Part shown: piece after piece, positions 1 through 64,000 of the stretch
How positions within the stretch are numbered: position 1 is the first letter of the stretch
Layout of the letters: every line of letters starts with the position of its first letter
Assembly: GCA_021775755.1 (NCBI GenBank)
Contig: JAJFHE010000015.1
Coordinates: forward strand, 49,839 to 113,838
DNA: 64,000 bases
Direction of reading: 5' to 3'
From: Hyphomicrobiales bacterium
Lineage (GTDB): Bacteria > Pseudomonadota > Alphaproteobacteria > Rhizobiales > JAJFHB01
Made by a program: the position numbers and the translations under genes
The notes under the pieces: model-generated
What the model was told of the DNA's origin: nothing
Databases searched by the model: none
What the model saw: the letters and a program-made list of their open reading frames with translations, nothing else

Positions 1-2755
1 CCGCGGGTTTCGGTGCGAAAACAGCGAGCAGGCGGCGGCGAATCGCACTTTGGCGGTTTTTATTGGTGATCTTGGCGCCCGTCAGATCGGTCACATAGAA
101 CACGTCGACAACACGCTCGCCGAATGTCGCGATGCGGGCGGAGCCGATATTGAGATTGAGCTCAGAAAGGGCGCGGGTCAGGTTGAAGAGCAGTCCCGAG
201 CGGTCGAGACCGTTCACCTCGACCACGGTGAACTGGTTCGACGACTCATTGTCGATCATGACCGCCGGTTCAACCTTGAAGGCACGCAGGCGTCGCTGCG
301 GTTTGTCGCGGCGGCGGACTATGTCGGCAATCCGCACCTCGCCGCTGAGGCCGGCCTCGATGGTTTCCGCAATACGCCGGGCACGTCGGGTTTCATCGCG
401 CGCCTCTGGAAATTCACGCTGCACATGGATGGTGTCGAGTGCCATGCCGTCCGTTGTCGTAAAAATCTGCGCGCCGGCGATATTGGCACCGGCGGCGGCG
501 CAGGCGCCCGTGACCAGCGCCAGGAGCTTGGGGTGGTCGGGGGCGAGAACGGTGAGTTCGGTAATTTCCGTGAACCCGTCGGTTTTGACATCGGTTCGCA
601 CCGTGTCGCCCGCGAGGGTTGCCTGCGCGATGAGGCGGGCGTGGTTCACCTGTTCGGCAGTGTCGACGCTCAACCAGTAGGGGGCGTAGTGGCGCGGCAG
701 ATAGGCGTCGATTTCCGCGTCACTCCAGTCCTCCATCGCGTAGCGGAATCGCCCTTGCGCGGCGTCGAGGCGCTGCTCGCGGGAAATCGTCACGTGACCG
801 CCGCTCAGAACAGGGGCGGTTTCATAGTAAAGCGTGCGCAGCAACTGGCCCTTCCAGCCGTTCCAGACGCCCGGGCCCACCGCCTTGATGTCTGCAACGG
901 TGAGGATCAACAGGCACTTCAGGCGTTCGGGGCCCTGCACCATGGCGGCGAAATCGAGGATCGTCTTGTAATCGTTGAGGTCGCGCATCTGGGCGAAGTC
1001 GCTCATGATGAGATGATTGCGCACGAGCCAGGCGGCGAGATCGGTTTCAGCACCCGTCAGTCCAAGTCTTGGCCCCAGATTGCGGGCGACGCGTTCGCCG
1101 GCAACGGAGTGATCTTCCTTGCGGCCCTTGGCGATGTCATGCAGCAGCATTGCCACGAAGAGGGCGCGGCGGTGCTCAAGCGTATGAATGATTTCGTTGG
1201 CGAGCGGGTGTTCTTCGGCCAGTTCGCCGCGTTCGATTTCGCTCAGAATCCCAATCGACCTCAGGAGATGCTCGTCGACGGTATAGTGGTGGTACATGTT
1301 GAACTGCATCAAAGCGACGATGCGGCCGAAGTCGAGGACGAAGCGGCCGAGCACACCGGCTTCGTTCATGCGTCGCAGGATAGCTTCCGGGTCGTTGCGC
1401 GATGTCAGGATATCCATAAACAGCCGGTTTGCTTCGCGGTCCGAGCGAACCTTGCGGTCAACCAGCTTGAGCGAGCGGGTCACCAGCTTGAGGGCGTTGG
1501 GGTGGATCGCGGCATTGTAATGGTCGGCGAGATGAAACAGGCGGATCAGGTTGACGGGATCGCGCTCGAAGACATCTTCCGACACCGTGCCGATGCGTCC
1601 CGATACGAGGTGAAAATCCTTGGTTTCAGCGATTTTGCGGGCGGCGCCGACGCGCAGCGACCGCAGGAACCGGCTGACCACGGGTGCCTTCTTGATCTGC
1701 TGTGCCTCAAGCGCCGCGCAGAATATACGTGTCAGATCTCCGACGTCCTTGGCGATGAGGAAATAGTGCTTCATGAAACGCTCGACCGGGCGCAGCCCGC
1801 CGCGCTCGACATAGCCGAGCAGGCCGGCGATTTCCGGCTGCAGGTCGAAGGAAAGCCGCTCCTCGGCACGGCCCGCAATGAAATGCAGGTGGCACCTTAC
1901 CGACCACAGAAAGTCCTCGCACTTGCGGAACTTGCGGTACTCGGAACGGGTAAACAGGCCCGCCTTGATGAGATCGCGGGCCGATTGCGTCCGGTGGCAG
2001 AACTTGGCGAGCCAGAACAGGGTCTGAAGGTCACGCAAACCGCCCTTGCCATCCTTAACGTCCGGTTCGACAAGATACCGTGACGCACCGGCGCGCAAAT
2101 GTCGTGCATCGCGCTCGGTGAGTTTGGAGGCGATGAAGTTCTGGGCGCCGTCGCGCATGATTTCGCGGTCGTAGCGCTCCGCCAGCTCATCGAACAGGCC
2201 GCGGTCGGCCCAGATGTAACGCGCTTCGAGCACCGCCGTCTGGATCGTCACATCGGCGCCGGAGAGCCGGATGCATTCACTCACGCTGCGCGTTGCATGG
2301 CCGACCTTGAAGCCGAGATCCCACAGTGCGTAGAGCACATACTCGATGACACTTTCGCCCCACGCCGTCTGCTTGTAGGGCAGGAGAAAGAGAAGATCGA
2401 TGTCGGAACCGGGCGCCAGCATACCGCGCCCGTAACCGCCGACGGCGACGATGCTGACGCGCTCGGCGGAAGACGGGTTCTGGGCGCGGTAGACATGCGT
2501 CACCGCGAAATCATAAACAACGCGAACGATGTCATCCTGCAGCTCAGACAGGGCGCGGGCACAATCGGTGCCGCGGCCATCGGTCATGAACCGCTCGGCA
2601 ATTCGGCCGCGGCCTGTGTCAATCGCGTCACGCAGCAGACCGAGCACTGCCTGGCGCAACTTCTGATCGCTGCCGCCAAGCTCGTTGTAGGCCGCCGTCA
2701 GGTCGTTGCGAAGTTGATCCGCATCGACGAACTGCGCACTCGGCTTTTCACTCAC
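1..2755 (-). CDS. glnD: [protein-PII] uridylyltransferase/uridylyl-removing enzyme (3' end runs off the window)
   Basis: Absent from the ORF track because it has no stop in the window. Minus-strand translation from GTG 2755 (GGAGA RBS upstream) gives VAVGGYGRGMLAPGSDIDL (NTase), NVKDGKGGLRDL, MQFNMYHHYTVDEHL and LLHDIAKGR (HD), and ACT motif IATFGERVVDVFYV near position 100. Confidence 0.96.
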   Translation of the reverse strand, partial: MSEKPSAQFVDADQLRNDLTAAYNELGGSDQKLRQAVLGLLRDAIDTGRGRIAERFMTDGRGTDCARALSELQDDIVRVVYDFAVTHVYRAQNPSSAERVSIVAVGGYGRGMLAPGSDIDLLFLLPYKQTAWGESVIEYVLYALWDLGFKVGHATRSVSECIRLSGADVTIQTAVLEARYIWADRGLFDELAERYDREIMRDGAQNFIASKLTERDARHLRAGASRYLVEPDVKDGKGGLRDLQTLFWLAKFCHRTQSARDLIKAGLFTRSEYRKFRKCEDFLWSVRCHLHFIAGRAEERLSFDLQPEIAGLLGYVERGGLRPVERFMKHYFLIAKDVGDLTRIFCAALEAQQIKKAPVVSRFLRSLRVGAARKIAETKDFHLVSGRIGTVSEDVFERDPVNLIRLFHLADHYNAAIHPNALKLVTRSLKLVDRKVRSDREANRLFMDILTSRNDPEAILRRMNEAGVLGRFVLDFGRIVALMQFNMYHHYTVDEHLLRSIGILSEIERGELAEEHPLANEIIHTLEHRRALFVAMLLHDIAKGRKEDHSVAGERVARNLGPRLGLTGAETDLAAWLVRNHLIMSDFAQMRDLNDYKTILDFAAMVQGPERLKCLLILTVADIKAVGPGVWNGWKGQLLRTLYYETAPVLSGGHVTISREQRLDAAQGRFRYAMEDWSDAEIDAYLPRHYAPYWLSVDTAEQVNHARLIAQATLAGDTVRTDVKTDGFTEITELTVLAPDHPKLLALVTGACAAAGANIAGAQIFTTTDGMALDTIHVQREFPEARDETRRARRIAETIEAGLSGEVRIADIVRRRDKPQRRLRAFKVEPAVMIDNESSNQFTVVEVNGLDRSGLLFNLTRALSELNLNIGSARIATFGERVVDVFYVTDLTGAKITNKNRQSAIRRRLLAVFAPKPA

Positions 2756-2841
2756 CTTGCTCTCCGGATTTTTCACTCGCGCCAACGTTATGCGATTGCC
2801 CCGGCGCATGCCACATCGCCGGACGCCGCATGGCCAAATGC

Positions 2842-5565
2842 CTATTCGCTCTCAGAGCGCAGTTTCTTCAGTTCATAGAGGAGTTCAAGCGCCTCGCGCG
2901 GTGTCAGCTCGTCGGGCAGGATTTCGGCGACCCGCTGCTCGATCACAGATGGCCCGGAATGCTGCGCCGCGGGGTTGGACGGGCGCGCGGCGGAGAACAA
3001 TGGCAGATCGTCGACGAGATCGGCGGCCGAACTACCTCTCTCGCCTTCTTCAAGCGCATGCAGGACCTCCGTCGCGCGCGCTACCACCGCGGCAGGAAGG
3101 CCTGCAAGTTTCGCCACCTGAATGCCGTAGGATCTGTCGGCGACGCCGGCCCCCACTTCGTGCAGAAAAACGACCTCGCCCTGCCACTCCTTGACCTTCA
3201 TGGTGGCATTAACGAGTTCGTCCAGTCGTTCGCCAAGTGCGGTCAGTTCGTGAAAATGGGTCGCGAAGAGAGCCCGTGACGTGTTGAGGTCATGCAGGTG
3301 TTCAACGCAGGCCCAGGCGATGGAAAGGCCGTCGAATGTTGCGGTGCCGCGGCCGATTTCGTCGAGAATGACCAGTGAACGGGGCCCTGCCTGATTGAGA
3401 ATAGTCGCGGTTTCCACCATTTCGACCATGAAAGTGGAGCGCCCGCGCGCCAGATCGTCGGCGGCGCCAACGCGGCTGAACAGACGGTCGACCACACCGA
3501 TGTGCGCAGCCTTCGCCGGCACGTAAGAGCCCATCTGCGCCATGATGGCAATGAGCGCATTCTGGCGTAAAAAGGTCGATTTACCGGCCATGTTGGGGCC
3601 GGTGAGGAGCCATAGCCGGCCCGACAACCCGCCCCCCGGGGCATCATCAGAGGCCGGCGTCAAAGCGCAATCGTTGGGCATGAAATCGCCCTCTCCGCCT
3701 GCCCGAAGCGCGCGCTCGACAACCGGGTGGCGCCCGCCCTTGATATCGAACGCCAAAGTCGCATCGACATCGGGGCGGGTGTAACGCTCCGTTTCCGCCA
3801 GCTCGCCAAGCGCCGTTACCGTATCGAGCGTGGCGAGGCCGTCGGCGATGCGGGCGATTGCGGGAGCGCACTCAGACACTGCAATGCAGAGTTCTGAAAA
3901 GAGCCCGAGCTCGAGCGCCACGGCACGCTCGCCGGCCCTTGAGATACGCGCTTCGAGTTCGCCAAGCTCCGTCGTCGTAAACCGCATGGCATTGGCCATG
4001 GTCTGGCGGTGAATGAAGGTTTCGTTGAGCGGAGCCGACATCAGCCGTTCGCCGTGCTGGGCCGTTACCTCGACGAAGAACCCGAGCACGTTGTTGTGCT
4101 TGACCTTGAGCGCCTTGACGCCAGAAGCTTCCGCATATTTGCCCTGCAGCCCGGCGATGACCTTGCGGCTTTGATCACGCAGCAGCCGGTGTTCGTCCAG
4201 TTCCGGCAGAACGCCTGCACGGATGAAGCCGCCATCGCGCGCAAGCAGCGGGAGTTCATCATCGAGCACTTCCGTGAGCCGCGCAGACAAACCAGCATCG
4301 TCGCTCGAGAGGTCTGATGCAGTTTCCTCGACAAGCGCCGGCGTGCCGACGAGTGCGTGATTGCGCGCCAGTTCGGCGGCGGCTTCGCGGGCCCGCTCGA
4401 TACCGTGGCCGATGGCGGCGAGATCGCGCGGCCCGCCGCGCACGACACTAACGCGCGCCAGGGCCCGGCCGAGATCGGGGGCGCGGCGCAGCAGGTCGCG
4501 CAATCCGCGGCGCAAATCGCGCAGCTCCAGCAAAAAACCGATGGCGTCGAGCCTGGCGGTGATGCGGCCGGGGTCGGTCAAGGGCGCGGCAAGCCAGCCG
4601 CTAAGGCACCTTGACCCCGCGCCTGTGACCGTGCGGTCGATAACGGCAAGCAGACTGCCGCCGGGGTCGCCCTGCAGGGTGCGGGTCAGTTCGAGATTGG
4701 CCCGCGTAGCCGCATCGATCAGCATGGCGGCATCGCGGCGCTCAAGCCGCGGTGCCTTGAACGCCGGCAGCGTGCCGACCTGGGTCAGCAGGACATAGTC
4801 GACAAGAGCGCCGAGCGCTGCACATTCGGCGCGTCCGAATTCACCGAATGCCTCCAGTGCCGCAACGCCGAAATGCTGCTTGATGCGGCGCTCGCCGGCG
4901 GCGCTGTCGAAGCGTGCCGCGGGCAAGGGCGAGACGGCGCCCGCACATTCGCGCCACAGATCGCGCAAGGCGTCGTCCTCGAACATGCTTTCCGGTACGA
5001 TGATTTCGCTTGGTTCAAGGCGTGCAATTTCGGCTGCGAGCGCGCCGGGCACGGTTGCCGCCACCTGGAGATCGCCGGTTGAGATATCCGCCCAGGCGAT
5101 GGCGCAGGCGTCCTGGACACGGGCACGGGCGACCGCCAGTACATAGTTGTGGCGGCGGGCGTCGAGCAGAGTGTCTTCTGTCAATGTGCCCGGCGTGACG
5201 AGCCGCACGACGTCGCGTTTTACAACCGATTTCGAGCCGCGCTTCTTGGCTTCGGACGGATCTTCGGTTTGCTCGCATACCGCAACCCGGTGCCCGGCGC
5301 GGATAAGGCGCTGCAGATACTCGTCGGCGGCATGAACCGGCACGCCGCACATTGGAATATCCTCACCCAGATGCTTGCCGCGTTTTGTCAATGTGATGCC
5401 AAGCGTTTCGGACGCTTTTACGGCGTCATCGAAGAACAGCTCGTAGAAATCGCCCATGCGGTAGAACAGAAGACAGTCCGCGTGCGCCTCCTTGATTGCG
5501 AGGAACTGCGCCATCATCGGCGTGGCGCCGGTGGTATCGGCGCTGGGTGGGGCGTGAGTGTTCAT
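2842..5565 (-). CDS. mutS: DNA mismatch repair protein MutS
   Basis: [20 protein letters not shown], Walker [25 protein letters not shown]. Start placed at ATG 5565 (MNTHAPP); track ORF extends to 5628. Confidence 0.97.
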
Positions 5566-5806
5566 CGCCGCGAGCGTCTCATCGGCTTCGTATTCGGACG
5601 TTGCGAGGACATCTGGCAAGAGTAGCAAAATTTTCCGTCGGCCCAGCGTTCATGTCCGGGTTTTCAACACCAAACGCGACTATATGCCGAGCGATGCGAT
5701 CGCACTGTCGGCTTGTGATCGCACAGCCATCTGACTATGGTGCGTTTCAATCCGCTTGCCCGCAAGCGGGCTTCTCCCTCCTGACATACAGCAAAGACGA
5801 CGACAC

Positions 5807-8092
5807 ATGCCGACCCTTTTCGACTCGCCCGACCAGAAGCGCGTGCAGTTTACCGAGCAGGAAGCGCTGCAGTTTCATCAGCAAGGCAAACCCGGCAAGC
5901 TTGAGGTCAAGCCGACCATACCCATGGCGACGCAGCGCGATCTGAGCCTCGCCTATTCTCCAGGCGTCGCGGTGCCGGTGCGCGTGATCGCCGAACAACC
6001 CGAGACGGCCTACGACTACACCAACAAGGGAAACATGGTCGCGGTGGTGTCGAACGGTACCGCAATTCTCGGCCTTGGCAACCTCGGCGCGCTGGCCTCA
6101 AAACCTGTGATGGAGGGCAAGGGCGCGCTGTTCAAGCGGTTCGCCGATGTCGACGCAATCGATCTGGAAGTCGAAACCGAGGACGTCGAAGCCTTCATCA
6201 ATTGCGTACGCTATCTCGGGCCCGCCTTCGGCGGCATCAATCTGGAAGACATCAAGGCGCCTGACTGTTTCATCATCGAGCAACGGCTGCGCGAAGAGAT
6301 GGACATTCCGGTGTTTCACGACGATCAGCACGGCACGGTCATCATCGCCGCCGCCGGCCTGATCAACGCGCTGGCGCTCACCGGCCGCAAGCTTGAGGAC
6401 ATCAAGCTCGTGTGCAATGGCGCGGGCGCTGCAGGCATCGCCTGTCTTGAACTTATCAAGGCCATGGGCATGAAGCCGGACAACGCAATTTTGTGCGACA
6501 GCAAGGGGGTCATTTACAAAGGCCGCGAAGAAGGCATGAACCAGTGGAAATCGGCGCATGCGGTAGACACCGACACGCGCACGCTGGCTGAAGCCGTCAA
6601 GGGAGCGGACGTATTTTTCGGAGTGTCGGTCAAGGGCGCGCTGACCCAGGACATGGTACGCGACATGGCGGACGATCCGATCATTTTCGCCATGGCCAAC
6701 CCGGATCCGGAGATCACGCCGGAAGAGGTCGCGGAAGTCCGCGACGATGCGATCATGGCGACGGGGCGGTCCGACTATCCCAACCAGATCAACAATGTGC
6801 TTGGATTTCCTTATATTTTCCGTGGCGCGCTCGATGTGCGCGCCCGCACCATTAACGAGCCGATGAAGATTGCCGCGGCCGAGGCACTGGCATCGTTGGC
6901 GCGCGAAGAAGTGCCCGACGAAGTCGCTGCCGCTTACCACGGCAGACGCCCTTCCTACGGCAAGAACTATCTGATACCGGTGCCGTTCGACCCGCGTCTG
7001 ATCTCAGCGGTGCCGACGGCGGTTGCCAAGGCGGCAATGGATTCCGGCGTCGCCGGGCGCGACATCGTCGATCTTGAAACCTACTCGGCGGAGCTTTCGG
7101 CCCGCCTCGACCCGATTGCGGCGTCGCTGCAGAATATTTTCAATCAGGTCCGCCACTCGCCAAAAACCGTGGTGTTCGCGGAAGGCGAGGAAGACCGCGT
7201 TATGCGCGCCGCCAACGCCTATGCCAACGGCCAGCTCGGATCGGCAATTCTGGTGGCACGCAACTCGGAAATCGAAGAAACGATCCGCGCCAGCGGGCTG
7301 GAAATGAACCCGGCCGTATCGATCCACAACGCGCGACTGTCGGACCGCAACGCGGAATATGCGCAGTTTCTTTACGAACGCCTGAAACGGCGCGGCTATC
7401 TGTTCCGCGACTGCCAGAGGCTCGTCAACAACGACCGCAACATATTTGCCGCCTGCATGGTGGCGATGGGCGATGCGGATGCCATGATCACCGGCATCAC
7501 ACGCAATTATTCGGTGGCGCTGGCCGATGTAATGCGCGTCGTCGACCCGCAACCCGGTCACCGGGTGATCGGCGTTTCCATGGCGATCTGCCAGGGCCGC
7601 ACGGTGTTCATCGCGGACACGGCGATCAACGAGCAGCCAAGCCCCGAGGTTCTTGCCGATACGGCGGAACAGGCGGCGGGTGTGGCGCGGCGCTTTGGGT
7701 ACGAGCCACGTGTCGCGATGCTTGCCTATTCAACCTTCGGACATCCCGGCGGCGAACGGGCGCAGAGAATTCGCGACGCGGTGGAGATCCTCGATCAACG
7801 CAGTATCGATTTTGAGTATGAAGGTGAAATGGCGGCCGACATTGCCCTCAATGCCAATGCGATGTCGGCTTATCCGTTTGCCCGCCTCAGCGGGCCGGCG
7901 AACGTTCTGATCATGCCCGGGTTCGACAGTGCCAGTATTGCCACTAAAATGCTGCAGGAACTGGGTGACGTGACCGTGGTTGGCCCGCTGCTTGTGGGGC
8001 TTGGCGACTCGGTGCAGATCGTAAGCCTCAATGCCACGGCTTCCGATCTCGTCAACATGGCTGCGATCGCCGCCTACAACATCAACAACTGA
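5807..8092 (+). CDS. maeB: NADP-dependent malic enzyme with C-terminal phosphotransacetylase-like domain
   Basis: LSLAYSPGVA, KPVMEGK, INLEDI, FHDDQHGT, ATGRSDYPNQINNVLGFP; PTA-like half starts at VVFAEGEE. ATG at 5807. Confidence 0.93.
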   Translation: MPTLFDSPDQKRVQFTEQEALQFHQQGKPGKLEVKPTIPMATQRDLSLAYSPGVAVPVRVIAEQPETAYDYTNKGNMVAVVSNGTAILGLGNLGALASKPVMEGKGALFKRFADVDAIDLEVETEDVEAFINCVRYLGPAFGGINLEDIKAPDCFIIEQRLREEMDIPVFHDDQHGTVIIAAAGLINALALTGRKLEDIKLVCNGAGAAGIACLELIKAMGMKPDNAILCDSKGVIYKGREEGMNQWKSAHAVDTDTRTLAEAVKGADVFFGVSVKGALTQDMVRDMADDPIIFAMANPDPEITPEEVAEVRDDAIMATGRSDYPNQINNVLGFPYIFRGALDVRARTINEPMKIAAAEALASLAREEVPDEVAAAYHGRRPSYGKNYLIPVPFDPRLISAVPTAVAKAAMDSGVAGRDIVDLETYSAELSARLDPIAASLQNIFNQVRHSPKTVVFAEGEEDRVMRAANAYANGQLGSAILVARNSEIEETIRASGLEMNPAVSIHNARLSDRNAEYAQFLYERLKRRGYLFRDCQRLVNNDRNIFAACMVAMGDADAMITGITRNYSVALADVMRVVDPQPGHRVIGVSMAICQGRTVFIADTAINEQPSPEVLADTAEQAAGVARRFGYEPRVAMLAYSTFGHPGGERAQRIRDAVEILDQRSIDFEYEGEMAADIALNANAMSAYPFARLSGPANVLIMPGFDSASIATKMLQELGDVTVVGPLLVGLGDSVQIVSLNATASDLVNMAAIAAYNINN

Positions 8093-8114
8093 CGACAAAA
8101 TTCGGCGTAGCGAA

Positions 8115-8136
8115 CGGGAGCGGCTTTCAGCTCCCG
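8115..8136. terminator. Short hairpin between convergent maeB and olsB
   Basis: CGGGAGC-N8-GCTCCCG overlapping the olsB stop; no long U-tract. Confidence 0.35.
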
Positions 8137-9041
8137 ACCGTTTCGCGCTGCGCCGCTTCGGGCGATCCGAAATGAGAGAAATAGCGCTGGTTGATGGCGC
8201 TCACCGGAAGCACGATCAGTATATCGATGGTGCCGAACTGGTCGTCGATTACGGCGCCGTCGCCGAGATAGGCGCCGAGCCGCAGATAGCCCTTTATCAG
8301 CGGCGGCAGCGCCCGCATGGTTTCGCGCTGGTTGAGTTCTTCAATCGGCATGCGGTTCATGTCGACATAGCGTTCGGGCAAGGCTGAAATCCGCCATTGC
8401 GGCGGTGCCTTGAAATTGTGGTGCAGGAAGCTCAATTCGCGCGCCAGAGCGTCCGGGTCCGTACCTTCCAGCGACGCGCAACCGAGCATCACATCGAGCC
8501 GGTGAATGCGCACATAATTCCAGATGCCCTGCCACAAGAGCTCAATGACCGGCTTGGTGCGAAACGGCGCGAGCACGCAGGAGCGGCCCAGCTCGAGAAA
8601 GTTCAGGTCATCACCGTGGGCTTCGAGCACCGGCGCAATATTGTACTCATCGGCGGTGTAGAAACCCTGGTGGCGTTCCGCCACACTCTGGCGCAGCAGC
8701 CGGTAGGTGCCGACCACTTCGCCGTCGGCAGCCATGATCGGGTCTGTTTCTCCCGACAAACCCGGCTTGGCAATGACCATGAGATGGTCGCAGATATCGT
8801 CGAAAGCATCGAAGTCGCGGCGCAGGCTGCGCATGCGCTCATCCGGCCGGGCACTCATTTCTTCGTAGAAAACACGGTAGCGCAGCGCCTGCGACGCCTC
8901 AATGTCACGCTCGCCATCGCCGAGGCGAACAATCTGATCGCCTTTGCGCCCAAGTTCCGTGCCGGGGGGAATGACCACTTCACCGCCCGGCGTCTGAAAC
9001 CGTTCGACATTCGACAGGGAACCGAGGTCTCGCACAGTCAT
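8127..9041 (-). CDS. olsB: L-ornithine N-alpha-acyltransferase (ornithine lipid synthesis, GNAT family)
   Basis: QALRYRVFYEEM, DFDAFDDICDHL, VVGTYRLL, LELGRSCV, LPPLIKGYLRLGA. Confidence 0.85.
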   Translation of the reverse strand: MTVRDLGSLSNVERFQTPGGEVVIPPGTELGRKGDQIVRLGDGERDIEASQALRYRVFYEEMSARPDERMRSLRRDFDAFDDICDHLMVIAKPGLSGETDPIMAADGEVVGTYRLLRQSVAERHQGFYTADEYNIAPVLEAHGDDLNFLELGRSCVLAPFRTKPVIELLWQGIWNYVRIHRLDVMLGCASLEGTDPDALARELSFLHHNFKAPPQWRISALPERYVDMNRMPIEELNQRETMRALPPLIKGYLRLGAYLGDGAVIDDQFGTIDILIVLPVSAINQRYFSHFGSPEAAQRETVGS

Positions 9042-9236
9042 CGCTGCAGTTTCTCCGAATCGATCCCGTACTTATTCAACAGGGGCCCCGTCCGTGCCGT
9101 GCACGATTGTGAGGGGATGAACGTGAAGAAACGCCGTTCAGCCGTTATCATTCCGGTAGCGCCACAATGTCATAAACAGCAGACATGTTAAAGGGCGATG
9201 ACGCTCGCCGGGCCGAGGCAGCGATGGTGTCTCCGG

Positions 9237-11537
9237 TCACGCAGCGCGTCTTGCGGCGCGGCGGGTGGACCCTTTGAGGATCTTCTCAAGATCGTGCCGG
9301 TCGAAGGGCTTTGTCAGATAATCCTGCATGCCGGCGGCACGGCAGCAGTTTTCATGTTCTTTCATGATGTTGGCCGTCAGGGCAACGATCGGCAGCGAAC
9401 GGCACGGTTTCGGTGCGGCCGCCAGCAGCTTGCGGATATGCCTTGACGCTTCCAGACCGTCCATTTCGGGCATCTGCATGTCCATCAACACGAGATCGAC
9501 GGAGAACCCTTGGGCCTGGTTCGCACGATAGGCCTTAAGGCATGAGCGTACGTGATCGACCGCCTGCGCGCCGTTATGCACATGGGTGACGGAATGGCCG
9601 AGACGGCGCAGCAGAGCGCTTGCCAGCATGGCGTTTATGTCATTGTCCTCGGCCAGCAAAATGTTCAGCGCGCCGCAGGACTTTGCGTGCCCCGCGGGCA
9701 AGCTGTCTTCCGTTCCGGCTTCCGCGTACTCATCGGTGCCAGCAGGTGTTCCGGCGAGCAGATTGAGAAGCGATGCGCGGCGCACAGGGTCGACCAGATA
9801 ACCTTCAAAACTTGCCAGCTCGCCCGTGCGAAGCTCGCGGCGCTGGGCCGGCGTGATGACAACGATGTTGCGGGCATCCTGGAACGGCCAGGCGGTGCGT
9901 TTGCGCCGGCGCGCCTGAGCCCGCCAGCCAGCAAGGTCCCAAAGGGCTATGGCGGGTGCGCCGGCGACGGTGGCTTCGCCTTGCGTGTCGATGGTTGCAC
10001 CGAGGCGCTCCATGTAACGGGCCAGCACGCCGAGCGCCAGGCCTTCGCTTCGCGCAATCCAAATGCGTTTTGCCGCCAACTCATCGCCGTTCGCGGCGGC
10101 GCGCTTGCTGCGTCCGGCCCAGTTGAGGTCGATTTCAAACGAAAAACAGGTGCCACGTCCCGGTTCCGTGTCAATCGCGAGTGTGCCTTTCATCAGTTCG
10201 ATGAGGCGTTTTGAAATGGAAAGGCCAAGGCCGGTACCGCCGTATTTCCGAGACAGGGTAGAATCGGCCTGACGGAACTCTTCGAAGACGCGCTCGACGT
10301 GCTGCGGCGACATGCCGATGCCGGTATCCGACACGGAAATGCGCAGGCGTTTGAGGCGGCGGCTGCGTTTTTTTCGCGCCGTGGCCGGCGGGAGCGCCAC
10401 TTCCTCTACTGCCACCTCCACTTCACCCGCTTCGGTGAATTTAATGGCGTTGCCGACCAGATTGAGGAGGATCTGGCGCAGCCTTTGAACATCGCCATGG
10501 AACTCGCAAGGCAGAGCCGGGTCGACGAAACAGCCAATGGCAACGTTTTTGGTGTGGGCGCGCGGCGCCATCAGTTCCACTACCCCTTCGACCAGCGGGG
10601 CAAATTCGAAGCGTTCCGTTTCCAGTTCGAGCTTTCCGGCCTCGATCTTGGAAAAATCGAGGATCTCGTCGATCATCGACAGAAGCGACTTGCCGGAGGC
10701 CTGGATCGTCCGTGCATAGGCCTGCTGTTCCTTCGTCAGCCGCGTGTCGACGAGCAGGTCCGCCATTCCGATAACCCCGTTCATGGGCGTGCGGATTTCA
10801 TGGCTCATGGTGGCGAGAAAGCGTGATTTGGCGCGGTTGGCGGTTTCCGCCTGATCGCGCGCACCGGCGAGTTCGACATGCGCCTGTTTCTGTTCGGTGA
10901 TATCCCGGCCGACGGTCTGTACTTCCACGACGGCTCCGTCCGAGGTGCAAATGGCAAAATCTTCCCACAAGAACCAGCGCGGGCCCGTTGCCGTCTGCAC
11001 GCGCTGTTCGTAGCGCAGCCGCGCGGGAGAGGGGTTCTTCGATGCAAAGAAGTCAGCCCCCCGGCCAGCGCCTTCAAGAACGTCGGGCTCGAACGAGCCG
11101 CCGGTCGCGGTATCTGGATCGACGCCGAATGCGTCGCCGAACGCGCCGTTCACGAACGACAGCGTGCCATCGGGCCGACGGCGCAGGATAACATCGCCCT
11201 GACTTTCCACGAGACCGCGGTAGCGCGCCTCGCTTTCTGCAAGTTTTGCGGTCTGGATGTTGAGTTCGACGACCTTGCGGCGCGTTTCCGTCCACGCCCG
11301 CAAGGCCGCGGCCATAGCAAGCATGGCAAGCGCCATGACCAGTTCGGCGTGGATCGACAGCGCGCGGATATCCAGCACCAGCGGAATAATCAGGAGCAGC
11401 ACGGCAAGCGTTGTGATGACAATAACCGCGGTTGAGGCAAGGCGCTGAAAACTAACGTCGCTCAATCCCGCGGGCAGGGCCGGGGCATTCTGTTCCGCCT
11501 GTTCCGCGCCCGGTTTGCCGATATCGTGGCTCGACAT
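9237..11537 (-). CDS. Membrane hybrid sensor histidine kinase (2 TM, PAS, HisKA, HATPase, pseudo-receiver, receiver)
   Basis: H-box FLATMSHEIRTPMNG, N-box NLVGNAIKFT, DTGIG, GGTGLGL; C-terminal REC ILLAEDN...DLVLMDMQMPEMDG...KP. Confidence 0.93.
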   Translation of the reverse strand: MSSHDIGKPGAEQAEQNAPALPAGLSDVSFQRLASTAVIVITTLAVLLLIIPLVLDIRALSIHAELVMALAMLAMAAALRAWTETRRKVVELNIQTAKLAESEARYRGLVESQGDVILRRRPDGTLSFVNGAFGDAFGVDPDTATGGSFEPDVLEGAGRGADFFASKNPSPARLRYEQRVQTATGPRWFLWEDFAICTSDGAVVEVQTVGRDITEQKQAHVELAGARDQAETANRAKSRFLATMSHEIRTPMNGVIGMADLLVDTRLTKEQQAYARTIQASGKSLLSMIDEILDFSKIEAGKLELETERFEFAPLVEGVVELMAPRAHTKNVAIGCFVDPALPCEFHGDVQRLRQILLNLVGNAIKFTEAGEVEVAVEEVALPPATARKKRSRRLKRLRISVSDTGIGMSPQHVERVFEEFRQADSTLSRKYGGTGLGLSISKRLIELMKGTLAIDTEPGRGTCFSFEIDLNWAGRSKRAAANGDELAAKRIWIARSEGLALGVLARYMERLGATIDTQGEATVAGAPAIALWDLAGWRAQARRRKRTAWPFQDARNIVVITPAQRRELRTGELASFEGYLVDPVRRASLLNLLAGTPAGTDEYAEAGTEDSLPAGHAKSCGALNILLAEDNDINAMLASALLRRLGHSVTHVHNGAQAVDHVRSCLKAYRANQAQGFSVDLVLMDMQMPEMDGLEASRHIRKLLAAAPKPCRSLPIVALTANIMKEHENCCRAAGMQDYLTKPFDRHDLEKILKGSTRRAARRAA

Positions 11538-11815
11538 CGCTCTGCAACTCCCATTGATTCGGATCCGTTACGAGCCCAGAAGACCACCATTGGCTGAAAA
11601 TTGCCTTAAGCCGCCGGTCCGTCCGGCGAGGTGCACCACCTGCAAAAGCGCCTCGGTTGCGCCACCATGCGGGCCTCCTGCGATTAATCGGCCCAACTGC
11701 GCGAATCCACTGGTATTGTTTGCCCGTATCTGCTGAAAATGCACCGGGAAGCTGGATGTGCCCCACGCGCGCGGCAAGCGTCCGGTGTCCGTAAACGGGG
11801 AATTTGGAGAAGAAA

Positions 11816-12358
11816 ATGGCGGAAAATACACAAGGGTCGGGAGGTTTCGGAAAACTGATCGGCGCTGCGGTCATCGGTGCCATCGTGCCGACGGTGATCA
11901 GCATTGCCTATATCAGTAATCTGTCAAAGCGGATCGACACGATCGAGCAAAATGGCGTGACGCCGACAGCCGTGGCCGAGCAGCTGGCTTCAAACAATGC
12001 CGATGCCCTGAGAGGCGAAGCCGGGGCGCAGGGTGCGGCCGGAGCCGCTGGCGCCGCTGGCGCCGCTGGTGCCGATGGCGCCGCCGGGCAGGCGGGGCCT
12101 GCTGGACCCGCGGGCGCGGACGGCGCGCAGGGGACGCAAGGTGATCAGGGAGCAGCAGGGCCCAAGGGCGGTCAGGGCGATCAGGGCGCGCAAGGACCGG
12201 CGGGACCTGCCGGACCACAGGGCGCGCAAGGACCTCAGGGTCCGGCGGGGGCCGCAGGGCCAGCCGGATCGCAGGGCGAGGCCGGCGCTTCGGCATCCGT
12301 TGAAGATGTCGTCGGTGCGGTTATCGAGCGGCTGCGCCAGCAGGGCGTGATCCAGTAG
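11816..12358 (+). CDS. Collagen-like protein with N-terminal transmembrane anchor
   Basis: GGAGA RBS 11806-11810; hydrophobic LIGAAVIGAIVPTVISIAYI; 31 uninterrupted Gly-X-Y triplets (12014-12292); followed by its own terminator. Confidence 0.85.
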   Translation: MAENTQGSGGFGKLIGAAVIGAIVPTVISIAYISNLSKRIDTIEQNGVTPTAVAEQLASNNADALRGEAGAQGAAGAAGAAGAAGADGAAGQAGPAGPAGADGAQGTQGDQGAAGPKGGQGDQGAQGPAGPAGPQGAQGPQGPAGAAGPAGSQGEAGASASVEDVVGAVIERLRQQGVIQ

Positions 12359-12363
12359 CACTT

Positions 12364-12390
12364 GGCCGATCCGGGCCGATCCGGGCCGAT
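12364..12390. repeat. 10-bp tandem repeat (GGCCGATCCG x2.7)
   Basis: ggccgatccg ggccgatccg ggccgat directly after the collagen gene stop. Confidence 0.8.
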
Positions 12391-12410
12391 ACCGGCTCAA
12401 ATGCAATTTC

Positions 12411-12446
12411 AGGCGCCATCCCTGACAAGGGGTGGCGTCTTTTTTT
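12411..12446 (+). terminator. Rho-independent terminator of the collagen-like gene
   Basis: AGGCGCCATCCCT-GACA-AGGGGTGGCGTCT stem (two G-U pairs) followed by a T run. Confidence 0.85.
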
Positions 12447-12455
12447 GTGCGCGCT

Positions 12456-13988
12456 TCACGCCGCCGAGCGCAGGCCGTCGGCGGCGCCGCGGTAGCTCAG
12501 CGCTTCGGCGATGTCTAGGCGGGTGACGTCGTCGCGGCCGTCGAGATCGGCGAGAGTGCGGGCGACGCGCAGCACGCGGTGAAATCCACGCGCGCTCAGG
12601 TTCATGTGTTCCGACGCCTCGCGCAGCAGGGTCATGCCGGCCACATCGGGGCTGGCGATTTCTTTCAGAAGCTCGCCGTCGGCGCGGGCGTTGACGCGCA
12701 CGGCAGACGCACCGAAGGCCGCGAAGCGGGCGCGCTGGCGGTCGCGCGCGGCGATGACGCGTTGGCGGATGGGTTCGCTCGCCTCGCTTGCGGCACGGCC
12801 GATGAGATCTGCGGCACGCACCGCAGGCACTTCGATGCGCATGTCGATGCGGTCAAGCAGAGGCCCTGAGAGCTTTGCCTGATAGTCGTCCGCGCAGCGC
12901 GCGCCGCGGCGGCAGGTATGGCCGGGCTCGCCGGCGCGGCCGCACTTGCATGGGTTCATGGCGGCAATCAGCTGAAAGCGGGCCGGATAGGTGACGTGAT
13001 GATTGACGCGGGCAATCGCGGTTTCGCCGGTTTCCATGGGCTGGCGCAGGGATTCCAGCACTTTTGGCGGGAATTCCGGCAATTCGTCGAGGAACAATAC
13101 GCCGTTATGGGCGAGCGCCATTTCGCCCGGGCGCGCACGCAGGCCGCCGCCGACCATGGCGGCGGGGCTTGCCGTGTGGTGCGGGCTGCGGAACGGGCGG
13201 CGGCGCCCGATGCGCCCGCCTGAAAGCTCGCCGGCGACCGACGCGACCATGGAAGTCTCGAGCATCTCGGCGGGCTGCATGGCCGGCAGGATCGAGGGCA
13301 GCCGCTGGGCAAGCATCGACTTGCCCGCGCCGGGCGGCCCGACCATCAAGAGGTTGTGGCCACCCGCCGCGGCGATCTCAAGCGCCCGGCGCGCACTCTC
13401 CTGACCCTTGATGTCGGCAAAGTCGGGCAGGTCTGCGGTGTCCTCGGCAACGCCGGCGCGCGGCCGCGACAGCATCTGCGTGCCCTTGAAGTGGTTGACC
13501 AGCTGCACGACGTTGGCGGGGCTCAGAATATCGAGCGCCTCGCCGGCCCAGGCCGCTTCCGGCCCGCAGGCTTCAGGGCAGATGAGACCGAGCCCCTGCG
13601 CGTTGGCGGCGATGGCGGCCGGCAAAGCGCCCGCGACCGCCGACACCGACCCGTCAAGGCCGAGTTCGCCAAGCACCTGATAGCGCATCAGAGCTTCCGC
13701 CGGCACGATGCCGAGCGAGGCCATGAGCCCAAGGATGATCGGCAGGTCGTAATGGCTGCCCTCCTTGGGCAGGTCGGCGGGCGCCAGATTGACGATGATG
13801 CGTTTGGGCGGCAGCGCCAGACCGATGGCGGTCAGCGCGGCGCGCACCCGCTCGCGGCTTTCCGCCACCGCCTAGTCGCCAAGCCCGACGACGGAAAACG
13901 CCGGCATGCCGGAGGCAATCTGCACCTGCACATCAACAGGCACCGCCTCGATGCCCTGAAACGCAACCGTCCTGACGTGAACAACCAT
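12456..13988 (-). pseudogene. comM: ComM/YifB Mg-chelatase-like AAA+ ATPase with in-frame TAG at codon 39
   Basis: ATG 13988 gives MVVHVRTVAFQGIEAVPVDVQVQIASGMPAFSVVGLGD*AVAESRERV (TAG 13872-13874). The remainder is open with NLAPADLPKEGSHYDLP, GPPGAGKS, LAHNGVLFLDELPEF, AAMNPCKCG. Confidence 0.85.
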
Positions 13989-14046
13989 GACACCTTTCCC
14001 GCGAAAACCGCGCGGCAAAGATACCCCGGATTGAATTTCACATCAA

Positions 14047-14061
14047 GAACATTTCAAGAAC
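14047..14061 (-). promoter_or_regulatory. Alphaproteobacterial LexA (SOS) box upstream of comM
   Basis: Minus strand GTTC-TTGAAAT-GTTC is an exact GTTC-N7-GTTC, 58 bp upstream of the comM ATG. Confidence 0.8.
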
Positions 14062-14076
14062 AAACAGGAGGCCCGG

Positions 14077-15210
14077 TCACCCCGAGCCGTAGGCGCGGCC
14101 GCGCCAGGTGACGGATTTGCCCATGGCGCGGCGGATGAGGCATGTCCATTGCAGGACCAAAAAGAACGTCATGGCCAGCGGATGGAACACCACGCCGAGC
14201 CATGACTGGCCGAAGCGCAGCGCCAGCACGGCACGCCAGGCATAAGCGCAGACCGCGGCAACGGCCAGATAGGTCAGCGCTGTGCCGGTGAGGCCGGAAA
14301 CCCAGACCCAGATTGCGAGCGGCAGCGGCAGAATGTGGCCGCCGGCGAGCAGCACCGTCCATATGGGCAGTCCGATTGGCGTCGCCATGCCTTCGTGGGC
14401 GTTCTTGGCAAGCCCTTCCCACAAACCGCCGAGATTGTCGTACATCCGCGTCGCAGCAAGCGCATTGGCGTCGAACAATGCGGTGAGATGGCCGTTGCGA
14501 CGGAAAACGCGCGGCAGCCTTACGCCATCGTGGGCGCTGTCCGCGATCTCCGAATGGCCGCCGGTTTCGCGGTAGGCCTGCATGCGCACGGCAACAAGCT
14601 GGCCGCAGGCGGCGCCGAACATCGGGTGGCGCGAGAGGCGAGCACCGACGATCGGCAGATAGCCGAGCAACAGCACATGGATGAGCGGGATGACGAGTTT
14701 CTCCCAGAAACTCTCCGTCATCTGTTTTGGAAACCCGCTCAGCAGCGCGACATCGGGCCGCTTGTCCATGTAGGACGCGATGCGACCCAGCGCGTCGGGC
14801 GACACGGTGACATCGGCATCGAGGAACACGGCGATGTCGTGGGCGGCGTGTTTCGACAACGAAAAACAGGCATGCTGCTTACCGCTCCAGCCCTCGGCCA
14901 GCGGCGGCGCGTCGACAAGGCGGACACGGGCATCGCGGGAGGCAAAGTCGCGGACGATCTGCGGTGTGTTGTCGGTGGAGCTGTCGTCGCCGATGATCAG
15001 CTCAAACGCCTCGTGGCGGCTGGCGAGCACGCTTTCGATGACCGGAACAATGCGTTCCTCCTCGTTGCGCGCGGGGATGAGAACGGAAAGCGCGGGCGCT
15101 GTACCGCGCGGTTTCGGCAGGGGCAGGTAGAAGCCAAGGTTCAGGACGCCAAGGCCAAGCGGCAAAGCGGCCAGAACGAGCACGACGAGCGCCCAGACCT
15201 CGACGCTCAT
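14077..15210 (-). CDS. GT2 glycosyltransferase, CrtQ-like (carotenoic-acid glycosyltransferase)
   Basis: SVLIPARNEE, GWSGKQHAC, FLDADV, AACGQL, C-terminal TM helices and VTWRGR; downstream of a carotenoid desaturase. Confidence 0.8.
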   Translation of the reverse strand: MSVEVWALVVLVLAALPLGLGVLNLGFYLPLPKPRGTAPALSVLIPARNEEERIVPVIESVLASRHEAFELIIGDDSSTDNTPQIVRDFASRDARVRLVDAPPLAEGWSGKQHACFSLSKHAAHDIAVFLDADVTVSPDALGRIASYMDKRPDVALLSGFPKQMTESFWEKLVIPLIHVLLLGYLPIVGARLSRHPMFGAACGQLVAVRMQAYRETGGHSEIADSAHDGVRLPRVFRRNGHLTALFDANALAATRMYDNLGGLWEGLAKNAHEGMATPIGLPIWTVLLAGGHILPLPLAIWVWVSGLTGTALTYLAVAAVCAYAWRAVLALRFGQSWLGVVFHPLAMTFFLVLQWTCLIRRAMGKSVTWRGRAYGSG

Positions 15211-16037
15211 GAGCGGTCCTCCTCATGCGCGGCGGAGAATTTCTCACCCCGCACCATGGCTTTCAGATAGCGCCAGGCATCGTAGACCGGATTGACCCGG
15301 GCGCGCCCCTTGACAAGAACATCGAAAGCTTCCGCATCTCTCACAATGGCAGCCGCCGACAGGTCATCCATCGTCGTGCCAAGACGGGCGGCAAGGTCGC
15401 CGTTCCACTCATCCGTCGTGCGGCCCTCAACGCTGCCGCCGCGCACGGGCACGCCAAAATTGATCAGCACTTCGGGTTTGCGCTCGTTCCAGAACACATA
15501 CTCGATCGCCATCGGCACAAACAGCGCATCGGTATCGCGGGCCAGTCGGGCGACGCCCGCCTCGAATTGCAACGGGCGCAAGCGGGCATCGGAGAATTTA
15601 CCCTGGGGCGTCAGCCACAGCGCGCCGGAGCCTTCCGCCATGAGACCGCGGCCGACGGCCAGAAACCGCGCCGCGCCGCGCATGCTGTCGCGGTCGACCC
15701 CGAACACGCCAACGCGTTTCATGAAGGCGTATTTCTTCAGCATCGCCTCTTCCATCGGCCCGAAGGCCGGGCGGCCAGGCGTCAGTTTGGCGGCGAGCAG
15801 AATGATGAGGATCGGATCCCACCAGCCCGGGTGATTGCAGAAGAACACCATGCCGGTATCGGTCTTCCAGCCGCGTTCGGCCGCCGACAGAATGCGCACC
15901 GCATTGAAATTTCGGGCGAAATAGCCTTCAAGATAGGACGAGAACAGCCGGAACATGCGCGGCGAGTAGGTGTCGAGCACCGCGCGGGCGTGATCGGTCT
16001 TGACCTTTGCGCCGGCACTGTCGCTGTTGTCGCTCAT
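15207..16037 (-). CDS. PlsC-family acyltransferase (candidate glycosyl-carotenoid acyltransferase)
   Basis: HX4D motif NHPGWWD, LWLTPQG; 4-bp overlap with the GT2 gene. Confidence 0.8.
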   Translation of the reverse strand: MSDNSDSAGAKVKTDHARAVLDTYSPRMFRLFSSYLEGYFARNFNAVRILSAAERGWKTDTGMVFFCNHPGWWDPILIILLAAKLTPGRPAFGPMEEAMLKKYAFMKRVGVFGVDRDSMRGAARFLAVGRGLMAEGSGALWLTPQGKFSDARLRPLQFEAGVARLARDTDALFVPMAIEYVFWNERKPEVLINFGVPVRGGSVEGRTTDEWNGDLAARLGTTMDDLSAAAIVRDAEAFDVLVKGRARVNPVYDAWRYLKAMVRGEKFSAAHEEDRS

Positions 16038-16054
16038 TCACTCACATATGCGGT

Positions 16055-17551
16055 TCAGGCGTGGCCAAGGTCGGAGGCAAGAAGCCGCGTGGAGATGCGC
16101 GCGGATTCAAAAATGACCGGCAGACCGCTGCCCGGGTGCGTACCTCCGCCGACAAGATAAAGCCCCGGCACATCGCCGAACCGGTTGTGCGGGCGGAAAT
16201 AGAGCATCTGCCGCAGATTGTGGCTCAGGTTGAAGGTGGCACCCTTGTAAATATTGAGATCGTCGCGCCAGCCGTCCGGTGTGACGATCTTCTCGTAACG
16301 CACCTTGTCGCGCAGGCCCTTCAGGCCGACAAGCTCAAGGCGCTTGTAGATGAAGTCGGCAAATCTGGAGGTCTCGTTGCCCCAGTGAATACCGTCCGTC
16401 TCATGCGGCACCGGCACCAGCACGTAGATTGTACTGTGGCCCGGCGGCGCCAGCGTGTCGTCGTTGATCGAGGCGTTCTGGACATAGAGCGACGGCTGGT
16501 CGGACAGTTTCTTGGCGGCGTGAATATCATCGATGTTGGTTTGCAGATCGTCCGCCAGCAAAATAGTGTGGTGCGGCACGTCGTCGTAATGTCCTTCAAT
16601 GCCGAGATACATCATGAAGGTGGAGCAGGAGTATTTCTTCGACGCGATTTTGGCATCGCTCCAGCCCGGGCGTTTCTTTTCCGGCACGAGATCGGTCATC
16701 GCCTGGGCAAAATCCGCGTTCAGAAACACCGCATCCGCCACGTAGCGGCCTTTTTCGGTTTCCACCCCGGCAACGCGGTCGCCTTCGAACATGAGCTTCG
16801 TGACAGGCTCGGACAGGCGGAACTCGACGCCGTCTTCACGGGCGATGTCCGCCATGCGCTGCATCACCATGTTGCAGCCGCCCTTGGGGTGCCATACGCC
16901 GTGCTCGTATTCGAGAAACGCCAGAATGGAGAACAGGCTCGGACACTGGAACGGCGACATGCCGAGATATTTCGCCTGAAACGAAAACGCCTGACGCACG
17001 CGCGGATCGGAAAAGTGGCGCTGGAGATCCCGGTCCAGCGACCGATGCGGGCGCAGCATCGGCAAAGACTGCAGGACGCTCGGGCGCAGATAATCGAACA
17101 CGCTGTCGAACTCGTTTTCAAGTACCGGGCGGAAGCGCTCGAGTTTGGCGGTGTTGTCGGCCATATATTTTGGCAGGTTTTCCGCATCCTGAGGCGAAAA
17201 GCGGGAGATTTCCTCCTGCATTTCCTTCAGATCGCTGCGCGCATAGATCTCGCCGCCGTTTTCGAACGCGACCCGGTACATGGGGTCGACCTTCACCATG
17301 GGCACCTCGTCCCACAGGTTGCGGCCACAAGCGGCAAACACGTCCTCGAGAACGCGCGGATAGAGGAAAAAGGTCGGGCCGATGTCGAACCGGTATCCGT
17401 CCGCTTCGATGGCGCCGGTGCGGCCGCCGATACGGCCTCCGCGCTCGATCACGGTAACGTTGTAGCCCTCGCTGCGCAGCAGCATGGCAGACGCAAGCCC
17501 TCCCGGCCCGGCGCCAACGACTACGACGTTCTTAGCTTTATGGGTGGGCAT
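16055..17551 (-). CDS. crtN: CrtI-family carotenoid desaturase, CrtN (diapophytoene desaturase)-like
   Basis: FAD motif VVGAGPGGLA, FDIGPTFF, KYLGMSPFQCPSLF, GATFNLSHNLRQMLYFRPHNRF, VGGGTHPGSGLPVIFESA (CrtN-type C-terminus as I recall it). Confidence 0.75.
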   Translation of the reverse strand: MPTHKAKNVVVVGAGPGGLASAMLLRSEGYNVTVIERGGRIGGRTGAIEADGYRFDIGPTFFLYPRVLEDVFAACGRNLWDEVPMVKVDPMYRVAFENGGEIYARSDLKEMQEEISRFSPQDAENLPKYMADNTAKLERFRPVLENEFDSVFDYLRPSVLQSLPMLRPHRSLDRDLQRHFSDPRVRQAFSFQAKYLGMSPFQCPSLFSILAFLEYEHGVWHPKGGCNMVMQRMADIAREDGVEFRLSEPVTKLMFEGDRVAGVETEKGRYVADAVFLNADFAQAMTDLVPEKKRPGWSDAKIASKKYSCSTFMMYLGIEGHYDDVPHHTILLADDLQTNIDDIHAAKKLSDQPSLYVQNASINDDTLAPPGHSTIYVLVPVPHETDGIHWGNETSRFADFIYKRLELVGLKGLRDKVRYEKIVTPDGWRDDLNIYKGATFNLSHNLRQMLYFRPHNRFGDVPGLYLVGGGTHPGSGLPVIFESARISTRLLASDLGHA

Positions 17552-17726
17552 ATGTTTCCCGTGTCACCCTGTTATTCACTCTACACCACTCAGTTGCGCG
17601 CTTGACACGCGGGGGAAGCGGTCGTCTTTTGGTGCGCCCTCATTCTTCCTGCGCTACCGTGTTCTATGCCACATGGTTCCATGAGATTGAAACGCTTTGT
17701 ACCAAGACAACGACAGTACCTCTGCA

Positions 17727-19184
17727 ATGAAGCCTTCTCAGACCGAACTGATCCGCCACCATGTCGACGCACTGCGCGCCGCACAGCATGAGTGGTGCCG
17801 CGCCGATGTGCCGGAACGGCTAAAAATAATCAAGGGGTTCAGGCAGATTTTAAGCACCGGCGGGGAGGACTATTCAGCGCGCCTCGCACGCGAAAGCGGC
17901 CGCGTGCAGGGCGAAATACTGGTCGCGGAGTTCATTCCCCTGGCCGATGCGTGCCGGTTTCTGGAGCGCAGCGCGGCGAAAATCCTGAAACCCCGCAAAC
18001 TTGGCGGTTCCGGCCGGCCCTCCTGGATGCCGCTGCTCGCAACCACCGTACGGCGCGATCCCTTCGGCGTGGTTCTGGTGCTGGCGCCCTTCAACTATCC
18101 GCTCATGCTGCCCGGCATTCAGGCGCTGCAAGCACTGGCGGCAGGTAACGCGGTGTTGTTCAAACCGGGTCGTAACGGCCTGCAGGCAGCCATGCTGTTT
18201 GCCGAAATACTGCAGAAAGCGGGGCTTCCCGAGGGGCTTTTGCACATTCTGGATGAAAGCGTGGAAGCCGGCGCGGCGGCGCTGAAAAGCGGCGTCGACA
18301 AGGTCGTCCTTACCGGATCGGTCGAAACCGGCCGCGCGGTGGCACGAGCGCTGGCCGATGGGCCGGTCCCCTCGGTTATGGAGCTTTCCGGCAACGATCC
18401 GCTGATCGTGCTGCCGGGCGCCGATCTTGGGCTTGTGGCAAAAGCGGTCGGATACGGATTGCGCCTCAACGGTAGCCAGACCTGTATCGCGCCCAGACGC
18501 ATCATCGTGGTGGGCCGCGATGCAGGCCCGGTGCGCGACCGGCTGCTTGAGACGATCACGGCATTGCCGGCGGCCGAACTGCCAGCGGACCTCCTGACGC
18601 GGCTCGATGCCGCACTTACGGACGCCCGCGCCGCCGGCGCCGCGACGACACCTGAAGACCCGCGGTCGGGCACCGCATTCGCGCCCTGCCTGATCGAGGG
18701 GCTTGATGCGGGCCATGCATTCCTCGCCATGGACCTCTTCGCGCCGGTGTCGACGCTGCTTGAGGCCGAAGACACCGATCAGGCGCTCGACATCGTGCAC
18801 CGTTCGCCCTACCGGCTCGGCGCATCGATTTTCGGACCGGTGCGCGAGGCGCAATCGCTGGCCGCGCGGCTCGATGCCGGTGCCGTTTGCATCAACGACG
18901 CGATCATACCAACCGTCGATCCACGCGCGCCGTTCGGCGGGCGCGGGCGTTCCGGCCATGGCGCGACACGCGGCGCAGAGGGCCTTTTGGAAATGACCCA
19001 GGCCAAGGCGGTGTTCACCCGTTCAACGCGGATCAGGCCGCACTTCGCACCGCCACGCGACGACGATCCGGAATTTTTCGGCAGTTTTCTGCTCGCCGCC
19101 CATGGCACAGGCTTTAAGGCACGGCTGTCTGCCGCGCGGCGGCTCATGCGTCAACTTTCAACGCGCATGTCGGCATTGAAGTAA
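17727..19184 (+). CDS. Aldehyde dehydrogenase (AldH/CrtNc-like by context)
   Basis: APFNYP, LTGS, catalytic Glu in MELSGND, catalytic Cys in GSQTCIA, PFGG; divergent from crtN. Alternative TTG start at 17697. Confidence 0.85.
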   Translation: MKPSQTELIRHHVDALRAAQHEWCRADVPERLKIIKGFRQILSTGGEDYSARLARESGRVQGEILVAEFIPLADACRFLERSAAKILKPRKLGGSGRPSWMPLLATTVRRDPFGVVLVLAPFNYPLMLPGIQALQALAAGNAVLFKPGRNGLQAAMLFAEILQKAGLPEGLLHILDESVEAGAAALKSGVDKVVLTGSVETGRAVARALADGPVPSVMELSGNDPLIVLPGADLGLVAKAVGYGLRLNGSQTCIAPRRIIVVGRDAGPVRDRLLETITALPAAELPADLLTRLDAALTDARAAGAATTPEDPRSGTAFAPCLIEGLDAGHAFLAMDLFAPVSTLLEAEDTDQALDIVHRSPYRLGASIFGPVREAQSLAARLDAGAVCINDAIIPTVDPRAPFGGRGRSGHGATRGAEGLLEMTQAKAVFTRSTRIRPHFAPPRDDDPEFFGSFLLAAHGTGFKARLSAARRLMRQLSTRMSALK

Positions 19185-19189
19185 GTTTC

Positions 19190-20107
19190 ATGAACCCGAT
19201 CGTCGTTGAAAACCTGACCAAGAGCTACCGCCGCGTGAAAGCGCTTCAGGGCGTCAGTTTTTCCGTGCGCAAGGGCGAGACCTATGCGCTTTTGGGCCCC
19301 AACGGCGCCGGCAAGACGACGACTATCGAAATTCTCGAAGGCTACCGCAAAGCGGATGGCGGCACGGCGCGCGTGCTCGACATGGACCCGGCAAGCGGCG
19401 GGCGGCGTCTGCGCGAAAAAATCGGCATCGTGCTGCAGGCAACGGCGCTTGAGCCGGAACTCAACGTGCGCGAAACGGTGCGCGCCTTTGCGCGACTTTA
19501 CCCGAGCGCGATCCCTGTCGACGAGGCCATTGAACTGGTCGATCTCGCGCACGCCCGGGGCAAGCGCGTCAAGGCACTGTCGGGAGGCCAGCAGCGGCGC
19601 CTTGAGATTGCGCTCGGCGTTGTCGGCAGTCCGGAAGTTCTGTTTCTTGACGAGCCGACCACCGGTCTCGATCCCGACGCGCGGCGCAAGATATGGGATT
19701 TGGTGCGCTCCCTGAACGATGCCGGCAAGACCATATTGCTATCCTCGCACTATATGGAAGAGGTTGAAGTCCTGGCGCACCGGCTGTCCATTCTGGTGGA
19801 CGGCAAGATCCGTGCCGAAGGCTCGCCACTCGAGCTGCAGGGCCAGTTCGGCGCGCGCGCCACCATCAGCTTCAAGATCCAGGGCAACGGTCAGGAAATC
19901 ATCTATCCTTACGGTGTGCGCGATAAGGTGCGCGAGCATCAGGGCTGGACGTATCTGGCGGTCGATGACCCGACGCCGGCGCTCAACGAATTGACAGCCT
20001 GGGCGATGCGGCACGGGTTCGGGCTGCAGCATCTCACGGTCAACCGGCCAACGCTTGAAGACATCTACCTGCAACTCACCGCCAAACCGCAGCCGGAAAC
20101 CCGCTGA
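19190..20107 (+). CDS. ABC-2 exporter ATP-binding subunit
   Basis: GPNGAGKTT, LSGGQ, LFLDEPTTGLD, SSH; starts 5 bp after the aldehyde dehydrogenase stop. Confidence 0.93.
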   Translation: MNPIVVENLTKSYRRVKALQGVSFSVRKGETYALLGPNGAGKTTTIEILEGYRKADGGTARVLDMDPASGGRRLREKIGIVLQATALEPELNVRETVRAFARLYPSAIPVDEAIELVDLAHARGKRVKALSGGQQRRLEIALGVVGSPEVLFLDEPTTGLDPDARRKIWDLVRSLNDAGKTILLSSHYMEEVEVLAHRLSILVDGKIRAEGSPLELQGQFGARATISFKIQGNGQEIIYPYGVRDKVREHQGWTYLAVDDPTPALNELTAWAMRHGFGLQHLTVNRPTLEDIYLQLTAKPQPETR

Positions 20108-20898
20108 TGCTTCTCTTGTTCGAAACCTTCCATCAGCTCAGGCTGTTTATGCGCCGGCCGGCGGCCGTATTCTTCGTGGCGGTTCTGCCGCTCGTGCTCC
20201 TGGTGATTTTTACCGAAATCTTCGGCAACGATCCGGTATCGGCCCAGGGCGTGACCACAGCACAGTTCTACACGCCGGCGCTCGCCGTCTTCGGCATGGT
20301 GACCGCGTGCTACACCTATCTGGCGGTTTCGACCGCCATTGCGCGCGACACCGGCGTCCTGAAACGGGTGCGCGGCACGCCGCTGCCGCCGCTGACCTAT
20401 ATTTCGGCACGCGTTATCGCGGTGTCGGTCATCGCGGTGCTGTCGGTGGTGCTGGTGGTCGGTGTCGGCGTTGCCTTCTACAAGGTCGAGCTTTTGCATC
20501 ATTCGCTGCCGGCATCGGTGGTTTTGCTGATCGTCGCCGCATTGACGTTCTCCGCGCTCGGAATGCTGGTGACCGCGCTCTGCAAGTCATCCGACACGGT
20601 AATCGCGGTGACTAACGCGACGCTGCTGCCGCTCGCCTTCGTGTCCGAAGTGTTCGTCCGCCCGTGGCGTGAACTGCCGACATGGATGAAATGGATTGCC
20701 GATGTGCTGCCGCTCAAGCACTTCTCATCGGCCTTTCAGGCGACCTTCAAGCCGGCCCTTCAGGGACACGGTTTTGTGTGGCAGGGAGGCGATACAACGC
20801 TTGCCATCCTGCCGCAGCTTGCAATCCTAGTCGCCTGGGGCATCGGGGCCGCCGTGCTGGCGAGCTACCTGTTCCGCTGGGAGCCCAACGCAGGGTGA
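20107..20898 (+). CDS. ABC-2 type permease
   Basis: About six hydrophobic segments, RDTGVLKRVRGTPL; TGATG overlap with the ATPase gene. Confidence 0.9.
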   Translation: MLLLFETFHQLRLFMRRPAAVFFVAVLPLVLLVIFTEIFGNDPVSAQGVTTAQFYTPALAVFGMVTACYTYLAVSTAIARDTGVLKRVRGTPLPPLTYISARVIAVSVIAVLSVVLVVGVGVAFYKVELLHHSLPASVVLLIVAALTFSALGMLVTALCKSSDTVIAVTNATLLPLAFVSEVFVRPWRELPTWMKWIADVLPLKHFSSAFQATFKPALQGHGFVWQGGDTTLAILPQLAILVAWGIGAAVLASYLFRWEPNAG

Positions 20899-20902
20899 TC
20901 GT

Positions 20903-22207
20903 TCATCCCAGCACCGAAAAGCTTGAGTCCTCGTTGATTTCGCGCAGGCGAGAGTAGAACCCTACATTGAGATTGCCGCCGATGGTTTCGAGCGCGAAGC
21001 GGTAGGGCTCCTCATCATGGTCGGTGCCGGCCTCGCAATAGGCGATGAGGCCGGCCATCATCTTGCCGGCAACCGGCGCGTTCTTGAACTGGTTGCCGGA
21101 AGAACCAATCGCCATGTAGAAGCCCGGCAGGCAGGATTTGTCGTAAATCGGGATCCAGTCCTCGGTGACATCGTAGAGATCGACAACACCGCGCCGCGCA
21201 TTCGGAATGCCGAGTTCTGGAATGCGCTGACCCATGCGGTAGGCCTGATGGGTCCATTGCTCGGTGAATTCGCGGTCGAAGTCATCCGCGTCGACAAACT
21301 CGCGCGGATCGCAGTCCGGGTCCTCGCTGCCGACGAGTATGTGATTGCCAGTTTCCGGGCGGCAGTAGCAGCCGATGTCGCTGTCGGATATGACGAGCCC
21401 GTCGCGGACGAAATCGAAATTCGGTGGCGAGGGCACATGCACGACTTCCTGGCGCAGGGCGCGGGTGGTGATCTTCATGTCAGCGTCGGCACCGGCCATG
21501 ACGTTGATGACGCAGGAATGCGGCCCGGCGACGTTCACAACCACCGGGGCTGAAATCTCCGTGCCGTTTGACAGCGCAATGCCGGATACGCGGCCTTGCG
21601 ACTTCAGGATATCCGCAACCTCGCAGTTAAAGCGAAACTCCGCACCATGGGCTTCGGCAGCACGCTGCAGATTGTGAGTGGCGAGTTGTGGATCGCTGAT
21701 ATATCCGGCAGTTGGAAAATAAACCGCGCTTTCGACGTCGCCGCCGGTCGGCTCGGCGAAGCCGTCATCGCCGATACGCTTGGGCGGGAAATGACGTTTC
21801 AGGTCATACACGGGCAGCCGTTCGGTAATCCGTGACCGGTCCCAGATTTCGTAGGGAATGTTCAACTCATCGCACAGTGACGTGTGGCGTTTGAGGTGGC
21901 CATTATGTTCGGTCTGCATGACAAGGCAGCCGCATTCAATGAACTCCGCATGGCCGCTTTCATCGGATGCGCCGAGATAATTCGCCCAGTCCTTCCAGTA
22001 ATAGTAACCCTCGAAAGCAAAGGCAGTACCGTCGAGCGTTGAGTAGTGCACGCGGATGATGGCGCAGGAATTGCTCGTCGAGCCGTATCCGGCAGCGGGC
22101 AGTTTGTCGACGTTGAGCGTGCGCAGGCCGGATTTGGCCATTTCAAACGCGGTCGCCGCGCCGATGATGCCCGCGCCAATGATGATTGCGTCGTAGTCGT
22201 GAGCCAT
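20903..22207 (-). CDS. FAD-dependent oxidoreductase, DAO/sarcosine oxidase-like family
   Basis: IIGAGIIG, GYGSTSNS, YDVTEDWIPI, GSSGNQFKNAP; AAGGAG RBS; just downstream of gshB on the same strand. Confidence 0.85.
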   Translation of the reverse strand: MAHDYDAIIIGAGIIGAATAFEMAKSGLRTLNVDKLPAAGYGSTSNSCAIIRVHYSTLDGTAFAFEGYYYWKDWANYLGASDESGHAEFIECGCLVMQTEHNGHLKRHTSLCDELNIPYEIWDRSRITERLPVYDLKRHFPPKRIGDDGFAEPTGGDVESAVYFPTAGYISDPQLATHNLQRAAEAHGAEFRFNCEVADILKSQGRVSGIALSNGTEISAPVVVNVAGPHSCVINVMAGADADMKITTRALRQEVVHVPSPPNFDFVRDGLVISDSDIGCYCRPETGNHILVGSEDPDCDPREFVDADDFDREFTEQWTHQAYRMGQRIPELGIPNARRGVVDLYDVTEDWIPIYDKSCLPGFYMAIGSSGNQFKNAPVAGKMMAGLIAYCEAGTDHDEEPYRFALETIGGNLNVGFYSRLREINEDSSFSVLG

Positions 22208-22224
22208 CAAACCTCTCCTTCTTC

Positions 22225-23163
22225 TCAGCGACGCGCTTCGATGGCGTCCCAGATCATTGCGGCGATATCGTTGCCGCCGAAGTTCCTGACCTCGCGGATG
22301 CCGGTCGGCGAAGTCACGTTGATTTCCGTCAGCCAGTCGCCGATCACATCGATGCCGACGAAGATCAGGCCGCGGCGCCTGAGTTCCGGTCCGATCGCCT
22401 CGCAGATGGCGCGGTCGCGGTCGGACATGTCGATCGGCTCCGGCCGGCCTCCGACATGCATGTTCGAGCGGCTTTCGCCAAGCGCCGGCACGCGGTTGAT
22501 GATGCCGGCGGGCTCGCCGTCCACCAGGATGATGCGCTTGTCGCCGTCGCGCACGGCGGGCAGATACTGCTGCACGACATAGGGTTCGCGAAAATTCTGT
22601 TCGAACAATTCCAGCAGCGCACCGAGATTTTCATCGCCGTGGGAGAGACGGAAAACACCGGCACCGCCATTGCCGTAGAGCGGCTTGACGATGATGTCGC
22701 CGTGTTCGTCGCGAAACGCCCGGACCTCGCGCGCATCGCGGGTGATGAGCGTCGGCGGCATAAAGTCGGCGAATTCGATGCAAAAGAGCTTTTCCGGCGC
22801 GTTGCGCACATGCGCCGGGTCGTTCACCACGAGCGTCTTGGGGTGCACGTGTTCCAAAAGGTGCGTGGCGGTGATGTAGCTCATGTCGAAGGGCGGATCC
22901 TGGCGCATATGCACAACATCCAGATCGGCGAGGTTTTCCACTCTCTCATCGCTCAGCGTGAAGTGATTGCCCTCTTCGTCGCGCAGCTCAAGGCTCGCGC
23001 CGGCCGCATACAGGCGGCCATCGCGCAGGCTGAGCGCCTGCGGTTCATAATAAAATATGCTGTGCCCGCGCCGCTGCGCCTCGAGCAGAATAGCGAAGGT
23101 CGAATCGCCCTTGATGTCGATCGCATTTATCGGGTCCATCTGGACGGCAATTTTGAGGCTCAT
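22225..23163 (-). CDS. gshB: Glutathione synthetase
   Basis: [39 protein letters not shown]. Confidence 0.97.
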
Positions 23164-23247
23164 GCGAGGGATCTCTCCGTTAGTGGCCGCACCGCGATCA
23201 CGCGGCCCGTCCTATAAATGACGAACAGGGCGCACGATCAAGAGGGT

Positions 23248-23631
23248 CTAATGTCCACCGTCCGCAGAAAATGCGTTGGCCATGTGGCGCGGCAGTCCGA
23301 ATGCATTGACGAGCACGACATCGAAGCGAAAATCGAGGTCATCCTGGCCGGCGGCTCCGGCGCGCCAGAATTCCGCCGCCCGGGCGATGCGCGCCATCTG
23401 GGCCGGCGAAACCGCGTGCGCGGCGCTGGCAAAATCGCGGCGCTGCTTGACCTCAACGAAGGCAATGGTGCGTCCACGCCTCGCTACCAGGTCGATTTCG
23501 CCAACCGGCGTTTTGTACCGGCGCGCAACAACCCGGTAGCCTTTGCAGCGCAGCAGCACCGACGCAATGGATTCGGCCCAGTGTCCGCGACGCTCGGCCT
23601 GACGGCGGGACCGGGCACGCGGTTGCTTCAC
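23248..23631 (-). CDS. yraN: YraN (UPF0102) family predicted endonuclease
   Basis: GEIDLVA, FVEVKQR, RFDVV; between rsmI and gshB. Confidence 0.9.
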   Translation of the reverse strand: MKQPRARSRRQAERRGHWAESIASVLLRCKGYRVVARRYKTPVGEIDLVARRGRTIAFVEVKQRRDFASAAHAVSPAQMARIARAAEFWRAGAAGQDDLDFRFDVVLVNAFGLPRHMANAFSADGGH

Positions 23632-24545
23632 CGCTCCTCGCCATCGCGGGCGTGGGACAAGTCAAGGGCACGCCGGTAGACCTGTTTCCGCGGCACCGCG
23701 AGAGCGCGCGCAACATGGTCCGCAGCATCGCGCACGCTCATCTCCGCAAGAGCGGCCCGCAGGGCCTTGTCGATTTCCTCGCCGCCCGGCGGGCGCGTTT
23801 CGCCCGGTGCCACGACGAGCGTAATTTCTCCCTTGAACGTGCCGCGGTCGCGCGCCATGCCAACAAGATCGGTGAGCGTGCCACGCACGATTTCCTCATG
23901 CATTTTCGTGAGCTCGCGCGTCAATGTCGCGCCGCGGTCGCCAAATGCGACCAGCAGGGCTTCCAGTGTCAGTGTCACTTTGCGCGGCGAAACAAAGAAG
24001 ATTAACGTCGCCTGGATGCCGGCGAGTTCAGCCAGCGCCGTGTCGCGCGCGCCCTTTTTTTCCGGCAGAAAGCCGACAAACTGAAACCTGTCCGTCGGTT
24101 GCCCGGCAACCGCAAGCGCCGCCAGGAGGGCCGACGCCCCGGGCACCGGAAAGACCGTGACATCACCCGCGGCAGCGTCGCGCACAAGCTTGAATCCGGG
24201 GTCCGAGACAAGCGGCGTTCCGGCATCGCTGACAAGCGCGATCGTTCCACCGGCCCCAAGACGCGTCATGATTTCGGGCCGCATGCGCTCCGCATTGTGT
24301 TCGTGATAGGCTTTGAGGGGCGTCGAAATGCCATAATTTCGTACCAGTTTCACGGTCGTGCGGGTGTCTTCGCACAGTATGAGGTCGGCTGCGGCAAGTG
24401 TTTCAAGGGCGCGCAAGGTAATGTCGCCAAGATGGCCGATGGGCGTCGCGGTCACATAGAGGCCGGGCGCCAGAGCCGCTGCCGCCACAGGCTGGCCGTT
24501 GAGCAGGAAAGTTTTCTGACGGCGTGGTTTGTCGTTCGCGGTCAC
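23628..24545 (-). CDS. rsmI: 16S rRNA C1402 2'-O-methyltransferase
   Basis: LYVTATPIGHLGDITLRA, CEDTR, SDAGTPLVSDPG, RELTKMHEE. Confidence 0.96.
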   Translation of the reverse strand: MTANDKPRRQKTFLLNGQPVAAAALAPGLYVTATPIGHLGDITLRALETLAAADLILCEDTRTTVKLVRNYGISTPLKAYHEHNAERMRPEIMTRLGAGGTIALVSDAGTPLVSDPGFKLVRDAAAGDVTVFPVPGASALLAALAVAGQPTDRFQFVGFLPEKKGARDTALAELAGIQATLIFFVSPRKVTLTLEALLVAFGDRGATLTRELTKMHEEIVRGTLTDLVGMARDRGTFKGEITLVVAPGETRPPGGEEIDKALRAALAEMSVRDAADHVARALAVPRKQVYRRALDLSHARDGEER

Positions 24546-24715
24546 ACATTAGCCGGCGAAAGAGCCGCCGCCCCCGTTAAGATTGAGTGCGCTATGGTTT
24601 TTACTTCCGGGTCAAGATTGAGTAGCTTACAGAACAGGGGTTGGCGGCGAAAGCCGGTACGACGCACGTTGCGGAGCGTGCGAGGCACCAGGGACGATAA
24701 AACAGGGGCCACAAG

Positions 24716-25957
24716 GTGGAAAGCGTAACAGTAGTATTAAAGCGAGTATCCTGCGGTTTGCAGACAGGGAAACTGTGGCTTGCGGGCCTGTTCATCGGTC
24801 TGTCGGTCGGCCTGTCGGCTTGCACCAGCGGCGTCGATCTCGGTGTCGGCGACTGGTTTGCCGGTGGCGGTTCATCGCCAACCGTCAATTCCCAGGATCT
24901 TGCGGCATTGAACGCGGGCGGCGCGCGCGTCGCCATGCTGCTGCCGCTGTCGGCGAATGGCGAGGCGGCGCAGATTGCCCGTGCGCTGAAAGAGGCGGGC
25001 GAACTTGCGGTATTCGAGGCCGGCCAGGCAGGCATTGTCCTGACGACGAAGGACACGCTCGGCACGCCGGCGGGTGCGCAGGCCGCGGCACAGGCGGCCA
25101 TTCAAGAGGGCGCCGAACTGATCATCGGCCCGCTGTTTTCCAATTCGGTTCGCGCCATCGCGCCGGTCACCCAGACAAGTAACACGCCGGTCATCGCGTT
25201 TTCGACCGACCGGAACGTCGCGACGCAGAACATTTATCTTCTGAGCTTTCTGCCGGAGCTTGAAGTGCAGCGTGTGATGCAGCATGCCTCGGCGGCAGGT
25301 GCCCGCACGTTTGCCGCGCTGGTGCCGCAGTCTCCTTACGGGGCTGTCGTTGAGCGCGCCATGACGCAGGCAGTGCAGGCTTCCGGTGGCCGCCTCGTTG
25401 CGATTGAACGATACGCGCGCACGCAGGAAGGCCTCGCGGCGCCGGTCAACAAGATCGCCCAGGCGGTCAACGGCAACAATGTGGACGCGCTGCTCATCGC
25501 CGAAGGCGGGGCACTCTTGCGCTCCATTGCCTCGCAACTTGCCCAGAGCGGTATCAACCAGGGTTCGGTGCAGTTTCTCGGTACCGGCCTTTGGGACGAA
25601 CAGGGTGTCAACACCATCCCGAACCTGATCGGTGGCTGGTATGCCGGTCCGCCGCCGTCCGCAAAGCAGCAGTTCGCGGTCAGATTCCAGAACGCCTATG
25701 GCCGCCAGCCGCCGCGCCTTGCAAGCCTTGCTTATGACGCTGTGTCGCTCGCCATCGCGTTTTCGCGCCAGCCCCAGGGCAACCGCTTTACCGCTCCGCA
25801 AATGGCCAATCCGGAAGGCTTTGCCGGGGTCGACGGACTGTTCAGGTTCATGCCGAACGGTCTCAACGAGCGCGGGCTTGCGGTCATGCAGGTGACCGGC
25901 GCGGGATCGCAGGAAGTAAGCCCTGCGCCGCCGAGATTTGCAGGCACCGGGTCTTAA
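24716..25957 (+). CDS. LpoA/LppC-like penicillin-binding-protein activator lipoprotein
   Basis: Lipobox LSAC, VAMLLPLS, IIGPLFS, LAYDAVSL, GFAGVDGLFRF; divergent from rsmI as usual. Confidence 0.8.
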   Translation: MESVTVVLKRVSCGLQTGKLWLAGLFIGLSVGLSACTSGVDLGVGDWFAGGGSSPTVNSQDLAALNAGGARVAMLLPLSANGEAAQIARALKEAGELAVFEAGQAGIVLTTKDTLGTPAGAQAAAQAAIQEGAELIIGPLFSNSVRAIAPVTQTSNTPVIAFSTDRNVATQNIYLLSFLPELEVQRVMQHASAAGARTFAALVPQSPYGAVVERAMTQAVQASGGRLVAIERYARTQEGLAAPVNKIAQAVNGNNVDALLIAEGGALLRSIASQLAQSGINQGSVQFLGTGLWDEQGVNTIPNLIGGWYAGPPPSAKQQFAVRFQNAYGRQPPRLASLAYDAVSLAIAFSRQPQGNRFTAPQMANPEGFAGVDGLFRFMPNGLNERGLAVMQVTGAGSQEVSPAPPRFAGTGS

Positions 25958-27168
25958 AGAGAAGCCGCCAGTTCCGCAGCGACGGCGTTCAGCACCAGCC
26001 GCCCGCGCGGCGTGAGCTGGAGAACGGTGGTTGACACTTCTTCGTTAAGCAGCCCCATGCGCGCAAGCGCAATGACGGTATCGGGCGCGGGTGTGGGAAG
26101 GCCGCGCTCGCGCAATCTTGAAAGCGGCAGGCCTTCTGAAAGCCGCAATCCCATAACCAGGATTTCATGCGTCTGTTCACGGGCCGACAAGGGACTTTCC
26201 GTTGCGCTGCCCGTGCCTGCGCCATCCACTTCGCGGCGCCAGGCTTCCGGGTCGCGGTGGGCGTCGATGGCAAGGCGTTCCCCCGCCACCGTTATACGGC
26301 TGTGGGCGCCGGGACCAATACCGATATAGTCCCCATAGCGCCAGTAAATGAGGTTGTGGCGCGACTCCGCCCCGGGGCGGGCATGGTTGGAAATTTCATA
26401 CGCCGGAATGCCGGCTGCCTCACAGAGTTCCTGTGTGACTTCGTAGAATGCGACCGCGAGATCTTCTTCCGGGACAATGAGCTTGCCGGCGTCATGCAGG
26501 ACGGCGAAGGGTGTTCCCGGCTCTATCGTCAACTGATAAAGCGAAAGATGATCGCCGGCGCGCGCCAGCGCCTGCGTGAGCTCCGCGCGCCAGTCTTCGG
26601 CGCTCTGGTGTGGCCGCGCATAGATCAGATCGAATGACACGCGCTCAAAGTTTGTGTGCGCGACATCGAGCGCGGCCATGGCTTCGGCAACTGAATGCTG
26701 GCGGCCGAGCGCCTTGAGAGCGCGGTCATCCAGCGCCTGCACACCGACTGAAACGCGGTTTACCCCGGCGGTCCGGTACCCGGCAAAATTCCGCGCCTCG
26801 ACACTGGTCGGGTTTGCCTCCAGCGTGATTTCAGCATCGGCGCTCAGCGGCCAGAGATCCGCCGCGGCCTCAATGAGAGTGGAAACCGCGGCGGGGGTCA
26901 TGAGCGAGGGCGTGCCGCCGCCGAAGAAAATACTGTCGAGGATGCCGGCGCCGGTGCGGGCCGCGAAGCTTTGCATTTCCCGCACGAGGGCTCCGGTAAA
27001 GGACGTTTCGTCCACGCCGTTGTGACGGACATGGGAGTTGAAGTCGCAATAGGGGCATTTGGCGAGGCAGAACGGCCAGTGAATATAGAGGCCGAAACGC
27101 GTTTGGCCCGTTGACCAGATTGTATCGCGGCCTAAGCGCTCGGCGGCGGCGTGATCAATCGTGCCCAA
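25954..27168 (-). CDS. hemW: Radical SAM heme chaperone HemW
   Basis: [44 protein letters not shown]. Start uncertain (TTG 27168 overlapping rdgB end). Confidence 0.9.
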
Positions 27169-27775
27169 GACAGTCCTCAGTGAGCTTTGCAAACGCGTCG
27201 GCGCGGTGCGACATCTCATGCTTCTCCTCAGGCGCCATTTCACCGAATGTCAGCTGACGCCCGGTTGCCACGAATACCGGGTCGTAGCCGAAGCCGTGCT
27301 CGCCCCGGGGCGGCCATACCAAGTGTCCGCGCACCTCACCCTCGAAGATCTCATGATGGCCGTCCGGCCAGGCAATGCAAAGCGCGCAGACAAAGCGCGC
27401 GGCGCGTGCGTCTGCGCTGACGGCCCCTATCTCAGAGAGTTCGTGCTCAACGCGCTGCATGGCTTGCGAAAAGTCCTTTTGCGGACCGGCCCAGCGGGCG
27501 GAGTAAATCCCGGGCGCGCCGCCCAGCGCCTCGACCGCAAGCCCGGAATCATCGGCGAGCGCCACTTTTCCCGACGCATCCGCCGCGGCGCGGGCTTTCA
27601 GAAGCGCGTTTTCAGCGAATGTCGCGCCGGTTTCCTCGGGCTCATCCAGACCAAGCTCGCCAGCGGACACAACGCCAACGCCGCGGCCTCGCACCAGTTC
27701 GGCAATCTCACGCACCTTGCCCGGGTTGTGGCTTGCCACGACGAGAGTGGTTTCCTGCAATTGCCGATGTGTCAT
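27155..27775 (-). CDS. rdgB: dITP/XTP pyrophosphatase
   Basis: ASHNPGK, ADDSGL, PGIYSAR, GFGYDP, SHR; ATG 27775. Confidence 0.96.
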
Positions 27776-27776
27776 T

Positions 27777-28044
27777 CTAGAGCCCACTTGTTGAATTCGG
27801 AGCCACTTTGACCGGCTTGTCTTGCTGCGTGGTCAGGCGCGCTTCGCTATGCGATGTGGGACATCTCATAAGAAGCGCAACGCCGCCACGCGGCAAGACA
27901 AGCCGGCCGTTGGTGGACCAAATCCGTCCGCCGGCAGCGTTGCGCCGCTTGCCCGATGCCCCGCATCGCGCTGCGCGCCGCGCCTTGCCGGTCGAACTGA
28001 TTTGGTCCATCAAAGTGACTCCGGATTCATCAAATGGGCTCTAG
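27777..28044. mobile_element. MITE-like palindromic element 1 (268 bp, CTAG ends)
   Basis: 35-bp terminal inverted repeats 27777-27811 and 28010-28044 (31/35 matching); two internal hairpins; no transposase. Confidence 0.85.
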
Positions 28045-28446
28045 AGCCCAGATTCTCGGTTCGGCGAATTCAAGGCAGTTGCCCGCAGGGTCGCGGAAGT
28101 AGATCGAGCGGCCGCCCTGCGGCCATTCGAAGTCGGATTCGATCGCGACACCACGCGCGTCCAGACGGCCCCGCCAGGCCTCGATTTCATCGGCGCTGGC
28201 GGCAAAGCACACATGGCCCGGCCCATGCGCGCCGTGCGGCGGAACGGGCAGCGCACTTCCCGTCGCTGGTTTCGCCGTAGCCTCGGCGTTGAAGATGAGC
28301 AGAACCTGGCTGCCGCAGCGGAAGAACACGTGACGTCCGGCCTCTTCCGTCACCAGCTCCAGCCCCAGCACCTCGCGGTAAAAGGCGCTCGCCGCAGGCA
28401 GATCCGATGCATAAAGCACGGTTTCAAGAACCCGGTTGGGCGTCAT
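28030..28446 (-). CDS. VOC/glyoxalase family protein
   Basis: VLETVLY, FYREVLGL, GHVCF, RSIYFRDPAGNCLEF; last codons and stop lie inside element 1. Confidence 0.9.
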   Translation of the reverse strand: MTPNRVLETVLYASDLPAASAFYREVLGLELVTEEAGRHVFFRCGSQVLLIFNAEATAKPATGSALPVPPHGAHGPGHVCFAASADEIEAWRGRLDARGVAIESDFEWPQGGRSIYFRDPAGNCLEFAEPRIWALEPI

Positions 28447-28461
28447 TTGGCTTCCCGGTTG

Positions 28462-29175
28462 TCAGCCGACCGCAAATTTCTGGAGCGTTACAAGGCGCTC
28501 GATACCTTCGCGCGCCAGCGCCAGCATGGTTTCAAAGTCCCCGCCGCTGAAAGGATCGCCTTCCGCGGTCGCCTGAATTTCGACAATGCCACCCGACCCG
28601 GTCATGACGAAGTTCGCATCCGTGTCGGCTTCGGAGTCCTCCGCATAATCCAGATCGCATACCGGCTCGCCGTTATAGATGCCGCAGGAAATGGCGGCGA
28701 TGTGATCCTTTAGAACGTCCGTCTTGACCATGTCGCGCTCAGCCATCCACTTGATGCAGTCGTGCAGCGCGACCCAGGCGCCGGTGATCGAGGCGGTTCT
28801 TGTCCCGCCATCGGCCTGCAATACGTCGCAGTCGACCTGGATCTGGCGCTCGCCGAGCTTTTCAAGATCCACAACCGCGCGCAGGCTGCGGCCGATCAGC
28901 CGCTGAATTTCCTGGGTCCGGCCGCTCTGTTTGCCGGCTGTGGCTTCGCGGCGCATACGCTCGCCGGTAGAACGCGGCAGCATGCCGTATTCCGCCGTCA
29001 CCCAGCCGCGGCCCTGACCGCGCAGCCACGGCGGCACGCGGTCATCGAGACTTGCCGTACACAAGACATGCGTATCGCCGCATTTTATGAGGCAGGAGCC
29101 TTCGGCATGTTTTGCAAAACCGCGTTCCAACTCGATGGAGCGGATCGCGCCTGGTTCCCGTTTCGATGGTCGCAT
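28462..29175 (-). CDS. rph: Ribonuclease PH
   Basis: [46 protein letters not shown]. Confidence 0.98.
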
Positions 29176-29323
29176 GGTTCAAGGTTTCTTTTCTTGTTTC
29201 GGGTTTTTTGGAATTGCGCAGTGTTCTAGCCCGCAGCGTACACTTACTGCAAAAGAAAACGCCGTAGCAGGCGTCGCGCACAGAGATTCGGCGGTCGTCG
29301 ATTGACGGCAACCGGCTGCATGC

Positions 29324-29455
29324 CCAGACCGTTTCGGGTTCATATGAATTCGTTTGACCGGCGTTGCGGCGATTGCCCGATACACCGCACCGCGCCTTGC
29401 CGGATGAACCGGCTTGACCCATCAAACGTTTCCATATGAACCTGAAACGGTCTAG
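29324..29455. mobile_element. MITE-like palindromic element 2 (132 bp, internally deleted relative of element 1)
   Basis: 34-bp inverted repeats 29324-29357 and 29422-29455 (29/34 matching; ends CCAG/CTAG); core GCGTTGCG..TTGCCCGAT..CCGCGCCTTGCCGG..GAAC..CCATCAAA shared with element 1. Confidence 0.8.
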
Positions 29456-29513
29456 GTTCGAGGGAGCGGATCCGCGGATCCGCAATGACCATAACCCAGT
29501 CTGTGGCAGTCTC

Positions 29514-30578
29514 ATGCATACGCCGCTCACCGGATTGACCGAGCTCGATCAGCGATCGCGTGAGATCTTCCGGCAAATCGTGGAAAGTTACATCGAGACC
29601 GGCGACCCCGTCGGCTCGCGCACGTTGAGCCGTGCGCTGCCGATCAACTTGTCGCCCGCCTCGGTGCGCAACGTCATGGCGGACCTTGAGGAAAGCGGCC
29701 TCATATTCGCGCCGCACACAAGTGCCGGGCGCCTGCCAACGGAACTGGGGCTGCGGCTCTTCGTCGACGGCCTGCTGCAGGTCGGCAGCCTCTCCGACCC
29801 GGACCGCCGCGAAATCGAAGCTCAGGTTTCCCTGCGCAATACGGACCAGACGGTTGAGGAATATCTCTCCGACGCGACCAATCTGCTTTCGGGCCTCAGT
29901 CAGTGCGCCGGGGTTGTGCTGACACCGAAGAAGAACCTCCGTCTCAAACATCTGGAGTTTGTGAGCCTCGACCCAAGCCGCGCGCTTGTCGTGATGGTGG
30001 GCGAGGACGACATGGTCGAGAACCGCGTCATGGATCTGCCGTCGGGCTTGCCGGCCTCGGCGCTGGTTCGCGCGTCGAACTACATCAATTCGCGCATGCA
30101 GGGGCGCACTTTCGACGAAATCAGCGCTGAAATCGCACGCGAAATCGAAAACCAGAAGAGCGCTCTCGACGCGCTGACGGCGGAGGTTGTCGAAACCGGC
30201 CTTGCGACATGGGCAGGCGATGGACAGACGGACAGCAAAACGCTGATTGTGCGCGGACGTTCAAATCTTCTGGAGGATCTCACCGCCATTGAGGATCTTG
30301 AACGGATCCGCCGGCTGTTCGACGACCTTGAATCAAAGAAAGACCTGATCCAGCTGCTCGGTCTGGCGGAGAGCGCGGAGGGCGTAAAGATTTTCATCGG
30401 CTCGGAGAACAATCTGTTTTCGCTGTCGGGGTCGTCGCTCATCGTCGCGCCCTATCGCGACACGGAAGAAAAGATCGTCGGCGTTATTGGCGTAATCGGT
30501 CCGACGCGCCTGAATTACGCGCGTATTATCCCCATGGTCGATTATACCGCGCGCGTGTTGGGACGATTGGTCACTTGA
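29514..30578 (+). CDS. hrcA: Heat-inducible transcription repressor HrcA
   Basis: [49 protein letters not shown] 29514 chosen because the track start (29436) lies in element 2. Confidence 0.96.
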
Positions 30579-30601
30579 TTTGCGGCCCAAAACACTGATA
30601 T
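30574..30601 (+). promoter_or_regulatory. Possible RpoH promoter for grpE
   Basis: CTTGAT-N15-CTGATAT compared with the alpha RpoH consensus CTTGAA-N15/16-CCTATAT. Confidence 0.45.
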
Positions 30602-30644
30602 CGGGGCCAGCACATCAGGCCACAGATTGAGAACAACATCTATT

Positions 30645-31448
30645 ATGAGCGACGAAAAAGCCAAAGACCCGTGCCCGCCTGAAAACCAGGCCGCCACTGC
30701 GGCGGGCGAGAACCCGGCGCCCGTCGATACACCAGCCGATGTGTCCGGGGATACGCCCGGGGATGCAGCTGGCGCTCCGGCTGCCGACGAGACGCCCGAC
30801 CCCTTCGCCGTGCTCGAAGCGCTGCAGAGTGAAAACGAGGAGCTGAAGGACCGGCTTTTGCGCACCATCGCGGAGACGGAAAATCTGCGCCGCCGGATGG
30901 ACCGCGAGAAGGAAGAAGCGCGCAAGTTTGCCGCCAGCGCCTTTGCCCGAGACATGCTGAGCGTCGGCGACAACATGGCGCGCGCGGTGCAGAGCGTCAG
31001 CGACGAAGCCCGCGAGGGCGCGGACGAATCCGTCCAGACCCTGATCACCGGCGTTGAAATGACCGAACGCGAGCTGCTCTCGGTGTTTGAAAAGCACGGC
31101 ATTTCGCGCATCGAGCCGACAGGCGAAAAATTCGACCCGAACTTCCATCAGGCAATGTTCGAGATGGAAAACGTGGATGTGCCTTCCGGTACCGTCTTGG
31201 AGGTCGTGCAGGCCGGCTATGTCATCGGCGAGCGCGTCATTCGCCCGGCCATGGTCGCGGTGTCGAAAGGCGGACCCAAAGGCGCACCCAAAGCCGGGCC
31301 GAAGGCGGCACCGGCAGCCGATGCCGCCGAACCTGACGCGGCGAAGGAATCACCCGCCGATGCGCGTCAGGCGGCGCATTCGCATGAAGAGACCGCCCAG
31401 GCGAAAACGCAACCCGATGCAGGCGGCACCGTCGACCGGAGTGCCTGA
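30645..31448 (+). CDS. grpE: Nucleotide exchange factor GrpE
   Basis: AETENLRRR, FDPNFHQAM, GYVIGERVIRPAMVAV; Pro/Ala-rich extensions at both ends. Confidence 0.96.
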   Translation: MSDEKAKDPCPPENQAATAAGENPAPVDTPADVSGDTPGDAAGAPAADETPDPFAVLEALQSENEELKDRLLRTIAETENLRRRMDREKEEARKFAASAFARDMLSVGDNMARAVQSVSDEAREGADESVQTLITGVEMTERELLSVFEKHGISRIEPTGEKFDPNFHQAMFEMENVDVPSGTVLEVVQAGYVIGERVIRPAMVAVSKGGPKGAPKAGPKAAPAADAAEPDAAKESPADARQAAHSHEETAQAKTQPDAGGTVDRSA

Positions 31449-31454
31449 CAAACT

Positions 31455-32072
31455 CTACGGCCTGACCCGCCGCAGGGTCAGATTGATGCGCCCGCCGCCC
31501 TCGATCAGGGTGGAGGAGCCTGCCAAAATCCGGTCAACGCCGTGGTAGCGCAGCCTTGACGGGCCGGCCAGGACGACAACATCTCCCGAATGCAATGTGA
31601 GCGAGCGTGTTGGGTCTTTGCGCGTGAGGCCGCCAATGCGGAATTTACAGGATTCCCCGAGCGATACGGAGACAACCGGCGCTTCGTAAGTTTCCTCGTC
31701 TTCATCGCGATGCAGTCCGAGTTTCGGATTGTCTCCGCGGTAAACGTTGATGAGGCAGCATTCAGGGTCGCCCGGATACTGCGAAAACCTGTGCCAGACG
31801 TCCAAAATCTCGGCAGGCATGGCGGGCCAGGGCGCATCCGTCACCGGGTGGCGGGCCTGATAGCGGTAGCCTTCACGGTCCGATACCCAGCCCAGAGAAC
31901 CGGCATTGGTCATTTCAATGGAGAACGGCCGCCCCGAGCGCGGCATTTCCGGCCGGTAAAAGGGTGCCGCGCGAATGACATTTTGCACTGCAGCAAGAAG
32001 AATCTCCTGCGCTGTGCGCTCAAGCGCGCCGGGCAACAGCCTTAACCCTTCATTAACCAGATTGGCCTGCAT
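31455..32072 (-). CDS. alkB: AlkB alpha-ketoglutarate/Fe(II) dioxygenase
   Basis: GWVSDREGYRY, CLINVY, HxD in LHRDEDE, YHGVDR, RINLTLR; divergent from dnaK. Confidence 0.92.
   Translation of the reverse strand: MQANLVNEGLRLLPGALERTAQEILLAAVQNVIRAAPFYRPEMPRSGRPFSIEMTNAGSLGWVSDREGYRYQARHPVTDAPWPAMPAEILDVWHRFSQYPGDPECCLINVYRGDNPKLGLHRDEDEETYEAPVVSVSLGESCKFRIGGLTRKDPTRSLTLHSGDVVVLAGPSRLRYHGVDRILAGSSTLIEGGGRINLTLRRVRP
32042..32057. promoter_or_regulatory. CtrA-binding consensus
   Basis: TTAA-CCCTTCA-TTAAC is an exact TTAA-N7-TTAAC, inside the first codons of alkB. Confidence 0.6.
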
Positions 32073-32135
32073 TGCCTCAAACCACGCGGTTTCTTGAAAA
32101 AAGCGCCATTTTCATGCGTTTTGACGCGGCAAACG

Positions 32136-32164
32136 CTTGATGTGACGGCGTCACAAACTTATAT
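32136..32164 (+). promoter_or_regulatory. RpoH (sigma32) promoter for dnaK
   Basis: CTTGAT-N16-CTTATAT about 130 bp upstream of the dnaK ATG. Confidence 0.7.
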
Positions 32165-32292
32165 AAACGGCGACACTTCGCAATGCATCATATTCCGCTG
32201 GAGACCGGCCCCTGGCTTGTGCGAAGGAGACAGGGCGCGAAGGGTGCTTTAGACAAGGCCCAAAGAGCGGTCTGCCGAAGAGGAGGTTTACT

Positions 32293-34236
32293 ATGGCCAA
32301 AGTCATTGGCATTGATCTTGGCACGACAAATTCGTGTGTCGCTGTCATGGAGGGCAAAGACCCCAAGATTATCGAAAATACCGAAGGCGCGCGGACAACG
32401 CCGTCGATGGTCGCCTTTACCGAAGACGAGGAAATTCTCGTCGGCCAGCCGGCAAAACGCCAGGCGGTCACCAATCCCGACAATACGATTTTTGCGATCA
32501 AGCGGCTGATCGGCCGCCGCCACGACGATCCCATGGTCAAGAAGGACAAGAAGCTTGTTCCCTACCAGATCGTCAAGGCAGACAACGGCGATGCGTGGGT
32601 CGAAGCGCACGGCGAGAAGTACGCGCCATCGCAGATTTCCGCCTACATTCTGCAGAAGATGAAGGAGACCGCGGAGCGCTCGCTCGGTGAGACCATCACT
32701 GAAGCGGTGATCACGGTTCCGGCCTACTTCAACGATTCCCAGCGTCAGGCCACCAAGGACGCCGGCAAGATTGCCGGTCTCGAAGTGCTGCGCATCATCA
32801 ATGAACCGACCGCGGCGGCACTCGCCTACGGCCTCGACAAGAAAGACGGCACGACGATTGCCGTCTACGACCTTGGCGGCGGCACGTTCGACGTCTCCAT
32901 TCTTGAGCTCGGCGACGGTGTGTTCGAAGTGAAATCGACCGATGGCGACACGTTCCTCGGCGGTGAGGACTTCGACATGCGGATCGTCGATTACCTCGCG
33001 GAAGAGTTCAACAAGGAAAACGGCATCAATCTGCGCGGCGACAACATGGCCCTGCAACGCCTCAAGAAAGCAGCTGAAGACGCCAAGATCGAACTGTCGT
33101 CCTCGCAGCAGACCGAGATCAACCTGCCGTTCATCACCGCGGATCAGTCCGGTCCGAAGCACCTGACCATGAAGCTGACGCGGGCGAAGCTTGAATCGCT
33201 CGTCGACGATCTCGTGCAGAAGACCATTGCGCCGTGCAAATCGGCCCTCAAGGAAGCCGGCCTCAAGGCGGGTGAAATTGACGAGGTCGTGCTCGTCGGC
33301 GGCATGACGCGCATGCCCAGGGTCATCGAAACGGTGAAGAACTTCTTCGGCAAGGAGCCTCACAAGGGCGTCAATCCGGATGAGGTCGTGGCCGCCGGTG
33401 CTGCCATTCTCGCCGGTGTGCTCAAAGGCGATGTCAAGGACGTGCTGCTGCTCGATGTCACACCACTGTCGCTCGGCATCGAAACGCTGGGCGGGGTGTT
33501 TACCCGTCTGATCGACCGCAACACGACGATCCCGACGAAGAAGAGCCAGGTGTTCTCGACGGCAGAAGACAGCCAGACCGCGGTCACCATCCGGGTGCAC
33601 CAGGGCGAGCGCGAAATGGCATCCGACAACAAGCTGCTCGGGCAGTTCGACCTCGTCGGACTTCCGGCCGCGCCGCGCGGCACGCCGCAGATCGAAGTGA
33701 CCTTCGATATCGACGCCAACGGCATCGTCAACGTTGCGGCGCAGGACAAGGCGACGGGCAAGGAACAGACCATCCGTATCCAGGCATCTGGCGGTCTCAA
33801 CGACGACGAGATCGAAAAGATGGTTCAGGACGCCGAAGCGCATGCGGAAGAAGACAAGCAGCGCAAGGAACTCGTCGAGGCCAAGAACCAGGCCGAGGCG
33901 CTGATCCACTCGACGGAAAAAACGCTTGAGGACGCCGGCGACAAAGTGTCGGAGGCCGACAAGAGCACCATCGAGACGGCTGTCGCGGAACTGCGCGAAG
34001 CGATTGACGGCGAAGACCTCGATGTCACCGTCGTGCAGGAAAAAACCGAAGCTCTGGTCCAGGCTTCCATGAAGCTCGGCGAGTTGCTCTACCAAACGCA
34101 GCAGGCCGAGGCCGAGGCGGGCGAGAGCGACGAAGATGACAAAGACGATGGCGACGATGCAGGAGCAGAAGACGTTGTCGATGCCGACTTCGAGGAAGTC
34201 GACGACGACGCAGACGACGACAAAAAGTCGGCCTGA
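32293..34236 (+). CDS. dnaK: Chaperone DnaK (Hsp70)
   Basis: [45 protein letters not shown]; AGGAGG RBS. Confidence 0.99.
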
Positions 34237-34244
34237 TCGCATCG

Positions 34245-34311
34245 GCGGAAAAATCAATGGCCCTCATCGGGAAAAGGCGCAGTGCCAATTTTCACGATGA
34301 GGGCTTTCCGC
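34245..34311 (+). terminator. Long stem-loop between dnaK and dnaJ (attenuator or mRNA-stabilising hairpin)
   Basis: GCCCTCATCG (34260-34269) pairs with CGATGAGGGC (34295-34304); outer GCGGAAA/TTTCCGC. Confidence 0.55.
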
Positions 34312-34398
34312 ATTCGGTTATAGTTACACTTTCGCGCGCCGGGAGCAGTTTGAGGCAACACTCCCGGCGACGCTTTTTTGGTGGGCTGGAGTAAATTC

Positions 34399-35535
34399 AT
34401 GTCGAAGCGCGATTTCTACGAAGTGCTCGGCGTTTCGAAAGACGCAGACGACAAGGCGCTGAAGAGCGCCTACCGCCAGCTCGCCAAGCAGTTCCACCCG
34501 GATGCCAATCCGGGCGACGGGCAGGCGGAAGCGAAATTCAAGGAAATCAACGAAGCCTACGAGATGCTCAAGGACCCGCAGAAGCGGGCGGCCTACGATC
34601 AGTTCGGCCATGCTGCGTTCGAAGGCGGCGGATTTGGCGGCGGACAGGGCTTCGGCGCTGATTTTTCCAGCTCCATGTCGGACATTTTCGAAGACCTGTT
34701 CGGCGAGTTCATGGGCGGGCGGCGCGGCGGCGGCGGACACGGCGGCGAACGCGGTTCGGACCTGCGCTACAATCTTGAGATCGATCTCGGCGATGCGTTT
34801 GAAGGCACCAGCACGCAGATCCACATACCAACCAGCGTCACCTGCGAACCCTGCTCGGGCTCCGGCGCCAAGCCCGGCAGCTCGCCGGCGACCTGCTCGA
34901 CCTGCGGCGGGCACGGCAAGGTGCGTGCGCAACAGGCATTCTTCACGATCGAACGCACCTGCCCGGCCTGCCACGGCCGCGGCCAGGTCATTTCCGATCC
35001 GTGCGACGAATGCTCGGGCGCCGGCCGCGTCACCAAGGAACGGACACTTTCGGTCAATATTCCAGCCGGCGTCGAAGACGGCACGCGCATCAGGCTCGCC
35101 GGCGAAGGCGAGGCCGGCATGCGCGGCGGCGTGGCGGGAGATCTCTATATTTTTCTGGCGCTCAGGCCGCACGATCTCTTCCAGCGCGACGGCGCCGACC
35201 TGTTCTGCCGCGTGCCCGTGGCGATGACGACGGCGGCGCTTGGCGGTCAGATCGAAGTGCCGACGGTGGACGGCAACCGGGCACGCGTGCAGATCCCCGA
35301 GGGCGCGCAAACCGAACGGCAGTTCCGTCTGCGCGGCAAAGGCATGCCGGTGCTGCGTTCCAAACAATATGGCGATCTTTACATCCAGGTCACGGTGGAA
35401 ACGCCGGTCAACCTGTCGCGCAAGCAAAAGCAGATTCTGGCTGACTTCGAGGAAGCCTCCGGAGAGGACAACAATCCGGAATCGGCGGGCTTCTTTGCAA
35501 AGGTCAAGGAATTCTGGGACGGCCTCAGCGACTGA
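34399..35535 (+). CDS. dnaJ: Chaperone DnaJ
   Basis: J-domain HPD, G/F region with DIFEDLF, four CxxCxGxG repeats. Confidence 0.98.
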
Positions 35536-35565
35536 GGCAACATTCGAGGGGGAACGGTGCGAACC

Positions 35566-36150
35566 ATGAGCGACACACCGAAGATACTGGTTTTCGCCGG
35601 CAGCGCGCGCGATGCCTCCTTCAACAAGAAACTTGCGAAACTTTGCGCGGGCCTGCTCGAAGAAGAGGGCGCGGCTGTTACGTTCGTCGACCTCAAGGAC
35701 TATCCGATCCCACTTTACGACGGCGATCTTGAGGCAGGCGAGGGCCTGCCCGAACACGCGCGTACCTTGAAGCGCGCGTTCGCAGAACATGATGGGTTCA
35801 TGATCGCCGCACCGGAATATAACGGCTCGCTCACGCCGTTGATCAAGAACACAATCGACTGGCTGACGCGGCCGGGCCCTGACGACGACGACCTGCGGCC
35901 TGTCTATCGCGGCAAGACGGCGGCGCTTTGTTCAACGTCGCCCGGCGCGCTCGGCGGCCTGCGCGGCCTCATTCCGCTCAGGCTGCTGCTCAGCGGTATC
36001 GGCGTGCATGTGGTGCCGGACCAGCTCGCCATTGGCGGTGCAATGCAGGCCTTCACCGACGATGGCGCGCTTGCCGATGATGCCATGGCGGGACGCTTGC
36101 GCGATCTGGCCCGCTCGCTGATCGCAACGACACGCGCCCTCAACATTTGA
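35566..36150 (+). CDS. NADPH-dependent FMN reductase
   Basis: FAGSARDASFN, APEYNGS, KNTIDWLTR, SPGALGG. Confidence 0.9.
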   Translation: MSDTPKILVFAGSARDASFNKKLAKLCAGLLEEEGAAVTFVDLKDYPIPLYDGDLEAGEGLPEHARTLKRAFAEHDGFMIAAPEYNGSLTPLIKNTIDWLTRPGPDDDDLRPVYRGKTAALCSTSPGALGGLRGLIPLRLLLSGIGVHVVPDQLAIGGAMQAFTDDGALADDAMAGRLRDLARSLIATTRALNI

Positions 36151-36163
36151 ACGGAGAAGCCCG

Positions 36164-36448
36164 ATGAAAGGTTATTGGATTGCCCGCGTCACCGTAACCG
36201 ACCCCGACACCTACAAGCTCTATGCGGAAGCCGCACCGAAAGCGTTCAAGAAGTACAACGCCCAGGTACTGGCGCGTGGCGGCCAATGCGAACAGCTTGA
36301 AGGCGAGGGCCGGCCCCGCAATGTGGTCATCGAGTTTCCGACCTACGAGGATGCTCTGGCCTGCTACAACTCCGCTGAGTATCAGGCCGCACGCCAGCAC
36401 CGGGTTGAGGCAGGAGTTGCCGAGATTGTCGTGGTTGAAGGCGTGTAA
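36164..36448 (+). CDS. DUF1330 family protein
   Basis: MKGYWIA, LARGG, RNVVIEFP, YNSAEYQAA. Confidence 0.85.
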   Translation: MKGYWIARVTVTDPDTYKLYAEAAPKAFKKYNAQVLARGGQCEQLEGEGRPRNVVIEFPTYEDALACYNSAEYQAARQHRVEAGVAEIVVVEGV

Positions 36449-36499
36449 GCCACGCGATTGAGCGTCCTCAACGTCTGTGTGCGGTTCGTAAGCTCGCGG

Positions 36500-37534
36500 T
36501 CATCGCGTTGGATCATCTGAGATGCGTACCAATTGCTTGCCGAAGTTTTTGCCTGCGAGCAGGCCGATGAAGGTTGTTGGAACGTTCTCGATGCCATCGA
36601 CGATGTCTTCCTTGAAACGGACCTTTCCCTCTCTCACCCACCGGGCCATGTCGCGTGCAAAATCGCCATACATGTCCTCAAAATCGGTGACAATGAAACC
36701 CTGTGTGCGGAAGCGCTTGATCAGGGAATCGGTCAGGAAACCCGGCAGCCGGTCGGGACCGGGCGGCGTGTCGGCGACGTTGTAACGGGTAATGACACCG
36801 CACACGGGAATGCGTGCAAAGAAGTTGAGCAGCGGATAGACCGCATCGAACACCTTACCGCCGACATTCTCAAAGTAGACATCGATGCCGTCCGGGCAGG
36901 CTGCCGCCAGGGCCGCGGCGAGGTCATCGCGGCGGTGAGAGATGCAGTCATCAAAGCCGAGTTCGTTCCTGACGAAATCGCACTTTTCCGTGGTCCCCGC
37001 AATTCCGATCGTGCGGCAGCCCTTGAGTCGAGCGATTTGACCGACGGTTCCCCCCACCGGGCCGGATGCAGCGGCAACGACCACCGATTCGCCCGCCTTC
37101 GGCTCCCCGATGCGCAGCAATCCGCTATAGGCAGTCAGTCCCGGCATGCCGAGCACACCGAGCGACGCCGTTATCGGCGCCTGCGAAGGATCGAGTTTTC
37201 TAAGGTCCGTGCCGGGCGTCACGGCATAGTCCTGCCAGCCTCCATAGCCCAGCACAAAGTCGCCGGGGGAGAAATCCGGTGACCTCGACGCGACGACGAT
37301 GCCGACGGAACTACCACCCATGACGCCATCGATCGGCACGGGTTCAGCATAGGACTCGCCCGCGTTCATCCGGCCGCGATGGTATGGGTCGAGAGACAGG
37401 TATATGGCGCGGTAAAGCACTTCGCCCTCTCCTGGCTCAGGTACGGAGACTTCTACAAGACGGAAGTTTTGCGCGGTCGGCACACCCTCCGGGCGAGATG
37501 CAAGCAGAATCTGGCGGTTGAGGTCTTGGGTCAT
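36500..37534 (-). CDS. NADP-dependent oxidoreductase (CurA/prostaglandin reductase-like, MDR family)
   Basis: LASRPEG, YLSLDPY, LGMPGLTAY, AASGPVG, GIDVYFENVGG, GKNFGK; ATG 37534. Confidence 0.9.
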   Translation of the reverse strand: MTQDLNRQILLASRPEGVPTAQNFRLVEVSVPEPGEGEVLYRAIYLSLDPYHRGRMNAGESYAEPVPIDGVMGGSSVGIVVASRSPDFSPGDFVLGYGGWQDYAVTPGTDLRKLDPSQAPITASLGVLGMPGLTAYSGLLRIGEPKAGESVVVAAASGPVGGTVGQIARLKGCRTIGIAGTTEKCDFVRNELGFDDCISHRRDDLAAALAAACPDGIDVYFENVGGKVFDAVYPLLNFFARIPVCGVITRYNVADTPPGPDRLPGFLTDSLIKRFRTQGFIVTDFEDMYGDFARDMARWVREGKVRFKEDIVDGIENVPTTFIGLLAGKNFGKQLVRISDDPTR

Positions 37535-37575
37535 GTGAAATGCTCCACTCCTGCCGTGTGTCGTGGCGTGGCCGT

Positions 37576-38457
37576 TCAGCCGGTTTCGATGGGCAGGCTT
37601 TCGTCTGTCGCCCACTCGCTCATGGAATTGTCATAGACCGAAATGTCGCGATAGCCGAGCTGATACAGAACGAATGCGTCCACTGTGGCGGCAATCCCAC
37701 CGCCACAGTAGGCGATGACCGCCTTGTCTGGACCGGCGCCGACGGCGGTGAACTTCTGCCGTGTTGTGTCGGCCGGGTGTATTTTCAACGTCTCAGGATC
37801 AAGCAGCGCCGCCGCCGGTACGTTAACGCTGCCCGGCAGCCGTCCCGGCCGCCCATAACGCGCATTCTCGCCGTTGTGCAGGCTGGGTGAAAGGGCATTG
37901 ACGGTACAGATGCTAGATCCTCCGATAGCTGCCAGCACATCGCGCTTGCCGACGAACAGGCCGGGCCTCGGGCTGATCGACAACTTGCCGGAAGGGTAGC
38001 TGCATCGCAGCGTCGAAACGGGCCGGCCCTCTGCAATCCATGCGTCATAGCAACCGTCCAGCACCGCCGCATTGTCGAAACCGAGCCACCGAAGCATCCA
38101 CCAGAACCGGGTCGCGCATTGCATATTCTTGCGCGCGTAGAGCACGAAACGGTTGCTATCGGACACGCCGTGACGCTCAAAGGCGTCGGCCACATCGCGC
38201 GGTGATGGCAGCGTGAAGTGGTAGGGGCTTTGGCGGTGAGAAAAATTCCCCTGCAGATCGAGATGACCAGAGCCTGGAATATGGCCCACGTCATGATCGG
38301 CGGCGCCGCAGACGACATGATAGGGCTGGCCAGTGCCGGTTTCGTAGACGAGATTGAATGTGCAATCGAAGATACGCAAGTTTGGGTCTGAGAGATGCGT
38401 CTCAAGCCAGTCCGTCGAAACCAGTGCGTTTGGATCGTCAAATTTCGGATTGCCCAT
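37576..38457 (-). CDS. Tandem-domain sulfurtransferase (rhodanese/SseA family)
   Basis: LVSTDWL, GHIPGS, GRLPGS, active-site loop YCGGGIAA, YDNSMSEW; GAGG RBS before ATG 38457. Confidence 0.9.
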   Translation of the reverse strand: MGNPKFDDPNALVSTDWLETHLSDPNLRIFDCTFNLVYETGTGQPYHVVCGAADHDVGHIPGSGHLDLQGNFSHRQSPYHFTLPSPRDVADAFERHGVSDSNRFVLYARKNMQCATRFWWMLRWLGFDNAAVLDGCYDAWIAEGRPVSTLRCSYPSGKLSISPRPGLFVGKRDVLAAIGGSSICTVNALSPSLHNGENARYGRPGRLPGSVNVPAAALLDPETLKIHPADTTRQKFTAVGAGPDKAVIAYCGGGIAATVDAFVLYQLGYRDISVYDNSMSEWATDESLPIETG

Positions 38458-38539
38458 TCGATACATCCTCATGCTCAAAGTGATTTCACCGCGGTTGCAA
38501 GCTCCGGCAAATTCGGCGGGGGCCGATAGGCTTGGTGTG

Positions 38540-38790
38540 TTCGATCTGATCACATCGTTCGATGCCGTTCACGACATGGCTGATCCGCAAGCCATGCTGA
38601 ATGCTGTCCGGCTGGTCCTTGAAGCCGGGTGGTCTCGCATGATGCAGGATATTCGCGGATCGGCCCAGTTTGTAAACAACATGGATGTTCCGTTTGCCAC
38701 TCCGCTTTACACGATTTCGTGCATGCACAGCACGCCGATCCCGCTCGGTCAGAGGGGTGACGGACAACGCGTAGGCGAGGAAGCCGCGCT
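38540..38790 (+). pseudogene. C-terminal remnant of a class I SAM-dependent methyltransferase (Rv2258c-like)
   Basis: FDLITSFDAVHDMADPQAML...QDIRGS...NN...LYTISCMH...LGQRGDG...GEE resembles the C-terminal third of that family; no SAM-binding N-terminus upstream. Confidence 0.6.
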
Positions 38791-38869
38791 GTTCAACAAA
38801 CGGCACGGTTCCCGTCAGCCGTGCTACAAAGGCATCCTCCGGCGACGTGCCACAATGTCGAGTTGTTCA

Positions 38870-40486
38870 ATGAATGAGCCGGGCCTCAATGTTCTGATCA
38901 CCAACATTGTCATGTCGGGACGCTCGGGGACGGAGATCGTCACCCGCGATCTGGCCCTCGGTCTCGCTCGCGCCGGACATAATCCGACCGTCTATACCCA
39001 GCGCATCGGTCCGATCGGCGAAGAGCTGAAGGACCATTCGATACCGGTGACAACATCCATTGACGGGATCGGCGAACCGCCCGACATCATTCACGCGCAC
39101 CATACTCCCGTCGCCGCCGTCGCTGTTACCCGCTTTCCCGATGTCCCCGCCGTGTTTCTCGCGCATGACTTTGTGACCTGGCATGACACGCCGCCGATAT
39201 TTACACCGATCCGGCGATATCTCGCTGTCGATACAACGGTCGCGGAGCGGCTGTACGGCGATCCCGCGGTTGCTGACGACACAGTTGAAGTTGTTTTAAA
39301 CGCCGTCGACATGGCGCGTTTTCCGGTCGGTCCGCCGCTGCCGTCAAGGCCCGAGAAAGCACTGGCCTTTGCAAAAAACCGGGGCCATGTCGCCGCTATC
39401 AAAGCCGCGTGCGATCAGCGCGACATTTCGCTGGATGTCGTTGGCGCCGCCGTCGGCCGGATTATCGAGGCACCTGAAGAAACCTTGCAGCAATACGATC
39501 TGGTCTTCACCTCGGCATTGAGCGCGATCGAGGCGATGGCCTGCGGCAGAGCAGTGATTGTTTGCGACGGCAGGGGGCTTGCAGGGCTGGTGACACCGCA
39601 GCGTTTTGAGGCCTGGAGGCCTATGAACTTTGGGTTGCGCACTTTGTCGCGGCCGGTCACGGCCACGGATCTGGTTAGCGAAATTGACGGCTATGACCCG
39701 GTTGCATCGTCGGAGGTATGCCGCCTCATCAGACAGGATGCGGATACCACGAAATGGATTGCCCGCTTCCTCGCGCTCTACAAAACGGTGATAGCCGAAC
39801 ACCGCGATGACACTGCCACATCAGGAAACATCGCCACCGAAGCCTCGCGCCATCTGGAAAAATGGGCTCCGACCTATAACCGGCACTGGCCTTGGATGGT
39901 TGAGCGCAACACCCTCCTGGAGAGAATCGGGCGGCTTACGGGCGAAACACTTAAGCCGCAGCTGCCGGGCAAACCCATCTCGTTTGCAAACAGTGCTGAC
40001 CGGCAATTTTATGAGCTGGTCCGCGGCTTCTCTGAACCCGGCGCCGACGGGGTCTGGACAGTGGCGGATAGCGCCGTCCTGATCGTGCGCGTGCCGTCCG
40101 TAGAAGAAGACGCTGAGGCAGTGTTTGAAGTGTCGGTTGACCAGCCGCGCGGGATCGCCGGCCTGGCGGTCGACATTATGATTGATGGGAAAACACTCAC
40201 AAACTGGTCGTTTGCCGGCGACGCCGGGGGATCGCCAGAATTCCAGACGGTGCAATTGCGAGGTGAGATGGCGCGGCACAATCAGCTGCTGGCGATTGAG
40301 TTTCGTGTGGCAGAACAGCTTGCGCTGGAAGAACAGGTGGCCGGCAACAGCGGTGAACCGTTCAGGATCAAGTTCGTTTCGTTGACATTTCAACCGCTCG
40401 AGGCGCTGCCGGTAACCGAACCTTTGCGCGGACCGAAGTGGCGAAGGGCTGTGGAACAGCTTTTCGGCCGGTACCGCGACCTCTAG
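38870..40486 (+). CDS. GT-B (GT4-like) glycosyltransferase with extra C-terminal beta domain
   Basis: VLITN...RSGTE...LALGLARAGH, PDIIHAHH, VLNAVD, IEAMACGRAVIV; C-terminal GFSEPGADGVWT module. ATG 38870 preferred over the track start 38354. Confidence 0.8.
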   Translation: MNEPGLNVLITNIVMSGRSGTEIVTRDLALGLARAGHNPTVYTQRIGPIGEELKDHSIPVTTSIDGIGEPPDIIHAHHTPVAAVAVTRFPDVPAVFLAHDFVTWHDTPPIFTPIRRYLAVDTTVAERLYGDPAVADDTVEVVLNAVDMARFPVGPPLPSRPEKALAFAKNRGHVAAIKAACDQRDISLDVVGAAVGRIIEAPEETLQQYDLVFTSALSAIEAMACGRAVIVCDGRGLAGLVTPQRFEAWRPMNFGLRTLSRPVTATDLVSEIDGYDPVASSEVCRLIRQDADTTKWIARFLALYKTVIAEHRDDTATSGNIATEASRHLEKWAPTYNRHWPWMVERNTLLERIGRLTGETLKPQLPGKPISFANSADRQFYELVRGFSEPGADGVWTVADSAVLIVRVPSVEEDAEAVFEVSVDQPRGIAGLAVDIMIDGKTLTNWSFAGDAGGSPEFQTVQLRGEMARHNQLLAIEFRVAEQLALEEQVAGNSGEPFRIKFVSLTFQPLEALPVTEPLRGPKWRRAVEQLFGRYRDL

Positions 40487-40508
40487 CCGCGCTCGCCGCA
40501 TTGAGCGG

Positions 40509-41408
40509 TCACGACGTCCCTCTTTCCTTCAGGGCGCGTATAAAGTCTGAATGTTCGCTCGCAAAATTGCCACTGACACGCTGGCCCGGCGCAACGGAGC
40601 GGGTCACCACGGCGCCGGCGGTTACGTTCGCACCGTCGCCGACCGTTATCCGGTCTATGAGGACCGCGCCCGGCCCGATCACCGCATGGGTGCCGACTTC
40701 CGTGTTGCCGGCGACGACGGCGCCGTGGCCGATCAGGCAATGGGACCCGACCCTGCAGTTGTGGGAAACGAACGCGCCATTGCCGATTCTGCAGTCCTTG
40801 CCGATCACCGTTGCCTGCCTGAAGACAGCCCGGGCGATAACCGCGTTCGCCATCACGGTGGTTCCATCGCCGATCACAACCGAACCCGCGTGCTCGACAT
40901 CGATCATGCCGGCCTCGGTGCCGAGGGTCTGAAAGCCGCTGCCGCCGATGACCGCGCCGGGCATGATATGGACCCCATGCCCCAGTTTTGAACCCTGCAG
41001 AACCACGGCACCCGCGCCGACCCGGCAGTCTGGACCGATGACAACGCCGTGCTTATCGATATGCGCCTTCGGATGAATTTCCGCGCCTGGATCGATATCG
41101 TTGACGTTGGCGGTTTCGTAAAAGTCTGTTTTGGTCGCCAGATGATTGTGCAACCTGACGAACGCACGATCAGGCTCCGGGGCAGTCGCCACGCCAAGCC
41201 CGTCCCTCCAGCCAAAGTCAGAAAGTTCGGTGCTAACGAGAACAGCAGATATTCCAGGGGCCGTATCTGCCAGGGCGGCGAACTCTTCGGTTTTGGCGAA
41301 CACCAGCCGGTGTTCCAATTCGATGTCGACAAAGCCCAGAGAGCTGACTTCCGCTTCACGCACCAGATCCAAGTCGCCAATGCGGCAAAGCTTGGACAGT
41401 TCAGCCAT
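40509..41408 (-). CDS. LpxD-like hexapeptide-repeat N-acyltransferase (divergent paralog)
   Basis: LpxD-type N-terminal domain ending EPDRAF, hexapeptide repeats, VIGGSGF, catalytic-His region FVSHNC. Confidence 0.75.
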   Translation of the reverse strand: MAELSKLCRIGDLDLVREAEVSSLGFVDIELEHRLVFAKTEEFAALADTAPGISAVLVSTELSDFGWRDGLGVATAPEPDRAFVRLHNHLATKTDFYETANVNDIDPGAEIHPKAHIDKHGVVIGPDCRVGAGAVVLQGSKLGHGVHIMPGAVIGGSGFQTLGTEAGMIDVEHAGSVVIGDGTTVMANAVIARAVFRQATVIGKDCRIGNGAFVSHNCRVGSHCLIGHGAVVAGNTEVGTHAVIGPGAVLIDRITVGDGANVTAGAVVTRSVAPGQRVSGNFASEHSDFIRALKERGTS

Positions 41409-42366
41409 TTGCCACGTTGGTGATCTTCAGGGCGCGCGCGGCCTCGCCATCGATCAGTTGTGAGATCTGCTCGGCGACCTTAAGGACCCGTGCCGCATTC
41501 GATGGTCCCTTCAGCGCACCGGCTCCGGTCAAGACGGCTTGCGCGAAGTCGCTAAACTGGTCGACCAGAGGATTGTTTGCCTGAAGGGTTACATCGCCGG
41601 TTCTTGTGGACAGCGTCTGAGAAAGCAAATCAAGTTCCAGCCGATCGGCGCTGCGTGACGCAAGCGTGATCTCCCGCGACTGTTTCGAGCTGTCGAAACC
41701 AGCGCACAACCGGGCCGTAAATCCTCCGGCAAAACCCAAAGACGCGCGAACAAGCCCCGTGTCCGCCCCGTGTCCGGAATGCGCCGCCACGAACAGCGGC
41801 GCGGTGCCTGCGATCGCTATGGCATGATCGATGTCATGGACCATCAACTCCAGCACGGGGTCGGCATCATAGGTGCGCGCGCGATGTCTGGATATGCGCC
41901 GCGCGGTCATGGTTGCCGGATCCGGCAGAGCATTGACCGTATGCCGCAGTGCCGCATCGAACCGTTCGAGATACCCCGCCTGCAGGACCAAACCACGGTC
42001 GCAGGCGGTGTGCATCAGCAACCGGGCTTGCGCCGAATCTGTGCCGAACGGTTTTTCCAGCAACACATGCAAACCCAAGTCCAGACACTCAAGCGCGACT
42101 TTTGTCTGCTCATGCGGCGGAACGGCGATGCTTACAGCGTCGACGCTCATCGATAACTGCGCGATATCGGGTGCGGCGGCGCTATCGAATGCCAGTGCCA
42201 GGCCCCGTGCCCGGGTGGGAACAATATCGCAGAGCGCGGCAAGCTCGACATTCGGGAGTTGTTGCCAGCATTTCGCATGGACAAAGCCGAACGAGCCGCA
42301 GCCAATGACCCCTATTCGCAGAGTACTGTTTTGCAGTTTCGCAGGTTTCAAGTTCTCGCCCATCAT
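41401..42366 (-). CDS. Gfo/Idh/MocA oxidoreductase (GnnA/WbpB-like sugar dehydrogenase)
   Basis: IGCGSFG, HVLLEKP, GYLERF, ELMVHDID; ATGA overlap with the aminotransferase stop. Confidence 0.85.
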   Translation of the reverse strand: MMGENLKPAKLQNSTLRIGVIGCGSFGFVHAKCWQQLPNVELAALCDIVPTRARGLALAFDSAAAPDIAQLSMSVDAVSIAVPPHEQTKVALECLDLGLHVLLEKPFGTDSAQARLLMHTACDRGLVLQAGYLERFDAALRHTVNALPDPATMTARRISRHRARTYDADPVLELMVHDIDHAIAIAGTAPLFVAAHSGHGADTGLVRASLGFAGGFTARLCAGFDSSKQSREITLASRSADRLELDLLSQTLSTRTGDVTLQANNPLVDQFSDFAQAVLTGAGALKGPSNAARVLKVAEQISQLIDGEAARALKITNVANG

Positions 42367-43487
42367 GCGGTTGTTTGATCGCAAGTATTCCGTACCGCAT
42401 CGGCGATCTGCGCCATGTGCTCTTGCGAAAGCTCATCATGTACAGGCAACGACAGTAATTCAACAGACAGGCGATTCGTAACCGGTAATTCACCGGATGC
42501 GAAATTTTCGTCGTAATAGGGCTGCGCGTTGATTCCGGTTCGGTAGTAAACCGCAGTCTCGATACCCGACCTCGACAACGCCGCCGCGAGGCCATCGCGG
42601 CCCGTGCCGAAGTTCCGCGGTTCGATGCGCACCGCAAATTGATGCCATGCATGGGTCGCCCCGGGCGTTATTGCCTGACAATGAAGACCTGGAATATCAG
42701 CAAGTGCATTTTGCAGATACCGGGCGTTGCTACGGCGGCGGGCAGCCATCGCATCGAAACGCTTCAGCTGTGCAGCACCGATGGCGCCCTGCAATTCCAT
42801 CATCCGGTAATTGCTGCCCCGCTCCACCCACAGCCCGCGATGGTCCATGCCGTGATTTCTCATCCTCGCGAGCCTGTCGGCGAGGGCGTCATCGCCGGTG
42901 CACACCATCCCGCCTTCGCCGAGATAGAGATTTTTCGTCGCATAGAACGAGTAGCACGTCATCAGGGGCCAGCCCGCAACATCGCTCCCCTGCACTGCCG
43001 CACCGTGCGCCTGAGCCGCGTCCCAGATGATGTCAAGACCGTGGGTTTTGGCAAACTCGGCTGTTGCCGCCGGGTCGCAAGGATTGCCGAAAAGATGAAC
43101 TGGCAGAATGACGCGCGTGCGCGCAGATAGTCTTGCGGCGGCATCTTCAAGATCGATGAGCCAGGTTTCAGGATCGACATCGCAGGCAACCGGAATGGCG
43201 CCGGCTTCAACGACCGCCGAAGCGGTCGCGATAAATGTCAGCCCCGGAATGAGCACCTCGTCGCCAGGACGCACGACAGCCTGTAGCGCGAGGCGAAGTG
43301 CGGCGGTACCGCTGGAACAGGTGACCGCATGGCGCACGCCGAATTTCGCGGACCAGGCTTCCTCGAAGTCCCTAACCCGCTCGCCCTGCGCCAGATTTCC
43401 CGAGCGAAGCACATCGACCGCGGCTTCGATTTCCGCATCCGCGATCGCGCAGGCGTACATCGGAATGCGGGTGGTGTTTCCGGCCAT
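42363..43487 (-). CDS. DegT/DnrJ/EryC1/StrS PLP-dependent sugar aminotransferase
   Basis: SSGTAAL, TFIATA, PVHLFG, DAAQAHG, SFYATKNL, GEGG, GSNYRM, LSLPVH; ATG 43487. Confidence 0.92.
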   Translation of the reverse strand: MAGNTTRIPMYACAIADAEIEAAVDVLRSGNLAQGERVRDFEEAWSAKFGVRHAVTCSSGTAALRLALQAVVRPGDEVLIPGLTFIATASAVVEAGAIPVACDVDPETWLIDLEDAAARLSARTRVILPVHLFGNPCDPAATAEFAKTHGLDIIWDAAQAHGAAVQGSDVAGWPLMTCYSFYATKNLYLGEGGMVCTGDDALADRLARMRNHGMDHRGLWVERGSNYRMMELQGAIGAAQLKRFDAMAARRRSNARYLQNALADIPGLHCQAITPGATHAWHQFAVRIEPRNFGTGRDGLAAALSRSGIETAVYYRTGINAQPYYDENFASGELPVTNRLSVELLSLPVHDELSQEHMAQIADAVRNTCDQTTA

Positions 43488-43790
43488 GCCGCCGATTTTT
43501 CCCTTGAGGTTTGCCGGAGCGCGGAAAGCAATGGGGTCAGCAAACAGGATACGCGCCGTTGCGGCAAGCAGAACCGGTGCGGGAGGCCGCCCGCAGAGTA
43601 AAAACCGTTTCGGGTTTCCGGGATTACTCACAACGCCCTGCTGAAAGGCCGAGCGATGCCGCCAATACCCAGATGGCCTGTCCCGCCGCAACAACCGTTG
43701 AAGATCAAGGTAGTGCTGCTCCCGGGTAGCGCCATCGGGACCGGATTGCTATACCGCTGCGGCAAACGAATTTGAAGGAGATTAGGTGCC

Positions 43791-44603
43791 ATGCGGATTG
43801 CAATCATGGGTGCGGGCGGGCGCATGGGGCGGACGCTGGCCCGTCTGGTGCACGAACGCGACGGCTGCGAACTGGCCGGCGGCATCGAAGTGGAAGGCTC
43901 TCCGGCGCTTGGGCAGGACATCGGCACCCTGGCCGGCATCGGCGAAATCGGGATAAGCGTCGAAGACGATCCCTTGCACCTTTTTACCCGCATCGACGGT
44001 GTTCTCGATTTTACGACACCTCAATCGAGCGTCGCCTGCGTTGAACTCGCCGCACAGGCGCGCATTGTTCATGTCGTGGGAACCACCGGCTTCGATGCCG
44101 ACCAGGACAAGAAGTTCGACGCCGCCTCGCGCCATGCCCGCATAATCAAGTCCGGCAACATGAGCCTTGGTGTCAATCTGCTGGCGGCGCTCGTCAAGAA
44201 AGTCGCGGCTGCACTCGACCCGTCTTTCGATATCGAAGTGCTGGAAATGCACCACCGCGCGAAGGTCGACGCGCCGTCGGGCACCGCGCTGCTGCTCGGT
44301 AACGCAGCTGCGGACGGGCGCGGGGTCGACCTGGACGAGACCGCGGTGCGCTCGCGCGACGGCATTACCGGGGCCCGCCGCGACGGCGATATCGGCTTTG
44401 CGACGCTCAGGGGCGGCAGCGTCGTCGGCGAACACAGCGTCATCTTTGCTGGACCATCAGAACGCATCACGCTTTCGCACATGGCGGAATCGCGCGAGAT
44501 CTTTGCCCATGGCGCCGTTACTGCGGCACTTTGGGGATTTGACCGCAAACCGGGCCTGTACTCTATGTCGGATGTTCTTGGCCTCGAGGACATCACTGCT
44601 TAA
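43791..44603 (+). CDS. dapB: 4-hydroxy-tetrahydrodipicolinate reductase
   Basis: [26 protein letters not shown]. Confidence 0.97.
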
Positions 44604-44628
44604 GCCCCGACCAAAAAGGACATGCGCT

Positions 44629-45252
44629 ATGGACCGTCTTCTCGTGCTCGTACGTCACGGGCAGAGCGAGTGGAATCTGAAAAACCTGTTCACCGGGTGG
44701 GAAGATCCCGATCTGACCGAAAAGGGTGTGGATGAGGCGGTCGCAGCCGGCCATATTCTCAAAAAACGGGGCTTTGCGTTCGACATCGCCTATACGAGCC
44801 ATCTGATCCGGGCGCAGCGCACCTTGACCCTGATGCTTGAAGGGCTGCAGCAAACCGATCTCGAGACGGTACGCGAGCAGGCCCTTAACGAGCGCGACTA
44901 CGGCGACCTCACTGGCCTCAACAAGGATGATGCGCGCGAGCGTTGGGGCAAGGAACAGGTGCATGTGTGGCGCCGCTCCTACGATACGCCGCCGCCGGGC
45001 GGCGAAAGCCTGAAAGATACGGCAGCGCGGGTTCTGCCCTACTACATCACCAACATTCTGCCCGATGTGATGGCCGGCAAACGCGTCATCATCTCGGCCC
45101 ACGGCAATTCGCTTCGCGCACTTGTCATGGTGCTCGACCGCATGTCGACGGAGGAGATTACCGGCCTCAATCTCGGCACCGGCGTACCGCTCATCTACCG
45201 ACTGAACGCGGATACGAGCGTTGCGTCCAAGGAAGTACTGGGCGAAAGCTAG
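44629..45252 (+). CDS. gpmA: 2,3-bisphosphoglycerate-dependent phosphoglycerate mutase
   Basis: [29 protein letters not shown]; ATG 44629. Confidence 0.96.
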
Positions 45253-45262
45253 AGGCGCGCGT

Positions 45263-46168
45263 TCACGCCGCTTCCGTCAGGCCCGCCTCCCAACCGAGAA
45301 TGGCCTGTTTGCGGGTCAGGCCCCAGTGGTAGCCGCAGAGATTTCCCGATTTGCCGAGCACCCGGTGACAGGGTACGACGAAGGAGATCGGATTGCGCCC
45401 CACTGCTGAGCCGACGGCGCGAGCCGCACTAGGTTTGCCGAGATGGCCGGCGATGTTGGAATAGGTGGTGGCGCGGCCGACCGGAATGCGCAGCAACGTC
45501 TCCCAAACTCTTATCTCAAAGTCCGTGCCGATAAGCACGACACGCAGCGGCTGATCCTCCTGCCACAGCTCGGGATGGAATATGCGTTCGGCAAAACGCC
45601 CGGTGGCCGCAGCATCGCGGCGGTAAGTTGCGCGCGGCCAGCGCGACATCATGTCGTCAAGCGCTGCCGTCTCGCCGCCCTCGTCCGCAAAGGCCAGGCC
45701 CGCAAGTCCGTGTTCGGTTACCATGACAAGCGCACGACCGAACGGCGAGGGATGGAAGTCATAAGTAATTTCAACGCCCTCGCCTTTTGCCTTGTAGACA
45801 CCGGGCGTCATCGCCTCGTGGGTAACGAACAGATCGTGCAGGCGGCCGGGGCCCGACAGCCCCACCTCATAGGTCGCATCGAGCACGCTTGCACTGTCGC
45901 GCAGGAGTTGCCGGGCGCGGTCAAGCGTGATCGCCTGAATGAACTGCTTGGGCGAGATGCCCGCCCAGCGGGTGAAGACTTTTTGATAGTGCGTCGGGCT
46001 CATGCCCGCGTGGGAGGCGATTTCCTCCAAAGTCGGCTGATCGCGCCAGTGATCCGACAAGAACTCAATTGTGCCGCGGACAAGCTCATAATCCTGCGGC
46101 TGCAAGGTTTGCGAGGGCTGGTCTGTCATGGCGAAATCAACCGCGCTTTCTTCACTAATGTTCAACAT
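45263..46168 (-). CDS. ada: Ada-like AraC-HTH / O6-methylguanine-DNA methyltransferase
   Basis: FTRWAGISPKQF HTH, GTDFEIRVW, ARAVG, active site VPCHRV; GGAG RBS before ATG 46168. Confidence 0.88.
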   Translation of the reverse strand: MLNISEESAVDFAMTDQPSQTLQPQDYELVRGTIEFLSDHWRDQPTLEEIASHAGMSPTHYQKVFTRWAGISPKQFIQAITLDRARQLLRDSASVLDATYEVGLSGPGRLHDLFVTHEAMTPGVYKAKGEGVEITYDFHPSPFGRALVMVTEHGLAGLAFADEGGETAALDDMMSRWPRATYRRDAAATGRFAERIFHPELWQEDQPLRVVLIGTDFEIRVWETLLRIPVGRATTYSNIAGHLGKPSAARAVGSAVGRNPISFVVPCHRVLGKSGNLCGYHWGLTRKQAILGWEAGLTEAA

Positions 46169-46248
46169 GGCGGGCTCCAGAGAGGTTGTGATTTGTTGTA
46201 CCTCTTTTGTCATGGCCCGGCGGTGTGCAGCCACCCGATTCTTGTCCG

Positions 46249-46728
46249 TTAGCGATGATCCGCCAGGGCATTGCGGAGCATGTCGGCAAACTCGCGCCGC
46301 TCCTCGGAAGACAGGAACGAAGCGATCTCGAGCACGCGCCCGTGCGAGCGCAGCCGGAGCGGTCCGCAGTCAAGCTCGCGCTCTTCAAGTTCCACACGGA
46401 CCCAGTAGGGCTGGAAGCTCCAGGTCGTAACCTTACCGTTCGCCCTGCAGTGCGAAACGGTAACTTTTTCCGCGGTTATTTCAATGTCTTCCCACACGCG
46501 CGCCGATGCGTAGTTCAAGCGGAACGCAATATAGATCAACGCCACGTCGAGGCCGAAAAAGAAGAACACCGGCCAGGCGCCGGCAATCCAGAACACGATG
46601 CCCGTAACAAAACTCACGAGGGCGACCAGCGCCATGAGGATCAAAAATCCCCGGCGGCCGAGGCTGCGATGCGGTGTCAGGCGCATGGCGAAGGCCGGGC
46701 CTTCATTGGACGTGTCTGCTTGCGGCAT
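46249..46728 (-). CDS. DUF2244 membrane protein
   Basis: LTPHRSL, GAWPV..FFGLDV, FLSSEER; usual neighbour of nth. Confidence 0.85.
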   Translation of the reverse strand: MPQADTSNEGPAFAMRLTPHRSLGRRGFLILMALVALVSFVTGIVFWIAGAWPVFFFFGLDVALIYIAFRLNYASARVWEDIEITAEKVTVSHCRANGKVTTWSFQPYWVRVELEERELDCGPLRLRSHGRVLEIASFLSSEERREFADMLRNALADHR

Positions 46729-46833
46729 GTTTATGCACAACCCCTCGGCGCCGGCAGCTTGGCCACGCATGCGTTTCGCGTACACTATGCCACAGCGCTT
46801 CGCGACCCGTCACCTCAGGCAAATTTCGGTTCC

Positions 46834-47466
46834 ATGAACAGACAGAAAATCGCGGCAATTTTTCAACGCCTGCACGATGCCGACCCGGAACCTCAGGGCG
46901 AGCTCGACTACATCAGTCCCTACACATTGCTGGTCGCGGTGGCGCTGTCGGCACAGGCGACCGATGTCAGCGTCAACAAGGCAACCGGCCCGCTGTTCGC
47001 GCTGGCCGACACGCCTGAAAAAATGATCGCGCTTGGCGAGGCGCGGGTGCGTGACATGATCAAAACCATCGGGCTTTACCGCAACAAGGCGAAAAATGTC
47101 ATCGGGCTCTCTGAACAATTGATCGAGCGGTTTGGCGGCACTGTGCCGCAGACCCGCGACGAGCTTGAAACTCTCCCCGGTGTCGGGCGCAAGACGGCCA
47201 ATGTGGTGATGAACATCGCCTTCGGCGAGCCGACAATCGCGGTCGATACGCACATATTCAGACTTGGCAACCGAACCCGCGTCGCGCCTGGAAAGACGCC
47301 GCTCGATGTGGAACTCAAACTTGAAAAGGCCGTGCCGACAAAGTTCAAGCAACACGCCCATCACTGGCTCATTCTGCACGGACGCTACATCTGCAAGGCG
47401 CGCAAGCCGGACTGTGCGGCGTGCATCATCAACGATCTCTGCGAGTTCAAGGCCAAAGAACTTTAG
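46834..47466 (+). CDS. nth: Endonuclease III
   Basis: LSAQATD, LPGVGRKTANVV, VDTH, C-X6-C-X2-C-X5-C Fe-S motif. Confidence 0.97.
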   Translation: MNRQKIAAIFQRLHDADPEPQGELDYISPYTLLVAVALSAQATDVSVNKATGPLFALADTPEKMIALGEARVRDMIKTIGLYRNKAKNVIGLSEQLIERFGGTVPQTRDELETLPGVGRKTANVVMNIAFGEPTIAVDTHIFRLGNRTRVAPGKTPLDVELKLEKAVPTKFKQHAHHWLILHGRYICKARKPDCAACIINDLCEFKAKEL

Positions 47467-47477
47467 GCCAAAGAGAT

Positions 47478-48146
47478 CTAGCGGGTCGCCGACCGCAGTG
47501 TCGATTTGAAGACGTGCACCATGAAAGAGGTGGCAAATAGCGGCACGAGCAGGTTGACGAAGGGAATGGCGGCAAAGAACGCGATCAGCATGCCCGACAT
47601 GAGCACCCGCCCGGAATAGGCTTCGCGCAACGCCTTGACGTCATGCGGGGGCAGATGACGCATGCCGGCAAGTTGAAAATATTCACGCCCCAGAAGATAG
47701 CCGTTGCCGGCGAGATATGCGGCAACGTTGATGCCTGGAATAAGCGCGATAAACAGCACGAAGAGATTGACGAACACGAGCAGGATCGCAAACCGTACCG
47801 CAACGCCCAGTGACTGGGAAAACGGCGGTTCGACACCTTGCGGGTCGTTGGGGTAGTGCCGCGCCTCGACCTGTTCGGCGATGCGGTCGAGGAAGAGACC
47901 GGCGAACAGAGCCGTTACCGGGCCGATGAGAAACACCATGCCGGCAATCATGCCGAGCCCGGCGATCACCGCGATCGTCGTGTTGAGCCACTCATAGGGC
48001 AGGATCGTGAAGGCCTGAAACAGCGTCTGGACACCCAGCCAGATCAGCACGAAAAGACCGATTGTCAGGCCAAGCGACTTAAACAGGACGGCCCGGAAGC
48101 CGGGCGTGAAAAGCTGCTGAAAGGCCTTGAGGGCCGCAAAGAGCAT
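47478..48146 (-). CDS. EI24/CysZ-like membrane protein
   Basis: Multi-TM, FLDRIAEQVE, NGYLLGREYF. Confidence 0.8.
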   Translation of the reverse strand: MLFAALKAFQQLFTPGFRAVLFKSLGLTIGLFVLIWLGVQTLFQAFTILPYEWLNTTIAVIAGLGMIAGMVFLIGPVTALFAGLFLDRIAEQVEARHYPNDPQGVEPPFSQSLGVAVRFAILLVFVNLFVLFIALIPGINVAAYLAGNGYLLGREYFQLAGMRHLPPHDVKALREAYSGRVLMSGMLIAFFAAIPFVNLLVPLFATSFMVHVFKSTLRSATR

Positions 48147-48338
48147 GGAATTGACGGATCCGGATTGATGGCGGGGCGATGCAACTGTGCCTGCAGGACT
48201 TAATGCGGTTCGTGTGGCAAAACAAGGACCGCCTGCGACCGCCTATCCGATTGCAACACGGGCGCGCGTCACTATACTCCGCGCGCGGCCGGTTGCGGCG
48301 CCTTCGTTACCGCCGGAAACACTCTTGAGGAAAATCCA

Positions 48339-49334
48339 TTGAGCGACGCAAAACTTGATGTGCTGGGCATCGGCAACGCCATCGTCGACGTGCTGGCGCG
48401 CTGTGACGACGACTTTCTGACGGCGCGGGGCCTTGCCAAGGGCGCCATGCAGCTGATCGATGAAACCGAAGCACAGGCGCTTTACGGTGCCATGGCGCCG
48501 GCGGTTGAAATCTCCGGCGGTTCGGCCGCCAACACGATCGCGGGCATTGCCTCGTTCGGCGGCAACACCGCCTTCGTCGGCAAGGTGCGCAACGATCAGC
48601 TTGGCGATGTCTTTGCACACGACATCCGCTCGCTCGGTGTCGACTACCAAACACGCGCGGCGGTAACGGGCCCGGCGACTGCGCGCTGCCTCGTTCTGGT
48701 GACGCCGGACGGTGAACGCACGCTCAACACCTATCTTGGCGCGAGCACGGCGCTCGCATCGGACGATGTGCCCGAGGATCTCATCTCAAGTGCCAAAATT
48801 ACCTATCTTGAGGGCTACCTGTGGGATCCGCCGGAAGCCAAGCAGGCTTTCCTCAAGGCGGCACGGTGCGCACGCGGCGCCGGGCGCAAAGTGGCGCTCA
48901 GCCTGTCGGACGCCTTCTGCGTTGAACGCTACTGCGATGAGTTCCTCGATCTGGTGCGCCATGACGTAGACATTCTGTTCGCCAACGAGACGGAGATCAT
49001 GTCGCTTTACCAAGTCGACACTTTCGATGAGGCGCTGCAGAAGGCACGGCACGACTGCAAACTCGCCGCCCTCACCCGCAGCGCGTCGGGATGTGTGGTT
49101 CTGTCAGGCGAGGAGCTTCATGTGGTGAATGCCCGAAAGGTCGACGAAGTTGTCGATACCACCGGAGCCGGCGATCTATTTGCAGCCGGGTTCCTTTACG
49201 GTCTTACCCGTGACAAGCCGCTGATGCGCTGCGCCGAGCTCGGCGCACTGGCTGCGGCCGAAGTGATCTCGCATATCGGTGCACGGCCTGAAACAAACCT
49301 TGGCGAACTAGCCGACGAGCTTGATCTCGACTGA
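48339..49334 (+). CDS. PfkB-family adenosine kinase
   Basis: GNAIVD, SGGSAANT, YLEGYLWD, DTTGAGD. Confidence 0.9.
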   Translation: MSDAKLDVLGIGNAIVDVLARCDDDFLTARGLAKGAMQLIDETEAQALYGAMAPAVEISGGSAANTIAGIASFGGNTAFVGKVRNDQLGDVFAHDIRSLGVDYQTRAAVTGPATARCLVLVTPDGERTLNTYLGASTALASDDVPEDLISSAKITYLEGYLWDPPEAKQAFLKAARCARGAGRKVALSLSDAFCVERYCDEFLDLVRHDVDILFANETEIMSLYQVDTFDEALQKARHDCKLAALTRSASGCVVLSGEELHVVNARKVDEVVDTTGAGDLFAAGFLYGLTRDKPLMRCAELGALAAAEVISHIGARPETNLGELADELDLD

Positions 49335-49354
49335 GAAACCAGCCGCTGCGCAAT

Positions 49355-50323
49355 TCAGAGCTTGCGCAGCGCCACCGAACCGATTTCGTGATTGTCGCCC
49401 TTGCGCAGAATGAGATCGGCACGCTGGCGGGTGGGAAGAACGTTCTCGCGCAGATTGGCGAGGTTGATGCTTTCCCAGATGCCGTTGGCAGTTTCCGATG
49501 CCTCGTCGTCACTCAGTGATGCATAGCGATGAAAGTAGGATTTCGGATTGCTGAACGCCGTGTGGCGCAGGCTGTAGAAGCGTTCGACATACCATTCGCG
49601 CAGGATGTCGACACTGGCATCGATGTAAATCGAAAAGTCGAAGAAATCGGACACATAGGGAACAGCCTTGCCGTCGCGCGGCGGCTTGCCCGTCTGCAAC
49701 ACGGTCAGGCCTTCGACGATCAGCACATCGGGCTGATCGATGCGGATGGTCTTGCCCGGCATGACATCGTAGTGAAGGTGAGAATAGACCGGCGCCTCGA
49801 CATTGCGCTTGCCGGCCTTGATGGCGGACAAAAACCGCAGCAGCGCGGGCAGGTCGTAGCTTTCGGGAAATCCCTTGCGGTTGAGAATATTCTGCTCTTC
49901 AAGTTCCACGTTCGGCAGCAGAAATCCGTCCGTCGGCACAAGATCGACTTTGGGATGATCCGGCCAGCGCGACAGCAGCGCCTGCAGAATACGTGCCGTG
50001 GTGCTCTTTCCGACCGCCACAGAACCGGCCATGCCGATAATATAGGGAACCTTGTGCTCGCCGCCGCCGAGAAATTCCTGCGTGGCGCTGTAGAGACCCT
50101 GGGTGGCGGCAACATAGAGGTTGAGCAACCGGGACAGCGGAAGGTAGATCTGCTCAACCTCCGCGATCGAAACCTGTTCGTTCAGACCGCGCAGTTCTTC
50201 AAGCTCGACTTCCGTCAGAGTGAGGGGCGTGTCGGCGCGCAACCTTGACCATTCGTTCTTCGAATAGATGCGGTAGGGCGAGAGTTCGCCGAAATCAGAG
50301 CGGTTGTCCGACTGGGCATCCAT
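49355..50323 (-). CDS. coaA: Type I pantothenate kinase
   Basis: [33 protein letters not shown]. Confidence 0.96.
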
Positions 50324-50330
50324 GCTGCGA

Positions 50331-50684
50331 TTACCTTTCGCCCGTCGCGACGCGGGCCGCCTTTTCAGCGTGGCCGCTGGTGCCCTGGCGCCGCGCAAGT
50401 TCGCCAAGCACATCGTCAAGCGAAATGTCCGCCGCGTGCAGTGCGACAAGTAGATGATATACGAGGTCGGCAGCTTCCGCTGTCGCGGCTTCGCGCTTTC
50501 CCGCAACCGCGGCGATGGCAAATTCCACCGCTTCTTCGCCGACTTTCTGGGCGCAAGTCTCCATCCCGCCGGCGAGAAGGGAGGCCGTATAGGACGTATC
50601 GGCCGCCGCGCCGTCGCGCGCCGCGATCAGATCGGCGAGGTCTTTCAGAACCTCCAGTCCGGCCTTATCGTCCATTTCCCGCAT
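50331..50684 (-). CDS. hisE: Phosphoribosyl-ATP pyrophosphatase
   Basis: [22 protein letters not shown]. Confidence 0.95.
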
Positions 50685-50788
50685 GTTCCCCGTAAATCAG
50701 CCTGAAATATCGCGCAATCCGCTAGCAGACTGCACGGAATGTGTCATGGCAACTTTGGTTGCACAAGTTGCACCAGACCGCAGCAAGT

Positions 50789-51562
50789 TTATTGATCGAG
50801 ACGCATGGCAAGGCCGGCTGCCGCCATGTGCCGTTTGGCCTGCATGATTTCGTATGTGCCGAAGTGGAAGATCGAGGCAGCGAGGACGGCGCTCGCGCCG
50901 CCATCGCGTACACCCTCGACCAGATGATCGAGCGTGCCGACGCCGCCGCTGGCAATGACCGGAACCGAAACCGCATCGGATATGGCGCGTGTCAGCGTGC
51001 AGTCGAAACCCTCGCCCGTGCCATCGCGGTCCATGGAGGTCAAAAGAATCTCGCCGGCGCCAAGCGACACCACCTGGCGTGCAAACGCGACGGCGTCGAT
51101 GCCCGTGGGCTCTCGGCCGCCATGCGTGAATATTTCCCAGCCTGGGTCGGAGCCGCCGCGCACCTGCTTGGCGTCAACCGCCACAACGATACACTGGGCG
51201 CCGAATTTCTCCGCCGCGCTCGAAACAAATCCGGGATCTTTCACCGCCGCCGTATTGATCGACACTTTGTCGGCACCGGCAAGCAGCAGGCGGCGGATAT
51301 CTTCGACCTCACGCACGCCGCCGCCGACGGTCAGCGGCATGAAGCACTGCTCGGCCGTGCGGCTGACAACATCGAAAATGATGCCGCGGTTTTCATGCGT
51401 TGCCGTGATGTCGAGAAAGCACAGTTCGTCGGCGCCCGCGGCGTCATAGGCACGCGCGCTTTCGACCGGATCGCCGGCGTCACGCAGGTCGACGAAGTTG
51501 ACGCCTTTCACGACGCGGCCGTCCTTGACGTCGAGACAGGGGATAATGCGTACCTTTAGCAC
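50789..51562 (-). CDS. hisF: Imidazole glycerol phosphate synthase cyclase subunit
   Basis: [24 protein letters not shown]. Confidence 0.98.
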
Positions 51563-52302
51563 CGGCCAATCTCCCGCGCAGCTGCGATTTTCGCAAGCGC
51601 CCCGTTTGCTTCTAGTCTGCCGTCGTAAAGCGCGCGGCCGGAAATTGCACCTTCGAGACCGGCACAGCGCGCCTCGAGCAGCGCCTCGATGTCGGTGATC
51701 GACGCCAGTCCTCCGCTTGCAATCACCGGAATGGAAATCGCGTTGGCGAGCGCGAGCGTTGCGTCAATGTTCAACCCCTCAAGCACGCCATCGCGGTCGA
51801 TATCGGTGTAGATGATCGCGGCGACACCGGCATCGGCAAACCGAGCGGCAATATCCATCGCGGTGAGATCGGAGGTTTCCGCCCAGCCCTCCACGGCGAC
51901 CCGGCCGGACCTCGCGTCGAGCCCCACCGCAACCTGTCCCGGGAAAGCTTTGCAGGCTGCTCTTACAAGATCGGGATCGCGCACCGCGACGGTTCCAAGA
52001 ATGACGCGGGCCAGGCCCTGCGCCAGCCAGTGTTCGATGGTTGCCATATCGCGAATGCCACCACCAAGCTGCACCGGGATGGAGACGGCGGCAATGATGT
52101 CGGCAACGACCTGCGCATTGACCGGCCTGCCGGCAAAGGCGCCGTTCAGATCAACCATGTGGAGGTATTCAAAACCGGTTGTTTCGAATTCCAGGGCCTG
52201 GGCCACCGGATCTGCATTGAACACGGTCGCCTGGTCCATTTCGCCTTTGACGAGGCGCACGCAGGCGCCGTCCTTCAGGTCGATGGCGGGAAACAGGATC
52301 AT
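51556..52302 (-). CDS. hisA: ProFAR isomerase
   Basis: [30 protein letters not shown]. Confidence 0.97.
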
Positions 52303-52949
52303 GGTGCCCACCTCAGAAAGTTTTCGATCAGCTTCAGGCCGAGTTTTTGGCTTTTTTCCGGGTGGAACTGGGTGCCGACCATGTTGCCGCGCGCCACCAT
52401 CGCGGTCAGTTTCGAACCATAATCGGTTGTCGCCACCAGATCGTTCCGGTCTCCGGGCTGCAGATGAAAGGAATGCACGAAGTAGGCGTGCAAGCCGTCA
52501 GGCCCGGTGGTAACTCCCTCAAGCAGCGCGTGAGGCGCTTCCGGCGTCAGCGTGTTCCAGCCCATATGCGGGATCTTGAGGGACGGGTCATCCGGCTCAA
52601 TTGCCACGACGTCTCCGGATATCCAGCCCAAACCCTCGGTCACGCCGAATTCCAGCCCGCGGCTCGCCATCAGCTGCATACCGACGCAAATGCCAAGAAA
52701 CGGGCGGCCTTTTGCCGTGACGGCATCCACAAGCGCTTCTGTCATGCCATCGACCGCCGCAAGGCCCTGTCGGCAATCGGCAAAGGCGCCGACGCCCGGC
52801 AGCACCACGCGGTCGGCGGCTGCGACCACATCGGGATCGCCGGTCACCGTAATGTCGGCGGATATGCCCGCCTCGGCGGCGGAGCGCTCGAACGCCTTGG
52901 AGGCTGAGCGCAGATTGCCCGAGCCGTAATCGATGATTGCGACTTTCAT
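52299..52949 (-). CDS. hisH: Imidazole glycerol phosphate synthase glutaminase subunit
   Basis: [26 protein letters not shown]. Confidence 0.97.
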
Positions 52950-53455
52950 GCCGCGCCGCCGGGAGCTGGAAACAAGCCGGCCGCATCCTCGCGCCGCGGC
53001 GGCAGCACCGTGCGGCCAGGGACATTGGCCGACATCGGTGAGCTGTCACCGGCAGTTTGCGGAGCGCCAACGTCTTCGGCGAGGGCTTCGAGATAGCGTT
53101 GTTCCGCCGCACCCATTCCTTTTGCCATGACAACCGCAATCTCGGCGTGACCGCGGCCGCGCAGGGTCCAGCGTTTCAGATCGTTTGCAAAAAGGCCCGA
53201 TCCTGCATGAACCGTCAGCATCACGCATGCGGCAACGAATCCCGAAAGACCCGCCGCGGCGATGACGGCGATCAGCCCGACCCATATCAAAACGTAGAGC
53301 ACGACGACAAGCCACAAGCCGTTCAATAGAAACCACAACAACGGAAACACCAGGGCCGGCCAGCAAAAACCTTCCTTGACGAATGTCAGGCGCTCGACGG
53401 TGGCGCGTATTTCAGCCGAGTTCTGAGCCGGATGATGGACAGTGAAAATGGTCAT
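52946..53455 (-). CDS. DUF2628-like membrane protein
   Basis: [17 protein letters not shown], two TM segments, AEQRY; between hisB and hisH. Confidence 0.75.
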
Positions 53456-53478
53456 AATCGAATCGTCTTGCTTCTCGC

Positions 53479-54072
53479 CTAACCGCCCAGCGTACCCTTG
53501 GTCGAGGGCACCTGATCGGCGCGGCGCGGATCGATTTCCATGGCGGCGCGCAGGGCTCGCGCGAGCCCCTTGTAACATGCCTCGACAATGTGATGCGTGT
53601 TGTCGCCGTAGAGACACTCGACATGCAGTGTGATGCCGGAATTCTGCGCAAATGCATGAAACCATTCGCGGAAAAGCTCCGTGTCCATGTCGCCGAGCTT
53701 GGCCGCCGGCAGATCGACATTCCACACGAGATATGGCCGGCCGGAGATATCGAGGGCGATGCGGGTTAGGGTCTCGTCCATAGGCGAATGCACGCTGGCA
53801 TAGCGCGTAATGCCACGGCGGTCGCCGAGCGCCTTGTGAACCGCCTGGCCGATGGCGATGCCTGTATCTTCCGTGGTGTGGTGCATATCGATATGCAGGT
53901 CGCCCGTTGCCTGGACGGTCAGATCAAGCAGGCCGTGACGGGCGACCTGCTCGAGCATATGATCGAGAAATCCGATCCCGGTGGCGATCTCGCAGGCGCC
54001 GGTGCCGTCGAGACCGACCGACACGGAGATGTCGGTTTCGGTTGTCTTGCGGTGGATTTCGGCGCTACGCAT
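53479..54072 (-). CDS. hisB: Imidazoleglycerol-phosphate dehydratase
   Basis: [31 protein letters not shown]; ATG 54072. Confidence 0.97.
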
Positions 54073-54282
54073 TGTGCCGTCACCTTTCAGTTGCAGGCAG
54101 CGCTCGGCGGCCCGGTTCCATGGTCGAGCGCTTTTTATCAGGTGGCGTGCACGAATACCAGTTAACGCGGCCTGCCTTCCTGCGACGTCGTAAATACGAG
54201 GCCCGGTGTGCATGAGGGGCTTTTCTTTGTGATCAGGACCGCTTACATCACCAACCACCGAAGTCGACGAAAAGGCCAAGAC

Positions 54283-54852
54283 GTGAATACGAGCAATCCC
54301 GCCGCAAGCGCTGCAAACTGGCATGGCACAACGATCCTCACCATCCGCAAGGGTGGAAAGGTGGTAATTGTCGGCGACGGACAGGTGAGCCTTGGCGACA
54401 CGGTGATCAAAGGCAATGCGCGCAAGGTCCGCCCGCTCGGCCAGGGAAACGTGATTGCCGGTTTTGCCGGGGCCACCGCGGACGCTATGACACTGTTTGA
54501 GCGGCTCGAGGCAAAACTCGAGCAGTATCCCACGCAGCTTGCGCGTGCCTGTGTCGAACTTGCCAAGGACTGGCGCACGGACCGCTATCTGCGGCGGCTT
54601 GAGGCGATGATGATTGTGGCGGATGCCTCCGACAGTCTGGTGCTGACCGGTACCGGCGATGTGCTGGAACCCGAAGGCGGCCTGATCGGCATCGGATCAG
54701 GCGGAAATTATGCGATGGCAGCAGCACGGGCTCTCATCGACACCGAACTCGGCGCGGAAGACATCGCCCGCAAGGCCATGGCGATTGCCGCGGAAATCTG
54801 CATTTACACGAATAACAACATAACCATCGAAAAACTGGACGCTGGCGCCTGA
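54283..54852 (+). CDS. hslV: ATP-dependent protease peptidase subunit HslV
   Basis: [38 protein letters not shown]; start estimated at GTG 54283. Confidence 0.96.
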
Positions 54853-54904
54853 GCGCGTGGGCCCGGTATCGATGCCTTTCGAACACGCGACATGAGGCGC
54901 ATGA

Positions 54905-56212
54905 ATGACTGATTTCTCACCGCGCGAGATCGTTTCCGAACTCGACCGCTTCATTATCGGGCAAGGCGACGCCAAGCGCGCCGTTGCCATCGCGCTGCGC
55001 AACCGCTGGCGCCGCAAACAGCTGGACGACCTCATGCGTGAGGAAGTGCTGCCGAAGAACATCTTGATGATCGGGCCGACGGGCGTCGGCAAAACCGAAA
55101 TTGCCCGGCGGCTCGCCAAACTTGCAAACGCGCCATTCATCAAGGTTGAAGCGACGAAGTTTACCGAAGTCGGCTATGTGGGCCGCGATGTCGAACAGAT
55201 GATCCGTGACCTCATGGAAGTGGCGCTGGCCATCGTGCGCACCGGCAAGCGCAAGCAGGTCGAGGCTGCCGCCCATTTGCAGGCGGAGGAGCGGGTCGTC
55301 GATGCTTTGGTTGGCGACAGCGCCAGCGCTTCCACCCGCGAATCGTTTCGCAAGAAGTTGCGCACCGGCGAGCTCGACGACAAGGAAATCGAAGTACAAG
55401 TGGCCGATACCGGCGGCGGCATGCCGGCGTTTGAAATACCCGGCATGCCGGGTGCGCAGATGGGCATGGTCAATCTCAACGACATGCTCGGCAAGGCGTT
55501 TGGCGAGCGAACGAAAACGAAACGTACAACGGTGCGTGAAAGCTACGAACTGCTGATTGCCGAAGAGTCCGACAAGCTGCTTGATGAAGATCAGCTGGTT
55601 CAGGAGGGCATATCGCTCGTTGAAAACAACGGCATCGTTTTCATCGACGAGATCGACAAGATCTGCGCGCGTTCGGAACGCACCGGCGGCGATGTGAGCC
55701 GCGAGGGCGTACAGCGCGACCTGCTGCCGCTCATTGAGGGCACGACGGTGAGCACGAAATACGGACCTGTGCGCACTGACCATATTCTGTTTATTGCCTC
55801 CGGCGCGTTCCACCTCGCCAAGCCCTCAGACCTTCTTCCCGAGTTGCAGGGCCGCCTGCCGATCCGGGTCGAGCTGAGGGCCCTTAGCAAGGAAGACTTC
55901 AGGCGTATCCTGACCGAGCCCGAGGCAAGCCTGATCAAGCAGTATGTGGCGCTGCTCGGAACCGAGGATGTGACCCTTGAGTTCACCGAAGATGGTATCG
56001 AGGCGATCGCCAACATCGCGGCCGACATCAATTCGACCATCGAGAATATCGGCGCGCGGCGTCTGCACACCGTAATCGAGCGGGTGCTCGACACGATCAG
56101 CTTCGATGCCACCGACAAGCCGGACACGGCGGTTACCATCGATAAGGATTATGTCCAGGAGCACGTGGGTGATCTGGCGAAAGATGCCGACCTGTCGCGG
56201 TTTATCCTCTGA
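54905..56212 (+). CDS. hslU: ATP-dependent protease ATPase subunit HslU
   Basis: [23 protein letters not shown]-terminal DLSRFIL. Confidence 0.98.
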
Positions 56213-56220
56213 TAAGCTGC

Positions 56221-56580
56221 CTAACGCGTGCTTTCGTTGAGCTGGTGCAGCAAGGATTGGAGCTCGTGCTCGGTGAGATCCGATATCTGGGTGGCCAGCC
56301 GGTTCGCGACTTCGGTCGCGTGCGGGTGAAGGCCGGCAGTGTTTACGGTGACGCGCGGATTGGAAATCTGAGCCAGCCTTTGCAGCTCTTCCGCATCGTC
56401 CCAGATCACATTGAAATATTCGATCACGCGCTGAACGAAAGCCCAGCTCGGCTTGCCCCGGTGACCATGCTCGAGTGCTGAGAGATAGGCGCCCGATACA
56501 TCCAACGCCGATGCCATCTCTTTCATTGTTACACCGCGGGCCTCACGCAATGCCCGCACTTTGGCACCAAAAGGTGTCAT
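56221..56580 (-). CDS. XRE-family HTH regulator
   Basis: MTPFG, VSGAYLSALEHG; conserved neighbour of smr. Confidence 0.88.
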   Translation of the reverse strand: MTPFGAKVRALREARGVTMKEMASALDVSGAYLSALEHGHRGKPSWAFVQRVIEYFNVIWDDAEELQRLAQISNPRVTVNTAGLHPHATEVANRLATQISDLTEHELQSLLHQLNESTR

Positions 56581-56610
56581 GGTCTCGACTTGCCCCCAAG
56601 TCTTAAATGG

Positions 56611-57252
56611 TTAAACGCGCCTTGGTTTCCGCAGTCTCACATAAAATGCGCCGCCACCGCCATGACGCGGGTGCGCAGGTTGATATCCAGATACCATGAC
56701 GCGGAATTCCGGCTCTTCCAGCCACTGCGGCAGTGCGCGCCGAAGTACACCTTCGCGTTCCGGCATATCTACGTAGTTGTAGCCGTGCAACGTGTGTCTT
56801 GCAACAGGTGCACGACCTTTTCCGGTTATGACGAGGACGGTACGATGCCCGGACTTGCGCGCCCGTAAGATAAATCCACGCAGCGCGGAGCGCGCGTCTT
56901 GCCGTCCCATGCCGTGCAGGTCGAGCCGTGCGTCGACCTCGACGCTCCCGCGTACAAACTTTTGCCGGGTACGCCGGTCAAGACCGGTCATCGGCATGGC
57001 AACGGGCGCGGGCGCCGCCGGGGCATGGACCGCCGGAGCAATCGGCCGGTGTTTGACGCTATTGCGTTTTGGCGATTTCGGTGGCGACGATGATTTCTGC
57101 CCTGGCTCCGTTTTACTGCCCGGGTCGGCTGCCTGGTAGCGCCGCGGCTGGTCCTTCAACGGCTCGACGGTGCGCGTGACCGTGTGCCACAGCTCAAAAT
57201 CATCCGGCAGCGGCGTGTTCCCAGCGGTTTTCGATTTGGATTTGCGGGTCAT
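56611..57252 (-). CDS. Smr/MutS2 domain protein
   Basis: LDLHGM, VLVITGKG, HGGGGAFYV. Confidence 0.92.
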   Translation of the reverse strand: MTRKSKSKTAGNTPLPDDFELWHTVTRTVEPLKDQPRRYQAADPGSKTEPGQKSSSPPKSPKRNSVKHRPIAPAVHAPAAPAPVAMPMTGLDRRTRQKFVRGSVEVDARLDLHGMGRQDARSALRGFILRARKSGHRTVLVITGKGRAPVARHTLHGYNYVDMPEREGVLRRALPQWLEEPEFRVMVSGYQPAHPRHGGGGAFYVRLRKPRRV

Positions 57253-57263
57253 GACTCCACCGC

Positions 57264-58535
57264 CTATTTGAGCGGCTCATCATCGCGCGTCGATGAGGCC
57301 GCCGGCGCCTGTTCAGGAGCGGGCGCCGCACCGGGCGCAACGGATTGCGGCACCGCCGATCGACGTGGTACCAGCACGACGAGCCGGCCTTCCTGTTTCA
57401 TGAGGCCGGCAATTTCGCCCGCCTCGCTGCCGGTTCCGACAAAAACATCGCCGCGGACCGCGCCGGTTATGGCCGATCCGGTATCCTGGGCCACCATCAG
57501 ATGATTGAACGGCCGCGCCCGCGATCCATCGCGCGTGGGCAGGGTTGTTTCAAGCCACATGGGCAATCCGTAAGAGTACACCCGCTTGTCGACGGCAAGA
57601 CTGCGGCCCGGTGTCAAACCGACACCTTCCGCGCCCGGAGGCCCAATGCCCGGTTCACCAGCCTCGCTCTCCTGGAAAAAAATAAACGAGTCGTTCTTCC
57701 ACAGCAGCGTGTCGACCTGATCGGGATGCGCTTCGAGCCACGACCGTATGGCCTGCATCGACATGTTTTCCGCCGTGATCTCGCCACTTTGAATGAGCGC
57801 GCGTCCGACCGGGAAATATTCATGGCCGTTTTTCGCGGCAAAGGAGATCTTCAGATGCCCGCCTTCGGCAAGAATGATGCGCGCGGAACCCTGGATATGC
57901 GCGAAAAAGGCATCCACCGGACTGCGCAGGTAGACAATTTCCAGACCGCGTCCCCTGAGTTGCCCGGATTCGATCTCGCGGCGCGTGTAATAAGGCCGAA
58001 GCGAACCGTTGATCCGGCGTCCATAGGTCGAGCCGGAACTGCCGGTGATCCGTTCAAGATCGTTCGGCCGGGCATATATGGGAACGCGATAGTCGCTGCT
58101 CGGTGTACGCGATCCCGGATACTCCGGCTCGAAATATCCGGTGAAGAGCCCTTGCCCGTCGCCACCCTCGCTCACGGCCATGGGTTCGAACTGGCTTTCG
58201 AAAAACGCGCGCGCCGTATTGTCATCCGCCGCCGTGCCGAGTTCCAGTGCGAGGCGGCAGACCTCGCCAACGCGGGCGGCGGGTATGGTTTGCGTACCGG
58301 CGCGCAGGCTCGAACTCGAACGGCTCAGGCGCCGGCACGATCTTTGAAAGGTGCGCAAGGCAAGGCTATGACGGTCATTCGCCCATCCGCTAAGATTTTC
58401 GTAGCTTGTGGCGCGCAGCTCGGCGGCCGGGGTGTCAGACGTTGCGGCGGCCATGGCCAACCCCCACGCAATTGCTGTCATGAAAACCGCGGCGCAATGC
58501 GGCCGTGAACGTTGGGCGCCGCACGGTGTGCTCAT
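57264..58535 (-). CDS. mltA: Membrane-bound lytic murein transglycosylase A
   Basis: FTGYFEP, HIQGS, SLAVD, 3D motif AQDTGSAI.GAVRGDVF. Confidence 0.92.
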   Translation of the reverse strand: MSTPCGAQRSRPHCAAVFMTAIAWGLAMAAATSDTPAAELRATSYENLSGWANDRHSLALRTFQRSCRRLSRSSSSLRAGTQTIPAARVGEVCRLALELGTAADDNTARAFFESQFEPMAVSEGGDGQGLFTGYFEPEYPGSRTPSSDYRVPIYARPNDLERITGSSGSTYGRRINGSLRPYYTRREIESGQLRGRGLEIVYLRSPVDAFFAHIQGSARIILAEGGHLKISFAAKNGHEYFPVGRALIQSGEITAENMSMQAIRSWLEAHPDQVDTLLWKNDSFIFFQESEAGEPGIGPPGAEGVGLTPGRSLAVDKRVYSYGLPMWLETTLPTRDGSRARPFNHLMVAQDTGSAITGAVRGDVFVGTGSEAGEIAGLMKQEGRLVVLVPRRSAVPQSVAPGAAPAPEQAPAASSTRDDEPLK

Positions 58536-58558
58536 AACAAGACAAGAGGCGTTTGCGG

Positions 58559-59269
58559 TCAGTTCGCCGCTTCCGTGGCAACAAGTTTCCAGTTTGGATC
58601 CCTTGACGATAAATCGCGCATGAACGTCCAGATGTCGGTTACTTCACGAACTTTCTTGGGATCACCGTCAATAATCCGGCCCTCACGGTCTTTGGTGGCG
58701 GAAATCAGCTGCGATACAAACTTCACGGTGACATTTGCCGTTTTCGATTTCATCGACGCATCGATGATGGCGGCGCTGTCGATGCCGACAAAACGGGACT
58801 CCACCATTTCACCCCTGGTCTCGCGTTCGGTGATGGCGGTGTCAAATCCCTCCAGCACATCCTCGCCGAGCAGCGAATCGAGAGTATCGCGGTCGCCTTC
58901 GGAAAAAGCGGTCACAATCATTTCATAGGCGGTACGGGCACCTTCCAGAAAAGAATTCGGCTGAAAGCCACGGTCGAGCTGCGAAATGGACGCCAGAACT
59001 TTCGCAAGGTGGGTGCCGCTTTCCGCGACCTCGTCCCACACGCCGGGCTCTGGCGCCTCCGCCTTGCGGCCCTTGCCCGGCAGCGTCACGACATTGCCGG
59101 GATCGTTGGCTTCGGCGGTGTTGTTTTCGGCCGGTTCGGGTGCGCTATAGGGCTCGAACGGCTTGCGTTCGCTTCCCGTGCGGCGCCCGAGCACGCCGCG
59201 CAGCCGCCAGAAAATGACTATGGCAACGGCGAGAATGAGAAGATTGAAGGGATCAAAGGCTTCATTCAT
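58559..59269 (-). CDS. Tim44/TimA-like adaptor protein
   Basis: LRGVLGRRTG, FLEGARTAYEMIV, DIWTF, PNWKLVAT. Confidence 0.9.
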   Translation of the reverse strand: MNEAFDPFNLLILAVAIVIFWRLRGVLGRRTGSERKPFEPYSAPEPAENNTAEANDPGNVVTLPGKGRKAEAPEPGVWDEVAESGTHLAKVLASISQLDRGFQPNSFLEGARTAYEMIVTAFSEGDRDTLDSLLGEDVLEGFDTAITERETRGEMVESRFVGIDSAAIIDASMKSKTANVTVKFVSQLISATKDREGRIIDGDPKKVREVTDIWTFMRDLSSRDPNWKLVATEAAN

Positions 59270-59529
59270 TACGAAATGACCTGTTTCTTGCCGGTTGTGG
59301 CGTTGATGTATGACACCACGTTTCGATAACTGTTACGACCGAATCCAGCATTTCGGCAAGCCCGCATTGTGCAGACCGCCGCGTGGACACATATTAGATG
59401 TTATAATAGTCGCTATTGCGCCCCATTCCAACGTTCTCCTGGTGGACGCGCAATTTGAACTCCCATTACGGCAATCATAGAGCATGATTGCCTATTGTGC
59501 AGCCCTTCGATCAAATCAGGATTCTGAGC

Positions 59530-60087
59530 TTGTATCTTCTGTTGATTTTCATCGCCGTGCCGATCCTTGAAATCGCCGTGTTCATCCAGGTCGGCCAGAT
59601 CATCGGTCTGTGGCCGACGATCGCCTGCATTATTTTAACGGCGGTTGCGGGCACGGCGCTTCTGCGCCGGCAGGGTCTGGCGGTGCTGCAAAAAGCGCAG
59701 GGTGCGCTCGCCGACAATCGCCTGCCGGTCGATTCGGTCCTGCACGGTGCGTTTTTGCTGGTGTCCGGCATTTTGCTGCTGACACCAGGGTTCTTCACTG
59801 ACGCTGTCGGGTTTGCGCTTCTTGTGCCGCCGGTTCGCACTCTGGTGGGGCACTTCATCTGGTCGCGTTTGAAGGACAATGTGCAGGTTTACTCGGCCCG
59901 GCCGGATGGGAGCACAACGCGACACGGCCCGGGCGGCCCGACCGTCATTGACGGCGAAGCGGTTGAAGTCGACGACACCGAAACACGCGGTCGCCCGAAA
60001 TCCGCAAACGGGGCAAACGAAACCGACACCGACGCAAATGCACCGCCCCGGATCGATTCGCCGTGGCGCGGCGACCGTGAACAGTGA
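59530..60087 (+). CDS. fxsA: FxsA family membrane protein
   Basis: PILEI, LLRRQG, LLLTPGFFTD; start estimated at TTG 59530. Confidence 0.9.
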   Translation: MYLLLIFIAVPILEIAVFIQVGQIIGLWPTIACIILTAVAGTALLRRQGLAVLQKAQGALADNRLPVDSVLHGAFLLVSGILLLTPGFFTDAVGFALLVPPVRTLVGHFIWSRLKDNVQVYSARPDGSTTRHGPGGPTVIDGEAVEVDDTETRGRPKSANGANETDTDANAPPRIDSPWRGDREQ

Positions 60088-60202
60088 CGCGGCGGCGCGT
60101 GCTATTGCCCCACTGCAGAAGACATGATAGCCACTCTTCGACCTTCACGCGTGCGGTACCGCTCTGCGACCCACCTACTCTTATCTCTTAAGGAACAAAT
60201 TC

Positions 60203-60715
60203 ATGGCAGATGATCCCAAACAGGCGGGCTCTGACCCGCAGGGTGCGGCAGCAGGGGGAGACGGGCCGGCACCGTCAATGCGCATCGTGGCGCAGTATCT
60301 GAAAGACCTGTCGTTCGAAAACCCCAATGCACCTGAATCCCTGAAGGCCGGCGCGCCCTCGCCGAATGTCGACATATCGGTCAACGTCAATGCGAAGACC
60401 CTGTCGGATACGGATTTCGAGGTCGAGCTGCATCTGGAAACAAAGGCGGCAAACGACGACAAAATCGCGTTTGCCGCGGAGATCATCTACGCTGGTCTTT
60501 TCCACATTGAAAATGTGCCCAAGGAAGCTCTGCATCCGGTCGTGCTGATCGAATGCCCGCGGGTTCTGTTCCCGTTCGCACGGCAAATCCTGGCGCACGC
60601 GACGCAGCAGGGTGGTTTCCCGCCATTGATGCTCGATCCGATTGATTTTGCCGGCATGTACCAGCAGCGTCTGGCGCAGCAGCAGCCCGGCGGCGAACCG
60701 CCTCTGGCGACCTGA
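60203..60715 (+). CDS. secB: Protein-export chaperone SecB
   Basis: QYLKDLSFENPNAP, CPRVLFPFAR, PIDF. Confidence 0.97.
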   Translation: MADDPKQAGSDPQGAAAGGDGPAPSMRIVAQYLKDLSFENPNAPESLKAGAPSPNVDISVNVNAKTLSDTDFEVELHLETKAANDDKIAFAAEIIYAGLFHIENVPKEALHPVVLIECPRVLFPFARQILAHATQQGGFPPLMLDPIDFAGMYQQRLAQQQPGGEPPLAT

Positions 60716-60731
60716 TCAGGCACCAGATCCG

Positions 60732-61424
60732 TCAATCATCGTAGCGCCGCCACACCGCTTCATAACCAAGTGTCGCGACGAATGCGTCGTGTGCCTTTGC
60801 TTCGGCATCACTCAAACGGCCGGGTAAGGGCGAAGGCCGTGGCCTGACCGTGTGTGCGGCGACCGCGTCGTTTTCAACGGCTTCGGGCGTGCTGACCAGC
60901 ACAAGATCGGGTTGCCGGCCCCCGATCAGCTCAAGGTAGACTTCCGCAAGCAACTCCGAGTCGAGCAGCGCGCCGTGTTTCTCACGGCCTGAATTATCGA
61001 CATTGTATCGTCGGCACAGCGCGTCGAGGCTGTTAGAGGCGGCCGGATGCTTGGCGCGCGCAATGGCCAGGGTGTCGAGAACCTGTTCTTCAGGGATTGT
61101 GGCATGTTCGGTGCGTTCTAGCTCGGCGTTCAGAAATCCCATGTCGAAGCTGGCGTTATGGATGACGAGGACCGCGTCATCGATGAATTTCAGGAAGTTT
61201 TCGGCAACTTCGCCGAATTTCGGTTTGTCGGACAGAAATTCTTCCGAAAGGCCATGCACCTCGAACGCCTCCACCGGCATATCGCGTTCGGGGTTGATGT
61301 AAACCTGAAACGTTTCTCCAGTGGCGATATGGTTGAAGAGCTCCACGCAGCCGATTTCGACAACCCGGTCGCCGCCGCGCGGATTGAGACCTGTGGTTTC
61401 TGTATCCAAAACGATTTCACGCAT
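60732..61424 (-). CDS. dnaQ: DNA polymerase III epsilon subunit
   Basis: LDTETTG, HNASFD, HGALLDSELL. Confidence 0.97.
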   Translation of the reverse strand: MREIVLDTETTGLNPRGGDRVVEIGCVELFNHIATGETFQVYINPERDMPVEAFEVHGLSEEFLSDKPKFGEVAENFLKFIDDAVLVIHNASFDMGFLNAELERTEHATIPEEQVLDTLAIARAKHPAASNSLDALCRRYNVDNSGREKHGALLDSELLAEVYLELIGGRQPDLVLVSTPEAVENDAVAAHTVRPRPSPLPGRLSDAEAKAHDAFVATLGYEAVWRRYDD

Positions 61425-61450
61425 GCGCCGACCTCTCCTCTACGTGGAAT

Positions 61451-62065
61451 TTAGCGGCCGGATGTCTGATCCGCCAACTCCGCGCGCAGGGTTTCCACAA
61501 TCGTTTCTACCTGGCGCAAGGCGTCATCGCGGCCCTTGTCGGTCAAAACGACAAAGTCGGCGCGGGCACGTTTTTCCGCATCGGGCATTTGTTTAGCAAG
61601 AATCGCGTCGAGCTTTTCCACCGTCATGCCGTCGCGCTCAAGAACCCTGGCGCGCTGGATTTCTTCCGGCGCGCTCACCACGACGACCCGGTCCGCACGA
61701 TGCTCGGTTTGGGTTTCAAAGAGCAGCGGGATATCCAGGAGCACGATATCGTCACCGGCGTCGTGCGCCTCGCGCAGAAATCGCTGTTCGGCGGCGCGCA
61801 CCAGCGGATGAACGATCGCTTCAAGCCGGGCGAGGGCTTCGCGGTCGCCGAGCACGTATTCTGCCAGGAGGGTGCGGTCGATGGCACCATTCACGACGAC
61901 GCCGGGAAACGCGGCGCCGACCGGCGCAACCGCCGCACCCCCCGCGGCATAGAGTTCATGCACCGTCGCATCGGCATCGAATACCGCGATGCCGAGCCCG
62001 GCAAAGAGTTTCGCCGTTGCCGATTTGCCCATGCCGATGGAACCCGTCAGGCCCAACCGAATCAT
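61451..62065 (-). CDS. coaE: Dephospho-CoA kinase
   Basis: [21 protein letters not shown]; ATG 62065 overlaps the aroE stop. Confidence 0.96.
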
Positions 62066-62895
62066 AACGACGCCTCTATATCTGAAACGATCAGTGCACG
62101 GAGCTCCTCGGTAACTTCGGGACGCACCCCGAACCACAACTCGAAGCCGCGCACCGCCTGATGCAGCAACATGCCGAGACCGTCAACGACCGGATTTCCT
62201 TTGGCTTGCGCACGCTTCAGGAGTTCCGTCATAAGCGGAGAATAGACAATGTCGTAAACCGGCGCATGAGGCGAAAGACGATCAAGATCGATCGTCAAAG
62301 GAGCGGAGCCCTTCATACCGAGCGTTGTGGTATTGACGAGGAGGCCCGTGCCTTCGAGCCCGAGGTGGCGGTCGGACCAGGAGCGGCAATCAATTGCACC
62401 GCCGATATCCGATGCAAGTTCGCGCGAGCGCTCTTGCGTTCTGTTGAACAGGCGAATTTCCGGTACGCCCGCATCCAGGAGCGCGCCCGCTATGGCCCGC
62501 GCCGCGCCGCCGGCTCCGAGCACCGCGACCGGTCCGCGCGTTGCACTCCAATCCGGGCAGCTGGCTTTTAGATGGGCGAGGAATCCCTCGCCGTCGGTAT
62601 TGGTTCCAAAAAGAGCGCCGTCGCGCGCAAACACGGTGTTTACAGCCTTGAGCCGGCGGGTTGCGTCATCGGCACTGGCCACGGCCTCGAAAACCGCCTG
62701 TTTGTGCGGCACCGTAACGTTGCAGCCGCTGTAGCCCGCGGCAATCAGTCCGGCCAGAAATTCATCCAGTTCTTGAGGTTTAACCGCGTGTTTTTCATAG
62801 ACGCCCCTGATCCCGTACTTATCCAGCCAATGGCCGTGGATAAGGGGAGAGCGCGAGTGGGCGATAGGCCAGCCGATGACACATGCTTTCTTCAC
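62062..62895 (-). CDS. aroE: Shikimate dehydrogenase
   Basis: HSRSP, NVTVPHK, NTDG, GAGGAA, DIVY, MLLHQA. Confidence 0.96.
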
Positions 62896-62915
62896 CGGGG
62901 ATTTCGCCTTTCCGT

Positions 62916-63536
62916 TCAGCCGCCGAGTGCGTCCGCGCCGCGCAGAAATGACAGGAGGGCAAGCAGCGGCAACCCGAGAATAGAAAAATAGTCCCCCTCG
63001 ATGTGCTCAAAAAGTTGGGCACCGAGGCCTTCCAGCTTGTAACCGCCGACCGAACTCAAAACTTCGTCGCCCATGGCGGCAAGGTAGCCACCCAGAAACT
63101 CATTTGAAAAGTCACGCATGACAAGGGCGGCAACGTCTTCATGCGACCACAGAATCTCTCCCCCGCGCGCGCAGACCACAGCCGTTATCAGCTCATGCCG
63201 TTTGCCGCGCAGCTTGATCAGCTGGTCACGCGCCTCATCGCGGGTTCCGGGTTTATCGAAGCGGATGCCCTCGCAAACAAGCACCTGATCGGCGCCGATA
63301 ACGAGGCGGCCCGCGGACTTTTCCGAAACGTCGAGCGCCTTCGCATGCGCCAGCAACATGGCGATATCCGCGGGTTTCAGGGACCGGTCGCCAGCACCAA
63401 GCGCGGCGCGGATAGATGGTTCGTCAATAGTTGCGGGCTTTATTTCAATGTCGAGACCGGCACCGCAAAGCAACGCCGCTCGAGCGGCGCTGGCGGATGC
63501 AAGGACAAGCGGTTCGCAGGTGAAGCGCGTTGTCAT
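62916..63536 (-). CDS. maf: Maf family nucleoside triphosphate pyrophosphatase
   Basis: [28 protein letters not shown]. Confidence 0.93.
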
Positions 63537-64000
63537 GACTGGCCGGCGGCAGTGCGGTCATTATAGAGGTTGAGGATGGCGGCAGCGGTTTCTTCGATCG
63601 AACGGCGGGTCACGTCAAGCGTCGGCCAACCGTTGCGCTGCGACGTCAGGCGGGCGTGATTGATCTCTGCGGCAATGGCTTCTTTATCGACGTAATCGGT
63701 GACCGCCGATTCGTTGAGCGACAAGAGCCTGTTGCGGCGGATCTGCACGATACGTTCAACGCTTGCCAGAAGACAGATGATGAACGGCTTGGTGAGAGTC
63801 GTCAGAACTTCCGGCAATGGCACGCCTGGAACAATCGGGACGTTCGCGACCCTGATACCGCGGTTTGCAAGATAGATGCTGGTCGGCGTTTTGGACGTGC
63901 GGCTGACACCCACCAGAATGACCTCGGCTTCCGGGAGACCTTCGGGGTGTTGCCCGTCATCATGCAGCATGGTGTAGTTCAGCGAATCGATGCGTTTGAA
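63533..64000 (-). CDS. ppsR: PEP synthase/pyruvate,phosphate dikinase regulatory protein (5' end outside the window)
   Basis: [42 protein letters not shown]. Confidence 0.93.

Follow-up and report, generated by a model that had tools for sequence, protein, structure and literature searches.

A double-hairpin MITE family of Alphaproteobacteria with a compensated fold and a probable IS630-type mobiliser

Insertion sequences of the IS630 family insert at CTAG and duplicate the TA. RUP, a short repeat of Streptococcus pneumoniae, is linked to IS630-Spn1, and the Correia elements of Neisseria are TA-flanked MITEs. A predicted fold kept by compensating changes characterises the mobile repeat bcr1, and the description of CIR from Caulobacter places GANTC sites in its terminal repeats. 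In those parts of Delihas (2011) that treat such repeats, RUP is a 107-bp MITE and Correia (NEMIS) spans ~104–157 bp; Table 1 of the same paper gives ~110 bp for CIR and ~155 bp for bcr1 of the Bacillus cereus group. The portion of a 2024 Genes review that deals with Correia elements states that their transcripts fold into long stems which RNase III can cut, and that the elements have promoters and IHF sites.

The element described here lies at 27777–28044 of a 64,000-nt stretch of DNA from a Hyphomicrobiales bacterium (the window, whose numbering is used throughout). It is 268 nt long, palindromic and non-coding, and is found between two genes. Its family shows IS630-like insertion at TA, often within CTAG. 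We consider it very probable that the element is a non-coding MITE moved in trans, most likely by an IS630-family transposase, and that its fold is selected in the lineages that transpose.

Structure and insertion site of the element

The boundaries of the element, CTAG to CTAG, are exact, since metagenome contigs of other copies part from the window just before 27777 and just after 28044. A repeat search of the window measured the terminal inverted repeats at 27776–27811 and 28010–28045 (36 nt, 89% complementary), where the original prediction had given 35 bp. The same search recovered the left long stem at the predicted 20 of 21 matching positions (27812–27832/27886–27906, 21 nt, 95%), a right long stem (27910–27930/27993–28013, 21 nt, 86%) and an inverted pair of 53-nt modules (27835–27887/27933–27985, 72%). 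The parts of the element and the two genes beside it are as follows.

27158..27775, minus strand: rdgB/Ham1 (nucleoside-triphosphate pyrophosphatase); Pfam Ham1p_like, E 6.1e-63
27777..27780, no strand: left CTAG; TA at 27778–27779 read as the duplicated target dinucleotide
27778..27811, plus strand: left terminal inverted repeat, TAGAGCCC...CTTTGA; pairs with 28010–28043
27812..27906, plus strand: left hairpin (HL); stem 27812–27832/27886–27906 around module 1 (27833–27885)
Parts of module 1 in HL: conserved AGGCGCG at 27835–27841; a variable inner hairpin; CGCAACGC at 27876–27883 with an AAC bulge
27910..28013, plus strand: right hairpin (HR); stem 27910–27930/27993–28013 around module 2 (27935–27987)
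Parts of module 2 in HR: GCGTTGCG at 27937–27944 with a GTT bulge; inner hairpin CGATGC-CCC-GCATCG at 27954–27968; CGCGCCTTGCC at 27979–27989
28010..28043, minus strand: right terminal inverted repeat; pairs with the left arm and holds the stop codon of the glyoxalase-family gene (28030–28032, minus strand)
28030..28446, minus strand: glyoxalase/VOC-family gene; Pfam Glyoxalase, E 9.1e-17
28041..28044, no strand: right CTAG; TA at 28042–28043

The two modules align without gaps, as had been claimed: the reverse complement of 27833–27885 is identical to 27935–27987 at 36 of 53 positions. The accompanying claim, that the differences fall largely in base pairs that change together, is a fair one, though it does not cover every position. 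Ten of the 17 differences form five complementary pairs (12/43, 13/42, 17/37, 18/36 and 25/29), but the other seven (positions 2, 19, 20, 38, 44, 52 and 53) do not. Two of the five pairs, 12/43 and 13/42, move to another register when module 2 is folded at minimum energy. A covariance model of the right hairpin (R1), which scores 119 bits at 27904–28014, matches HL on the opposite strand (27807–27909, 53.6 bits, E 1.2e-10), which makes HL a diverged copy of HR in inverted orientation. The element as a whole thus consists of one ~105-nt unit that is present twice, inverted and diverged, between terminal repeats. HR is the part with the highest sequence conservation in the superfamily.

The predicted fold of this single copy is far more stable than expected from its composition. 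For a 270-nt stretch, minimum energies are −180.6 kcal/mol on the plus strand and −186.9 on the minus strand, against means of −101.6 (sd 4.7) and −104.6 (sd 4.9) for dinucleotide shuffles (z = −16.8 on both strands; 0 of 200 shuffles as stable as the real sequence). As single-stranded RNA, the 270 nt are predicted to adopt a three-way junction of a terminal-repeat stem and two ~100-nt hairpins.

The element is an insertion between the glyoxalase-family gene and rdgB. It is missing from the orthologous site in all six relatives aligned, which represent five genera (G001, G002, G003, G004, G017 and G022). In these relatives the two genes abut and, where the junction was read, the TGA of the glyoxalase-family gene overlaps the ATG of rdgB (...GAATGAG...); in the source genome 268 nt separate them. 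The rdgB start codon is now 2 nt from the element, and the glyoxalase-family frame extends 15 nt into the right terminal repeat (...RIWALE-PI-stop). The TA at the ends would be a target duplication. The relatives, ~70% identical in DNA, read TCGAG where the source genome would have had TCTAGAG; at this identity the exact pre-insertion sequence, and with it proof of the TA duplication, is not recoverable.

Copies, distribution and candidate mobilisers

The source genome is a 5.47-Mb draft of 77 contigs, and repeats may therefore be missing from the assembly. Further copies, for which the original prediction had proposed a BLASTN search, are present: genome-wide, 11 copies of the window element's subfamily (T) have both ends. 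Six T copies are full-length, namely the window copy and five others at 91–94% identity to it, and share the left terminal inverted repeat; five more are shorter deletion forms that keep both ends and have lost one hairpin or an internal piece. A few minis are scarcely more than the two terminal repeats. Among the 11 T copies with both ends, TA is found at the left end of 10 and the right end of all 11, and CTAG at the left end of seven and the right end of 10. One T copy sits in TTAG...CTAT, which fits a duplication of TA and not a 4-bp duplication of CTAG.

HR also matched more than 40 other loci, whose flanks show complete elements of ~260–268 nt with different ends. An nhmmer profile built from 32 seeds found 93 loci in the genome; these fall into five subfamilies, and 49 are near full length.

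Subfamily T (that of the window copy): 6 near-full-length copies, ends TAGAGCCC
Subfamily A: 13 near-full-length copies, ends TAGACCGC
Subfamily A2: 3 near-full-length copies, ends TAGAGCAT
Subfamily B: 25 near-full-length copies, ends TACCAAGGG
Subfamily C: 1 near-full-length copy, ends TACCAGGG

The five subfamilies align nearly gap-free over 270 columns, and copies within a subfamily are 90–97% alike. The window itself holds a second member of the superfamily, a truncated A-type copy at 29335–29455. Copies are scattered singly through the genome. Genes were called with a codon-usage model (4699 genes, 86.5% coding). The 41 full copies judged against these calls all lie outside genes, any overlap being 40 nt at most (8 more, at contig ends, were not judged), and many full copies touch stop codons. 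For the orientation of neighbouring genes, these 41 copies comprise nine co-directional, 18 opposite, nine convergent and five divergent cases, a bias that is not significant. No RNA run containing this stretch was listed. In metagenome contigs from four DNA runs of one biofilm-metagenome study, depth over the element is higher by a factor of 10 to 100, and joints such as 27874->27975 match deletion forms in the genome. A contig joining across the whole element (the empty allele) was not seen in these four runs.

Beyond this genome, an exact 21-nt pattern from hairpin 2, scanned over one genome per species, returned at least 112 stretches. Source records among the 80 matches listed are Roseibium marinum DSM 17023, Hoeflea, Anderseniella, Afifella pfennigii, Aestuariivirgaceae, Kiloniellales, Pelagibius, Geminicoccaceae, Rhodospirillaceae and alphaproteobacterial MAGs. 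The profile is matched nearly end to end in 38 of these 80; among the 38, 34 are 264–268 nt long, and the exceptions measure 254 (cut by the end of the locus), 283, 284 and 303 nt. Full-length copies are present in Roseibium marinum DSM 17023. Two classes of ends occur among the same 38: class I has (C)TA followed by GAGC..., and class II has TACCAA...TTGGTA flanked by TNA.

The right-hairpin covariance model (112 positions, 29 pairs; cut-off E <= 1e-5) matched 35 of 151 genomes and 29 of 101 genera in a sample of the order (34 of 150 genomes without the source genome). In a sample of the class, with one genome per family, it matched 18 of 151 (17 of 150 without the source genome). The phylum sample gave seven of 151 including the source genome, the others being weak (at most 47.4 bits, one to three per genome); with such scores, matches outside the class were not counted as members. 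A patchy distribution of this sort, mostly with several copies per genome, is what mobile DNA would be expected to show. The window copy had no blastn match in 72,556 plasmids, a set that presumably includes rhizobial megaplasmids, and an A-type copy had one 48-nt match, in a replicon of Thalassospira marina.

The proposal that the element is non-autonomous and recognised in trans is supported by these observations: it is multi-copy, intergenic, flanked by TA or CTAG, bounded by inverted repeats and missing from the site in six relatives. In the source assembly there is no full-length IS with the terminal repeats of the window element (no pair of repeats 1–3 kb apart). The DDE_3 (IS630-family) genes of the source genome are three C-terminal fragments at the ends of contigs C22, C44 and C29; none has T-type ends, and the ends at C44 and C29 resemble the TACCAA class. 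A closer candidate comes from G002, a genome of the same family as the source genome, with T-type copies at 83–91% identity. Here, a 1054-nt IS flanked by CTAG encodes an HTH orfA and a DDE_3 orfB; its ends read TAGAGC-N13-GGAGTCGATTG, against TAGAGC-N14-GGAGCCACTTTG for the MITE, a partial likeness that covers the first 6 nt and the second block. A 1052-nt contig of Roseibium marinum is a similar IS that has TAGAGC at either end and the same gene plan (HTH orfA, DDE_3 orfB), and a locus in G111 combines a DDE_3 match with a TAGAGC left end and a similar second block (left end only). The class II termini, for their part, are matched by ISs that have TACCAAGGGC... or TACCCATCGG...TTGACC at their ends. 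The likely mobilisers of the window element are the IS630-family ISs that end in TAGAGC.

With the G002 protein as query, a transposase of that type was not found in the source genome, and the complete genome G263, with 15 matches to the hairpin model, has no DDE_3 match. In the complete genome G031 there is no autonomous IS with the same ends, every terminal-repeat match being a MITE copy. A multi-copy IS630 element of G031 was rejected as mobiliser: its insertions are merely into the CTAG of MITE ends, and the MITE termini do not resemble its own. The hairpin model matches nothing inside the 34 transposase loci examined, and the core of the element is thus not a leftover of the ISs examined.

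Covariation, probable selection on the fold and rival readings

RNAalifold, applied to 34 copies of the source genome, again returned a three-way junction, in which 56 of 89 pairs are changed on both sides. Terminal repeats would covary in any transposon of this kind, as both ends must fit one protein, so internal pairs were counted alone. At the 59 internal pairs, 94.9% of cells pair, compared with 82.3 ± 0.5% in shuffled alignments and 35–45% when partners are slid by 1–3 columns. Double changes occur in 33 of the 59, and neither their count nor the covariation score was reached by any of 500 shuffles; these counts take related copies as independent, the independent lineages being a few subfamilies per genome. 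Across 41 elements (eight of the source genome and 33 of other genomes) compensation is seen in 80 of 95 pairs. The loci of this wider alignment were fetched by the 21-nt pattern, which came from hairpin 2, and the conservation of hairpin 2 in it is inflated for that reason. Some unpaired blocks are fixed: AGGCGCG...CGC-AAC-GC in HL, its mirror GC-GTT-GCG...CGCGCCT in HR, and CAAG. The original prediction had placed the fold under selection on the pairing of two modules; across subfamilies and genomes the same signal is much stronger.

The pattern within subfamilies is different. Where only one side of a pair has changed, the counts over B (25 copies), A (13) and T (6) are 173 broken pairs, 99 G-T and nine Watson-Crick; where both sides have changed, the pair is kept in 24 cases and lost in seven. 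The ratio of paired to unpaired substitution rates is 0.81 in B, 0.43 in A and 0.84 in T. Resident copies decay nearly freely, whereas the differences between subfamilies are compensated. These two facts are most simply read as selection on lineages that keep transposing and not on each insert; the fold does not seem to serve the host at each site. The fold would then act in cis, either on mobilisation or on tolerance at insertion.

We propose that an IS630-family transposase (HTH and DDE_3) supplied in trans would cut and paste the element after binding its ~35-bp terminal inverted repeats, which start TAGAGC. Insertion would occur at TA, usually within CTAG, with duplication of the TA. The window copy would have landed between the glyoxalase-family gene and rdgB, splitting their ATGA stop/start overlap. 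A single strand carrying the two inverted ~105-nt hairpin units would fold into the three-way junction, and this fold and the ~265-bp length would be kept across the alphaproteobacterial superfamily as stem sequences change by compensation. Inserted copies would decay freely, the fold aiding mobilisation or tolerance and not the host at each site.

A structured host RNA is an alternative for which the fixed unpaired blocks (AGGCGCG, the AAC/GTT bulges and CAAG) amid strongly covarying stems would speak. The element or its ~105-nt unit would act in cis on the glyoxalase–rdgB transcript, as a signal for its regulation, processing or stability, or would be a small RNA, and the transposon-like ends would explain only its spread. 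The window copy does lie within an operon and would be co-transcribed. G-T cells also outnumber A-C cells in HL (126 vs 33) and in HR (50 vs 30), with balance in the terminal-repeat stem (28 vs 25); this strand test is biased by prediction of the structure on the same strand, and counted by columns the excess is gone (HL 25 vs 20, HR 9 vs 13). Both strands fold equally well. The orientation trend is not significant, and its direction is the opposite of what co-transcription of the aligned strand would give. No promoter-like site is present, and sites resembling terminators do not exceed the shuffled background. A scan of 27000–29000 against Rfam with a permissive E-value gave mir-3910 as best match, with 27.8 bits where the threshold is 95, and the rest too was sub-threshold noise from microRNA models; like the original prediction, the scan assigned no named family. 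Individual copies break pairs freely. We consider a host RNA very unlikely, and the structured RNA offered as an option by the original prediction is not supported as a strand-specific one, as there is neither a promoter-like site nor an orientation bias and single copies decay.

HUH enzymes recognise long, conserved, imperfect hairpins with fixed bulged bases, and the genome has one Y1_Tnp gene; the element could be handled as single-stranded DNA by such an enzyme, in the manner of REP/RAYT or of IS200/IS605 derivatives. Its 36-nt terminal inverted repeats and TA flanks are absent from IS200/IS605 and REP elements, however. The sole Y1_Tnp gene (C50:2037-2657) is 38 kb from the nearest copy on its contig (C50:40457), and copies are dispersed singly instead of clustering round it. 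This reading is scarcely credible to us, and the HUH or nuclease partner suggested earlier is not supported. Alternatively, the internal hairpins would be unselected, a by-product of the inverted duplication of one unit combined with recent common ancestry. The left hairpin is indeed an inverted copy of the right, and the 90–97% likeness of copies within subfamilies means that many cells are not independent. Inverted duplication would account for the likeness of the units, but not for stems that stay complementary while their sequences differ almost completely, as do stems S1 and S2 of T, A and B. The slid controls, too, keep the relatedness of the copies and yet pair at only 35–45%. We judge unselected hairpins very unlikely, and continue with a trans-mobilised MITE whose fold is selected in transposing lineages.

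A quick maximum-likelihood tree restricted to the core (202 columns, 41 elements) requires eight changes of terminus class, with a mean of 13.2 for shuffled labels and one of 500 shuffles as low as eight; branches with SH-aLRT >= 95 force at least two changes. The core has therefore been joined to both kinds of end more than once. One rather doubtful extension is that small transposons may depend for their mobilisation on a portable, selected, cis-acting fold, and that the ~105-nt hairpin unit would be such a fold. It is suggested by a core with both kinds of end, a fixed length, covariation between lineages and decay in copies. Internal palindromes might extrude as cruciforms, so that the transposase would find the two ends of a stiff ~265-bp element together; recognition of the hairpins might instead take place on single-stranded DNA at replication. 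To our knowledge, a structural transposition enhancer of this kind has not been described for IS630/Tc1-mariner elements. Should mobilisation depend on the fold, this would illustrate how very short transposons bring their ends together, and IS630-type transposases would have a cis requirement open to test; otherwise the element is a tidy but ordinary selfish one. With a fold kept by compensation, two terminus classes and one length, the family amounts to a natural experiment on this point.

Relation to described repeats

No description of this family was found in literature searches. The consulted parts of Delihas (2011) and of the 2024 Genes review contain no such element, and those of the latter make no mention of IS630, Rhizobi- or Alphaproteobacteria. 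The supplements of a 2024 NAR survey of prokaryotic MITEs (PMC11602168) may well contain the family as an unnamed cluster. The superfamily is apparently a large alphaproteobacterial repeat family without a name. A name would have practical use. Members of the family, with ~90 loci here and many more in other Alphaproteobacteria of sea and soil, interrupt assemblies and look like structured RNAs. Under a name of their own they would no longer be miscalled as RNA genes, and the family explains odd C-terminal extensions such as that on the glyoxalase-family gene.

The other alphaproteobacterial repeats, CIR, RIME (Rhizobium), Bru-RS (Brucella) and RPE (Rickettsia), are likewise intergenic and palindromic. 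As in the description of CIR, many members of the present family have GANTC in their terminal repeats (25 of 28 GANTC (CcrM) sites in the 41-element alignment lie there), and the hairpin unit of ~105–112 nt is of CIR size; the whole element, however, is ~265 bp long against ~110 bp for CIR. The bcr1 repeat shares a compensated fold in a mobile repeat, and differs in organism, sequence, ends and target. Correia elements are similar in being TA-flanked, strongly folding and inserted beside genes. They have no sequence relation to the window element, in which none of their promoters and IHF sites was found, and their fold is a single terminal-repeat stem, whereas that of the window element is a three-way junction. 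The IS630 MITEs typified by RUP offer a further parallel, with inverted repeats, TA flanks, a preference for CTAG, multiple copies and intergenic positions. The window element is ~2.5 times longer than RUP and has no sequence relation to it. Unlike IS630 MITEs, it has for its interior a conserved double hairpin, shared by two kinds of terminus and holding no remnant of the ISs examined.

Insertion site of the window copy and a truncated neighbour

The right terminal repeat of the window copy, a 268-nt MITE of the T subfamily, now holds the end of the glyoxalase-family gene (28030-28050 region; ...RIWALE + PI). An 11-nt direct repeat, TCTAGAGCCCA, lies on both sides of the element (27776-27786, and within 28030-28050). 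The native target, which in relatives reads GAGCCCCC, resembles the element's own terminus GAGCCCA, and the direct repeat arises because this similarity already existed. The resemblance may be due to chance or may reflect a preference for end-like targets. A second member of the superfamily lies 1.3 kb away:

29335-29455, truncated superfamily member with A-type ends

Its mutated left end is CCAGACC, the left hairpin has mostly been lost by deletion, and a + strand gene lies downstream.

Insertions at and within MITE copies

The complete Aestuariivirgaceae genome G031 carries a multi-copy IS of the IS630 family (~1.2 kb) that is found repeatedly and exactly in CTAG at MITE ends (loci L187, L191, L194, L195 and L196); MITE ends thus serve as landing pads. 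About seven of the 12 transposase matches in G031, where CTAG is scarce, have a MITE copy no more than a few hundred bases away. Nested and adjacent arrangements occur in the window's own genome: an A-type copy contains a B-type copy (contig C42, 56111-56642; 532 nt in total), and a solo 26-nt fragment of a left terminal repeat directly follows the T copy on contig C50 (40724-40750).

In G263, a complete genome from the class-level sample, 15 matches to the covariance model of the right hairpin are listed, several at 105-121 bits, and a search for the transposase domain DDE_3 gave no match at E <= 0.001. These copies are either fossil or mobilised by another transposase.

Element length and methylation sites

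Length is 264-268 nt in 34 of the 38 elements from other genomes despite almost complete turnover of the stem sequences, which suggests a geometric constraint. GANTC sites (CcrM methylation) cluster in the inner portion of the two terminal repeats (25/28 sites among 41 elements; columns 20-29 and 230-259 of alignments A1 and A2), with one in the window copy:

28024-28028, GANTC site

The ends of candidate ISs likewise contain GAGTC and GATTC. It is conceivable that transposition is under methylation control.

TNA flanks of the TACCAA-ended elements

Elements ending in TACCAA...TTGGTA are flanked by TNA (21 aligned B-subfamily copies from the window's own genome), with the middle base identical on both sides in 13 of the 21. 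At locus L211, one IS630-family IS with ends of this type has TGA at either side. The IS630 family is reported to duplicate TA, and a 3-bp duplication would be unusual in such a family.
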